NCBI GenBank assembly: GCA_034430255.1
Contig: DAOUEU010000046.1
Coordinates: 1-43,059, forward strand
Direction: 5' to 3'
Length of the DNA stretch: 43,059 nt
From: Dehalococcoidia bacterium
Lineage (GTDB): Bacteria > Chloroflexota > Dehalococcoidia > E44-bin15
In this document: piece after piece, positions 1 through 43,059 of the stretch
Layout: every line of letters starts with the position of its first letter
How positions within the stretch are numbered: position 1 is the first letter of the stretch
The notes under the pieces: model-generated
Databases searched by the model: none
What the model was told of the DNA's origin: nothing
Seen by the model: only the letters and a program-made list of their open reading frames with translations
Made by a program: the position numbers and the translations under genes

Positions 1-40
1 CTTGAGGCAGTGGAATAGGCATCCTTCCGATGCGAGACAT
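1..40 (-). CDS. rplF: 50S ribosomal protein L6, N-terminal 13 codons only (gene runs off the window)
   Basis: The reverse strand reads tGGAGGaaattg ATG TCT CGC ATC GGA AGG ATG CCT ATT CCA CTG CCT CAA, giving MSRIGRMPIPLPQ, the canonical L6 N-terminus. It starts 12 nt after the rpsH stop and is in the expected spc-operon position. It is missing from the ORF track because it is truncated by the window edge. Confidence 0.75.
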   Translation of the reverse strand, partial: MSRIGRMPIPLPQ

Positions 41-52
41 CAATTTCCTCCA

Positions 53-448
53 TTACCATATATAACAGAGTAGCTCACCACCTACCCCCTCTCGCCACGC
101 CTGCTTCCCGACCATCACCCCCTTTGGTGTAGAGAGAATGGCGATGCCAAGACCACCATAAACTCGGGGGATCTCCTTCCGCTGAACATATATCCTGAGC
201 CCTGGCTTGGAGATCCTCTTGAGACCGGTGAGCACAGGCTCCTTCTTATCCGTGTATTTGAGGTGTACTTTAATTACCCGCTGCGGCTTGCCCTTCAATA
301 CCTCATAATCCTGGATAAAGCCTTCCTCCCTCAGAATTTTAGCAATGGAAAGCTTCATCCTTGAGGAGGGTATGAGAGTAAAATCGTGCCTGGCAAGAAG
401 GGCATTCCTTATCCTAGTTAACATATCGGCGATCGGGTCTGTAACCAT
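53..448 (-). CDS. rpsH: 30S ribosomal protein S8
   Basis: The ORF 53..463 contains [16 protein letters not shown]..., typical of S8. I chose the ATG at 448 (M6 of the longest ORF), which is preceded by GAGGTGA. The longer form would overlap rpsN. Confidence 0.95.
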
Positions 449-459
449 CGCTTCACCTC

Positions 460-645
460 TCACCAGCTAGATTTTCTCACCCCTGGGATCTGTCCTTTGA
501 GAGCCAGTTCCCTGAAGCAGATGCGGCACAGCCCAAACCGCCGTATATATGCTCTCGGTCTGCCACAACGGCTGCAGCGATTCCTTTTTTGAACTTTATA
601 CTTTGGTTCTCGTTGTGCCTTTATGACTTTCGATAACTTTGCCAT
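460..645 (-). CDS. rpsN: 30S ribosomal protein S14, type Z (zinc-binding, 61 aa)
   Basis: [61 protein letters not shown] carries a CxxC...CxxC motif and has the 61-aa length typical of Zn-type S14. The start is the ATG at 645 inside the longer ORF 460..696. Confidence 0.95.
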
Positions 646-732
646 TTTCTCGCTCTTCTCATCCTCAGTGTTAGCCAGTAATGAGAACTCTGGCAACTGG
701 ATTCATCTCGCCCTTAAATTCTTTCTACCCCT

Positions 733-1278
733 TTAATCTCTCGAGAACGGCATGCCCAGGAGCTCAAGTAGTCTCTTACCCTCCTCATTAGTGCGGGCTG
801 TGTTTACTATCGAAATCTCCAGCCCTCTAACCTTGTCTACCTTATCGTACTCGATCTCAGGGAAGATAATCTGCTCTGCCAATCCCAGGGTGTAATTACC
901 CTGGCCATCGAAGGAGTTTCGAGGCATTCCCTGAAAGTCACGAATGCGTGGCAATGTGATATTTACCAGTTTATCAAGGAAATCATTCATCCGAGCTCCT
1001 CGCAATGTTACCATCATCCCAACCGGCATTCCCTGACGCACCTTAAAACCAGAAATAGAGCGCTTTGCCCTGGTAATCACAGCATGCTGACCTGTGATGG
1101 CGGCGAGATCCCTCTCCGCCGCCTCTAGTGCGTGGGTTTGTTGCGTCGCCTCACCCAGCCCAATGTTGACTACCACTTTCTCCAGGCGAGGTACCTGCAT
1201 AACGCTCTTATAGCCATACTCGCTCATCAAGGTGGGAATGACCTCTTTTTGATACCTCTCTTTCAATCGGGATGTCAA
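733..1278 (-). CDS. rplE: 50S ribosomal protein L5
   Basis: (M)[43 protein letters not shown] matches the L5 N-terminus. The TTG start at 1278 overlaps the rplX TGA (TTGA) and has AGAGGTGA 5 nt upstream. The N-terminus of the longest ORF (to 1305) is read-through of the rplX 3' end. Confidence 0.93.
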
Positions 1279-1586
1279 TCTATCACCTCTTGGCAGCGGC
1301 AGCACACCCTCACCCTTTTGCCATCTTCCAAGATGTGAGAACCGAGGCGTATGGGATGATTACACTTGGGGCATAGTAGCATTACATTAGAAACATGGAG
1401 TTTGGCCTCGTGCTCGATTATACCTGCTTGCCTTACTGTGCCTCGCGGCTTGGTGTGACGCTTCACTACGTTGATACCCTCCACTACCAAACGACCCTCT
1501 TTTTGAAATGACTGGCGAACCTTCCCCTTTTTACCTTTATCCTTACCGGCAATAACGACCACGGTATCGTCTTTTTTTATCTTCAT
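1275..1586 (-). CDS. rplX: 50S ribosomal protein L24 (KOW domain plus CPKC...CCRC zinc ribbon)
   Basis: [23 protein letters not shown] is a KOW motif. The C-terminus has a Cys4 ribbon, as in Thermus-type L24. The operon position is as expected. Confidence 0.95.
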
Positions 1587-1587
1587 C

Positions 1588-1956
1588 CTATAATACCTCA
1601 GGGGCCAGTGAGAGTATCTTCATGAAGTTCTTCTTCCTTAGTTCATGGGCCACCGGACCGAAGATACGGGTTCCTTTAGGATTGTTCTTGTCGCTGAGGA
1701 TCACGGCAGCGTTTTCATCAAACCTGATGTAAGAACCATCGTTGCGCCGGTAGGGCTTGGAGGTACGCACTATAACTGCCCGCACCACTTCACCCCTTTT
1801 TACTGCTCCCCCAGGCGTTGCCTCCTTTACTGAAGCTACGATAATATCCCCCACTCGAGCATACCTCTTTCGAGTACCACCGGGAACGTTAATACACGTA
1901 ATGCTCTTGGCCCCGGTGTTATCGGCGACCCTTACTCTGGTCATGTGCTGGATCAT
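1588..1956 (-). CDS. rplN: 50S ribosomal protein L14
   Basis: [17 protein letters not shown]...ILSLAPEVL is canonical L14. The start overlaps the rpsQ stop. Confidence 0.97.
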
Positions 1957-2222
1957 GCCGGCTCCTCCTTCTGTAATATCTCCACCACCCGCCAGCGTTT
2001 ATCCTTTGACAGAGGGCGCGTTTCCTCGATCCGTACCACATCACCGATACGGCAGGTATTTTGCTCATCATGAGCCTTGAACTTATAGATTCGCCTTACT
2101 CGTTTCTTATATAGCGGATGTGCACTATAGGATTCAACTGTCACAACGACGGTCTTATCCATCTTGTTGCTGACCACGCATCCTGTCCTTCTTTTTCTTT
2201 TCCTGTTATCTTCTGCTACCAA
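1953..2222 (-). CDS. rpsQ: 30S ribosomal protein S17
   Basis: ...[21 protein letters not shown]...[23 protein letters not shown] matches S17. The start is the TTG at 2222, and this start is uncertain. Confidence 0.9.
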
Positions 2223-2229
2223 AGCACCT

Positions 2230-2430
2230 TCACTCCTCTATTGAGAGCTCCTTTTCCCTTATAATTGTCTTGATCCGGGCGATCTTCTTCCTCGTATTGC
2301 GGATCTCATGGTAATTAAGCAGTTGTCTGGTGGCCAGGCGAAATCTTAGATTAAATAGCTCTCGATAGGACTCACTGAGCTTCTTTTTTAGATCCCCCAA
2401 ACTAAGCTCACGTATCTCCTGTATCTTCAA
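2230..2430 (-). CDS. rpmC: 50S ribosomal protein L29
   Basis: (M)[36 protein letters not shown] matches L29. The TTG at 2430 lies 1 nt after the rplP TAG, with AGGGGGG upstream. An alternative ATG at 2457 would overlap rplP by 26 nt. The ORF-track start at 2523 is over-extended. Confidence 0.88.
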
Positions 2431-2431
2431 C

Positions 2432-2866
2432 CTACGAACCCCCCTGGTGCGGGACATCGGTATCCCGCCGTAAGAATCTGGTTGGTATGGGTAGTTTATG
2501 AGATGCCAAGCGCATTGCTTCACGGGCTGCTTCTTCCCTAACGCCAGCGATCTCGAAGAGGACCCTCCCGGGTTTAGTTACACAAACCCAATGGTCCACC
2601 GTGCCCTTGCCACTACCCATACGGGTCTCGGCAGGCTTTGAGGTTACTGGTTTATCTGGGAAGACTCTGATCCAAACCTTGCCACCACGCTTTACATGGT
2701 GAATAATGGCGCGCCTTGCCGCCTCAATCTGCCGTGAAGTGAGCCAGCAAGCCCCCTGGGCTTGAAGTCCATACTCGCCAAATGACAGAGTATTGCCAGC
2801 GTGTGCCACTCCCCGGCGACGACCGCGATGCTGTTTTCGATACTTTACCCGGCTAGGTTGTAACAT
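2432..2866 (-). CDS. rplP: 50S ribosomal protein L16
   Basis: [19 protein letters not shown]... is canonical L16. Confidence 0.97.
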
Positions 2867-2889
2867 GACCCTATCCTATAACCAGCCTG

Positions 2890-4056
2890 CTAACCCTCTT
2901 TTTTATCATGTGCCTCTAAATTGTCCTCTTCCTCTGCCTTGGGCTTCTGCTTTGCCGTGGTCTTCTTCTTTGGCTTCGTCTCCATCGCGGGCACCTCTTT
3001 AACTCCGGCCTCTTTCTCTCCCTTAGGCTCTTCCACTGCCTTGGGCTTCTGCTTTGTCGTGGTCTTCTTCTTTGCCTTTATATCCGCCTCGGGCGCCTCT
3101 TTTATATCAGCCTCTTTATCTACCTTAGCCCCTTCAACTGCCTTGGGCTTCTGCTTTGCCGTGGTCTTCTTCTTTGCCTTTATATCCGCCTCGGGCGCCT
3201 CTTTTATGTCAGCCTCTTTATCTACCTTAGCCCCTTCCACTGCCTTGGGCTTCTGCTTTGCTTTAACCTCCACCACGGGCTTCTTCTCCACCTTAGCCTC
3301 TTCCACAATCTCTTCCTTAACCCCTTCCGCTATCTTAGTCTCTTCCTCCTCCTCGATCTCAGACTCCTCAATCCCTTCTTGTTCCGCTAGGGGTGCCACT
3401 ATCGGGGCTTCAATAGGGAGCTTTTCACGCTCGGGAATGATATCACCCTTATAAATCCATACCTTGACTCCGGTACAACCCAGAGTTGTATGCGCAACAG
3501 CTATGGCAAAATCGATATCTGCCCGTAGGGTATGAAGGGGCACCCTCCCCCGATACAATGTCTCCTTCCTTGAATACTCAGAACCAGTAAGTCTACCTGA
3601 GCATGTGACCTTTATCCCTTGTGCACCACCGTCCATAGCTCGGGAGATCGCCTGCTTCATGGCACGTCTGTGTGAAATTCGCCGCTGGATCTGCTGTGCG
3701 ATGCCCCTTGCTACCAGATAAGCATCCTGCTCGGGCCGCGCAATTTCCAGAATATTCAGTCGTACTCTTTTTCCAGCGACCCGCTCCAAGATAAGCCTCA
3801 TCTCATCGACCCGCTGTCCACCTCTGCCGATAACGATCCCTGGCCTTGCCGTATAGATGGTTACCGTCACCTGATTGGCAGCACGCTCGATCTCAACGCG
3901 CGATACATCATCTGCAGCATAATTCGACTCGATGGCTTTTCGTATCTTGATATCCTCCTGCAATAGCTCTGTATAGTGCTTATCGGCATACCACTTAGCC
4001 TGCCAATCCTTGCTTATACCGAGTCTGAATCCTATCGGGTGAACCTTTTGCCCCAA
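2890..4056 (-). CDS. rpsC: 30S ribosomal protein S3 with a roughly 180-aa C-terminal acidic/Lys-rich repeat extension (388 aa)
   Basis: [24 protein letters not shown]... has the KH and S3-C core up to about residue 208. An EEEE-rich segment follows, then [34 protein letters not shown] repeats. The ATG directly abuts the rplV stop. Confidence 0.95.
2935..3261. repeat. In-frame 102-bp (34-codon) tandem repeat, about 3.2 copies, inside the 3' part of rpsC
   Basis: The unit head tgccttgggcttctgctttg recurs at 2935, 3037, 3139 and 3241, an exact period of 102. Copies 3037-3138 and 3139-3240 differ at only about 3 positions. Copy 2935-3036 has diverged after the first ~38 nt. The last copy is only 21 nt. 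Confidence 0.9.
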
Positions 4057-4392
4057 TTATTCCTCCTCTTTAACTACCACGGTTATATGGCTGGAGCGTT
4101 TAAGGATCGGTTTTACTCGTCCCCGCGGTCCCGCGCGAAAGCGCTTCATACTACGCCCACCATCGATAAAGATTTGCACAATCCTGAGATCCGACGGCGT
4201 CATCTCGAAGTTATTCTCGGCATTGTCAGCGGCCGACTTCACCACCTTGGCTACAGTACGAGCCGCCGGTGAAGGTAGAAATCTCAGAATATTCAACGCA
4301 TCCTCCACCTTCCTACCCCGTATCGCATCTGCCATGGGACGCAATTTACGAGGCGACCTCCCGATATATCTTGCGGTAGCTTGTACCTCCAT
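4057..4392 (-). CDS. rplV: 50S ribosomal protein L22
   Basis: MEVQATARYIGRSPRKLRPMADAIRGRKVEDALNILRF matches L22. Confidence 0.96.
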   Translation of the reverse strand: MEVQATARYIGRSPRKLRPMADAIRGRKVEDALNILRFLPSPAARTVAKVVKSAADNAENNFEMTPSDLRIVQIFIDGGRSMKRFRAGPRGRVKPILKRSSHITVVVKEEE

Positions 4393-4405
4393 AATGCCTA
4401 AATAC

Positions 4406-4705
4406 CTACTTCTTAGTCCGCTTCTTAAATGTGGCTACCCGCTCCGATTTAGCCGAATGTCCTCTGAAGGTTCTGGTGAAGGCAAACTCACCCAGCTTAT
4501 GCCCTACCATATTCTCGGTGATAAATATAGGTACGTGACGCCTGCCGTCATGAACACCAATAGTATGTCCTATCATATCGGGGAGGATAGTCGAGGCACG
4601 CGACCATGTCTTTAATACTGCCTTCTGTCCCGACGCATTTAGCGCCTCCACCCGTTTTACCAGTTTGGAGTCTACATAGGGTCCCTTCTTAATGGATCTA
4701 GACAT
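4406..4705 (-). CDS. rpsS: 30S ribosomal protein S19
   Basis: [19 protein letters not shown]...[16 protein letters not shown] matches S19. Confidence 0.97.
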
Positions 4706-4779
4706 CTCTTATACCTCTCACCTGCACCTCAAGCTGCTACATATCGATAAATAGCCCGGGGTAGACTGAGCTGCTTACC

Positions 4780-5604
4780 TCATTTCCTCCGCTTAACTAT
4801 CATGCGATCGCTGAGCTTGTTTCTGCGGGTGACATAGCCCAGCGCTGGCTTTCCCCAAGGGGTCTTGGGACCGGGCAAACCAATGGGGGATCTCCCCTCT
4901 CCCCCACCATGGGGGTGAGCACGGGGGGACATCGCCGAGCCGCGCACTTCGGGGCGGATCCCCAGGTGCCGCTTTCGCCCCGCCTTACCCAGCTTAATAT
5001 GCTGATGGTCGACATTGCCCACCTGACCGATTGTGGCAAAGCACTCTACATGAATTCGCCTTATCTCGCCGGAGGGCATCCTGATCAGTGCATGGCTATC
5101 CTCTTTAGCCATGAGCTGGGCACTACCACCGGCGCCCCTTACTAACTGCCCTCCTTTACCTCGGTGAAGCTCGATATTATGGATGGCTGTGCCTGTGGGT
5201 ATGGCTTTTAGGGGCAGCGAATTGCCTATCTTTATCTCGGCATTGCCACCTGCCATAACGGCGTTGCCCACCTCAAGGCCTAGGGGTGCGATTATGTATC
5301 GCTTCTCCCCATCGGCGTAGTGAATGAGTGCGATTCGCGCTGAGCGGTTGGGATCGTATTCGATAGAGGCCACCTCGCCGCGGATACCCACCTTATCTCG
5401 CTTGAAGTCGATAACGCGATACATTCTCTTTGCACCACCTCCGCGATGGCGTACCGTGATCCGTCCCTGGTTGCTTCTTCCCCCCTTCTTTCTTAAGGGC
5501 TTAAGTAGCGATTTCTCCGGCTTGGTTTTAGTAATTTCCTCAAAGGTGGCACCGGTCATCCCCCTGCGCCCTGGCGATGTGGGTTTATATACCTTAAGCG
5601 GCAC
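4780..5604 (-). CDS. rplB: 50S ribosomal protein L2
   Basis: (M)[15 protein letters not shown]...HPHGGGEGR matches L2. The start is a GTG with AGGGGGG upstream. Confidence 0.97.
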
Positions 5605-5801
5605 CCTTGCCCCCCTGTTCGAAATTAGCTCTTGAATCGCATTTATAAAATTTTAATAATCCTGGCGGTTTCATTTTATTAATTGGGCATACAAGTGAGG
5701 ATATCTTTCTGTCACCTGTTATCCCTGAGTATAATATACCGTTATCGCTTCTCTTCATTTCACATCTGTCGCCCGGCATGGGCAGTCTATAAAATAGGTC
5801 C

Positions 5802-6086
5802 TTATCCCCCCTCGAAGAACTCGATCTTCTGCCCCGGCTTGAGGGTGACCACAGCCTTCTTCCAGGGAGATGTCTGGCTACGTCTTCTGCCTGGCCCGCG
5901 CCATTTGGGGGGCATTGTTATCACATTCACCTGTATTACCTTGACCTGAAACGAAAGCTCTACCGCCTGCTTGATCTGCTGCTTACTGGCATTTGGAGCC
6001 ACCTCAAATGTGTATTTATCTCGCTGCTGAAGCGCGGTGCTCTTCTCCGAGACTATAGGGCGTCGCAATATTTCCAGGATCTGCAT
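5802..6086 (-). CDS. rplW: 50S ribosomal protein L23
   Basis: MQILEILRRPIVSEKSTALQQRDKYTFEVAPNASKQQIKQAVE matches L23. Confidence 0.95.
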   Translation of the reverse strand: MQILEILRRPIVSEKSTALQQRDKYTFEVAPNASKQQIKQAVELSFQVKVIQVNVITMPPKWRGPGRRRSQTSPWKKAVVTLKPGQKIEFFEGG

Positions 6087-6177
6087 TTTTCTTTTTGCTC
6101 CCTTTTAGCTAGTCTCCAAAGATAACCGCGCTATCCATATTCATCTGCCGGCGAACTATCTATACACTATTTTATGC

Positions 6178-6828
6178 TCAGGTCTTGACCGGCTTCCTTA
6201 GCTTTGATGTCCCCATCTCTTCCACATGCTGCACCGCCGCCAGGGTGAGCACCAGTTTTTGGTGGGAAAGTAGATCGCCGACATTTAGCATATTGGCGGG
6301 CAGTATCTTCGTCCGTTCAAGATTCCGAGCCGATTTATAAACATTTAGATCGGGCTCGGCGGTGACAATAAGTGCCGAGGGGCCTACTCCTAATGCCGCC
6401 AGGATACTGGACATCTCCTTTGTCTTGGGCTCGCTCAAGACAAGATCGTCCACTACGATCACTTCACCACTGGCTACCTTTGCCGATAGTGCGCACCTAA
6501 GGGCTAGGCGGCGCATCTTCTTGGGCATCGCCTGACGATAGCTCCTGGGGTGGGGACCGAAGATTATGCCCCCACCACGAAGTAGCGGTGATGTTTCACT
6601 ACCACGCCTCGCTCGTCCGGTTCCTTTCTGGCGGAAGGGCTTCCGCCCGCCGCCGGCAACCTGTGCTCGAGTCTTGGTACTTGCTGTGCCCTGACGGGCA
6701 TTGGCTAGCTGCATCACTAGAGCCTGGTGCAATACCGCATCGTTCTGGGATACCCCAAAGACGTCATCATCGAGTTCGATGTGGTCGACAACCTCGCCTT
6801 TTACATTATGAACGGTAACCTGCGCCAC
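6178..6828 (-). CDS. rplD: 50S ribosomal protein L4
   Basis: (M)AQVTVHNVKGEVVDHIELDDDVFG...RKPFRQKGTGRARRGS matches L4. The GTG at 6828 lies 1 nt after the ABC ATPase TGA, with GAGGAG 7 nt upstream. The ORF-track ATG at 6867 would overlap the ATPase gene by 38 nt. Confidence 0.93.
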   Translation of the reverse strand: MAQVTVHNVKGEVVDHIELDDDVFGVSQNDAVLHQALVMQLANARQGTASTKTRAQVAGGGRKPFRQKGTGRARRGSETSPLLRGGGIIFGPHPRSYRQAMPKKMRRLALRCALSAKVASGEVIVVDDLVLSEPKTKEMSSILAALGVGPSALIVTAEPDLNVYKSARNLERTKILPANMLNVGDLLSHQKLVLTLAAVQHVEEMGTSKLRKPVKT

Positions 6829-6829
6829 T

Positions 6830-7588
6830 TCAATACTCCTCAGGGAGGATCTCGGATAACCTGCCATCCTCCAAGTACAGTGCCCTTTCGGCGTTATCGG
6901 CTAAGCGGCGGTCGTGGGTCACAATAATAAAGGTTTTATCACGCTCCCTGTTTAGCCGTTGCATAAGCTCGATAATCTCCGCACCCGTCTTGGAATCCAG
7001 ATTACCGGTGGGTTCATCGGCAAGGATAACGGATGGATTCAGGATCAGGGCACGGGCTATTGCCACCCGTTGCTGCTCGCCTCCAGATAGCTCCCCCGGC
7101 TTGTGATGCATGCGTCCTTTAAGTCCAACCATCTCCAAGAGCCTCTCAGCCCTTTTCTCATACCGCTTGTTTCTCCTTATGGGCAACACCGGCATGAGCA
7201 CGTTTTGCAGGGCATTCATGGTCGGCACCAGATAATATGTCTGGAAAATGAAGCCCAGTTTCTCGCGGCGGATTTTATAAAGTCTCCGCTCCGGCACCAT
7301 GCTGGTCACCACCCGATCGATAATCACCCTTCCCTCGGTAGGGCGATCCAGAGCACCCAGCATATTGAGGAGGGTGGTCTTGCCGCTTCCCGATGGTCCC
7401 AGTACAGCTATAATTTCCCCTCTCCTCACCCTGAGGTTCACCCCCTTGAGCGCCGCCACCCTAGTGGCCCCCCTGCCATATATTTTAGTGAGCTTTTGGG
7501 CAACCACAATGCTCTCCCGCTGCTCCTCAAACGACTTCACTCCAGAGTGGTTCTCCTGCCCTTTATGATATTCACTCAAGTCTCTCAC
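6830..7588 (-). CDS. ABC transporter ATP-binding protein, LolD/MacB-type
   Basis: Walker A is GPSGSGKTTLLNMLG, the signature motif is LSGGEQQRVAIARAL and Walker B is ILADEPTGNLD. The GTG start directly abuts the permease TAG. There is a ~30-aa N-terminal extension, so the start is uncertain. Confidence 0.92.
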   Translation of the reverse strand: MRDLSEYHKGQENHSGVKSFEEQRESIVVAQKLTKIYGRGATRVAALKGVNLRVRRGEIIAVLGPSGSGKTTLLNMLGALDRPTEGRVIIDRVVTSMVPERRLYKIRREKLGFIFQTYYLVPTMNALQNVLMPVLPIRRNKRYEKRAERLLEMVGLKGRMHHKPGELSGGEQQRVAIARALILNPSVILADEPTGNLDSKTGAEIIELMQRLNRERDKTFIIVTHDRRLADNAERALYLEDGRLSEILPEEY

Positions 7589-8779
7589 CTACAAAGCCCT
7601 CAGGCTTTCTATGGGGCTTACCCTCGCCGCCCGCACTGCCGGGTAGAGCCCGCCTACTACACCCACAAGAATACCGAAGGCGCATATCTCAATAACCAAC
7701 ACCCACGTAATAACGGCAATATCCATATTAATGTAGCTATCTATGCCCTTTCCCGCTCCATAGCCAATGGCAAGCCCCACCAGAGCACCCAGCAGGCCAA
7801 TGGTGATCGATTGAAACACCACCGAGGTGATGATGTTCCTGTTGGACCAGCCCGATGCCTTGAGTATGCCGAACTCCTTTGTCCTCTCGATAACAGAGAT
7901 GAGCATGACAATAAATATGGAGACACCGCCGGCAATCGCCGCAACCAGGGATACGATCCACAGGAAGCTCTCCATGGTGCCCATCATTTCCGAGAAGCTC
8001 TCCAGCATTTCTCTGGCGACGGTGGTGCTGACAGGAACGTCTCTATCATCAAACATCGTTTCTATTTCATCTGCTATATCGTTCACGTATTCCCTATCGG
8101 TAGCCCTTACAGTGATGTAATTCACCTCATTGGAAGCAATGGTCGGCATCAGTTTCCTGGCGGTGTCTATATCGGTATATATGCCGTAATCATAGAAGGT
8201 TTTTCCCGTCTCGAATATGCCCACCACGGTGAGCGTGATAGTACTACTACCACTGCCCAGCACAGCCATTTCCATGGTACCACCGACCTCTGCATAGTCC
8301 CCTCCCGCGGCACCTATTTCAGCCAATTTACCTATGATGACCTCATTCTCGCTGGCTGCGGTTAGGGGTTTGCCCTCTCCGGTAATGATAGTTTTGTTTG
8401 GATCCTCCTCGGTCTGACGCTCCAGATCCACACCATACATGAGTACACCCATAGGGTCCCCGAATGGATAATCTTTGGCGGGTATAAAATACGTTATCTC
8501 TGGGTTCGCCCTTTCTACGTTCTTTATATTCGCTATCTCATCTGCATAATAAATGGGCATGCCTATTCCACTGGGCACCATAAATCCCATAGAAGCTGCC
8601 TTGGGATAAACAGCGATACCCGCTGCCAGTTCATCCATCATGTCGTCCATCTGTTGGTTCATGCCCGTGGAAATGCTGAGTAACACCGTCATCAGGGCAA
8701 TGCCCAGAGCAGTACCCATGATGGCGAAAATGGCGATACCCTTTCTCCTGAAGGCGTTGGAAATGGCGAATCTAAACAA
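7589..8779 (-). CDS. ABC transporter permease, MacB/FtsX family (1 TM, ~230-aa extracytoplasmic domain, then 3 TM)
   Basis: The N-terminus is FRFAISNAFRRKGIAIFAIMGTALGIALMTVLL. The C-terminal FtsX module reads IERTKEFGILKASGWS...LYPAVRAARVSPIESLRAL. I chose the TTG at 8779, which overlaps the rplC stop (cTTGtTTAG). The first 32 codons of the ORF-track ATG at 8875 are simply an alternative frame of the rplC 3' end. Confidence 0.88.
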   Translation of the reverse strand: MFRFAISNAFRRKGIAIFAIMGTALGIALMTVLLSISTGMNQQMDDMMDELAAGIAVYPKAASMGFMVPSGIGMPIYYADEIANIKNVERANPEITYFIPAKDYPFGDPMGVLMYGVDLERQTEEDPNKTIITGEGKPLTAASENEVIIGKLAEIGAAGGDYAEVGGTMEMAVLGSGSSTITLTVVGIFETGKTFYDYGIYTDIDTARKLMPTIASNEVNYITVRATDREYVNDIADEIETMFDDRDVPVSTTVAREMLESFSEMMGTMESFLWIVSLVAAIAGGVSIFIVMLISVIERTKEFGILKASGWSNRNIITSVVFQSITIGLLGALVGLAIGYGAGKGIDSYINMDIAVITWVLVIEICAFGILVGVVGGLYPAVRAARVSPIESLRAL

Positions 8780-9404
8780 GGATTTCCCTTTGGCCTGTCG
8801 ATTTCCTGACGGTAACCAGCCCGTTTCTGGCACCGGGCACTCCACCGCGAACCAGGAGCAGGTTGCGGTCAGCATCCGCCTCGATCACCTTGAGGTGACG
8901 CACTGTCACCCGCTCACTCCCCATATGACCAGGCATCTTTTTCCCCTTGAGCACCCTGCCCGGGCTGGTGGTTGCCCCTATGGAGCCCGGGGCGCGATGA
9001 CGGTCTGATTGACCGTGGGTCTTGGGGCCACCAGCGAAATGGTGACGCTTCACCACTCCGGCGAAGCCTTTCCCCTTAGAGATACCGGTGACATCGACAA
9101 GGTCGCCGGGCTTGAAGATGCTCACATCCACAACCTGTCCTAGCTGTATAGAAGCGATATCTTCAGCCGCAAACTCCCTGAGGTGCTTAAACATACCCAA
9201 CTTTTTGAGATGCCCCTTCTCTGGAGAATTGAGGCGTTTCGCCTCGCCAAAGCCAAGCTGAATGGCATCGTAGCCCTCTTTTTCCACCCGCTTAATCTGT
9301 GTCACCAGGCACGGGCCGGCGGCGATGGCGGTAACCTGCGCCACCGTTCTATCATCCATAAAAATCTGGGTCATCCCCAGCTTTCGCCCGATAATTCCTT
9401 GCAT
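8772..9404 (-). CDS. rplC: 50S ribosomal protein L3
   Basis: MQGIIGRKLGMTQIF...GKGFAGVVKRHHFAGGPKTHGQSDRHRAPGSIG matches L3. Confidence 0.97.
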   Translation of the reverse strand: MQGIIGRKLGMTQIFMDDRTVAQVTAIAAGPCLVTQIKRVEKEGYDAIQLGFGEAKRLNSPEKGHLKKLGMFKHLREFAAEDIASIQLGQVVDVSIFKPGDLVDVTGISKGKGFAGVVKRHHFAGGPKTHGQSDRHRAPGSIGATTSPGRVLKGKKMPGHMGSERVTVRHLKVIEADADRNLLLVRGGVPGARNGLVTVRKSTGQREILV

Positions 9405-9499
9405 TATCTTTTCGAGCTATCCGTGCCCTTTCTTTCTATTCACTCGCTTTTTACACACATGTATGGCCTTGTTCTCTATCGAGTCGCTCTTTCTAACTC

Positions 9500-9808
9500 C
9501 TAAAGCTTGATCTCTATATCGACCCCTGCCGGTAGATCCAGCCGTGTCAGCACATCGACCGTCCTGGAGGAGGGCTCAAGGATATCGATCAGTCGCTTGT
9601 GGGTACGAATCTCAAACTGCTCCCTGGAGTCCTTGTCAACATGGGGAGAGCGGATTACACAGAATTTTTTAATACGTGTAGGCAGTGGTACCGGGCCTAC
9701 TACCTTAGCCCCGGTCTGCTCTGCGGCCTCCACGATTTGCCCGGCCGATTGATCCAATATGCGATGGTCGTATGCCTTAAGTTTAATGCGAATCTTCTGT
9801 TTGGGCAT
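9500..9808 (-). CDS. rpsJ: 30S ribosomal protein S10
   Basis: [21 protein letters not shown]...RLIDILEPS matches S10. The ATG overlaps the fusA TGA (TGATG). Confidence 0.97.
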
Positions 9809-11889
9809 CAGGCCACTCCCCCTACTTTGACTGTAAGCTGAACAGCCAGAGGTTGGGGCAACTCCTCATAGCGATGTAACTCCATGGCGAAGGTCGCTCT
9901 CCCTTGGCTCATCGACCTGAGGTCGGTAGCATAGCCGAAGGTCTCTGCGAGAGGGATAAAGCACTGGATTATCTTGGTGTCACCACGGCTATCTAAACTG
10001 GTGACATGCCCCCTCCTCGAGTTAAGGTCTCCAAGGATATCGCCCATGAATGCTTCTGGAGTGACTACTTCTATTTTCATAACAGGCTCAAGGATCGTGG
10101 GCTTGGCCTTCTTCACTCCTTCCTTTAGCGCCATAGCACCAGCCATCTTGAAGGCTATCTCAGATGAATCAACCTCATGAAAGCTACCATCATATAGGGT
10201 AGCTCTGATATCTACCAGGGGGTAGCCAGCCAGAACGCCACCCTCCATAGCCCCCCTGACCCCGCTCTCAACAGCCGGTATGTATTGCTTGGGAATAATA
10301 CCACCTTTAATTCCGTTAACAAACTCAAAGCCGCTCCCACGTTCTCCTGGGTGAAGCTCTATCCATACATGACCGTATTGCCCCCGGCCACCAGACTGTT
10401 TGATGAATCTGCCCTCCACCTTTACCGGCACCGTAATGGTCTCTCTATAGGAAACCCGGGGCTTGCCAACATTTGCCCCTACCTGGTACTCACGCAGCAG
10501 CCGTTCTACGATGACCTCGAGGTGAAGCTCACCCATGCCTGAAATAATCGTCTGCCCTGTTTCTTGGTCATATCGTGTAATGAAAGTGGGATCCTCCTGG
10601 GATAATTTAGTCAGGGCATCATCTAGGCGATCCTGATCTACCCTTGATTTTGGCTCGATTGTCACTGATATCACCGGCTGTGGGAAGCGAATCGTCTCCA
10701 GTACGATGGGCGCACTACTGTGACATAGCGTATCACCGGTGAAAGTGTCTTTCAAACCCGAGGTGGCTGCGATATCACCTGCCTCGACCAGCTTGATCTC
10801 CTCACGACGATTGGCATGCATCTGCAGCAACCTCCCGATTCTCTCCCGACGCTCCCTTCTGGAGTTATAGACCTGAGCCCCAGACTCTATCTTCCCTGAA
10901 TAAACCCTGAAATAGACCAGTCTGCCGATAAAAGGGTCGGAGACTACCTTAAATGCCAGGGCAGCGAAGGGAAGCCCATCGGAAGGGGAGCGCTTAAGCT
11001 CCTTCCCATTCCTGGGGTCAATGCCTATCACCGGTGGCACATCAATGGGTGAGGGAAGATATGAAACAACGGCATCCAGCATGGGCTGGACACCGTTGTT
11101 CCGCAGGGCACTGCCACAAAGAACAGGTACCACGCTATTTGCTATGGTAGCACGCCTGAGGGCTTCTTCAATAGCTGAGTTATTTATAGCTCTCCCATCT
11201 AAATAGAGAGTCATCAACTGATCATCGCTTTCGGCGAGCCTCTCTATCATCTCATCTCTATACCTAGCTGAGACCTCCTCGTAATCATGAGGAATATCTT
11301 CTGCCACGGGGCTTCTACTTGGATCAACTGAGAAAACCCAGACCCTTTGCGCCACTAGATCGATAACACCCTTAAAGGAGTTCTCAGTTCCCAGTGGTAA
11401 TTGTATTGGTAGGGCATTTGCACCAAGCCGCTCCCTAATCATGGCTACGGTACGGTGGAAATCAGCACCTAAGCGGTCCATCTTGTTCACGAAGCAAATC
11501 CGGGGAACACCGTAGCGATCCGCCTGCCTCCAGACCGTCTCCGACTGGGGCTCAACGCCAGCCACTGCATCGAAGACAACGACGCCCCCATCGAGCACCC
11601 GAAGACTTCGTTCCACCTCTGCGGTAAAGTCAACATGCCCGGGGGTATCGATAATGTTGATGCGATGGTCCAGCCACTGGCAGGTAGTAGCGGCAGCGGT
11701 AATTGTTATCCCCCGCTCTCTCTCCTGCGCCATCCAGTCCATGACTGTGGTGCCATCGTCCACATCACCCAGCTTATAGGTGCGGCCGGTATAGTAAAGT
11801 ATCCTCTCAGTAAGTGTCGTTTTGCCCGCATCGATATGGGCAATGATACCGATATTCCTGATACGCTCCAGATTAAATGTCCTTGACAT
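9808..11889 (-). CDS. fusA: Elongation factor G
   Basis: [31 protein letters not shown]...DTPGHVDF...NKMD are GTPase motifs. The length (~693 aa) and position after rpsG fit EF-G. I chose the ATG at 11889; an alternative GTG lies at 11901. Confidence 0.95.
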
Positions 11890-11894
11890 AGTCC

Positions 11895-12365
11895 TCACCA
11901 CCGATAATGAACAAAGGCCCGATTTGCCTCCGCCATCCTATGGGTATCATCGCGCTTTTTAATAGTGGCCCCCTGCCGCTGTGCAGCATCCAAGACCTCC
12001 GCTGCTAGCTTCTCTGCCATTGACTTACCCCCACGACCCCGAGCTGCTTCGATGAGCCAGCGTATTGCCAGAGCCAGGCCACGATCAGCCCTCACCTCTA
12101 CGGGCACCTGATAAGTAGCACCACCAACTCGACGTGGCTTAACCTTAAGAAGTGGGGTGGCATTCTTAACCGCTCGCTCAAGGGTATCCACAGGTTGCTC
12201 TTTCACCTGCTCCGCAATAATATTGAGGGCATCATATACGATTCGCTCCGCGGTACTCTTCTTTCCCCTGGTCATCACCCTATTGATAAGTCTGGACACT
12301 ACTACATTCTGATAACGCGGGTCAGGGGATATATCCCTTTTTGTAGTCCTTGCTCTTCTGGGCAT
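11895..12365 (-). CDS. rpsG: 30S ribosomal protein S7
   Basis: [20 protein letters not shown]...AFVHYRW matches S7. The ATG at 12365 lies 1 nt after the rpsL TAA. The ORF-track start at 12455 is over-extended into rpsL. Confidence 0.95.
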
Positions 12366-12366
12366 T

Positions 12367-12795
12367 TTACTCTCCGCCGGAGCGCCTGGACTGCTTCGTC
12401 CCATACTTGCTGCGTCCCCGCTGCCTATTCTCCACACCACCGGTATCCAGAGCACCCCTAATAATGTGATACCTCACCCCAGGCAGATCCTTTACACGAC
12501 CACCTCGAAGTAGGACGACCGAGTGCTCTTGAAGGGTATGACCCTCACCAGGTATATAGGCAGTCACCTCCATCCCATTAGTTAGCCGAACGCGTGCCAC
12601 CTTGCGCAATGCTGAATTGGGTTTCTTCGGTGTTACCGTCTTGACCTGTGTGCAGACACCTCGCCTCTGTGGAGATCCCTCCACCTGCAGCATCCGCCCC
12701 TTTAGCGCATTGTAAGTATAGTGCAGTGCCGGCGTCCTGGTCTTAGTACCTGCCTTCTTACGCCCCTTACGAACCAGTTGGTTAACGGTTGGCAC
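12367..12795 (-). CDS. rpsL: 30S ribosomal protein S12
   Basis: (M)[13 protein letters not shown]...[20 protein letters not shown]...[14 protein letters not shown] matches S12. The GTG at 12795 has GGAGG 5 nt upstream. Confidence 0.95.
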
Positions 12796-12910
12796 ATATA
12801 CCTCCAAATCATAGTTAAAGGCCGAAAGCCTTAAAGCTGAGCTGCCTTACTGGCCCGGCCCTCATGACCTTTCGACCTCTGTCAGGCTAGCCTCTGAGCA
12901 CTAGCTTATT

Positions 12911-12939
12911 AATTTACCACTATTTAATAAATGTGTCAA
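12911..12939 (-). promoter_or_regulatory. Putative sigma-70-type promoter of the str/S10/spc superoperon
   Basis: The reverse strand reads TTGACA (12939-12934), then a 17-nt spacer, then TAAATT (12916-12911). This lies ~115 nt upstream of the rpsL GTG. A AAGGC-cgaaa-GCCTT hairpin sits in the leader just before the RBS. Confidence 0.45.
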
Positions 12940-12977
12940 GTATTTGAATATGTAATAGAGAGTATGATGCAAGGGAG

Positions 12978-13230
12978 GTGAGGTGGGAGGGTGTAGACAT
13001 CGTAGTTAAGACGGAGGGGTTACCTAAAAGAGGGCCCTGCCCTTGTTGCGGATGCATATACTTTTATAGCCACTCTAGGGGCAAAATAAGGAAGTTGCTC
13101 TATAGCTGGAGCGATGGCAGGAGTATCTGTCTTGAGCTACGACGCAAGCCCGGCCGGTGCCTTAAATGAGGATACTTTTACAGCTAGGGCGAAGGCCTAT
13201 TACGAACATACTCTAGTGTTACCAGGGCGC
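12978..13230 (+). pseudogene. Possible decayed N-terminal fragment of an ISL3-family transposase (zf-ISL3-like)
   Basis: The 63-aa ORF contains ...GPCPCCGCIYFYSHSRGKIRKLLYSWSDGRSICLELRRKPGRC, which resembles the ISL3 N-terminal zinc-finger pattern CPxCG...h...R.l..l...g..v.L.l...R..C. After a stop, the similarity may continue in the +1 frame (LNEDTFTARAKA). No DDE domain and no terminal inverted repeats were seen. Confidence 0.3.
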
Positions 13231-13261
13231 AAACTCCTTGACTGTTACCCTAGTGAGGCTT

Positions 13262-14047
13262 ATGCTAAACCTGATGAAGCGTCGACTCGATCTGCTTCTG
13301 GTAAAACGTGGACTGACAGAGAGCAGGGTCAAGGCAAACGCCCTGATTATGGCGGGCGATGTTCTGGTCAATGAGAGGGTAATCGACAGACCATCCACCC
13401 AGGTGAGGGAGGATGTCCGCATCCGCCTGCGCCATAAGCCTCTCTTCGTGAGCAGAGGGGGCATTAAGCTAGCCCATGCCCTGGATTTGTTTCACATAGA
13501 TGTTAGTTCACTGGTGGCACTCGATGTCGGCGCATCAGCCGGGGGATTCACCGACTGTCTGCTGAAACGTGGCGCCAGCAGGGTATATGCTGTCGATGTC
13601 GGCTATGGACAACTAGACTACCGATTGAGGGTGGAGCCCCGGGTGGTTATCATGGAACGGTTGAACGCTCGCTATCCCTTCGCATTGCCCGAACCGGTAG
13701 ATTGTGCAACTGTAGACCTATCCTTCATCTCACTGGAGAAGGTAGTGCCCAATGTTACTAAATTGGTAAAGCCAGGGGGCAATGTAATCTGCCTGGTCAA
13801 GCCCCAGTTTGAGTTAGGACGGGCTCAAGTGGGCAGGGGAGGACTGGTCAAGGATCCCTTGCTTCACGCCCGTGCCCTGGGGAGATTTATCTCCTGGGCA
13901 ATCGAATTGGGTGAAATGGAATTGAGTGAGAGCGGACAAAGTATGAGGGGGGAATACGAAAGAGGGTTTAGGCTCATCGGGCTTACCCCGTCACCTATAC
14001 TGGGGGCCTCAGGAAATCGCGAATTTTTCGTTCTATTTAAGGTGTAG
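13262..14047 (+). CDS. tlyA: TlyA-family rRNA 2'-O-methyltransferase (hemolysin A-like): S4 domain plus FtsJ-like methyltransferase
   Basis: MKRRLDLLLVKRGLTESRVKANALIMAGDVLVNERV is an S4-like motif, and ALDVGASAGGFTDCLLKRGA is a SAM-binding motif. The start is ambiguous among TTG 13238, ATG 13262 and ATG 13274. Confidence 0.88.
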   Translation: MLNLMKRRLDLLLVKRGLTESRVKANALIMAGDVLVNERVIDRPSTQVREDVRIRLRHKPLFVSRGGIKLAHALDLFHIDVSSLVALDVGASAGGFTDCLLKRGASRVYAVDVGYGQLDYRLRVEPRVVIMERLNARYPFALPEPVDCATVDLSFISLEKVVPNVTKLVKPGGNVICLVKPQFELGRAQVGRGGLVKDPLLHARALGRFISWAIELGEMELSESGQSMRGEYERGFRLIGLTPSPILGASGNREFFVLFKV

Positions 14048-14049
14048 CG

Positions 14050-14823
14050 ATGCAGCACCAGTTTATATCTATCCAATCGGATGGCATTGAACTTAGGGGC
14101 CGGGTCTATATTCCATATTCGCAGTATTCGAAACCTGTCCCCGCTCTATGCCTGTGCCACGGCATTCCTAGAGGTGGTCCCCCTGACCTTGGCGGTCCAG
14201 GCTATCCAGCTCTTGCCCAGAGATTCTCTAAGAACGGGTTTTTAACTGCCATATTTAACTTCAGGGGGACAGGCGATAGCGAGGGCAACTTCGATATTGC
14301 TGGCTGGACCCGGGACCTGGTGGCTGCGCTTGATTATCTTTGCCACAGGAGTGATGTGGACAGAGGTAGAATCTCCGTCATGGGCTTTAGCGCTGGCGCT
14401 GCTGTATCCGTGTACGTTGCCTCCCAGGACTTCAGGGTTCATTCCATCATAATTTGCGCCTGCCCCACCCATTTTCATTTCGCCGACGACAGCAAGGGCG
14501 CAGATTCCGCCATCGCGCAATTTCGCCGTGCCGGCGTCATCAAGGACCGTGGTTTTCCGCCATCGGTAGCATATTGGATAGCTGGCTTCAACAAGGTGAA
14601 ACCCATTGAGTGGATCGAAAAAATTTCACCGAGGCCGCTACTTATTATCCATGGTACACAGGACGACGTTGTGTACCCCTCGAGCGCCCGGGAACTCTAT
14701 GAGCGGGCGGGTGAACCCAAGCAGATCGTGATGATTGAGGGTGCCGGTCACCGGCTTCGTCTCGAGGAGCGGGCAATGGATTGCGCGCTAAACTGGCTCA
14801 CCGCCCGTAACTTTATAGATTGA
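14050..14823 (+). CDS. Alpha/beta hydrolase (dienelactone hydrolase/S9-like)
   Basis: GFSAGAA forms a nucleophile elbow (GxSxG). IIHGTQDDVV...GAGHRL supply the Asp and His. The ATG lies 2 nt after the tlyA stop. Confidence 0.8.
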   Translation: MQHQFISIQSDGIELRGRVYIPYSQYSKPVPALCLCHGIPRGGPPDLGGPGYPALAQRFSKNGFLTAIFNFRGTGDSEGNFDIAGWTRDLVAALDYLCHRSDVDRGRISVMGFSAGAAVSVYVASQDFRVHSIIICACPTHFHFADDSKGADSAIAQFRRAGVIKDRGFPPSVAYWIAGFNKVKPIEWIEKISPRPLLIIHGTQDDVVYPSSARELYERAGEPKQIVMIEGAGHRLRLEERAMDCALNWLTARNFID

Positions 14824-14874
14824 CCCTGTCCAAGAGAAGGCGCTATAATAGTATAGGAGTCCATAAAAAGACGC

Positions 14875-16269
14875 ATGAAAGAGTGCTGCGCCCTTTTCGG
14901 GGTCTATGCACCGGGCGATGATGTAGCCAGGCTCACCTTCTTTGGTCTATACTCACTCCAACACCGTGGCCAGGAGAGCTCTGGCATCGCAACCGCCGAT
15001 GGGGAGCAGATTCATGTGCATACCAAGATGGGGCTGGTAGCTCAGGCCTTCGATGAGGGGGTACTAAGCCAACTTGGTGGCGACATAGCCATCGGACATA
15101 ATCGGTATTCCACAACTGGCTCAAGCCATGCCGGTAACGCCCAGCCCATTGTGGTCGAGGGCCCAGCAGGCAGACTCGCCCTCGGGCATAACGGCAACAT
15201 CGTAAATGCCAGAGAGCTGCGCCAGCAGCTTGAGGAGCAGGGCTACACCTTCACCACTACCACAGACTCCGAGATTATCGCTTACCTGATTCTCTCCTCC
15301 ACCAAAAAGACATGGACCGAGCGGATCCGACATGCTATGAAGAGGCTGGTAGGTGCCTATTCCCTTGTGCTCCTGACCGAGGATGCTCTATACGGGGTTC
15401 GCGACCCGCTCGGGGTTCGCCCCCTTTGCCTAGGTAAGCTCAATGGTGGTTGGGTGCTCGCCTCGGAAAGCTGCGCCCTGGACCATATCGGGGCTAAATT
15501 CATACGCGATATTGAGCCCGGTGAGATAGTGTTAATTGATGCCAAAGGTTTGAAAAGCTACAAGGACAGGAGAAACACCACAAAGCGGGGCTTATGCATT
15601 TTCGAATATATCTACTTCGCCCGACCCGATAGCATTATTTCTGGACGACGTGTCTATTCGGCCAGGGAGGCAATGGGGGCAAAGCTTGCCCAAGAGCACC
15701 CGGTTGCTGCCGACATGGTGATTGGAGTCCCTGACTCGGCAACCGCCGCCGGTATTGGTTACTCCCAGGCGTCGGGCATCCCCTTTACGGAGGGGCTATT
15801 AAAGAATCGCTATGTTGGACGCACCTTCATCATGCCCGACCAGCGAATCAGGGAGCTTGGCGTTAAACTCAAGTTCAATCCAATGCCGGAGAGGCTGGAG
15901 GGAAAGAGTGTGGTGCTGGTTGATGATAGCATCGTCAGGGGCACCACTACACCACGGGTGATCGCTCTACTCAGGCGAGGTGGTGTAAAGGAGGTCCACA
16001 TGCGCATCTGCGCCCCACCAATTCGGCACCCCTGCTTCCTTGGTGTGGACATGGCTAGCAGTTGGGAACTAATTGCTGCCTATAAAGAGGTCCCCGAGAT
16101 CGCCCAGTTCATCGGCGCAGACACCCTGGGCTACCTGAGCATAGAAGGGCTCATCGAATCGATTGCTCTTCCCAGGGAGCTGTTCTGCCTCGCCTGTTTC
16201 ACCGGCGATTATCCGGTGCCGGTGCAGCTGGGTATGGATAAGCTGGCTCTGGAGCCTCTCAAGGAGTAA
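14875..16269 (+). CDS. purF: Amidophosphoribosyltransferase
   Basis: MKECCALFGVY has the Ntn Cys, followed by HRGQESSGIA and a PRPP loop (VVLVDDSIVRGTT). C-terminal Cys residues (CFLGV, CLACFTGDYP) are consistent with the 4Fe-4S type. Confidence 0.95.
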   Translation: MKECCALFGVYAPGDDVARLTFFGLYSLQHRGQESSGIATADGEQIHVHTKMGLVAQAFDEGVLSQLGGDIAIGHNRYSTTGSSHAGNAQPIVVEGPAGRLALGHNGNIVNARELRQQLEEQGYTFTTTTDSEIIAYLILSSTKKTWTERIRHAMKRLVGAYSLVLLTEDALYGVRDPLGVRPLCLGKLNGGWVLASESCALDHIGAKFIRDIEPGEIVLIDAKGLKSYKDRRNTTKRGLCIFEYIYFARPDSIISGRRVYSAREAMGAKLAQEHPVAADMVIGVPDSATAAGIGYSQASGIPFTEGLLKNRYVGRTFIMPDQRIRELGVKLKFNPMPERLEGKSVVLVDDSIVRGTTTPRVIALLRRGGVKEVHMRICAPPIRHPCFLGVDMASSWELIAAYKEVPEIAQFIGADTLGYLSIEGLIESIALPRELFCLACFTGDYPVPVQLGMDKLALEPLKE

Positions 16270-16272
16270 TTT

Positions 16273-17286
16273 TTGGGTGCCAAGAGAGGAACCTATCGAG
16301 ACGCAGGTGTGGACATCGATGCCGCCGACAGAATAGTAAAGGTTGCACGCAAACAGGCACACGCCACCTTTACCCCCGAGGTCATAGGTGACCTCGGTTT
16401 TTTTGGTGGGCTCTTTGAGCTCAAGGGATATAAAGAGCCGGTTATCGTATCAAGTACCGACGGGGTGGGCACGAAGCTGAAGATTGCCTGTGCTGTGGAT
16501 AAGCATGATACTATAGGCATGGACTTGGTAAACCACTGCGTGAACGATATCCTGACCTGCGGCGCTACTCCCCTCTTCTTCCAAGACTATATCGCTATGG
16601 CCAAGCTGATCCCTAAGACCCTGAAAAGCATTATCGAAGGGATGGCTCATGCATTGTCCGAGGTGGGTTGCGCTCTGATAGGCGGCGAGACTGCTGAGAT
16701 GCCGGGGCTCTACCCCGAAGGGGAATACGACCTTGTTGGGTTTATCGTTGGGGTGGTGGAGAAAAAAAACATCATCGATGGAAGTCTAATCAAGGTTGGT
16801 GACCCCATTATCGGCCTACCCTCAAGCGGCCTCCATACCAATGGCTATTCACTGGCACGTAAAGTATTTAACGCTGAACGTTTAACATTAAACACGTTTT
16901 ATCCTGAGTTCGGGCGCACCCTCGGAGAGGAGTTACTAGAGCCACATCGCTGCTACTATCCCGCAATCAAGCCGTTGCTTCCTCAAATTAAGGGGCTTGC
17001 TCATATCACCGGAGGGGGCATCTATGGCAACCTTCCCCGCATCCTTCCAAAGGGCCTAGCGGCTATAATCGAGCGGGGGGCTTGGGAAGTCCCTCCAATA
17101 TTCTGGTTAATTAAACAGCAGGGCAATGTAGAGGAGCAGGAGATGTTCCGCGTTTTTAATATGGGGATAGGTATGGCCGTAGTTACTGCCCCAGGGGACG
17201 CGGCCATGCTAATTAAAGAGATACCGGGTGCCAGGCTCATCGGCGAGGTGATACAGCAAAAGGAGGGAAAGCGGGTAGTCATATAG
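16273..17286 (+). CDS. purM: Phosphoribosylformylglycinamidine cyclo-ligase (AIR synthetase)
   Basis: TYRDAGVDIDAAD...STDGVGTKLKIA...GGETAEMPG match PurM. The start is a TTG with AAGGAG 6 nt upstream. Confidence 0.94.
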   Translation: MGAKRGTYRDAGVDIDAADRIVKVARKQAHATFTPEVIGDLGFFGGLFELKGYKEPVIVSSTDGVGTKLKIACAVDKHDTIGMDLVNHCVNDILTCGATPLFFQDYIAMAKLIPKTLKSIIEGMAHALSEVGCALIGGETAEMPGLYPEGEYDLVGFIVGVVEKKNIIDGSLIKVGDPIIGLPSSGLHTNGYSLARKVFNAERLTLNTFYPEFGRTLGEELLEPHRCYYPAIKPLLPQIKGLAHITGGGIYGNLPRILPKGLAAIIERGAWEVPPIFWLIKQQGNVEEQEMFRVFNMGIGMAVVTAPGDAAMLIKEIPGARLIGEVIQQKEGKRVVI

Positions 17287-17394
17287 TACATCTTAGACCC
17301 TTGGATAACTCGGATCGAAGCAAAGAATCCAAAAATACTTCACTATCATAGCAGTATGACAATTTAAAAATTTTATCATAATTAGGAGGTAGCA

Positions 17395-18924
17395 GTGCGC
17401 GCTATTCTAAGCGTCTGGGACAAAACCGGGCTGGTCGATTTCGCCCGCGGGCTAAATGAAATGGGGGTGGAGATATTCAGCACTGGAGGCACCAAGAGGG
17501 CACTGGAGGAAGCAGGAGTGCCTGTGCGTGGCGTGAGCGAGATGACTGGATTCCCTGAGATCCTCGACGGCCGGGTGAAGACTCTTCATCCCATGGTACA
17601 CGGTGGCATCCTCGCTCGAAGAGACCTGGAAAGCCATGTTGCTCAAATGGCAGAGCAAGGCATTCAGCCTATAGACCTGGTAGCGGTAAACCTCTACCCC
17701 TTCGTTCAGACCGTTGCCAAAGAGGGGGTGAGCCTCGAGGAGGCGTTGGAGAATATAGACATCGGAGGGCCGACGATGATCCGCGCTGCGGCTAAGAATT
17801 TCCCTCATGTACTTGTGATAGTCGATCCTGCAGACTACGCCGCAATACTGCAGAAAATGAGTTCCGGTAAAATAGGCATATCGGAGAGAAGGAAATTAGC
17901 TGAGAAGGCCTTCCAGCACGTTGCTACTTACGATACTGCGATTTCTCGCTATCTCAGGTCACAGGACGAGTTATTTCCTCAGGAGATGACCTTCGCCGTG
18001 AAGAAGATATTAGATTTATCCTACGGTGAAAATCCACACCAGGAAGCTGCCTTATATAAAGAGGAGGTTGCTGGCAAAGGAGAACCTGGCATCGCGAGCG
18101 CTGTCCAGCTTTCCGGGAACCCCCTATCATATAACAATATTCTAGACATCGATGGTGCGCTGCGCGCAGCCTGTGATTTTTCTGATCCCACCATTGCCAT
18201 CATCAAGCATACCAACCCCTGCGGTCTGGCCTCTCACGATGACCTTGCTGAGGCCTATCGACGGGCACTTTCCGGTGACCCAGTCTCAGCCTTTGGTGGC
18301 ATTGTGGCTTCCAATAAACCTATATCCATGGCTACCGCCGAGGAGATCAATAAGACCCACTTCGATGGCATAATCGCTCCCGACTTCGAAGAAACGGCCC
18401 TTGCTCTGTTGAAAAAGAAGAGTGCCATGCGAATTCTAAAGGTGGCAGGTGTCAGAGGAAAGATGGCCGCTTTAGAGATCCGACGGGTGAGCGGCGGAGG
18501 ATTTGTCGTACAGACATCCGATTTTACTGCCGATGAGGTGCCAATGCGCACGGTAAGCAACCGCAAGCCAAACAATGAGGAAGTGAGAGACCTGCTTTTT
18601 GCCTGGCGTGCGGTGAAGCATATTAAATCCAATGCCATTGTCCTGGTCAAGGACCGCGAGCTTTTAGGTATGGGAGCCGGGCAGCCCAGCAGGGTGGATA
18701 GCGTAGCGATTGCCCTGAAAAAGGCAGGTGGCCGCGCTTTAGGCAGTGTCCTTGGCTCAGACGCCTTCTTCCCCTTCCCTGATGGTGTGGAACTCGCTGC
18801 CAGAGCAGGAATCACTGCTATCATTGAGCCTGGTGGCTCCAAACGGGACGAGGACGCCATAAAGGTAGCCAACGAATATAATATAGCCATGGTATTTACC
18901 GGTATGCGCCACTTCAAGCACTGA
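17395..18924 (+). CDS. purH: Bifunctional AICAR transformylase / IMP cyclohydrolase
   Basis: (M)RAILSVWDKTGLVDFARGL...STGGT...GRVKTLHP...GGIL and the C-terminal ...AMVFTGMRHFKH match PurH. The start is a GTG with AGGAGG 5 nt upstream. Confidence 0.96.
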   Translation: MRAILSVWDKTGLVDFARGLNEMGVEIFSTGGTKRALEEAGVPVRGVSEMTGFPEILDGRVKTLHPMVHGGILARRDLESHVAQMAEQGIQPIDLVAVNLYPFVQTVAKEGVSLEEALENIDIGGPTMIRAAAKNFPHVLVIVDPADYAAILQKMSSGKIGISERRKLAEKAFQHVATYDTAISRYLRSQDELFPQEMTFAVKKILDLSYGENPHQEAALYKEEVAGKGEPGIASAVQLSGNPLSYNNILDIDGALRAACDFSDPTIAIIKHTNPCGLASHDDLAEAYRRALSGDPVSAFGGIVASNKPISMATAEEINKTHFDGIIAPDFEETALALLKKKSAMRILKVAGVRGKMAALEIRRVSGGGFVVQTSDFTADEVPMRTVSNRKPNNEEVRDLLFAWRAVKHIKSNAIVLVKDRELLGMGAGQPSRVDSVAIALKKAGGRALGSVLGSDAFFPFPDGVELAARAGITAIIEPGGSKRDEDAIKVANEYNIAMVFTGMRHFKH

Positions 18925-19029
18925 TTTTTTCGAGCCGTCGAGCTGTATAGTTACGCTCACAAAATCGGGGTGTCCTTAGGAATGCTTTACTTAAAACATG
19001 ATCATGTGGCGTAAGCAGAAGGAGGAATC

Positions 19030-19731
19030 GTGGCCAGTGTGGATGTGGTGATCCCGGTCTACAATGAAGAGCATGTCCTTGCTCAAAGCGTCAACACCCT
19101 GAGGCAGTTCCTGAAGGATAACCTGTCTCATCGCTACACCGTCGTTATCGCAGATAACGCCTCCACCGACAGGACATGGGAGATGGCGCAAGCTCTCTCG
19201 AAGGAGCATTCCGATGTCGCTGCACTACACCTTGACCAGAAGGGGCGAGGCCGGGCGCTGTGTAAAGCGTGGTTGGAGAGCGCAGCCGATATCGTGAGCT
19301 ATATGGATGTTGACCTATCAACTGAACTTGCCGCCTTCCCCAAGCTTATCCAGGCTATCGAGGAGGGTTATAGCATAGCTATCGGCTCCCGGCTCCTTCC
19401 AGGCTCATCGGTGAAGCGCTCCTTCAAGCGCGAATTAACCTCCAGAAGCTACAATTTCGTAATTAAGTCGATGTTCAGAACGAGATTCTCTGATGCACAG
19501 TGTGGCTTCAAGGCCTTAAGCAGTCAAGCTGCCCAGGACTTGGTGCCCCTGATCCATAATCAAGAGTGGTTCTTCGACACCGAGTTGCTAATCCTGGCCG
19601 AAAAAAAAGGCTATCGCGTAAAAGAGATACCTGTAGCTTGGATAGAGGACCCCGACACCAGAGTCGCTATTGCCAGTACCGTCTTCGAGGATCTCAAGGG
19701 GTTGCTTAGGCTGAGGTTTCGCTCGGGGTAA
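19030..19731 (+). CDS. Family 2 glycosyltransferase (polyprenol/dolichol-phosphate glycosyltransferase-like)
   Basis: VDVVIPVYNEE...ADNASTDRT...YMDVDLS (DxD)...QCGFK are typical GT2 motifs. The start is a GTG after AGGAGGA. Confidence 0.85.
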   Translation: MASVDVVIPVYNEEHVLAQSVNTLRQFLKDNLSHRYTVVIADNASTDRTWEMAQALSKEHSDVAALHLDQKGRGRALCKAWLESAADIVSYMDVDLSTELAAFPKLIQAIEEGYSIAIGSRLLPGSSVKRSFKRELTSRSYNFVIKSMFRTRFSDAQCGFKALSSQAAQDLVPLIHNQEWFFDTELLILAEKKGYRVKEIPVAWIEDPDTRVAIASTVFEDLKGLLRLRFRSG

Positions 19732-19811
19732 CCTTAGAAAATACGCTGGATTGACTATTTCAACCTAATTATTAAGATTATATTTAGCCAAGCTGGAGGT
19801 GCTCGAAAGCT

Positions 19812-21350
19812 ATGCCTAATGCCGTCCTGGTAATCGATATGGTGCGGGGTTTCTTTGAGGATGGCAGTCCCCTCTACTTAGGTGAGCGGGCACAGCGCAT
19901 TATACCCAATATACAGAGACTTCTGGAGCAAGAGGTAGAGAAAGGCTCCAGGGTATTTTTCCTCTGTGACCATCATGCCCCTGATGACCCGGAGTTCGCC
20001 ATGTTTCCCCCTCATTGTATTGCGGGAACCGCTGAGACAGAGATCATCCCCGAGCTTGCTCATTTTTCGAAAAGTCCTGGAGAGATTATTCCCAAGAGGC
20101 GCTTTAGCTGCTTCTTAGAAACAGACTTAGAGGAAAAGCTAAAGGCATTTGCCCCAGAGAAGCTAATAGTATGCGGCGTTGTCACAGATATCTGTGTCCT
20201 TCATACGGTATTCGATGCCAGGGGTCGAGACTATGAGGTAGATGTACCCCTGGATTGCGTTGCCTCCTTCGATGAACGAGCCCACCATTTTGCCCTGGAA
20301 CATATGGAGAAAGTCCTCGGTGCCAAGCTGGTTAGCCCCCAAACGTCAGTTAAGGTTGACCAAGCTAGATTTTTGACCTCCGATGCTACCCTCTCCGGGG
20401 AAACCGCGGATATTTACTTCGCCCGAACCGTGGAGATTTTACAAAAAGAAGGTCTAAATCCAACGGCAACAATGGAGATATTTCCATCAAAGGCGGGAGT
20501 CCTCTGTGGCATTGAGGAGGTCAAGGCCCTGCTCTCCAGGGTACTACCCCCGGGTAGTGAGGTATGGGCGCTTGCTGAAGGCGAGCTCTTTCAAAGAAAA
20601 GAGGTAGTGCTGCGGATAACCGCGCCCTACCAGAGCTACGGCTTATATGAGACTACTATGTTGGGCATACTGGCCCATTGTAGCGGCTGGGCCACGGCAG
20701 CCAGAGAGTGCGCTGATGCTGCTCACGGGATCCCTATCATCAGTTTCGGAGTTCGCCACATCCACCCCTCGGTAGCTGGGGTGATGGACTATTCTGCTAT
20801 CGTCGGTGGCTGCACCGGCTGCTCCAGCATCGCCGGCGCGAAAATCGCCGGCACGGAGCCATCGGGGACCATGCCCCATGCCATGATCCTTATCATGGGT
20901 GACACTGCCCAGGCTACTGTCGCCTTCGATAAGCATATGCCTCCAGAGGTACCCCGCATCTCCCTGGTCGATACCTTCAAGGATGAGGTAGAGGAAAGTG
21001 TCATCGTTGCTCGAGCGCTTGAGGGGCGTCTCCAGGGAGTGCGCCTCGATACACCATCTGAGCGGGGTCGGGTCACCGCTGACCTGGTCAAGGAGGTTAG
21101 AGCCCATCTCGACCTGGCCGGCTTCAATAAAGTAAGCATCTTCGTCAGCGGGGGGCTTGACCCGGAGCGGATAAGATACTTTCTGGAAAATGGAGCCCCC
21201 GTCGATGGCTTTGGGGTGGGAAGCTACATCAGCGGCGCTAAGCCCATCGACTTCACAGCCGACCTCCACGATATAGAAGGGAAGCCCATTGCGAAGCGGG
21301 GCCGCCTTCCCGGGATCACCGCTAACCCAAACCTCAAGCAGGTTATGTAA
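19812..21350 (+). CDS. Fusion protein: N-terminal nicotinamidase/isochorismatase domain plus C-terminal nicotinate phosphoribosyltransferase (type II PRTase, archaeal/thermophile-like)
   Basis: Residues 1-~180 carry VIDM (Asp), CDHHAPDDPEFAMFPPHC (metal site), a Lys near IPKRRFS and TDICV (Cys), which is the nicotinamidase pattern. Residues ~185-512 carry ADIYFARTVEIL...ETTMLGIL...FGVRH...GTMPHA...LVDTF...GVRLDT...VSGGLD...FGVGS, which is the NAPRTase pattern. Confidence 0.82.
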   Translation: MPNAVLVIDMVRGFFEDGSPLYLGERAQRIIPNIQRLLEQEVEKGSRVFFLCDHHAPDDPEFAMFPPHCIAGTAETEIIPELAHFSKSPGEIIPKRRFSCFLETDLEEKLKAFAPEKLIVCGVVTDICVLHTVFDARGRDYEVDVPLDCVASFDERAHHFALEHMEKVLGAKLVSPQTSVKVDQARFLTSDATLSGETADIYFARTVEILQKEGLNPTATMEIFPSKAGVLCGIEEVKALLSRVLPPGSEVWALAEGELFQRKEVVLRITAPYQSYGLYETTMLGILAHCSGWATAARECADAAHGIPIISFGVRHIHPSVAGVMDYSAIVGGCTGCSSIAGAKIAGTEPSGTMPHAMILIMGDTAQATVAFDKHMPPEVPRISLVDTFKDEVEESVIVARALEGRLQGVRLDTPSERGRVTADLVKEVRAHLDLAGFNKVSIFVSGGLDPERIRYFLENGAPVDGFGVGSYISGAKPIDFTADLHDIEGKPIAKRGRLPGITANPNLKQVM

Positions 21351-21437
21351 GCTCGTCTGCGGGCGCTCGATGCCTCATAAACGTGTGTTTTGAACTGTAT
21401 CAGCGAACGAGGATATTTATGCATATAGCAGTACCTG

Positions 21438-21446
21438 TGCTATAAT
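21438..21446 (+). promoter_or_regulatory. Putative extended -10 promoter element (TGcTATAAT)
   Basis: TG at 21438-21439, C at 21440 and TATAAT at 21441-21446, 18 nt before the ATG at 21465. The -35 is poor (TATGCA). The implied leader is very short. Confidence 0.35.
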
Positions 21447-21464
21447 TTCCGCGCGAGGTATGTT

Positions 21465-22463
21465 ATGAAGGCACTTATTCTAGCTCCTTTTAGTCCATCC
21501 GTTCTAAAAAGGCTAGGACAAAGCCTGGAAGTCATCTATGAGAGCTGGATGGATACCAGGAGGCTGGTGCCAGCAGCTGAGCTTATCGACCGCATTCAAG
21601 GGCAGGATATAGAAATAGTCATAATCGAGGCTGACTTCATTTTTCGCGAGGTTTTCGAGAGAGGTAGAAAACTGAAGCTCGTGGGGGCTTGCAGGGGTAA
21701 TGTGACCCATGTTGATATAGAGGCGGCTACGGAGCATTGTGTTCTGGTAGTTAACACCCCTGCCAGGAACGCTACTGCTGTGGCGGAACTGACGGTGGGT
21801 CTAATGCTGGCTCTGGTGCGAAATATCCCCAAAGCACATCAAATGGTAAGCTCAGGTGCATGGGTTGATCCGACTGTCTGCTACTCTTTGTTTCGCGGCA
21901 CTGAGCTTGCTGGAAAGACCATAGGTATAGTTGGGTTTGGCGCTATCGGGCAACAAGTAACCAAGAGGCTTAGCGCCTTTGATGCCTCTATCCTGGTGTA
22001 TGATCCCTATGTCAACAACGAGGAAATAAAAAGGGTGGGGGCTAGTCCTACGGGGCTTGACGAGCTGGTAGCGCAATCGGATTTCGTTACACTTCACTGC
22101 CCAACTATTCCGGAGACCATGGGGCTCATCAATGCACAGAGAATTGCTTCTATGAAGCCAACAGCCTATCTGTTGAATACCGCTGGGTCAACCGTAGTCG
22201 ATCAGGGAGCAATTGTCCAGGCTTTGAGAGAAGGACACATTGCTGGGGCTGCCTTCGATGTCTACGAGACCTGGCCGGTGAAGCCGGACAACCCGCTTCT
22301 GAAGCTAGACAACGTAATCCTCACTCCCCACATCGGAGGGTCGACGGAGGAGACCGTGGAGCGCCATTCCAGGATGATTGCTGACGATATAGAAAGATTT
22401 TTAAATAGGGAGCGCCCCGAGAATTTGCTCAATCCTCAAGTGTGGAATAGAGTTGACAAATAA
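21465..22463 (+). CDS. D-isomer-specific 2-hydroxyacid dehydrogenase (phosphoglycerate dehydrogenase-like)
   Basis: GKTIGIVGFGAIGQQV is a Rossmann motif. ...LHCP...NTAG (a variant of the usual N.aRG; I do not see the Arg)...DV...TPHIGGST give the catalytic His/Glu pattern. Confidence 0.88.
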   Translation: MKALILAPFSPSVLKRLGQSLEVIYESWMDTRRLVPAAELIDRIQGQDIEIVIIEADFIFREVFERGRKLKLVGACRGNVTHVDIEAATEHCVLVVNTPARNATAVAELTVGLMLALVRNIPKAHQMVSSGAWVDPTVCYSLFRGTELAGKTIGIVGFGAIGQQVTKRLSAFDASILVYDPYVNNEEIKRVGASPTGLDELVAQSDFVTLHCPTIPETMGLINAQRIASMKPTAYLLNTAGSTVVDQGAIVQALREGHIAGAAFDVYETWPVKPDNPLLKLDNVILTPHIGGSTEETVERHSRMIADDIERFLNRERPENLLNPQVWNRVDK

Positions 22464-23985
22464 GTACGTGCTAGCCATTGATGCCGGCTCTTCAGGTGTC
22501 CACGTCCTAATTGCCGACCTCCAGGGCCACCCGGTTTCTCTTATACATCAGGAATGGTGCTACGACATACCTGCCGAGGTTGCCCCATTGGGGCGGGAAT
22601 TCGATCCCGTAGAATTTTTGGGTACCATCTGCCATCTAATCGGAGAATCCATTAAAAAAGCGGCGATAACCCCCGATGAAATTATCGCGGTCAGTGCTGC
22701 CAGCCAGAGGGAGGGTGTGGTCTTTCTGGATAAGGATGGGCACGAGCTGTATGCAGGCCCCAACGTTGATCTCAGAGCCCTATCCGAAGGCTTCTCCATC
22801 GATAGCGAGTTTGGCAATGAAATTTACCAGATCACCGGTCATGCCCCTTCATTTATGTTTACCCCCGCCAAGCTTAGGTGGTTCAGGGCTAATCATCCAC
22901 AAATATATGAGCGGATAGCCACGGTGCTTTCCATCAGCGACTGGATCATCTACCGTCTATCTGGCGAGCGGGTTGGCGAGCTTTCCAGTGATTGCGATAT
23001 AGGCCTGGTTGATATCTGTGAATTGAATTGGTCCAGCCGGTTGATGGAAATGCTTGAGTTGCCTGCTGGTATTTATCCCGAAATCACAACCGCTGGTACC
23101 TGCGTTGGGACGGTCACAGCAGCGGCTGCCGAGCAGACAGGCCTGGCTACTGGCACACCAGTTGTAGTTGGTGGTGCCGATACCCAGTGTGGCCTGCTTG
23201 GCATGGGGGTAGAAGATGAAGGGCAGGTGGGGATTGTAGTAGGATGGAGTGGCTCTAATCAAATGGTGACTGCACAGCCGATTATCGATTCCGGATGTAG
23301 GCTTTGGACAGGTTGCCATATCCTCCCTGGGAAGTGGATTTTGGAGAGTAACGCCGGTGAAGCAGGAGGCGCCTATCGGTGGCTAAAAGGGCTCATCTTC
23401 AGCGAGTCAAATAAAGATATGTACGCCCGGATGGATGATTTGGCACAAGAGGCACCGCTTGGTGCTGGAGGGGTACTTGCCTTCATCGGGCCAATGGTGA
23501 TGGATATGAGCCGGCTTAGACCAAGCCTGGGGGGCTTTATTTTCCCCACTACCCCGAGTGTGACAAATATCGAGAGAAAACATCTCATCAGGGCGGCTCT
23601 GGAGAACATCTGCTTCGCTTTTAAAGCTAACTGCGCCCAGCTAGAGGAGATCTCCGGACTCAGTGTAAAGGGGATGAGCATTGGGGGCGGTTTAGCACAG
23701 AGCCGATGCCTGGTTCAAATTCTCTCCGATTTAATTGGCATGGAAGTTGCTTCCTTCGATTTACCCCAAGTCTCATCCCTGGGAGCAGCCATGTGTGCTG
23801 CCGTTGGCTCTGGCATATATGACAACCTGGAGCAGGCTATGGAGGCGATGCTCCCTATACCCAGAATGGTTGAGCCAGATCGTAAGAGGGCCAAAGAATA
23901 TTCACAGTACTATAGGAGATGGATTGCCACTGCTAAGTGGCTGGAGGATTTAAATGACAAATGGTATGAGCAAGTGGAACGCTGA
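22453..23985 (+). CDS. FGGY-family carbohydrate kinase (substrate unknown)
   Basis: KYVLAIDAGSSGVHVLI is the N-terminal actin-fold phosphate-1 motif, followed by ...VVVGGADTQCGLLG... and ...GGGLAQS. The TTG start overlaps the preceding gene by 11 nt. An alternative GTG lies at 22468. Confidence 0.85.
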   Translation: MTNKYVLAIDAGSSGVHVLIADLQGHPVSLIHQEWCYDIPAEVAPLGREFDPVEFLGTICHLIGESIKKAAITPDEIIAVSAASQREGVVFLDKDGHELYAGPNVDLRALSEGFSIDSEFGNEIYQITGHAPSFMFTPAKLRWFRANHPQIYERIATVLSISDWIIYRLSGERVGELSSDCDIGLVDICELNWSSRLMEMLELPAGIYPEITTAGTCVGTVTAAAAEQTGLATGTPVVVGGADTQCGLLGMGVEDEGQVGIVVGWSGSNQMVTAQPIIDSGCRLWTGCHILPGKWILESNAGEAGGAYRWLKGLIFSESNKDMYARMDDLAQEAPLGAGGVLAFIGPMVMDMSRLRPSLGGFIFPTTPSVTNIERKHLIRAALENICFAFKANCAQLEEISGLSVKGMSIGGGLAQSRCLVQILSDLIGMEVASFDLPQVSSLGAAMCAAVGSGIYDNLEQAMEAMLPIPRMVEPDRKRAKEYSQYYRRWIATAKWLEDLNDKWYEQVER

Positions 23986-24628
23986 GAAGAAATCTGTACT
24001 TGAGGCCGCCCAGCAGATGGCCCAAATGGGATTGGTGGTAGGCACCTCGGGAAATGTGAGCATGCGCCTCGGAGAGCACAACGGCAGGGAACTGATGGCA
24101 ATCACTCCCAATGCGCGTTACTACGATACAATCGATGTCGATGACATAGTAGTTGCCGATTTCGAGGGAGAGAACGTCGAGGGAGAGTTAAGAATATCTA
24201 TAGAGAATCTGCTGCATATCGGTGTTTACAAAGCACGCACGAAGGTAAATGCAATTATTCACACTCACCCCGTTTTCGGCAGTGCCATTTCTGTTACCGG
24301 ACTGGAGATCCCTGCTTTTCTCGATGACCAGATTACCTATATTGGCGGGGAGATAAAGGTGGCCGAATATGCCCTTCCCGGCACTCCGGAACTGGTGGAG
24401 AATGTGCTATCAGCTCTGGGGCCCAGGAACGGAGTTCTACTAGCAAATCACGGCGCCTTAAGCGTGGGGAGGGACATGAGGGAGGCATTTACCGTCTGCG
24501 AGATGTTGGAGAAGACAGCGAAGATATATGTATATGCACTGGGCCTGGGGATTATTAACCCGGTTCCTGCCAATGCAGCGGAGGTGGAGAAGGCCTTCTT
24601 TAATTTTCTCTATGGCGAGAGTGAATGA
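23954..24628 (+). CDS. Class II aldolase/adducin-family protein (fuculose/ribulose-phosphate aldolase or epimerase-like)
   Basis: GLVVGTSGNVSMRL, IHTHPVFG and LLANHGALSVG supply the Zn-binding His residues. GGAGGA lies 5 nt upstream of the ATG. The gene overlaps the kinase 3' end by 32 nt. Confidence 0.88.
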   Translation: MTNGMSKWNAEKKSVLEAAQQMAQMGLVVGTSGNVSMRLGEHNGRELMAITPNARYYDTIDVDDIVVADFEGENVEGELRISIENLLHIGVYKARTKVNAIIHTHPVFGSAISVTGLEIPAFLDDQITYIGGEIKVAEYALPGTPELVENVLSALGPRNGVLLANHGALSVGRDMREAFTVCEMLEKTAKIYVYALGLGIINPVPANAAEVEKAFFNFLYGESE

Positions 24629-24777
24629 TAGCAAGCCAACACGCTTTACCTAACACTTAAGGGGTTTTAAATAATTTACTCGAAAGGCTTCTCACAAACA
24701 ACTGCAAATGTAGACAGATCTGGTGATATGTTTACGATATTTAAATGTGTGGTGCAATGATGAAGGTGAAAACATTT

Positions 24778-26190
24778 ATGTCTAGAATACAGGGTGCGCC
24801 TTCCGAGTTCATAGAAAAAGTGAAGTATATTGTGGGGGAGGAAAATGTCTCGGAGAAGGAATGCGACCTCATTTCTTACAGTCTTGACTACTGGCTATAC
24901 GGGGTATACCTTTCTCAGTATGGCAACTTGCCGTCGCTTCCCGGTGTAGTTATCTCTCCACAGAATCACGATGAAATACAGGGTATCCTGAAACATGCCA
25001 ATGAATATAAGGTCCCCATCACTCCATTCGGTGGCGGCTCTGGTGTTCTTGGTGGGACTATTCCCACAGAAGGGGGCGCTATCCTGAACCTTCAGAGAAT
25101 GAATAAATTTATCTCCCTGGATGAAATATCACTGGTCGCTGAGTTCGAAGCTGGAATTATCGGTGCAAATCTGGAGCGGGAGTTAAATCATAGGGGTTAT
25201 TCAATGGGTAATATTCCCCAGTCTCTCTACTGCTCCACCCTCGGTGGGTGGATCTCAACCCGCGCTGTGGGGCAGTTCTCCACCAAATACGGGAAGATCG
25301 AGGACATGGTTCTGGGAATGGAGGTAGTCCTTCCTGATGGGAATTTTATTGATATCAAACCGGTTCCTCGACGCTCCACCGGACCTTCACTGAAGGACCT
25401 GTTCTTGGGTGGTGAAGGAAGCCTTGGCATAGTGACCCAGGCAGTGGTATCGGTTCACCCTTTGCCAGAAGGGACGGTAAAACAATCGTTTATTTTCCAC
25501 TCCATCGAAGCGGCGTTGGGTGTGGTACGGAGAATTCTGAGAGGCGATGCCAGGCCCGCAGTGGTGAGAATATTCGATGAAGCTGAAACCGAAAGGTATT
25601 TCGGGGAAATAAAAGACAAGGTAACGGTTATCTTCATCTCCGAAGGCGATTCAGATTACGTGGCACTCGGAAGCAGTGTCATTAAAAGAATTGCCCAGGA
25701 AAATGGAGGGGAGCCTCTGGGAGAGGAGCCGGTTAATATATGGCTTAAAAAACGTTTCGATATTGGCTTAGGTCCAGTAATAATGCAACAGGGGGCAATC
25801 GTAGATACAATTGAGGTTGTTTCTCTATTCACAGATGCCGCAAATCTCTATAACGATATGATCGAATCAATGAAGGAAGTAGATGGTGCACTATCGGTTT
25901 CGGGGCATTTCTCCCATTTTTACCCGGAAGGGGCCTGCCTGTATATCACATTCGCCGGCTTCCCCAAAGACCCGTTCCGTTACTATCAGGATACATGGAC
26001 GGCTGCCATGGAAGCCACTTTAAGGAACAACGGCTCTATTAGCCATCACCATGGAATTGGATACTGGCGAAGGCAGTATATGCAGCAGGAGCTGGGTGCT
26101 CATGGGGTCGAACTGCTAAAGAGAATTAAGTTTGCATTAGACCCGAATGGTATTCTGAACAGAGGAAAACTCATCGAAGATGGAAGATAA
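24778..26190 (+). CDS. FAD-linked oxidase, GlcD / alkyl-DHAP-synthase (AGPS)-like
   Basis: ITPFGGGSGVLGGTIP is a PCMH FAD-binding motif. The C-terminal ISHHHGIGYWRRQYM...LDPNGILNRGKL closely resembles the AGPS-type HHHGVG tail. I chose the ATG at 24778 (AAGGTGA 8 nt upstream). Alternative ATGs lie at 24745, 24757 and 24760. Confidence 0.85.
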   Translation: MSRIQGAPSEFIEKVKYIVGEENVSEKECDLISYSLDYWLYGVYLSQYGNLPSLPGVVISPQNHDEIQGILKHANEYKVPITPFGGGSGVLGGTIPTEGGAILNLQRMNKFISLDEISLVAEFEAGIIGANLERELNHRGYSMGNIPQSLYCSTLGGWISTRAVGQFSTKYGKIEDMVLGMEVVLPDGNFIDIKPVPRRSTGPSLKDLFLGGEGSLGIVTQAVVSVHPLPEGTVKQSFIFHSIEAALGVVRRILRGDARPAVVRIFDEAETERYFGEIKDKVTVIFISEGDSDYVALGSSVIKRIAQENGGEPLGEEPVNIWLKKRFDIGLGPVIMQQGAIVDTIEVVSLFTDAANLYNDMIESMKEVDGALSVSGHFSHFYPEGACLYITFAGFPKDPFRYYQDTWTAAMEATLRNNGSISHHHGIGYWRRQYMQQELGAHGVELLKRIKFALDPNGILNRGKLIEDGR

Positions 26191-27253
26191 AAGAGAAACG
26201 GAACAGCTCACCAATTGTGCACTGTGCGCCAACATGTGTAAACATAGTTGTCCCACGTATCTTGCCACGGGAAAGGAAACAATTACCCCTCAGAAAATAG
26301 CACGCCTCATTCTATATGAGAAAAAGTCATTTATTGATGACAAATCAGGCTTCTTTGACGTTATGTTCCAGAGTGCCATGTGCGGAGCATGCAAGGCACA
26401 CTGTATCTACGATAATTATGACCTGAGGAAATTCATTCAAAAAGGGCGAAGCAAGGCTTTCAAAGAGGGCATGCTTCCAGATGAGACCAGGCAACGAATA
26501 GAAACATTCATGAGCTTTGGTAATCCCTATGGTGAGCGGCAGCTCATTCAAAAGGGAACGGGAGACATCGGTTATTTCGTTTCCTGTTCTGCATACAATG
26601 ATCAACAGTTGCTGAAGGCGATAGATAAGATAATCACGGTAAGCAAGGGGCAGGTTCACCAATTCGGCGGTGCCGATATCTGCTGTGGCGCACCCCTTTA
26701 CTACGCTGGAGATACCAATGGATTCAAGCAGGCAGCAGAAAAAATGAAAGGGGAGATTAAAAAGAGAAAACTGCGGAAGGTCATTGTAGATTGTCCTAAT
26801 TGTATGAAAATGCTGACCGAGATGTACCACGAAGTGGGCATTGATCTAGATGTGGAATTTGTTCACACTACCCAATTCCTCAATGACATCCTTAAAGAAG
26901 GGAAGATAAAGGTAAACCGGGCAAATACTACGGCAACCTTTCACGACCCCTGTATCCTGGTAAACGATATGGGTATTACCACTATCCCCAGGGATATCCT
27001 TGGAGTACTGGGGTTTGAGATAATAGAGCCAGTTTACTCACGAGAGGATACACACTGCTGCGGGGGAGTATGCGGAGAGAGAATTGGAGACTGCAGCCTT
27101 AGCGATAAATTAAGGTTGATGCGCATCAGTGAACTTAAGCAAACCGATGCCGATGTCTACCTGTCAGCGTGTCCTACCTGCAAAGCTGTCCTATCTGATG
27201 TGGGTATGAAGGATATAACCGAACTCGTTGCCGAGCAGATGATCAATGACTGA
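26180..27253 (+). CDS. (Fe-S)-binding oxidoreductase subunit with two CCG domains (GlcF/GlpC/LutA-like)
   Basis: CALCANMCKHSCP and CGACKAHC are ferredoxin-like Cys clusters. CCGAPLYY and HCCGG, together with CPNC and CPTC, are CCG-domain signatures. The gene overlaps the flavoprotein gene by 11 nt. Confidence 0.85.
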   Translation: MEDKRETEQLTNCALCANMCKHSCPTYLATGKETITPQKIARLILYEKKSFIDDKSGFFDVMFQSAMCGACKAHCIYDNYDLRKFIQKGRSKAFKEGMLPDETRQRIETFMSFGNPYGERQLIQKGTGDIGYFVSCSAYNDQQLLKAIDKIITVSKGQVHQFGGADICCGAPLYYAGDTNGFKQAAEKMKGEIKKRKLRKVIVDCPNCMKMLTEMYHEVGIDLDVEFVHTTQFLNDILKEGKIKVNRANTTATFHDPCILVNDMGITTIPRDILGVLGFEIIEPVYSREDTHCCGGVCGERIGDCSLSDKLRLMRISELKQTDADVYLSACPTCKAVLSDVGMKDITELVAEQMIND

Positions 27254-27399
27254 AGGGAAGCTGACACGAACCATAAGGGTGGCTTCTCTATGCCAAGGGT
27301 TACTTAGATCATAAGCAGAGGGGTAAATATTGAACGGGAACTCGCCACCTGGGTCGGGTGCAAATCCTTTAGACTGAGTGAAAAAATAAAGGTAGAAAG

Positions 27400-28956
27400 A
27401 TGAAATACTTTGTCGTCATCGATGGGGGGACGCAGAATATAAAGGCATTCATCTTCGATGAGAAGGGAAATGAGGTATATGGCGATGCATATCCGGTGAC
27501 CCCCTACTTTGCTCCACAACCTAATTTTGCCGAGCAGGATGCAGCCGAGTATTTAAAAATTACCCAGAAAGTAACGAGGAGTGTGGTGGAAAATTCCAGT
27601 GTTCCCAGAGACGAGCTCGCTGCAGTTGCCATTACAACTCACAGAAGCACCATTGTACCTGTCAATGCAGATGGTAGACCGGTTCGTCCAGCTATCACCT
27701 GGCTTGATGAGCGCAAAACAGAGGGGCTTAAGCTCCCCGGTGGAGCCTTACTATCACTGGTGTTCAGGATTTCTCGAATGACACCAAAACTAAAAGAGTA
27801 TCAGAGAAGGTCTAAGTTTAACTGGATCAGAAAGTATGAGCCGGAAAATTATGATAAGACGCATATATTCCTCACTGTCTCATCTTATATCTTTCACGCA
27901 CTAACAAGCCAATTCAAAGATTGTTCCTCCATGATAGTAGGGCTGTTCCCCATAGACCTTAAGGGTCTTAAGTGGCATCCCAAAGAAGTTGTATACCAGA
28001 TTTTCGGAGTTGAGCGAGAAAAGTTACCTCCACTAGTTTCACCAGCCGAGATTGCAGGGACGGTTTCAGAAGAAGGCGCAAGAGCATTCGGTATACCGCA
28101 AGGTCTCCCCGTGATCATCGGAGCGGGGGATAAACAATCTGAACTGCTGGGCGCTGGCGCAATAAGTAACGATGTCGCTGAAATCAGCTACGGAACGGCT
28201 GCGGTCATTGAATTACTCTCCAACAAATATGTAGAGCATCCTCAGATGGATTTCTTTACCTGGGGAGCAGCAATTCCCAATCACTGGGCACTCGAAGGCT
28301 TTGTGGGGAGAGGATACTGGATGGTATCCTGGTTCAGGAGGGAATTTGCCAAATACGAGGAGGAAGAGGCTAAGAAACTCGGGACAGAGCCAGAGGGGCT
28401 GTTGGATAAAAAACTGGAGGATATACCTCCCGGTTCTATGGGCTTGGTTCTTCAGCCTTACTGGCATCCGCTTGAGAATGACCCTCTTTCAAAAGGTGCA
28501 ATAATAGGCTTCTCCGGTGAGCATACGAGGCAGCATATTTACAGGGCGATTATCGAAGGTATTGCATATGAGTTGCGCAGACTGGGGGAAATAATTGCAG
28601 AGTATTCCGGATGCAGCATAAAGGAGCTCAGGGTCGGTGGCGGAGGCTCAAAAAGCGACGAAGTCATGCAAATTACCGCCGACATTTTCAACCTTCCCAC
28701 AAGCAGGTTGCATACCAGCAATCTTTCAGCATTGGGTGCAGCCATAGATGCCGCTGTTACCTTGAGGGTATATGACAATTTCCCTGAAGCTGTGGACCAT
28801 ATGGTAAGAGTAACGCACACCTTCACTCCCCGCGAGGAGAATGTAAAAATTTATAACAGGTTGTTTAATGATGTATATAAAAAGATTTATCCAACATTGT
28901 CACCATTACACAATAGAATTGCAGAAATCACCGGATACCCAAAGATAAGATTATAG
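27400..28956 (+). CDS. FGGY-family carbohydrate kinase, second paralogue (substrate unknown)
   Basis: MKYFVVIDGGTQNIKAFIFD...IIGAGDKQSELLGAG...VGGGGSKSDEVMQ are FGGY N- and C-domain motifs. Confidence 0.85.
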   Translation: MKYFVVIDGGTQNIKAFIFDEKGNEVYGDAYPVTPYFAPQPNFAEQDAAEYLKITQKVTRSVVENSSVPRDELAAVAITTHRSTIVPVNADGRPVRPAITWLDERKTEGLKLPGGALLSLVFRISRMTPKLKEYQRRSKFNWIRKYEPENYDKTHIFLTVSSYIFHALTSQFKDCSSMIVGLFPIDLKGLKWHPKEVVYQIFGVEREKLPPLVSPAEIAGTVSEEGARAFGIPQGLPVIIGAGDKQSELLGAGAISNDVAEISYGTAAVIELLSNKYVEHPQMDFFTWGAAIPNHWALEGFVGRGYWMVSWFRREFAKYEEEEAKKLGTEPEGLLDKKLEDIPPGSMGLVLQPYWHPLENDPLSKGAIIGFSGEHTRQHIYRAIIEGIAYELRRLGEIIAEYSGCSIKELRVGGGGSKSDEVMQITADIFNLPTSRLHTSNLSALGAAIDAAVTLRVYDNFPEAVDHMVRVTHTFTPREENVKIYNRLFNDVYKKIYPTLSPLHNRIAEITGYPKIRL

Positions 28957-29056
28957 GTATCTTTACTCGCAATAGGATAAGTAAAACCCCTTCGCCGGTT
29001 GGGAGTAAGAGGAGCCTGAGGCATATATTTTAGAGACATTGAAAGGAGTTTGAGTA

Positions 29057-30103
29057 ATGGTAACGCAGGATATTTATAAAGAGCTGGCAGAGATGATAAA
29101 ACGGGACGATCCTCATGTGGTCGGTGTGCCGCTTACCCCTGCATTCTTCAAGGTGCTGAGCCTTCAGTTTACCCCTGAGGAGGCCCAACTGGCCCTTAAA
29201 ATAGGTCTCACCGGAGGAACACTGGATGAGCTTTCAGCGAAGCTTGGCATAAACAAGGACAGACTTAAGAAAACGCTTTACACTATGGCAGATAAGGGCA
29301 CTATGTGGATTGACCCGGGCAAGGAGGATCCGATTTACCGGGTGCTTGGGAGTTGTGCGCCGGGGCTTGTAGAGACCGGCCTTTTCGGGGGCATCAGGTT
29401 TCCATATGACGTGGAGTTGGGCAAGGCGTTACACCAGGTCATGTATGATTGGGCAAGGGACAATCTCTGTACACTGGGGTTTCCTTTTGCACCTGTCTGG
29501 GCTCATCCATGGGTGCTGCCTGATGATGCGCGTCCGGAGGAGAACCTCGCGGATTTTCTAAAGGGACAGGACTACTTCAGCGTGTCCACGTGTCCCTGTC
29601 GTCTCTCACATTGGCTTGCCGATCCCGGAAACCATTGTAGACATATGCTGGAAACATGCCTTCATACCGGTGATTGCGCCCGATGGTGTGTGGAGCATGG
29701 TCAGGGGCGGGAGCTTACCTTGGATGAGGCTCTCGAGCTGCTCAAGAAAGCAAATGCGGATGGTCTGGTCCACACCATTAACATAGAGGGCTTCATATGC
29801 AATTGCTGCACCGACTGCTGCCCCTTGTTCATGGGTTTGCACCAGCTAAATACTAAAACGATGATCGCGTCGCCGTTTATCCCACAGATAAAGGAGGAGG
29901 AGTGCAATGCCTGCGGGGATTGTGAGGATATTTGCCCCGTAAACGCGATGAAGGTTGATAAAATAGCCGAAGTTGATGTAGACGCTTGCATCGGTTGCGG
30001 CTTGTGCGTCACTCACTGTTCCATGGAGGCTCTCACCCTGATGAGGAGGCCTGAAGACAAGCAAGTCGATATGCCAGACGAGGTTAAGCAGCATGTGGGA
30101 TGA
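29057..30103 (+). CDS. Cysteine-rich Fe-S protein with a C-terminal 2x[4Fe-4S] ferredoxin domain; function unknown
   Basis: The C-terminus has CNACGDCEDICP and CIGCGLCVTHC. Upstream are additional Cys motifs: STCPCR, HC..., C...DC..WC and ICNCCTDCCP. AAAGGAG lies 8 nt upstream of the ATG. Confidence 0.75.
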   Translation: MVTQDIYKELAEMIKRDDPHVVGVPLTPAFFKVLSLQFTPEEAQLALKIGLTGGTLDELSAKLGINKDRLKKTLYTMADKGTMWIDPGKEDPIYRVLGSCAPGLVETGLFGGIRFPYDVELGKALHQVMYDWARDNLCTLGFPFAPVWAHPWVLPDDARPEENLADFLKGQDYFSVSTCPCRLSHWLADPGNHCRHMLETCLHTGDCARWCVEHGQGRELTLDEALELLKKANADGLVHTINIEGFICNCCTDCCPLFMGLHQLNTKTMIASPFIPQIKEEECNACGDCEDICPVNAMKVDKIAEVDVDACIGCGLCVTHCSMEALTLMRRPEDKQVDMPDEVKQHVG

Positions 30104-30214
30104 TGATACCGTCATAGGCGTTAGCCATATATCGGGTGTTAAAATAGTGCACGATTGTGTAGGATTACTGCTAAAAGTGCTAAGTTTGTCTGGAGCTATT
30201 TAAGGCGAGTTGAA

Positions 30215-30973
30215 ATGAAGGGGTTAGAAGGCAAGGTCGCCGTGGTAACGGGAGGAGGCTCCGGAATAGGACGGAGCACTGCGCTAGCCTTTTCTGCAGA
30301 GGGTACAAGGGTTGTCGTTGCCGATATTGACGTTGATGGGGGCATGGAAACAGTCAAGATGATAAAGGAGAGTACCGGACAGGCCTGCTTCATCAAAACC
30401 GACGTTACCCGGGCAGACGAGGTCGAGGAAATGGTTAATAAAGCAGTTGAGAAATACGGACGACTCGACTTTGCCTTTAATAATGCCGGCATTGATGGCG
30501 ATGTCGCATCCGTCACCAAATACATTGAAGAGAATTGGGACCAGGTAATAAACATAAACCTCAAGGGCGTGTGGCTTTGTATGAAATACGAGATCCCGCA
30601 AATGCTCAAGCAAGGTGGTGGTGCCATCGTTAATACATCATCCACTGCCGGACTTACTGGCGTTGGACCCAACCCTGCCTATGTCGCAAGTAAACACGGC
30701 GTTATAGGCCTGACAAGGGCGGCAGCACTTAAATATGCCAAGAGAGGCATCCGTGTAAATGCTGTATGCCCAGGTGTCATCTACACACCATTAGTGAAGA
30801 AACTTATAGACATCTACCCGGATATGGAGAAGGATGTAACCAGCATGCAACCAATGGCACGTATTGGTATACCAGAAGAGGTTGCCCAGGCAACTATTTG
30901 GTTATGCTCAGATGCAGCCTCGTTTATAACCGGGCACCCCTTATCGGTAGATGGTGGAATGGTGGCTCAATAG
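30215..30973 (+). CDS. Short-chain dehydrogenase/reductase (classical SDR)
   Basis: VAVVTGGGSGIGRS (TGxxxGxG), NNAG, and S...YVASK (catalytic YxxxK). The start is the ATG at 30215 inside the longer ORF from 30155. Confidence 0.9.
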   Translation: MKGLEGKVAVVTGGGSGIGRSTALAFSAEGTRVVVADIDVDGGMETVKMIKESTGQACFIKTDVTRADEVEEMVNKAVEKYGRLDFAFNNAGIDGDVASVTKYIEENWDQVININLKGVWLCMKYEIPQMLKQGGGAIVNTSSTAGLTGVGPNPAYVASKHGVIGLTRAAALKYAKRGIRVNAVCPGVIYTPLVKKLIDIYPDMEKDVTSMQPMARIGIPEEVAQATIWLCSDAASFITGHPLSVDGGMVAQ

Positions 30974-31004
30974 ACTCAATTACACAAGCGAAGAACTGAA
31001 TTAA

Positions 31005-31280
31005 CTATTTGTGTATTTTTTCTTTAAAATAGTCTTGTATACTTTTCCCTAGGTTTTCAGCCTCTTTTCCCACCTCTCTAAACTTGGCTTTGGTTTCATC
31101 ATCTTTGACATTGCTTGCTAAAATCTTAGCTGACTCAACAATACTTTCCCCGAAAGCCTTGGCCTTTTCCTTCAGCTCAGGGTCGTTAAATATTTGGCTT
31201 ATGGCATCTCCAAATGATTTAATCATTTCACCAAACTGTTCTGCAGGTTTTTTCTTATCAATATTTCCTTCTTGTGACAT
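31005..31280 (-). CDS. Small (91 aa) K/E-rich predicted helical protein, function unknown
   Basis: MSQEGNIDKKKPAEQFGEMIKSFGDAISQIFNDPELKEKAKAFGESIVESAK.... GAGAGGGG lies 5 nt upstream of the ATG at 31280. No family was recognised. Confidence 0.55.
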   Translation of the reverse strand: MSQEGNIDKKKPAEQFGEMIKSFGDAISQIFNDPELKEKAKAFGESIVESAKILASNVKDDETKAKFREVGKEAENLGKSIQDYFKEKIHK

Positions 31281-31453
31281 AGTGCCCCTCTCTATTGTTA
31301 ATCTTTTATACATTACTTCTAGGCTGACTTGCCTGATTATAAAATGCACAGAGCCATATTTTCAGTAAACTATCGGTTACAGTGTGAACGGGTACACTAT
31401 TTCTACATTGAGGTAGTGGAAAGGTAGATATTGTCAGCCGCTTTTACAACTTT

Positions 31454-32611
31454 CTAGACGAAGGCTCTAATCCCCAGAGCTCTCCTTCCCACGATAAGTT
31501 TCTGCATCTGCGTGGTGCCGTCGGGTATGGTTAGAGTCCTGGCATCCCTGAAGTATCGCTCTACCGGATACTCTTCGGAAAGCCCCATAGCCCCGTGTAT
31601 CTGGATGGCCTTTGAGGTCGTCCTCACCGCTGCTTCGGTGGCGTAGGCCTTTGCCAGTGATGCCTGCCAGCGGCATTTCTCCCCCTTATCCAGCAGGTCT
31701 AGGGCGCGGAACGATAGAAGTCGCCCGGCTTCGGTCTCGGCTATCATATCCACGACCATCTCCTGTATCATCTGGAAACTACCCAGTTGGCGGCCAAACT
31801 GGGTTCTGTCCTGGGCGTATTTAATTGAAGCGTCTATAGCAGCCTGAGCGATACCTGTGCAGGTTGCTCCCACCATCGCCCGTGACACATCGAAAAAGGC
31901 CATTGTCCGCTCGTAGCCTGAGCCCGGGTCTAACTGGTTTACTCTGGGAACCCGACAGTCATTGAACGAAAGCTCCGAGGTAGGAAAGGAACGTAGCCCC
32001 AGCTTGTGTAGCTCTCTTGCGTCGAAAGGAGAGACATCCCTCTCAACAAGCATAAAGGACATCCCCAAAGGGCCCAGCGACTTATCTGTTGTGACGAGGA
32101 TAAAAGCGGCATCGGCTATACTGCCATTTGAAATCCACGTCTTTGTCCCGTTGATGACATAGTCGTCCCCATCCAGAACTGCAGTGGTCTCCACGCCGGC
32201 GACGTCGGAGCCGACATTAGGCTCTGTTATCGCTAAACAACCTATGTAGTCACCAGAAGCAGCGAGAGGTAGCAGTCTCTCCTTCTGCTCCGGGTTGCCC
32301 GCTTCGTTTAAGAGCCACCAGAAGGCTGCGGCAATGAAAAGTGTTCCGGCAAGGCTGCCCCAGGCCCTGGCAAGCTCTTCGACTAAGATGCCGTTTGTCT
32401 TGTGGTCCAATACCGAACCGCCGTACTGTTCGGGCAGAAAGCCTACCAGATAGCCGAAGGGCATCAACTGTTGAATAAGGGAGACGGCGGTTTCCTTATC
32501 AAGCGCGCCTTTCTTTTCCTGCTCATCAACAACAGGCACAATCTCCTTATCAAGGAATTTGCGTACGTTGGTCTTCAGCATCTGTTGCTCTTCAGTTAGA
32601 TCGAAGTCCAT
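31454..32611 (-). CDS. Acyl-CoA dehydrogenase
   Basis: LAITEPNVGSDVAG...GTKTWISNG...YATEAAVRTTSKAIQIHGAMGLSEEYPVERYFRDAR is the ACAD fold, including the catalytic Glu region. Confidence 0.92.
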   Translation of the reverse strand: MDFDLTEEQQMLKTNVRKFLDKEIVPVVDEQEKKGALDKETAVSLIQQLMPFGYLVGFLPEQYGGSVLDHKTNGILVEELARAWGSLAGTLFIAAAFWWLLNEAGNPEQKERLLPLAASGDYIGCLAITEPNVGSDVAGVETTAVLDGDDYVINGTKTWISNGSIADAAFILVTTDKSLGPLGMSFMLVERDVSPFDARELHKLGLRSFPTSELSFNDCRVPRVNQLDPGSGYERTMAFFDVSRAMVGATCTGIAQAAIDASIKYAQDRTQFGRQLGSFQMIQEMVVDMIAETEAGRLLSFRALDLLDKGEKCRWQASLAKAYATEAAVRTTSKAIQIHGAMGLSEEYPVERYFRDARTLTIPDGTTQMQKLIVGRRALGIRAFV

Positions 32612-32672
32612 ATCATCATCCTTCTGATAAATGGAGCGAACCGAAGACCGAAGGTGATTTCTTTACCTGCAA

Positions 32673-33869
32673 CTAAAGCCCCACCAAGAAAACGCTGACA
32701 ACATTTACCGGGGGAATTCCCCCCATGTTATGGGTAAGGCCAAATTTTGGATCCTTTATCTGCCGTGGCCCGGCCTTCCCCTGAAGCTGCTTGTACATCT
32801 CATACATCATCCGCAGCCCCGAAGCGCCAATGGGATGACCGAAGCACTTGAGGCCTCCGTCAGGCTGTGAGGGGATTTTACCATCGATGTCGTAGAAACC
32901 CGCCTCGATATCTTCCTTGGCTCGCCCACGTGGCGAGATTCCCAAGTCTTCGTACTCGGTAAGCTCTGTGATGGAGAAACAGTCGTGGACCTCCATCATG
33001 CTTAGCTCCTCCCGGGGGCTCTTGATCCCCGCCTCAGCGTAAGCCTTCTTTGAGGCTCTGACAGTAGTCTCCACATGAGCATAGTCCCAGTCGGTGAACA
33101 TCAGCTCCTCTCCGGAACTCACAGAGATCTGTAGTGCCTTAACATAGACCGGATCAGGCCTGAATTTCTTGGCCAGCTCGGCCCGGGTCACTATGGCCGC
33201 CGCAGCGCCATCACTCACCCCGCAGCAGTCAAATAGACCCAGAGGCCAGGCTACGATAGGAGCGTTCATTACCTGTTCGATGGTGATCTCGCGGCGAAGG
33301 TGCGCCTTGGGGTTCATAGCCCCGTTGTGATGGCTCTTCACCGATATATGGGCCAGGGCACGTTTGCCTTCATCGGGGCTGAGGCCATACTGCGAGAAAT
33401 ACCTGGTACCCATCATGGCAAACGCCCCGGGAGGAGTAAAATTGGGAAAGGCAGCCCTCAGCGATGTCCCCATCTGGGTATCGTTTTGAGGAAGACCACC
33501 ATAGCCAGTGTCCTTAAGCTTCTCCACACCGAGTGCCAAACATATATCATAGGCCCCGGCGGCAACGGCATAGCAGGCTCCTCTCAAGGCCTCCGAGCCA
33601 GTGGCGCAGAAGTTCTCGACTCTCGTTGCCGGAATGAACGGCAGCTTTAACGTAGCAGCTATGGGGATGGCGGACTTCCCCACAGAGACCTCCTCATAGC
33701 ATGTTCCAGACCAGGCAGCATCGATGTCTTTCTTCTCTATACCGGCGTCCTCGATAGCTTCGATAAAGGCCTCGATCATTAAGTCCTGAGGGCCCTTGTC
33801 CCACCGTTCTCCAAACTGGGTGCATCCCATCCCGATAATAGCGATCCTGTCCTTTATCCCTTCAGCCAT
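32673..33869 (-). CDS. Thiolase, SCP-x / archaeal-type (acetyl-CoA C-acyltransferase-like)
   Basis: RVENFCATGSEAL has the nucleophile Cys88. HDCFSITEL, GGLKCFGHPIGASGL and NMGG are C-terminal thiolase motifs. Confidence 0.9.
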   Translation of the reverse strand: MAEGIKDRIAIIGMGCTQFGERWDKGPQDLMIEAFIEAIEDAGIEKKDIDAAWSGTCYEEVSVGKSAIPIAATLKLPFIPATRVENFCATGSEALRGACYAVAAGAYDICLALGVEKLKDTGYGGLPQNDTQMGTSLRAAFPNFTPPGAFAMMGTRYFSQYGLSPDEGKRALAHISVKSHHNGAMNPKAHLRREITIEQVMNAPIVAWPLGLFDCCGVSDGAAAAIVTRAELAKKFRPDPVYVKALQISVSSGEELMFTDWDYAHVETTVRASKKAYAEAGIKSPREELSMMEVHDCFSITELTEYEDLGISPRGRAKEDIEAGFYDIDGKIPSQPDGGLKCFGHPIGASGLRMMYEMYKQLQGKAGPRQIKDPKFGLTHNMGGIPPVNVVSVFLVGL

Positions 33870-33893
33870 AATTACTCCCTTCTGAATTTGTTT

Positions 33894-35339
33894 CTAAACT
33901 CGAATTGGCGTTGCTTTCCAGTAGTAGGCATGGATACCACGTGTCACGTCGTGATACTTCCTGCGGAAGCTCATCTCCACCGGCATACCTACCTCAAGCG
34001 AATCAAGCTCGCAGTCTATGAGATCACATAACCACCTTCCCCCTCCCTCGAAGTCTACCATGCCGTAGATTGCCGGTGGGCTGGGACTGAAGGCTAAGAT
34101 ATCTCCGGTATAGGTGAACAGGTGCCCCTTCTTATCGGAGAAGCGATAGCTTTCCATCTCATGGACAGCTCCACATTTAGGATTGGCACATATCTCCTGC
34201 GGGGGGTATTGTGGGGTTCCACAGCGCTTGCACTTCGATCCGCAGAGGCCCAGGACCATCCTTCTTTCCCTCCACAGCGTTGACAGCTGGGTGGGGGCAA
34301 CCTCTTCTCCACGACCCCCAGTGTCTATATTCAGTATCTCACGGAAGGTGACGTATTTCTCGTAGCTACCCAGATCTTTCTTTGAAGCCAGGTGTCCCTT
34401 GACCCCCCTTCTATCCCTGGCCTTCTCTATTTCTCCGGTAACCTCCAGGAATAGAGCGTCGCTACCGTTACCATAACTGGCAACGAGAATCTTGTCTCCG
34501 GGCTTGGCCACCTCCAGTGCCGCTACCAGTATCTGGAGGGTGTAGGCAGTGCCGGTATTACCTATAGCTGTAAACATGTGGTCCTGTATTTGATCAGGTT
34601 CAAACCCCAGTTTTTTGCCTATGTCTGCATGGGCTCTTATATAGAGGCATGGGTAAACCACCTTGGCAAAGTCCTTGGGCGTAAGCTTGTATTTATTAAG
34701 AAGCCCGGAGATAGACTCTGAGATGAATTTGTCATAGCCTTCATCCCTGACCCATCTGTCCTCCCAGGTACGGTTATACCTGTCGGTATCTGCCCTCCAG
34801 TTGTCCACGAAATCATAGGAGAGGGAGTAGGTGCCCTCGACGCTGGCGATCACCCCACTATCTCCAAAAAGGAGGGCTGCTGCGCCATCACCGTAGATCT
34901 CCTCCTGAAAGCCACCCGGTTTCCCCAGACGGCAATCTGAGGCACATACCATGACGTTCTTCGCTGAACCCGATGATACCGCATCGTAGGCAGAGATGAG
35001 AGCACCTGTTCCAGACTTGATGGATGTGGTGAAGTCAGACGTTCGAATCGCGGGGCTGAGGTCGAGGGCAGTGGCTATTATGCCCGCATTCTGCCTTTCC
35101 CTGTAGGGTGTGGTGGTGGTGGCAAAGAAAAGCCCGTCGATCTTCTCCCGCTCAAGCCCGTTCATACAGTCCATGGCGGAGGCTACCGCCATCGTGACGC
35201 TGTCCTCGTCATAGTTGGCCACTGCTTTCTCGCCGGGAAGGAGGGATGCTGGGTTTAGCCACCCTAGGGCCCCATAGATAGTCATGCGGTTGATGCGGTA
35301 CAAAGGGATATAAGCACCGTACGAAGTAATTCCTACCAT
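33894..35339 (-). CDS. HMG-CoA-synthase-like domain (apparently lacking the Glu/Cys/His triad) fused to a DUF35 zinc-ribbon/OB-fold domain
   Basis: Residues 1-~345 align by eye to archaeal-type HMGCS: GITSYGAYIPLYRI, YDEDSVTMAV, GDGAAALLF, GNTGTA. Residues ~360-481 contain CGSKCKRCG...CANPKCG followed by an OB-fold (GMVDFEGGGRW...VGMPVEMSFR), which is DUF35. Confidence 0.8.
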   Translation of the reverse strand: MVGITSYGAYIPLYRINRMTIYGALGWLNPASLLPGEKAVANYDEDSVTMAVASAMDCMNGLEREKIDGLFFATTTTPYRERQNAGIIATALDLSPAIRTSDFTTSIKSGTGALISAYDAVSSGSAKNVMVCASDCRLGKPGGFQEEIYGDGAAALLFGDSGVIASVEGTYSLSYDFVDNWRADTDRYNRTWEDRWVRDEGYDKFISESISGLLNKYKLTPKDFAKVVYPCLYIRAHADIGKKLGFEPDQIQDHMFTAIGNTGTAYTLQILVAALEVAKPGDKILVASYGNGSDALFLEVTGEIEKARDRRGVKGHLASKKDLGSYEKYVTFREILNIDTGGRGEEVAPTQLSTLWRERRMVLGLCGSKCKRCGTPQYPPQEICANPKCGAVHEMESYRFSDKKGHLFTYTGDILAFSPSPPAIYGMVDFEGGGRWLCDLIDCELDSLEVGMPVEMSFRRKYHDVTRGIHAYYWKATPIRV

Positions 35340-35468
35340 AGTACTCCATCCTTTCTACTTTTCAGGTGAACTATAGTGTACCATGTCTATACTCAAGGTT
35401 CAATTGCTATGGATTATACTCCGATGATATCACCCCTTCCTGGATAAAGGACAGACCGAATAATCTGT

Positions 35469-37061
35469 CTAGTACTTAACGGACTTTCCATACTTCTCCC
35501 TGAGGACTGTCTTCAGCACCTTACCCGCTGGGTTACGGGGAAGGGCATCCATGAAATCCACCGACTTAGGCTTCTTGTAGCTGGCCAGATTCTGCTTGCA
35601 GTACTCCACGACCTCCTCCCCGGTCATGCTCTCTCCTTGCTTACAGACCACAATGGCCTTAACCGATTCGCCCCACTCCTCGTCGTGAACCCCGATTACG
35701 GCACACTCCAGGATCTTGGGGTGACTGAAGAGGACTTCTTCGATCTCTGCGGGGTAGATATTCTCTCCCCCGCTGATAATCATGTCCTTCTTCCGGTCTA
35801 CGATATAGATAAACCCTTCTTCATCCTGCCTCACCAGATCGGTGGAGTGAAACCATCCTCCCCTCATGGCTTCCGCGGTGACCTCAGGGTCCTTGTAGTA
35901 CTCCTTCATTACAGTAGGTCCCCGGTAAATCGCCTCCCCGATTTCTCCCACTGACACATCGTTGTCTTTTTCGTCTACCACCCGTATCTCGATAAAGGGA
36001 AGGGCTCGGCCCACCGATGTCTCTCGCCCCTCATATTCGCTGGGCATAAGACCTGAAACCACCGGGCTCATCTCGGTCTGCCCGAACATGTCGAAGATCT
36101 TGACATTAGAGAAGTGCTTAATGATTTGCTTCCGAGTCTCTGTGGGCAGAATCGCCGCTCCTGTCACCCAAAGTTGGAGTGAACTGGTATCGTATTTCTC
36201 CAGATCAGGAAGCTGTAGCAGGAAGAACGCCATTGCTGGTATCAGGAGAATGGCATTGATTTTTTCCTTCTCGATGGTCTGCATGATATATTCAGGGTTG
36301 AAAACCTCCACTGGTAATACCATGGTGGCACCCAGGAAAAAACTGATCTGGCAGAAGGCGAAAGCCGCTAGGTGGAATATAGGAGGAACAGCAAAAGCTG
36401 TAGCGTTGGTAATATCAGGCATTCCCGGTTCAGAGGCCACAAACATGCTTTCTAGCATGCACATCACCACTTCATTCTTGTGGGTTAATACAGCGCCCTT
36501 GGGACTACCGGTGGTTCCAGCGGTGTACATGATGAATGCAGGGTCCTCTTCTTCCACCATAATGAGCGGTTCATCGTCGGTATACTTCGCAATCCAGGTT
36601 TCGTAGTGCAGCATGCCCTCCACTGGCTTATCAGTGATGGAAACATAGTTCCTCACCTTGGGCAGGTCCTTTTGTATGCCACTTATCATTTCCGTAAAAG
36701 CCTCCCCCATGATGAAGGCCTCGGCCTCAGAGTGATTTACAATGTACTTTAGCTCTTCTCCATGGAGTCGGAAGTTGAGGGGCACTGCCACCCCACCGAT
36801 CTTCGCTAGTGCAAAGTAGGCCTCCATAAACTGGTTGCAGTTGAAGGCCAGTATAGCTACCTTGGACCCCTTATTTATTCCCAAATCCAGCAAGGCGTGG
36901 GCCAGCCGGTTTACGCGTGCATTGAACTGCCTGTATGTCAGGCGCACTTTTCCATATATCAGCGCCTCTTTGTCGGGGAACTTACGCGCGTCACGAGCAA
37001 CCATTTCCCCTAAAAGAAGCCTTCTTCCCAGTGCTTCCTCTATTACATGTTTGTCCTTCAT
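35469..37061 (-). CDS. AMP-dependent acyl-CoA synthetase/ligase
   Basis: IMYTAGTTGSPKGAVLTH is the AMP-binding P-loop. GQTE, YRGPTVMKEYY, GWFHSTDL, DRKKDMIISGGENIYPAEIE and the C-terminal PRNPAGKVLK are further ligase motifs. Confidence 0.93.
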   Translation of the reverse strand: MKDKHVIEEALGRRLLLGEMVARDARKFPDKEALIYGKVRLTYRQFNARVNRLAHALLDLGINKGSKVAILAFNCNQFMEAYFALAKIGGVAVPLNFRLHGEELKYIVNHSEAEAFIMGEAFTEMISGIQKDLPKVRNYVSITDKPVEGMLHYETWIAKYTDDEPLIMVEEEDPAFIMYTAGTTGSPKGAVLTHKNEVVMCMLESMFVASEPGMPDITNATAFAVPPIFHLAAFAFCQISFFLGATMVLPVEVFNPEYIMQTIEKEKINAILLIPAMAFFLLQLPDLEKYDTSSLQLWVTGAAILPTETRKQIIKHFSNVKIFDMFGQTEMSPVVSGLMPSEYEGRETSVGRALPFIEIRVVDEKDNDVSVGEIGEAIYRGPTVMKEYYKDPEVTAEAMRGGWFHSTDLVRQDEEGFIYIVDRKKDMIISGGENIYPAEIEEVLFSHPKILECAVIGVHDEEWGESVKAIVVCKQGESMTGEEVVEYCKQNLASYKKPKSVDFMDALPRNPAGKVLKTVLREKYGKSVKY

Positions 37062-37144
37062 GGTTATACTCCCATATTTTCAGAAGGCTTTATTAGAATG
37101 CTAGATGCAAATCATCAGTATCGATTTATTTTGACACTGATGGT

Positions 37145-38368
37145 TTACCTGCCGGGGATAGAATTTATTGTCCCACAACGGGGACACCTGATACTATTTC
37201 CCTTAAAATCGGGTGGAACCCTGAATTTCGCCCCGCAGTTACAGGCAAGAGCAGTGTACTGGTTTAGCTTCTCCAGCATGTCAGAGACCTCCCTGGTCCG
37301 CTCTAGCCTTTCTACCTTTTCTGGCCTCCTTTCCTCAACCGATGACCCCCGGGCCTCCACGAGACCAGCGGCTCCTGCCAGCGTAGCGCTGGGGATAATC
37401 CCCCCCCTTCCCTTATGAACCTGACGGAATACCCGATCGTAATCAGCAAACGAGGCGCTACCCCCCATGCTTCTAAGCACCCTGATCCGTTCAGACGTGG
37501 GTGGGTGAGTGCTGGTAAGGTCACTGGCCTTAAACCCCGGCTTGTGCAGCGGGTTGATGATATACATTGGGGCGGTCACCCGGTTTGCCGAAGATAGCAC
37601 CTGGGTAGATGAGGATATCTTTTCCAGCGCTGAAGCCAGCCCCTCGGGGTATCTGGTATAAAGCGCTGATGATGCATCCGCCAGATACTCTCGCCTCCGC
37701 GACATAGCGAAGTAGAGCAGCCTGGCGATGATCGGTGCGAGTATGATAAGCACAATCCCCACCAGAAGGATGATTATCTGTGCCTGTCCGCCACCACCTG
37801 ATGAGCCCCTGCGTCCACCACGGGCACCGCCGAGAATAAGGTACCATATCGCCAGGTCAGCGAGCAGCACTATAACCCCCATCATGATACCGGTCAGAAC
37901 CATAAGGAGTACATCACGGTTCCTGATGTGCCCTATCTCGTGGGCAATCGCGCCCTGAAGTTCATCGCGGTTTAGCCTCTGTAACAGCCCCGAGGTGACA
38001 GCTATTGCTGCTTTATTGGGGTCTCTTCCTGTGGCGAAGGCATTGGGGGCAGGGTCATCTATGATGTATATATCCGGCATCTTGGGAAGCCCTGATGCTA
38101 TCTTCATCTCCTCCACTATATTAAACAGCTGGGGGTGATCTTTGCGTTCCAGTTTCCTTGCCTTGGATACGGAGAGGAAGATCTGGTCTCCCTGGTAAAA
38201 GGCGACCAGGTTCATAATCAGCCATATTATAGATGCCAGGATAATGCCTGCTACGCCGCTATCAAAAAATACCTCTCCGATCAAGTAGCCGATAGCAAGC
38301 AGCAGCGCTCCCATGCCAGCTACCAGCCAGATCGATTTAATCTTGTTCGACCTAATCTGTTCCCACAT
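37145..38368 (-). CDS. htpX: HtpX-like M48 zinc metalloprotease with a ~110-aa C-terminal extension ending in a zinc ribbon
   Basis: It has two N-terminal TMs, the AIAHEIGHIRNRD (HExxH) motif, two more TMs and REYLADA. The C-terminus reads CNCGAKFRVPPDFKGNSIRCPRCG. Confidence 0.88.
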   Translation of the reverse strand: MWEQIRSNKIKSIWLVAGMGALLLAIGYLIGEVFFDSGVAGIILASIIWLIMNLVAFYQGDQIFLSVSKARKLERKDHPQLFNIVEEMKIASGLPKMPDIYIIDDPAPNAFATGRDPNKAAIAVTSGLLQRLNRDELQGAIAHEIGHIRNRDVLLMVLTGIMMGVIVLLADLAIWYLILGGARGGRRGSSGGGGQAQIIILLVGIVLIILAPIIARLLYFAMSRRREYLADASSALYTRYPEGLASALEKISSSTQVLSSANRVTAPMYIINPLHKPGFKASDLTSTHPPTSERIRVLRSMGGSASFADYDRVFRQVHKGRGGIIPSATLAGAAGLVEARGSSVEERRPEKVERLERTREVSDMLEKLNQYTALACNCGAKFRVPPDFKGNSIRCPRCGTINSIPGR

Positions 38369-38417
38369 ATATAGGCCTGTATTCTTAAAGCCGATAAGCT
38401 CTAATCAACTGCCGTCA

Positions 38418-38984
38418 TCAGGTGAAGCTTACCTTTGGAACCTCTCGCTCTGCCGGTGCTTCCAGCTCAAAGAATTCCCCAACCTTGAAACCGGTCATGC
38501 CAGCCACCAAATTGGATGGAAACATCTGAACCTTGTTGTTCAGGTTCATTACCCCGTCATTATAGAACTGCCGGGCGAAGCTTATCTTGTTCTCGGTGGA
38601 GGTAAGCTCTTCCTGCAGGGCGAGGAAATTTTGATTTGCCTTAAGGTCGGGATAATTTTCCGCAACAGCGAAGAACCGCGTCAAGATGCCGCTCAGCTCG
38701 CCTTCCGCCTTTGCCTGCTGGCCCACACCGTGACCGCTGGCCGCTACCGCCGAGGTCCTGGCCTTGGTTACCGCCTCCAGCGTATCCCGCTCATGTTTCA
38801 TATAACCCTTGGCCGTCTCAACCAGATTGGGTATCAGGTCGTGCCGCCGCTTGAGCTGGACATCGATCTGAGACCAGGAGTTTTTCACCTGGTTCCTCAG
38901 CCCTACCAGCGAATTGTAGAGCGCGAAGAATAAAATCACCAGCACGACAACTACACCGATTACAACGTAAACTGCGACCATCAT
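38418..38984 (-). CDS. lemA: LemA family protein
   Basis: An N-terminal TM is followed by YNSLVGLRNQVKNSWSQIDVQLKRRHDLIPNLVE...ENYPDLKANQNFLALQEEL...ARQFYN, the LemA signature. GGAGGTG lies upstream. Confidence 0.9.
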   Translation of the reverse strand: MMVAVYVVIGVVVVLVILFFALYNSLVGLRNQVKNSWSQIDVQLKRRHDLIPNLVETAKGYMKHERDTLEAVTKARTSAVAASGHGVGQQAKAEGELSGILTRFFAVAENYPDLKANQNFLALQEELTSTENKISFARQFYNDGVMNLNNKVQMFPSNLVAGMTGFKVGEFFELEAPAEREVPKVSFT

Positions 38985-39008
38985 TACACCTCCAAAATTG
39001 GTTTTTAG

Positions 39009-39428
39009 CTATTGCCTGGCCTTAAAGACCTCCCCCAAAAAGTTTACAACCCTATCCGGTGCCCCTGACTCCGCGGTAGATTTATCCAGGCGCTGCTTTA
39101 TGACCTGTCCCAACTCACCGCCATCGAACCACATACCCTCCCCTCTGGGGCAGACATCGATAACCACCTCCGGGTCGTGGCCTATGGCAGCTTTTTTCAT
39201 CTTCCTCCTGCATGCGGGGCACCTTCGCTTCTTCTCGGCTACCCCCTTTTCGGGCAGGGTCATTATATCTGCTATATTTAGCTCACCCACCTCAAGGTCC
39301 ATCGATTCCATCATGAGTGACAGCTCACCCGCGTCGAACCAGACACCGAGGCACGTAGTACAGTAGTCGAGCTCGATTCTCTCGTGTTCAACTATAATCA
39401 TGGGCGCTTTGCAGACCGGACAGTACAC
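39009..39428 (-). CDS. Tandem zinc-ribbon protein (two zf-TFIIB-like CxxC...W/FD.GEL modules)
   Basis: (M)YCPVCKAPM...LDYCTTCLGVWFDAGEL is one module and RRCPACRRKM...IDVCPRGEGMWFDGGEL is the second. The start is a GTG with GGAGGAGG 10 nt upstream. Confidence 0.75.
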   Translation of the reverse strand: MYCPVCKAPMIIVEHERIELDYCTTCLGVWFDAGELSLMMESMDLEVGELNIADIMTLPEKGVAEKKRRCPACRRKMKKAAIGHDPEVVIDVCPRGEGMWFDGGELGQVIKQRLDKSTAESGAPDRVVNFLGEVFKARQ

Positions 39429-39519
39429 TGCTCTTTGGCCTCCTCCGAACTGATATTATTTATATGACTCTTTGAGATCGAATGGCACTTGTGTTTTCGC
39501 TTATATCGAAATCAACAGC

Positions 39520-39549
39520 ATAATAGCAAGCAGTATATGGAACTGTCAA
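39520..39549 (-). promoter_or_regulatory. Putative promoter for the zinc-ribbon/lemA/htpX transcription unit
   Basis: The reverse strand reads TTGACA (39549-39544), an 18-nt spacer, then TGcTATTAT (extended -10, hexamer 39525-39520). This lies ~90 nt upstream of the GTG at 39428. Confidence 0.5.
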
Positions 39550-39782
39550 TAGACAATTACGGTTGGCCATCCAACATGAATTCCTTGGTGTGACACTCGG
39601 TATCTACAGCTCAATACTAGCTTTATATCTGCCTCCACGCTTTGGTGCGGCATATACGGGCGAGGTGTTTTTGGCATCCACATGCTCACCTGTCTTGCTA
39701 CTCTCTTGTCTTCTTAATATAAAGTCGATGTACCCATATCCTGAAAAGTGTACAGCACGTACTGGCATCGTATACTGTTAGC

Positions 39783-39811
39783 TTGACAAAAAAGCCCAAT
39801 GGGTATATATT
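39783..39811 (+). promoter_or_regulatory. Putative sigma-70-type promoter facing the histidine kinase gene
   Basis: TTGACA (39783-39788), a 17-nt spacer, then TATATT (39806-39811). It would give a ~255-nt leader that starts with the A/T-only block. Confidence 0.45.
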
Positions 39812-39890
39812 GTACTAGTTAGATTAAATAATATATTATAATTAAGTATAATATAAATATTATATATATATTATAATATACTATTATTAG
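39812..39890. repeat. Nearly pure A/T low-complexity block with direct and inverted repeats
   Basis: Positions 39823-39880 contain a single G and no C. The 12-mer atatattataat occurs at 39831-39842 and again at 39866-39877. An imperfect 17-nt inverted repeat (15/17) has arms at 39827-39843 (aataatatattataatt) and 39869-39885. Confidence 0.7.
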
Positions 39891-40074
39891 CCATTACACA
39901 ATTAGAGTCGCCGGAAAACTGAATAGTTTATCGAAGGAAAGGCTAACCGCGATAATTCGAACGACGCAAATTTAATGATCAAAGATTGGTAGTTTCAATG
40001 TGACTCCAGGGTTGATGATTAACGAGGTAATTTGAGCCTCTCTTGGGGATTTATTATTTAGAAGGCACAGGGAA

Positions 40075-42474
40075 ATGAAAAAGCAAACGATGACTAGGGA
40101 ACAGCTTGAAAACGAGCTGGCGAAAATGCGCCAGCGGGTCGCTGAGTTGGATAAGGGGGAAGCCCAGCGCAAGCGGGCTGAGGAGGCACTGCGGGAGGGC
40201 GAGGACAGATACCGGGCGATGTTTAACCGCTCACTTTACTGTGTATATTTACACGATTTTGAGGGCAATTTTCTTGATGCTAATGAGACCGCTCTGGATC
40301 TGCTTGGCTATACCAGAGAAGAAATCCCCTCAATCAATTTCGCTACATTGCTTGATGAAGAACAGAATGCCAAAGCACTAAAGACACTTGATGAGGTAAA
40401 ACGTACTGGTTCACAAGAAAAAACTATCGATTTTAAATTGAAGACAAAGGATGGAGATTATGTTTGGGTAGAGACTGAATCCGCCCTAATCTACCGAGAG
40501 GGAAAGCCCTATGCTATTCAAGGTATTGCCAAAGACATCACCAAGCGCAAGTGGGCGGAGGAGACACTTAGGACGAGCGAAGATAGATATAGAGCACTAT
40601 TCGATGGCGCGATTGATGGTGTAATTATTATTGACAGCGAAACGATGAGGATAGTTCTTGCCAATCAAAGGGCCCTTAATATGTATGGGTTTGATTCTGT
40701 AGAGGATATTGCAGAGTTAAATCTGCTCGATTTCATTCATCCCGATGATAAAGAGCGCGCTCTCAGAATTATAGTAGAAGATATGTTTGAAAAAGACCTT
40801 CGTCGGGTAAACGAATTTAGGTCGATTACCGGAGATGGTCAGGAGAGGTGGTTAAGCGCTGTTGGCGCAAGGATTGAATATCAGGGAAAACAAGCAGGTT
40901 TGATTTCATTTAGAGACATCACCGAGAACAAGCGGGCGGAGGAGGAGCTCGGGAAGAGCGAGGAAAGATATCGAACGGTCCTTGAGACCATCGAAGAGGC
41001 CTACTATGAGGTTGACCTCGCCGGGAACTTCACCTTTTTCAATGATTCCCTGTGCAGGATTATCGGGGTATCCCGTGATGAAATGATGGGAACGAATAAC
41101 CGCCGGTATATGAGCGATGAGACGGCCAAGGCAGTGTATGAGACCTTTAACCGGGTCTACCAGACAGGGGAACCGGACAGAGCATTCGGTTGGGAGGTTA
41201 TCAAGAAAGATGGAACCAGGATATTCGTTGAGGCATCCACATCCCTGATGCGCGGCCCCTCAGGTGAGCCGGTGGGGTTTCGTGGTATTATTCGAGACAT
41301 TAACGAGCGCAAGCAGGCGGAGGATGCACTTAAGAAGAGCGAGGAGAAGCTGCGTGTAATGTTTGAATCCATTACCGATGGCATCGTCGTTACCGATTTG
41401 CAGGGTAATATTTTAGACGTAAATGACGTAGTGGTTCACATGTCCGGGCTGAGCAGGGAGGAGCTTATCGGTCAGGACGGCTTTGCACTGATACCGCGTG
41501 AAGACCGGGATAAGGTTGTAGAAGGAGGAAAGAAGGTAGTTAGAGGGGAGATCGGCCCGGTAAGGATGGAGCATGAGGTATCCCCCATAGTTGGTAGTGC
41601 ACAAAATACTAATCTAGTCCTTGGCACAATGCATGATAGCAAGGGAAATCCAACCGGTTTCGTTGCCATTGCCCAGGATATTACCGAGCGCAAGCAGATG
41701 GAGGAGGAGCGGGAAAGGCTTCTAGCTGAGCTTGAGGACAAATCACAAGAGCTTGAACAGCTAGTTTTTATTGCCTCGCATGACCTACGGTCGCCGCTGG
41801 TTAATATCCAGGGTTTCTCTAGGGAGATAGAGCAGTCTTTAAAACAGATGCGCTCGGTGCTGGAGGAGGAGGATATACCCTCCTCAGTGAAAGAAAAGCT
41901 GGCCTCACCTATCGGTGAAGATATCGCCGATTCGCTTAACTATATCCTCACCAGCTCCTCCAAAATAGACTCGATGCTGGCGGGGCTGCTGAAGGTCTCA
42001 CGCCTCGGGAGAGTGTCACTTACAATTGAGAAAATCAACATGAAAGACCTGATGGCCGAAGTTGTGGGCGTTTTTGAATTCCAGACCAGGGAGGCAGGGG
42101 TCAAGCTGGAGGTGGGGAGGCTGCCCCAATGCCAGGGCGATAGAGCACAGCTTAACCAGGTCTTCTCCAACCTCATAGATAATGCGTTGAAATTCCTTGA
42201 TCCCGAGCGGCCCGGTATCATCCGCATTTCGGGTAGAAAAGAGGATAGGCAAGTGGTATATACCGTGGAGGATAATGGGATCGGCATAGCGCCGGAGAAC
42301 CAGAAAACGGTATTTCAGATATTTCGACGCTTCGCCCCAATGGACACCCCTGGGGAAGGGTTGGGGCTTAACATCGTGCGCCGGATTTTAGATAGGCACG
42401 GCGGGAAAATATGGCTCGAATCCGAACCGGGTAAGGGAAGCAGGTTCCACGTGGCTTTGCCAATTAGGGACTAG
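40075..42474 (+). CDS. Cytoplasmic multi-PAS sensor histidine kinase (no TM segments seen)
   Basis: After an N-terminal coiled coil there are about 4-5 PAS modules, each introduced by a linker of the form IT.RK.AEE.L..SEE.YR..F. The H-box is FIASHDLRSPL. The HATPase_c motifs are NLIDNALKF, VEDNGIGI and GEGLGLNIV. Confidence 0.92.
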   Translation: MKKQTMTREQLENELAKMRQRVAELDKGEAQRKRAEEALREGEDRYRAMFNRSLYCVYLHDFEGNFLDANETALDLLGYTREEIPSINFATLLDEEQNAKALKTLDEVKRTGSQEKTIDFKLKTKDGDYVWVETESALIYREGKPYAIQGIAKDITKRKWAEETLRTSEDRYRALFDGAIDGVIIIDSETMRIVLANQRALNMYGFDSVEDIAELNLLDFIHPDDKERALRIIVEDMFEKDLRRVNEFRSITGDGQERWLSAVGARIEYQGKQAGLISFRDITENKRAEEELGKSEERYRTVLETIEEAYYEVDLAGNFTFFNDSLCRIIGVSRDEMMGTNNRRYMSDETAKAVYETFNRVYQTGEPDRAFGWEVIKKDGTRIFVEASTSLMRGPSGEPVGFRGIIRDINERKQAEDALKKSEEKLRVMFESITDGIVVTDLQGNILDVNDVVVHMSGLSREELIGQDGFALIPREDRDKVVEGGKKVVRGEIGPVRMEHEVSPIVGSAQNTNLVLGTMHDSKGNPTGFVAIAQDITERKQMEEERERLLAELEDKSQELEQLVFIASHDLRSPLVNIQGFSREIEQSLKQMRSVLEEEDIPSSVKEKLASPIGEDIADSLNYILTSSSKIDSMLAGLLKVSRLGRVSLTIEKINMKDLMAEVVGVFEFQTREAGVKLEVGRLPQCQGDRAQLNQVFSNLIDNALKFLDPERPGIIRISGRKEDRQVVYTVEDNGIGIAPENQKTVFQIFRRFAPMDTPGEGLGLNIVRRILDRHGGKIWLESEPGKGSRFHVALPIRD

Positions 42475-42681
42475 TAATTTAGTGATTAGCTTAATAGGTG
42501 GGTTAGAGAATCCTCTCCACCAGCACTTGGAGCCACTGCTCTTGGCAACACAATGTTAAATACACCCACGAGATGGTGTGTGGGAATCATCCACATTTAC
42601 TGTTACCTCACTCTCCTAAAATAACATCACCAGATCGATTGTAGTTATACCTCATCAATGCATAGCCCCATTATGGCCTTT

Positions 42682-42708
42682 TTGATTTGGGTATTAATCT
42701 GCTATAAT
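42682..42708 (+). promoter_or_regulatory. Putative promoter with an extended -10 (TGcTATAAT)
   Basis: TTGATT (42682-42687), a 15-nt spacer ending in TGc, then TATAAT (42703-42708). This lies 44 nt upstream of the ATG at 42753. Confidence 0.4.
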
Positions 42709-42752
42709 CAGGCAGTGCTACTGAGAGGCCATAGATAAAGTAGGGAGATATT

Positions 42753-43059
42753 ATGGAATTGGTAGACTACAGCGGACCATTTGATCCTGATTTCAGCTAT
42801 GAAAAATTGACGAAGGAGACATTGCTCAAACTCATTCGCTCGGATGCTGAGTACGTTCGCAGGATAGATGGACAATGGTATTTAGCAGTGATGCAGAAGT
42901 GTGGCAACGATATAGCCTTTGCCTGCGATGCCGAGATCTGGGAGAAGCTCGAGTCATATACTATGAAGATAACATGTAACCTGCTTAACATTCATGGTAA
43001 TGATGTGGTCACGTTAGTTAAGGCTTTGCAGGCTAACCCGTGGTCATCGAGCTATGAAA
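42753..43059 (+). CDS. Hypothetical protein, 5' part only (runs off the window); possibly DUF6125-like
   Basis: ATG at 42753 with GGGAGA 4 nt upstream. The frame stays open to the window end: MELVDYSGPFDPDFSYEKLTKETLLKLIRSDAEYVRRIDGQWYLAVMQKCGNDIAFACDAEIWEKLESY.... It is missing from the ORF track because no stop is reached. The family assignment is from memory only. Confidence 0.6.
   Translation, partial: MELVDYSGPFDPDFSYEKLTKETLLKLIRSDAEYVRRIDGQWYLAVMQKCGNDIAFACDAEIWEKLESYTMKITCNLLNIHGNDVVTLVKALQANPWSSSYE

Follow-up and report, generated by a model that had tools for sequence, protein, structure and literature searches.

The window, by which we mean the whole 43,059-nt stretch of Dehalococcoidia DNA analysed here, carries a ribosomal-protein operon with an ABC transporter inside it. 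All genes concerned lie on the minus strand. The str genes rpsL, rpsG and fusA (9808..12795) lead straight into rpsJ, which encodes S10 (9500..9808); tuf is absent from the str genes, and the stop codon of fusA overlaps the start of rpsJ. There follow rplC (L3; 8772..9404), a permease gene with MacB_PCD and FtsX domains (7589..8779; 396 aa), a gene for a LolD/MacB-type ABC ATPase (6830..7588 as the longest ORF) and rplD (L4; 6178..6828), and the canonical order then goes on with rplW and rplB (4780..6086), rpsS, rplV, rpsC, rplP and the rest. L3 and L4 both pass their NCBIfam cut-offs (TIGR03625, 265 bits, and TIGR03953, 249 bits). The S10 order rpsJ-rplC-rplD-rplW-rplB-rpsS-rplV-rpsC is broken in the window solely by the 1.95-kb ABC pair between rplC and rplD. 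Gene calls, Pfam and NCBIfam thereby confirm the central claim of the initial annotation, that a permease and ATPase pair splits L3 from L4 in the S10 operon.

Spacing in the window is -8 nt between rplC and the permease gene, 0-9 nt between the permease and ATPase genes, and +1 nt between the ATPase gene and rplD. The permease gene runs from a TTG (8779-8777) to a TAG (7591-7589); in the sequence cTTGtTTAG its start overlaps the rplC stop (TAG, 8774-8772) by 8 nt, and a Shine-Dalgarno-like AAGGGA motif (8790-8785, minus strand) lies in the last codons of rplC. Relatives have an ATG or a GTG where this TTG aligns, which upholds it as the start. At the far end, the ATPase stop (TGA, 6832-6830) falls 1 nt ahead of the rplD GTG at 6828, and a GAGGAG Shine-Dalgarno for rplD (6836..6841, minus strand) sits within the last ATPase codons, 7 nt upstream of that GTG. 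Both of these junctions had been described correctly at the outset. The middle one had been described as the permease TAG directly abutting an ATPase GTG, and in the sequence a GTG does so at 7588, but the true ATPase start may be 9 nt farther downstream, because a conserved ATG found 7-12 nt past the permease stop in most relatives aligns with a TTG (7579-7577) in the window. The junction is tight either way.

The permease matches PF12704 (58.5 bits, 1.5e-15; cut-off 27) and PF02687 (68 bits, 9.9e-19; cut-off 25.5), and the ATPase matches PF00005 (118.8 bits). The initial annotation had proposed searching for exactly these three domains, and with all of them found, its assignment of the pair as a MacB/FtsX-type permease with an ABC ATPase stands. 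Four transmembrane (TM) helices are predicted in the permease, the first two of which enclose a periplasmic core domain of the MacB type; its AF2 model places helices at residues 2-51, 255-308, 313-350 and 359-385 and a beta-rich domain at residues 54-254. In the MacB family generally, the extracytoplasmic domain is less conserved than the TM core. All 50 of the top Foldseek matches shown are MacB-fold proteins, the best of them PDB 5xu1. The translated ATPase retains intact Walker A (GPSGSGKT), signature (LSGGEQQR), Walker B (ILADEPT) and H-loop (VTHD) motifs. Judged by permease architecture and ATPase motifs, the insert is a type VII (MacB/FtsX-superfamily) ABC transporter. Its similarity in fold suggests that it would act by mechanotransmission, performing work on a substrate outside the cytoplasm without a transmembrane channel. 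Scores against narrower models all fall below their cut-offs. The best NCBIfam match of the ATPase is the LolD model TIGR02211 (246.4 bits; cut-off 307.75); its score against the FtsE model TIGR02673 is 197 bits (cut-off 264.85), and the permease reaches 74.9 bits against the LolC/E model TIGR02212 (cut-off 362.45) and 19.5 bits against the FtsX models NF038346 and NF038347 (cut-offs 250 and 225). For the MacB equivalog NF007826, with a cut-off of 966, the permease scores 52 bits and the ATPase 204 bits.

In regard to expression, the best sigma-70-like promoter match that we found lies upstream of rpsL (12911..12939, minus strand; TTGACA-17-TAAATT with an extended TG) and is a candidate promoter of a fused str/S10 transcript. 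A promoter and terminator scan gave no excess within the insert and nothing at the ABC junctions, a promoter-like 9/12 match at 6833-6805 being within chance expectation, and an Rfam scan of positions 1-14000 at E values up to 0.1 returned no RNA families. The junction spacing likewise bears out the earlier remark that the junctions are too tight for promoters or terminators of their own. From this spacing alone we infer co-transcription and translational coupling. The pair would have no promoter or terminator of its own and is probably transcribed within an rpsL-rpsG-fusA-rpsJ-rplC-...-rplD mRNA, and translation may proceed by re-initiation at the tightly coupled junctions: at the weak permease TTG over the rplC stop, at an ATPase start 0-9 nt past the permease stop, and at rplD through the strong Shine-Dalgarno embedded in the ATPase 3' end. 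A purine-rich motif equivalent to this Shine-Dalgarno is conserved in the ATPase 3' end of all embedded loci, and the idea of coupling gains strength from a junction spacing that is conserved at each of the embedded loci examined. Codon adaptation relative to the ribosomal-protein genes of the window (0.74 for the ABC genes, 0.753 +/- 0.017 for ribosomal proteins and 0.729 +/- 0.019 for other genes) is uninformative on expression, given how weak the codon bias of this genome is.

The arrangement is widespread among uncultured Dehalococcoidia. A separate JGI metagenome contig (locus L038) is 99.5-100% identical to the window across the junctions, and more than 40 loci of different Dehalococcoidia, from independent assemblies, have the same order, every junction falling between -8 and +12 nt. 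Of 29 GTDB species genomes found via the permease, 22 have this order, again within that range of spacing, and in a sample anchored on L4, the pair or part of it is present at 17 of the 20 loci whose L4 is at least 71% identical. In all embedded loci examined the pair is directly flanked by rplC and rplD. Across loci with EF-G at 66-87% and L4 at 60-81% identity, the ATPase core is conserved at 70-81%. GC content and codon use of the pair match the flanks, and no repeats or mobility genes flank it in the window. An assembly chimera, or a recent mobile-element insertion limited to this contig, is thus so improbable as to be negligible: the identical L038 junctions and the shared order in dozens of divergent genomes dispose of the misassembly against which the initial annotation had advised a check, and flank-like composition together with deep conservation rules out recent horizontal insertion.

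Related lineages that lack the pair have the canonical S10 order. Searches for L4 homologues returned only uncultured relatives and no cultured Dehalococcoides or Dehalogenimonas, and a look for D. mccartyi locus tags gave nothing of relevance; in D. mccartyi, rplC is presumably followed directly by rplD. The ABC pair probably entered the rplC-rplD junction in an ancestor from which a large group of uncultured Dehalococcoidia descends, and was inherited mostly vertically within the S10 operon thereafter. The initial annotation had cautioned that an arrangement both common and already described would lose its novelty. The first proved true, since synteny shows it to be lineage-wide and not a one-off, but the second did not, as the searchable literature yielded no account of an ABC transporter in the rplC-rplD interval. 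The arrangement is a new operon variant made from an already known protein family.

Despite this long residence, the embedded insert is dispensable. At least six lineages (L048, L052, L051/L053, L056, L032/L035 and L118) have deleted the pair internally, leaving between rplC and rplD either in-frame mini-ORFs that join the permease start to the ATPase end or pseudogenes. Fusion is in-frame in five of the six lineages with recognisable remnants, and in four (L048, L052, L051/L053 and L032/L035) an uninterrupted ORF reaches the old ATPase stop just ahead of rplD, starting at the old permease start or at an ATG overlapping the rplC stop; the binomial chance of at least four in-frame among the five remnants with a readable fusion frame is about 0.045. 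The L118 remnant contains an in-frame stop. L048 is 98.5% identical to the intact L050 and represents a within-species deletion variant. The pair is wholly absent from L034 and L046, both nested among carriers, and in these, as in the large group without the insert, rplD begins 1-57 nt past rplC with its own Shine-Dalgarno. Standalone paralogues are present elsewhere in the genomes of these Dehalococcoidia. The L118 genome has an intact standalone pair on the same 1.2-Mb contig, 690 kb from the embedded pseudogene, and at one locus, L037, a MarR gene lies directly upstream of the standalone paralogue. In the L012 genome, a standalone pair that might be taken for a recent copy of the embedded one is ruled out as such by the identities: the embedded pseudogene is 79% identical to the embedded ATPase of L011 and 67% identical to the genome's own standalone ATPase.

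A further property of the pair is the mosaic structure of the extracytoplasmic domain, which forms a hypervariable, recombining cassette (about 7996..8685, minus strand; permease residues about 32-261). Between the window and locus L039, the periplasmic-domain segment has 48-77% nucleotide identity within flanks of 92-100%, and identity dips again at the TM3-TM4 outer loop. Loci L006 and L021 are about 95% identical in the flanks and 40-70% over about 700 nt, and in that segment L006 instead matches L007 at 79-94%. Across 100 homologues, the identities of the TM and periplasmic domains are decoupled, and about 12 periplasmic-domain types can be distinguished. Given the family-wide tendency noted above, variability of the domain is by itself weak evidence; it is solely the sharp mosaic breakpoints that show exchange of the periplasmic domain by recombination between lineages.

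We favour, with about even confidence, the reading that the pair works at the cell surface as an accessory type VII ABC mechanotransducer and owes its expression to the str/S10 transcript. Its product is probably a (permease)2(ATPase)2 complex in which cytoplasmic ATP hydrolysis would move the external domain, expelling or extracting a substrate on the external side of the membrane. An accessory role in protecting the cell surface or in conflict, which might mean clearing membrane-active peptides, toxins or hydrophobic compounds, is suggested because only the outward-facing parts are hypervariable and recombining, because the embedded copy has been repeatedly deleted, and because a paralogue adjoins a MarR gene. 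The operon position would make the system constitutive and growth-proportional, with no action on the ribosome. Several points tell against this reading. Resistance or defence transporters are usually inducible, and ribosome-linked constitutive expression is unusual for them; the MarR association is seen at a single locus; and the conserved TM and ATPase parts and long operon residence would also fit a housekeeping envelope function.

That last alternative, which we consider possible although less probable, envisages an envelope-biogenesis machine that extracts or releases a lipid-anchored component, for example a lipoprotein, a glycolipid or an S-layer anchor, and that came to lie in the ribosomal operon for the reason that secY lies in spc, a demand that scales with growth. 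An embedded position kept across deep divergence, an ATPase as conserved as EF-G and L3, and the presence of secY, adk and map within ribosomal-protein operons are all consistent with such a machine. Its best NCBIfam similarities are to LolC/E and LolD, with LolE and LolF ranking high among structural and sequence matches, and the one checkable genome with a degraded embedded copy has an intact copy elsewhere. Yet both Lol models score far under their cut-offs, the window shows no LolA-like partner gene, the embedded copy has degraded independently at least six times, once within a species, and a hypervariable recombining external domain is unexpected for a conserved endogenous substrate. The in-frame remnants suggest instead that the segment might be retained through a constraint on rplD, as a translated bridge that brings ribosomes to the rplD start and is kept, or trimmed only in-frame, for expression of L4 and the downstream genes, the ABC proteins themselves being of little importance. 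That every locus conserves the rplD Shine-Dalgarno within the 3' end of the ATPase gene fits this idea too, but we judge it improbable: strong purifying selection acts along the whole of the intact genes, all catalytic motifs being preserved, which a mere spacer would not give, the L118 remnant is interrupted, rplD manages with its own Shine-Dalgarno in L034, L046 and the insert-free group, and standalone paralogues are maintained elsewhere.

Equally doubtful is a functional tie between the ABC system and translation, whether as a translational throttle or spacer or as an exporter of a ribosome-directed toxin or peptide. As a throttle, a long, membrane-targeted and weakly initiated ORF pair would govern how much L4 and downstream protein is made relative to S10 and L3 and might also anchor nascent ribosomal-protein mRNA at the membrane, with which the bridging mini-ORFs kept after deletion are compatible; as an exporter, its hypervariable external domain would track variable toxins. 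The initial annotation had offered two functional hypotheses of its own, and neither fares well. One was a ribosome-coupled self-protection pump against antibiotics that target the ribosome (macrolides, pleuromutilins or peptides), placed beside L3, L4 and L22, which line the drug sites. Apart from significant PDB matches to MacB, this draws only on family name and position, and it appears very unlikely, as the nucleotide-binding domain is unfused, neither MacA nor TolC is encoded nearby, losses of the embedded copy recur with no change in L3 and L4, and the variable part is the external domain. MacB-fold pumps, moreover, act on periplasmic or outer-leaflet substrates and not on cytoplasmic drugs. 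The other hypothesis, an FtsEX-like module for division or cell-wall-hydrolase activation tied to growth rate, we rate lower still. In its favour are the FtsX C-terminal Pfam domain and an ATPase match to FtsE, but the FtsX and FtsE models score below their cut-offs, by a wide margin for FtsX, the external domain of about 220 aa is of the MacB_PCD (Porter/Sabre) type, and no FtsEX structure is among the top 50 structural matches, which together exclude membership of the FtsEX family. To our knowledge, cultured Dehalococcoides, members of the same class, also lack peptidoglycan.

Our findings have implications beyond the function of this transporter. Because the S10 operon is among the most rigid of bacterial gene orders, a stable membrane-transporter insertion within it is a rare natural experiment, revealing that a core ribosomal-protein operon can bear 2 kb of unrelated, membrane-targeted coding sequence over long evolutionary time. 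The graded in-frame deletion remnants offer a way to study coupling into rplD, and the permease illustrates clearly how cassette-like recombination can be restricted to the surface-exposed parts of a MacB-fold protein. A recombining surface domain also points to a biotic pressure on the Dehalococcoidia of the subsurface, which are abundant and uncultured and have a little-studied cell surface. On a practical level, the insert alters the L3-L4 spacing assumed by some marker-gene and synteny pipelines and could serve as a phylogenetic character for the clade.

Among known systems, MacAB-TolC shares with the pair the type VII ABC fold, the Porter/Sabre periplasmic domain and the mechanotransmission architecture. 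MacB, however, carries its nucleotide-binding domain fused N-terminally and needs MacA and TolC, whereas the ATPase here is a separate gene. As had been noted for the adjacent genes, there is no membrane-fusion partner: no membrane-fusion protein of the HlyD family and no OEP-family protein is encoded anywhere in the window. With the NF007826 scores far below cut-off and no MacA or outer-membrane channel, the pair does not belong to MacAB-TolC. LolCDE and LolDF resemble it in having a separate LolD-like ATPase and in the length and topology of the LolC/E/F-like permease, but the pair has one permease gene, no LolA/LolB context and a hypervariable external domain; the single permease gene and the sub-cut-off scores for TIGR02212 and TIGR02211 place it outside LolCDE. 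The monoderm MacB-fold systems YtrEF, HrtBA, YknYZ and BceAB share the fold, most of them without an outer-membrane partner, and are weaker matches than 5xu1. They serve in protection against envelope stress, haem or antimicrobial peptides and are inducible via dedicated regulators; we know of none embedded in a ribosomal-protein operon. BceB, with 10 TM helices in about 650 aa, is only a weaker structural match to the 396-aa, four-TM permease, which together with the lack of an adjacent two-component system sets the pair apart from BceAB.

The closest counterpart is the non-canonical ABC transporter of Streptococcus pneumoniae in PDB 5xu1, which is the best match both in sequence (profile E 2.3e-23) and in structure (Foldseek E 9.5e-19, TM 0.64), although the sequences share only about 18% identity. 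Its ATPase and permease are likewise separate; the permease has four TM helices in about 400 aa and an external domain of the MacB type, and the pneumococcus has no outer membrane. We take 5xu1 to be Spr0694-0695, an antimicrobial-peptide resistance system. The pneumococcal Spr0694-0695 works with the adjacent MFP-like Spr0693 and is encoded in an ordinary operon, whereas the Dehalococcoidia pair is without a partner gene and lies inside the S10 operon. For that position, secY in spc is a precedent as a membrane-protein gene inside a ribosomal-protein operon; secY, adk and map sit within such operons (secY-adk-map-infA in spc) as a near-universal and ancient arrangement. A rare lineage-specific insertion is that of nrdHEF inside rpoBC in Lactobacillaceae, which lies within and not between operons, whereas other insertions described lie between operons (PMC8046335).

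The permease and ABC ATPase genes that separate rplC from rplD lie in a region where every gene is on the minus strand, in the order rpsL, rpsG, fusA (9808-11889), rpsJ (9500-9808), rplC (8772-9404), permease (396 aa; 7589-8779), ATPase (252 aa; 6830-7588), rplD (6178-6828), and then rplW, rplB, rpsS, rplV, rpsC, and onward, with L3 and L4 scoring above their NCBIfam equivalog cut-offs. The initial annotation had described a MacB/FtsX-type transporter tightly joined to its ribosomal neighbors, and both the family and the junction anatomy held: Pfam detects MacB_PCD and FtsX in the permease and ABC_tran in the ATPase, the permease TTG (8779-8777) and the rplC TAG (8774-8772) fall in an 8-nt overlap, a GTG at 7588 directly adjoins the permease TAG (7591-7589), the rplD GTG (6828) lies 1 nt past the ATPase TGA (6832-6830), and a GAGGAG (6841-6836) is found inside the ATPase gene. 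The sole correction concerns the choice of that GTG as ATPase start. In the embedded loci of relatives, an ATG 7-12 nt past the permease stop is conserved, and the aligned codon in the window, a TTG (7579) preceded by a conserved TAGGTGA, may be the true start instead. The pair matches its flanks in GC content and codon use, and no membrane-fusion protein is encoded within the window.

Several other features of the region were observed. The str operon is fused to the S10 operon at 9808, with the stop codon of fusA and the start codon of rpsJ overlapping and no intervening tuf gene. Compared with the tight ABC junctions, the operon spacers are long: 95 nt for rpsJ-rplC (9405-9499), 91 nt for rplD-rplW (6087-6177), and 197 nt for rplW-rplB (5605-5801); no Rfam family matched in these three, and operon spacers in relatives range from 12 to about 105 nt. 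The rpsC gene (2890-4056, minus strand) encodes a 388-aa S3 with a normal KH and S3_C core (aa 37-201) and a C-terminal tail about 185 aa long and rich in Lys and Glu (especially 2890-3450) that contains three near-identical repeats of ~33 aa; S3 is 276-393 aa in relatives, so tail length varies within the clade. On the plus strand, a single 512-aa ORF (19812-21350) joins isochorismatase/nicotinamidase-like and quinolinate/nicotinate phosphoribosyltransferase domains and may be a fused NAD-salvage enzyme.

The pair is not an assembly artefact, nor is it confined to one genome. Concern over a chimeric contig is dispelled by L038, a contig assembled independently at JGI whose identity over the two junctions is 99.5-100%. 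Scanning with the permease, one genome for each GTDB species, gave 29 loci, and in 22 of these the permease immediately follows rplC and/or the ATPase immediately precedes rplD. Every carrier of this order is a Dehalococcoidia, Dehalococcoidales, or Chloroflexota MAG, with permease identity down to about 45%. Across embedded loci, the distance from rplC to the permease is -8 to +11 nt and from the ATPase to rplD -2 to +10 nt, and every one of them keeps a purine-rich Shine-Dalgarno for rplD within the 3' end of the ATPase gene. Across lineages in which EF-G shows 66-87% identity and L4 60-81%, the ATPase core retains 70-81%, so the purifying selection on this gene is similar to that on the adjacent translation genes. 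Among the loci examined, CTG occupies the aligned permease start in L003, L016, and L027 (TTG, GTG, or ATG in others), which suggests non-canonical initiation or a shifted start. In L005 (7195-8510), the ATPase frame continues to 8193 and the L4 match starts only at residue 57, which points to a frameshift or assembly error in that MAG. A homologous pair without ribosomal context (L022, DASVHF010000025.1, labelled Candidatus Nanoarchaeia archaeon; 38% and 58% identity) could reflect horizontal transfer or a mis-binned contig.

To avoid bias, distribution was sampled via L4 instead of the permease. Where L4 is at least 71% identical to that of the window, 17 of 20 loci carry the whole pair or part of it; at 61-66% identity the pair occurs in only 2 of 58, the others having rplD 1-57 nt after rplC. 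In neighbor-joining trees of ribosomal proteins, lineages that lack the pair (L032/L035, L034, L046) branch from within the carriers, and the carriers that branch deepest (L023, L028) cluster with the large insert-free clade; exactly how many gains occurred is uncertain because these trees are simple and midpoint-rooted.

Remnants between rplC and rplD show that loss of the embedded pair is common. In L048, permease aa 1-148 run in-frame into ATPase aa 203-252, the two parts meeting at a GEII microhomology, and because this locus is 98.3-98.6% identical to the intact L050, the chimera represents a within-species 1.36-kb deletion. Other remnants fuse permease aa 1-5 to the final ~35 ATPase aa (L052), permease aa 1-39 to the final 10 (L051/L053), or permease aa 1-6 to ATPase aa ~118-252 (L118, in which a TGA interrupts the frame), or retain about 10 N-terminal permease codons (L056) or the final 14 ATPase codons within a 29-codon ORF whose ATG overlaps the rplC stop (L032/L035). 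The fusion is in-frame in five of six remnant lineages, and in four of those five an uninterrupted ORF reaches the ancestral stop beside rplD. With a probability of about 0.045 for at least 4 in-frame by chance among 5 frame-readable remnants, these scars weakly support selection on translational coupling into rplD. The S10 operon of L118 lies on a 1.2-Mb contig that also carries an intact standalone pair (L036) about 690 kb away. We considered whether the latter is a fresh copy and rejected this, since the pseudogene shares 79% identity with the embedded ATPase of a relative and only 67% with the standalone ATPase of its own genome, which makes the standalone pair an older paralogue. In another MAG, an embedded copy (L017) coexists with a standalone one (L014/L037) that lies directly behind a MarR-family gene.

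The external, periplasmic domain of the permease lies between TM1 and TM2. Among Dehalococcoidia homologues, identity to the window is 67-89% for TM1 and 71-85% for TM2-4 (44-58% in three distant loci), but only 25-70% for the periplasmic domain. Two comparisons show directly that this domain is a recombining cassette. The window and L039 share 92-100% nucleotide identity across rpsJ, rplC, the ATPase, and rplD, falling to 48-77% at 8685-7996 (permease aa about 32-261), with smaller dips in the TM3-TM4 outer loop (7755-7696) and the ATPase N-terminal extension. Likewise, L006 and L021 have flanks of about 95% around about 700 nt of periplasmic-domain segment at 40-70%, in which L006 matches L007 at 79-94%. 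Over 100 homologues, mean identity is 78% for TM and 49% for the periplasmic domain, which forms about 12 types at 60% single linkage, and pairs with 90-95% TM identity have periplasmic-domain identities anywhere from 30 to 95%. Assuming MacB topology, the variable parts are exactly those exposed outside the membrane. GC content dips to 0.49-0.50 over the cassette (7800-8700; 0.54-0.56 in adjacent rplC and ATPase), consistent with an imported or relaxed segment. The ATPase extension, which adds about 25-60 aa in front of the ABC core (7500-7588, minus strand), is also variable and occurs in L006, L017-L019, L021, L023, L024, L026, and L028 as well; in deeper clades it looks coiled-coil-like (e.g. 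...LQKKVDDLRSRL...) and ends in polybasic RKRRRR.

In regard to function, the best promoter-like site is upstream of rpsL (12939-12911), and no promoter- or terminator-type signals were found inside the insert. Anatomy and conservation support a model in which the pair would be expressed from the str/S10 transcript, with tightly coupled translation expected to follow and a weak TTG, GTG, or CTG start that may limit permease output relative to ribosomal proteins. The pair probably functions as a (permease)2(ATPase)2 mechanotransducer whose target would lie on the membrane's outer face. A core envelope-biogenesis role is an alternative, which we rank below an accessory role in surface protection or conflict because recombination exchanges the external-domain cassettes, losses of the embedded copy recur, a MarR gene accompanies one paralogue, and the nearest solved relative, 5xu1, is a transporter for resistance to antimicrobial peptides. 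The earlier proposal of ribosome-directed antibiotic protection gained no specific support. Membership in FtsEX and LolCDE likewise failed: all specific NCBIfam equivalogs (LolCE, LolD, MacB, FtsX, FtsE, DevC/DevA) score below their cut-offs for the pair.

The embedded pair is real and conserved across its lineage; its proteins are of a known family, its operon context is unusual, and its evolutionary dynamics are informative. Dehalococcoides mccartyi presumably has the canonical rplC-rplD order. We found no account in the searchable literature of rplC and rplD being separated by an ABC transporter, nor of such a feature in Dehalococcoidia; the insertions that published analyses of this operon cluster report fall mostly between operons, with nrdHEF inside rpoBC a rare exception (PMC8046335). 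The pair belongs to the type VII ABC superfamily but falls outside all of the subfamilies characterised within it. Profile searching against PDB sequences ranks 5xu1 (2.3e-23), MacB, LolF, YtrF, and LolC/E, in that order. The AF2 model of the permease (mean pLDDT 73.5; external domain 80-90) has four long helices and a beta-rich domain, and Foldseek places 5xu1 ahead of LolE, MacB, YtrF, HrtB, BceB, and YbbP. By sequence and structure searches alike, the top match to the window permease is thus this non-canonical ABC permease of S. pneumoniae.

Follow-up and report, generated by a model that had tools for sequence, protein, structure and literature searches.

A fused HMG-CoA synthase-like/DUF35 protein as the probable non-catalytic partner of a degradative thiolase in an uncultured Dehalococcoidia bacterium

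Results

Organization of the locus

The protein described here is encoded on a 43,059-nucleotide stretch of DNA (the window) from an uncultured member of the Dehalococcoidia whose 1.9 Mb genome is 97.5% complete. Its gene lies in a co-directional block of enzyme genes with the following features.

35469..37061, minus strand: AMP-forming acyl-CoA ligase of 530 aa, opening the block (Pfam, NCBIfam)
33894-35339, minus strand: HMGCS-DUF35 fusion gene, 481 aa (exact ORF bounds confirmed)
34326..35339, minus strand: HMGCS-fold (PhlA-like) part of the fusion, covering residues 1-338 (phmmer, MAFFT, Foldseek, codon check)
34254..34325, minus strand: linker, residues 339-362 (AF2 confidence and conservation)
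33894..34253, minus strand: DUF35 domain (rubredoxin-like zinc ribbon and OB fold), residues 363-481 plus stop codon (Pfam, phmmer)
32673..33869, minus strand: SCP2/archaeal-type thiolase, 398 aa, putative catalytic partner (NCBIfam, PDB match, motifs)
31454..32611, minus strand: acyl-CoA dehydrogenase (ACAD) of 385 aa, the final enzyme gene in the block (Pfam Acyl-CoA_dh_N, _M and _1)

A sequence-only reading of the window had described a single 481-aa polypeptide with HMG-CoA synthase (HMGCS)-like and DUF35 parts, and the ORF bounds, the Pfam and NCBIfam matches, the PDB matches and the AlphaFold2 (AF2) fold all agree on this architecture. Pfam recognizes ACP_syn_III_C (residues 214-292), zf-ChsH2 (367-391) and OB_ChsH2_C (402-459), and PF01154 has no match in the fusion protein. 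Residues 1-337 score 237.9 bits against the NCBIfam HMGCS model PRK04262 (NF003274; cut-off 244), and the score against the HMGCS model TIGR00748 is 175.1, below its cut-off of 353.35. When the PDB was searched with phmmer, the HMGCS-like domain matched PhlA (9skh_A, 145 bits; 5m3k_A, 134 bits) and archaeal HMGCS (6esq_I, 118 bits), these matches spanning residues 2-334. Residues 355-479 matched the DUF35 protein 6esq_E with 60 bits, and the DUF35 part also matches ChsH2(DUF35) (6ok1_B) and PhlB (5m3k_B).

The AF2 model of the fusion has a pLDDT of 91.3 and a pTM of 0.93. Its sole low-confidence segment lies in the linker (pLDDT <50 at residues 341-343), which is also the least conserved part of the protein (median identity 0.50). 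The best structural match found with Foldseek is the HMGCS of 6ESQ (TM 0.92, rmsd 1.7 Å), followed by PhlA and MucA, whose chains give TM values of 0.86-0.88. The zinc ligands of the DUF35 domain are Cys370, Cys373, Cys384 and Cys389; all four are invariant in 83/83 close homologues, and 124-128 members of a diverse set of 131 family representatives (taken as 50%-cluster representatives) carry them.

The thiolase is an intact enzyme by every motif that we inspected. It starts 24 nt downstream of the fusion gene, behind a GAAGGGAG ribosome-binding site, and it keeps Cys88 in ENFC (33606-33608), HDCF at residues 295-298 (32976-32987) and GHP at residues 344-346 (32832-32840). It scores 642.7 against NCBIfam PRK06157 (cut-off 403), and its best PDB match is the acetoacetyl-CoA thiolase 6esq_A (217 bits), compared with ~74-80 bits for PhlC. 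The adjoining SCP-x-type thiolase with a nucleophile at Cys88, as first proposed, is borne out by both the motif check and the 24-nt spacing. The ligase matches Pfam AMP-binding (287.5 bits) and AMP-binding_C, and exceeds the cut-off of NCBIfam PRK06187, a long-chain-fatty-acid--CoA ligase model (529.8, cut-off 476). Because the ACAD scores under the cut-off of each NCBIfam equivalog model, no substrate can be assigned to it. There is no hydratase or 3-hydroxyacyl-CoA dehydrogenase in the block itself and there are no PKS or NRPS genes near the fusion. Scanning the block for promoters and terminators was uninformative, as the counts were close to those expected from shuffling.

The HMGCS-like domain has lost its catalytic residues

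We assigned the catalytic positions by phmmer alignment to archaeal HMGCS 6esq_I and by a MAFFT alignment that included PhlA and the paralogs. Glu82 of 6ESQ corresponds to Thr75 in the fusion (codon 35115-35117, minus strand) and the nucleophile Cys114 to Ile107 (35019-35021, minus strand); both replacements, which had been proposed by eye, are the same in the two alignments and were checked at the codon level. The third residue was also correctly read as lost, but its replacement was not: Tyr229, the proposed substitute, aligns to Phe237, and it is Pro230 (34650-34652, minus strand) that sits at His238. In both alignments, Glu, Cys and His are thus all replaced. The Asn of the E-C-H-N tetrad is kept in the window copy (Asn270 of 6ESQ, Asn261 here; 34557-34559, minus strand).

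The loss is a property of the family. None of the 83 close homologues has Glu, Cys or His at these positions. Among the 131 representatives, Thr occupies the Glu position in 114 (87%) and Glu in none, no representative has Cys at the Cys position, and His is found at its position once. The Asn position varies across the same set (Asn 43, Asp 33, His 13, and others). Other cysteines might in principle have taken over, and Cys132, Cys136 and Cys231 had been named as possible substitutes. However, these are present in 10, 42 and 9 of the 131 representatives, respectively, are exchanged for Val, Ala, Thr, Ser, Gly, Met and other residues, and are absent from most paralogs of the same genome. They are not conserved, and so are not catalytic substitutes.

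The dead domain is under strong purifying selection. Its median identity is 57%, and the fusion reaches 67% identity to an archaeal copy. This strong conservation, together with Thr75 in 87% of representatives, points to a selected function that the term 'scaffold' may describe incompletely.

Nine fusion genes in a genome without HMG-CoA reductase

The genome encodes nine fusion genes. Seven of these lie on contigs that are complete there, and each of the seven is immediately followed by a thiolase gene. In the six complete pairs other than the one in the window, the thiolases all keep NxC, HD[C/A]F and GHP. Fusion and thiolase identities co-vary over the seven pairs (Mantel r 0.67, p 0.003), and the pairs appear to have been duplicated as units. 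The paralogs are flanked by CoA-transferases, ACADs, SDRs, crotonases and ETF, and each pair adjoins a different CoA-activating enzyme and dehydrogenase.

Searches of this 97.5%-complete genome returned no match to HMG-CoA reductase (PF00368) or to PF01154, and IspG of the MEP pathway is encoded. A mevalonate role is consequently not plausible, as the sequence-only reading had anticipated. Elsewhere, the genome encodes about 13 hydratases of the crotonase type, as well as two MaoC proteins and one 3-hydroxyacyl-CoA dehydrogenase, and because the block lacks the hydratase and 3-hydroxyacyl-CoA dehydrogenase steps, the assignment of a pathway depends on those genes. A novel activity of the fusion that stands in for the missing hydratase or dehydrogenase is not supported, given that such enzymes are encoded elsewhere; the family-conserved Glu146 and Arg195, being common to real HMGCS in the alignment, also count against it.

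Conservation of the gene pair

Across Chloroflexota, Thermodesulfobacteriota, Bacillota and archaea, 63 of the 67 loci with room downstream have the fusion followed by the thiolase. One 78%-identical locus (L019) has the same ligase-fusion-thiolase-ACAD order, and on a Sphingomonas plasmid the order is SDR-MaoC-fusion-thiolase. Proteobacterial and actinobacterial plasmids encode full-length homologues with 35-41% identity, and in some members of the family an SDR domain is appended at the C-terminus. Relatives have up to ten fusion matches each, which are matches rather than copy numbers. In our tree the fusions form a clade (SH-aLRT 99) apart from PhlA.

Discussion

Comparison with characterized systems

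The design of a dead HMGS-DUF35 protein working with a thiolase has already been published, and the protein described here is an ordinary new member of that group. Liao et al. (Nat Commun 2026;17:2196, PMC12960953) characterized P. fluorescens PfACAT/HMGS-DUF35, in which a dead HMGS accompanies an active thiolase. In vitro, the complex made neither HMG-CoA nor acetoacetyl-CoA, but it thiolysed acetoacetyl-CoA, and mutation of the HDxF His abolished this thiolysis (PMC12960953). The same study reported ~1,000 'minimal' bacterial HMGS-ACAT-DUF35 loci and suggested that such loci represent an 'evolutionary intermediate without a pathway' (PMC12960953). Going by its description, the P. fluorescens system resembles ours in the fusion of HMGS to DUF35, the loss of Glu, Cys and His, the adjacent thiolase that keeps Cys, HDxF and GHx, and the lack of a PKS/NRPS context. 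The paper gives the cluster as ACAT-HMGS-DUF35. On our side, the window copy keeps the tetrad Asn, and its host is an anaerobic member of the Dehalococcoidia with nine paralogs within acyl-CoA catabolic clusters. The latter favours a functioning enzyme of catabolism over an intermediate without a pathway. We found no literature specific to this protein in Dehalococcoidia or syntrophs.

PhlACB (5M3K/5MG5, 9SKH) and MucABC (9VBO/9VBT) likewise combine a dead HMGCS-like part with DUF35 and thiolase-fold catalytic parts. PhlA is without the Cys and Glu, and PhlC alone is catalytic (PMC6392133); PhlA has Gly115 at the Cys position and Cys83 at the Glu position. These systems use three separate polypeptides, whereas here the HMGCS-like and DUF35 parts are fused. 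Moreover, PhlC and MucB are without HDxF and serve secondary metabolism, acylating phenolic or tetramate acceptors, unlike the thiolase here, which keeps HDCF and is encoded among acyl-CoA enzymes.

All three modules are also homologous to the thiolase/HMGCS/DUF35 complex of the archaeon Methanothermococcus thermolithotrophicus (6ESQ/6ET9), which gives the best sequence match for both the thiolase (217 bits) and DUF35 (60 bits). However, the archaeal HMGCS is unfused, active (Glu82, Cys114, His238 and Asn270) and feeds the mevalonate pathway, whereas our protein has Thr, Ile, Pro and Asn at these positions in a genome without HMG-CoA reductase.

The systems to which the fusion had originally been likened, BbsAB (7PXP) and Ltp2-ChsH2(DUF35), share with it and with Sal-Shy the partnering of DUF35 with an SCP2-type thiolase-fold enzyme in beta-oxidation-like catabolism. 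That part of the analogy holds. Nonetheless, these systems have no HMGCS-like subunit, and the closest analogues are PfACAT/HMGS-DUF35, PhlACB and MucABC. BbsA is a free-standing DUF35 protein, whereas the DUF35 here is fused, and NCBIfam scores are far below the cut-offs (16.5 against 250 for BbsA; 157.6 against 750 for BbsB). Ltp2 and Sal are retro-aldolases without a nucleophile Cys, and their DUF35 is fused to a MaoC hydratase; the thiolase here has Cys88.

A probable non-catalytic subunit of a degradative thiolase

Every sequence-level test agrees with the earlier proposal of a non-catalytic, thiolase-fold partner: the residues are lost family-wide, the thiolase is intact, the pairing holds at 63 of 67 loci and the genome lacks a mevalonate pathway. 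We consider it very probable that the fusion and the neighbouring thiolase make up a degradative complex encoded by two genes, with the fusion as its non-catalytic subunit and catalysis residing in the thiolase. We infer complex formation, stoichiometry, reaction direction and substrate, likening the assembly to the solved thiolase/HMGCS/DUF35, PhlACB and MucABC complexes. The HMGCS-fold domain has lost the Glu/Cys/His machinery for Claisen condensation and is covalently tethered to the DUF35 zinc-ribbon/OB domain. By analogy, DUF35 would hold two copies of the dead HMGCS-like domain, as a dimer, against the thiolase dimer, completing a chamber for CoA and substrate at the interface. Catalysis would lie solely in the thiolase, with Cys88, His295/Cys297 of HDCF and His345 of GHP, which would cleave a 3-oxoacyl-CoA produced in the manner of beta-oxidation. 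The acyl-CoA ligase and ACAD encoded alongside would feed this route, with the hydratase and dehydrogenase steps encoded elsewhere.

The dead domain may do more than this. A plausible extension, to which we give slightly less than even credence, is that it helps to shape the acyl/CoA pocket and determines the substrate specificity of its thiolase, so that the nine pairs are nine substrate-specific complexes in the standard format of degradative thiolases in these anaerobes. The nine paralogs in a 1.9-Mb genome and the up to ten matches in each relative fit this idea, as do the different CoA-activating enzyme and dehydrogenase beside each pair, the apparent duplication of pairs as units and the strong purifying selection on the dead domain. 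It is also consistent with the structures of 6ESQ, PhlACB and MucABC, in which all three subunits line the chamber. This reading extends, and does not contradict, the role as a non-catalytic partner.

Alternatively, the pair could run biosynthetically, by Claisen condensation in a reverse beta-oxidation-type elongation, and thiolases are indeed reversible. Archaeal KT/DUF35 pairs have moreover been tied to fatty acid synthesis (bioRxiv 10.1101/2024.07.05.601840). However, without an active HMGCS there is no pull on the unfavourable condensation, the P. fluorescens complex gave no acetoacetyl-CoA from acetyl-CoA (PMC12960953), and an acyl-CoA ligase and an ACAD are neighbours typical of degradation. 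We therefore regard biosynthesis as improbable.

Highly improbable, in our view, is a CoA-independent C-acyltransferase (Friedel-Crafts acylase) of the PhlACB/MucABC type, acting in secondary metabolism. PhlA, which is also dead, is the best PDB sequence match of the HMGCS-like domain (145 and 134 bits, with archaeal HMGCS at 118). Nevertheless, HDCF is kept here and lost in PhlC and MucB, the thiolase is much closer to the archaeal thiolase (217 bits) than to PhlC (~74-80 bits), no PKS or NRPS lies nearby, and the fusions form a clade (SH-aLRT 99) apart from PhlA. We reject this reading on the strength of the HDCF motif and the gene context.

A genuine HMG-CoA synthase whose catalytic residues have moved, to Cys136 or Cys231 for instance, is scarcely conceivable: although Cys132, Cys136 and Cys231 are each found in 57-62 of the 83 closest homologues and the NCBIfam score is 6 bits short of the cut-off, we reject a moved nucleophile in view of the lack of conservation of these cysteines (10, 42 and 9 of 131 representatives) and the absence of HMG-CoA reductase alongside the presence of ispG, and the P. 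fluorescens homologue gives no HMG-CoA while an archaeal HMGCS tetrad mutant is dead (PMC12960953).

Implications

The chief practical value of recognizing the fusion as a probable non-catalytic subunit is in annotation. Source annotations name such proteins 'hydroxymethylglutaryl-CoA synthase', a label that would falsely imply a mevalonate pathway in organisms without one. Known enzymology is unchanged by our analysis, and the published view of 'intermediates without a pathway' is qualified by it. Tentatively, the dead-HMGCS/DUF35 protein may be no evolutionary leftover but a standard, specificity-determining subunit of the degradative thiolases of anaerobic degraders of organic acids and hydrocarbons (Dehalococcoidia, Syntrophales, Desulfobacterales and Ca. 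Methanoliparum). Duplication along with its thiolase would have given a genome up to nine or ten substrate-specific complexes, and bacteria and archaea would have exchanged the genes. For subsurface Dehalococcoidia, the presence of nine fusion genes in 1.9 Mb and their consistent CoA ligase, CoA-transferase and ACAD neighbours suggest that the fusion-thiolase complex is a main carbon-carbon cleavage enzyme of a beta-oxidation-like catabolism.

Results

Operon and domain make-up of the fusion

The fusion belongs to a run of four genes that point in one direction on the minus strand within 31454-37061 of the window, separated by gaps of 129 nt (ligase to fusion), 24 nt (fusion to thiolase) and 61 nt (thiolase to dehydrogenase):

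35469-37061, minus strand, AMP-forming acyl-CoA ligase
33894-35339, minus strand, fusion, 481 aa
32673-33869, minus strand, thiolase, 398 aa
31454-32611, minus strand, acyl-CoA dehydrogenase (ACAD)

The only NCBIfam model whose cut-off the ligase exceeds is a broad one for a long-chain fatty-acid ligase subfamily, and the ACAD lies above the cut-off of no equivalog. Directly 3' of the ACAD gene, on the same strand, is a 114-aa Lys/Glu-rich ORF (31005-31349) without a Pfam match, with a promoter-like site at 31365-31336.

Pfam recognizes ACP_syn_III_C (residues 214-292), a ChsH2-type zinc ribbon (367-391) and an OB fold (402-459) in the fusion. PRK04262, the NCBIfam model of archaeal-type HMGCS, spans residues 1-337 end to end at 237.9 bits, below its cut-off of 244; TIGR00748 scores 175 against a cut-off of 353. 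The top PDB matches (phmmer) are the PhlA chains 9skh_A (145 bits) and 5m3k_A (134 bits), followed by archaeal HMGCS 6esq_I (118 bits) and MucA 9vbo_A (74 bits), PhlA and MucA being subunits of the C-acyltransferases PhlACB and MucABC. Residues 355-479 match the DUF35 subunit 6esq_E (60 bits).

The HMGCS-like domain has lost the catalytic Glu, Cys and His

Counted along the alignment with 6esq_I, the catalytic Glu82, Cys114, His238 and Asn270 correspond to Thr75, Ile107, Pro230 and Asn261 of the fusion. A second alignment, made with MAFFT and including PhlA and the paralogs, puts these residues in identical columns, and the codons were checked. Both alignments agree with the sequence-only reading that Thr75 replaces Glu and Ile107 the nucleophile Cys. 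The loss of His also stands, but not at Tyr229, where that reading had placed it: Tyr229 pairs with Phe237, and Pro230 with His238. PhlA itself has Cys at the Glu position and Gly at the Cys position (PMC6392133).

All four positions coincide with catalytic sites of the thiolase fold. An AlphaFold2 model built with 55 homologues as input (mean pLDDT 91.3, pTM 0.93) is poorly defined only in the linker (341-343). Thr75 follows strand 69-74, Ile107 directly precedes helix 109-123, Pro230 follows strand 226-228 and Asn261 lies between two helices. Cys136 and Cys231 sit in loops beside these vestigial active-site positions. Foldseek ranks the HMGCS of 6ESQ/6ET9 first (TM 0.92-0.93 on target, rmsd 1.7-1.8 Å), then PhlA (0.87-0.88), MucA (0.86-0.88), and ordinary bacterial HMGCS and FabH.

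The loss extends across the family. Among 83 close homologues (the genome's own paralogs plus 76 proteins from 80 genome loci), the Glu column holds Thr in 72, Val in 5, Ala in 3 and three singletons; the Cys column holds Leu, Thr, Ile, Val and others; the His column holds Pro in 62, Ala in 8 and others. Glu, Cys and His never occur in their own columns, and all four zinc-ribbon cysteines are invariant. A wider set comprised 131 full-length proteins, each representing a 50%-identity cluster and 34-54% identical to the window copy; they were drawn from a library search giving 682 clusters at E<=1e-30. Here Glu and Cys are again absent from their columns (Thr replaces Glu in 114) and His occurs once in its own; the Asn column varies (Asn 43, Asp 33, His 13, others).

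Three other cysteines had been named as possible substitutes for the nucleophile:

34932-34946 of the window, Cys132 to Cys136, in VCASDC
34647-34649 of the window, Cys231

Cys132, Cys136 and Cys231 are frequent in the nearest orthologues alone (62, 57 and 60 of 83). They occur in 10, 42 and 9 of the 131 representatives, with small or hydrophobic residues elsewhere, and are missing from most own-genome paralogs. Conserved neither family-wide nor among the paralogs, they show a distribution that fits packing residues rather than a nucleophile.

The partner thiolase is intact

The 398-residue thiolase passes the PRK06157 equivalog (642.7 against 403). Its best PDB match is 6esq_A, the thiolase of the archaeal complex (217 bits); the match to BbsB reaches 157 bits and that to PhlC no more than 74-80. 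As the sequence-only reading had noted, it keeps its nucleophile, Cys88 in ENFC; HDCF (295-298) and GHP (344-346) are also present. The Cys, HDxF and GHx motifs separate active ACAT-type partners from the C-acyltransferase subunits PhlC and MucB (PMC12960953).

The class to which this pair belongs is already published. A survey from January 2026 (Nat Commun) collected 1,030 bacterial loci in which HMGS, ACAT and DUF35 genes lie together, 1,001 of them without secondary-metabolism neighbours (PMC12960953). In the purified P. fluorescens complex, HMGS and DUF35 are fused, the HMGS part has lost the catalytic Glu, Cys and His, and the ACAT (thiolase) keeps Cys, HDxF and GHx; the complex made neither HMG-CoA nor acetoacetyl-CoA from acetyl-CoA but thiolysed acetoacetyl-CoA, and mutation of the HDxF His nearly abolished activity (PMC12960953). 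The window's pair shares every sequence-level feature of this class except at Asn, which is kept as Asn261 in the window copy and varies within the family.

Paralogs and related loci in the genome

The assembly (GCA_034430255.1; 1.9 Mb, 172 contigs, 97.5% complete) carries nine fusion genes. Seven, on complete contigs, are followed directly by a thiolase gene, and contig ends cut the other two. The eight beyond the window copy are 43-66% identical to it:

C108:5871-8509, complete pair
C59:2664-5454, complete pair
C59:6501-9127, complete pair, in tandem with the preceding
C86:16887-19533, complete pair
C13:10361-13099, complete pair
C159:6540-9320, complete pair
C108:2-1243, cut fusion
C96:7193-8434, cut fusion

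A thiolase fragment opening contig C68 probably belongs to another pair. Neighbours of the paralog pairs include family-III CoA-transferases, an ADP-forming acyl-CoA synthetase-like pair, ACADs, SDRs, crotonases, AtuA and ETF. The CoA-activating neighbour differs from pair to pair (family-III CoA-transferase, ADP-forming synthetase or AMP ligase), as do the dehydrogenases. Hydratases and dehydrogenases absent from the window's operon are plentiful elsewhere in the genome. In the seven complete pairs, identities among the fusions track those among the thiolases (Mantel r 0.67, permutation p 0.003), which, in this small sample, fits duplication of the two genes as units.

Contig C141 (2117-4759) carries an unfused, archaeal-style DUF35-thiolase-HMGCS-like triplet adjoining a family-III CoA-transferase. 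Its HMGCS-like protein is also dead (Ala replaces Glu, Leu replaces Cys and Gln replaces His; VVFQQP as in PhlA), and its thiolase is intact (Cys, HDCF, GHP). In this 97.5% complete genome we found no PF01154 match and no HMG-CoA reductase, and IspG is present; on this gene content, none of its fusion or HMGCS-like genes can serve mevalonate synthesis.

Two further loci, C50:14043-16950 and C119:1522-3850, each hold a tandem SCP2-type thiolase-like pair next to a MaoC or crotonase gene, and encode a DUF35 protein close by. The thiolase-like proteins have Gly for the nucleophile Cys, lack HDxF and GHP, and fall below every NCBIfam cut-off (best model PRK08313, 'thiolase domain-containing protein'). 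Possible identities are an Ltp2/Sal-like aldolase or a non-catalytic thiolase-fold heteromer.

Distribution and phylogeny

The closest homologous loci come from Dehalococcoidia MAGs. Of 31 related Dehalococcoidia genomes, 23 encode the fusion; a single genome gives up to ten matches, which are not to be read as copy numbers. Scanning one genome per species gave at least 579 stretches that encode the fusion, and the 80 best belong to Dehalococcoidia, Thermodesulfobacteriota (Syntrophales, Desulfobacterales, Desulfosarcina alkanivorans), Bacillota (Syntrophomonas, Desulfovirgula), Ca. Methanoliparum thermophilum (67% identity) and one Micrarchaeota MAG. Of the 67 loci whose downstream flank exceeds 1 kb, 63 have a thiolase immediately after the fusion. 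SDRs, ACADs and ligases are typically encoded nearby, and the window's gene order of ligase, fusion, thiolase and ACAD recurs in locus L019.

Sphingobium, Rhodococcus, Variovorax and Azoarcus have full-length homologues (35-41% identity) on catabolic megaplasmids, and one Sphingomonas plasmid carries SDR, MaoC, fusion and thiolase, a complete beta-oxidation-like set. Two family representatives, P0124 (911 aa) and P0155 (800 aa), have an extra SDR domain C-terminal of DUF35, a Rosetta-stone link between the dead-HMGCS/DUF35 partner and what is probably a 3-hydroxyacyl-CoA dehydrogenase step.

In a quick tree of HMGCS-like domains, rooted arbitrarily on 6esq_I and with the C141 and Sphingomonas rows on long branches, the fusions group in a single clade (SH-aLRT 99), with the unfused C141 protein as the next branch and PhlA outside that. 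The pair of the alkane-degrading archaeon Ca. Methanoliparum thermophilum (RXIF01000006.1, 5001-7651; locus L052) is 67% (fusion) and 71% (thiolase) identical to the window's proteins. Its nested position in a clade of Dehalococcoidia (SH-aLRT 99) suggests transfer between bacteria and archaea.

Discussion

The proposal of a non-catalytic, thiolase-fold partner rather than a mevalonate-pathway enzyme is supported by the dead columns across the family, the intact thiolase and the lack of an HMG-CoA reductase. Complex formation, stoichiometry and direction of reaction we infer from homologous structures and the P. fluorescens assay.

What the window adds is the number of paralogs in a small genome, their consistent catabolic context, and a sequence strongly conserved between phyla and between domains of life. 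Taken as a whole, these points speak for a complex that works as a catabolic thiolase, and against an 'evolutionary intermediate' that has no pathway. Beyond holding the complex together, the dead domain may have a further role.
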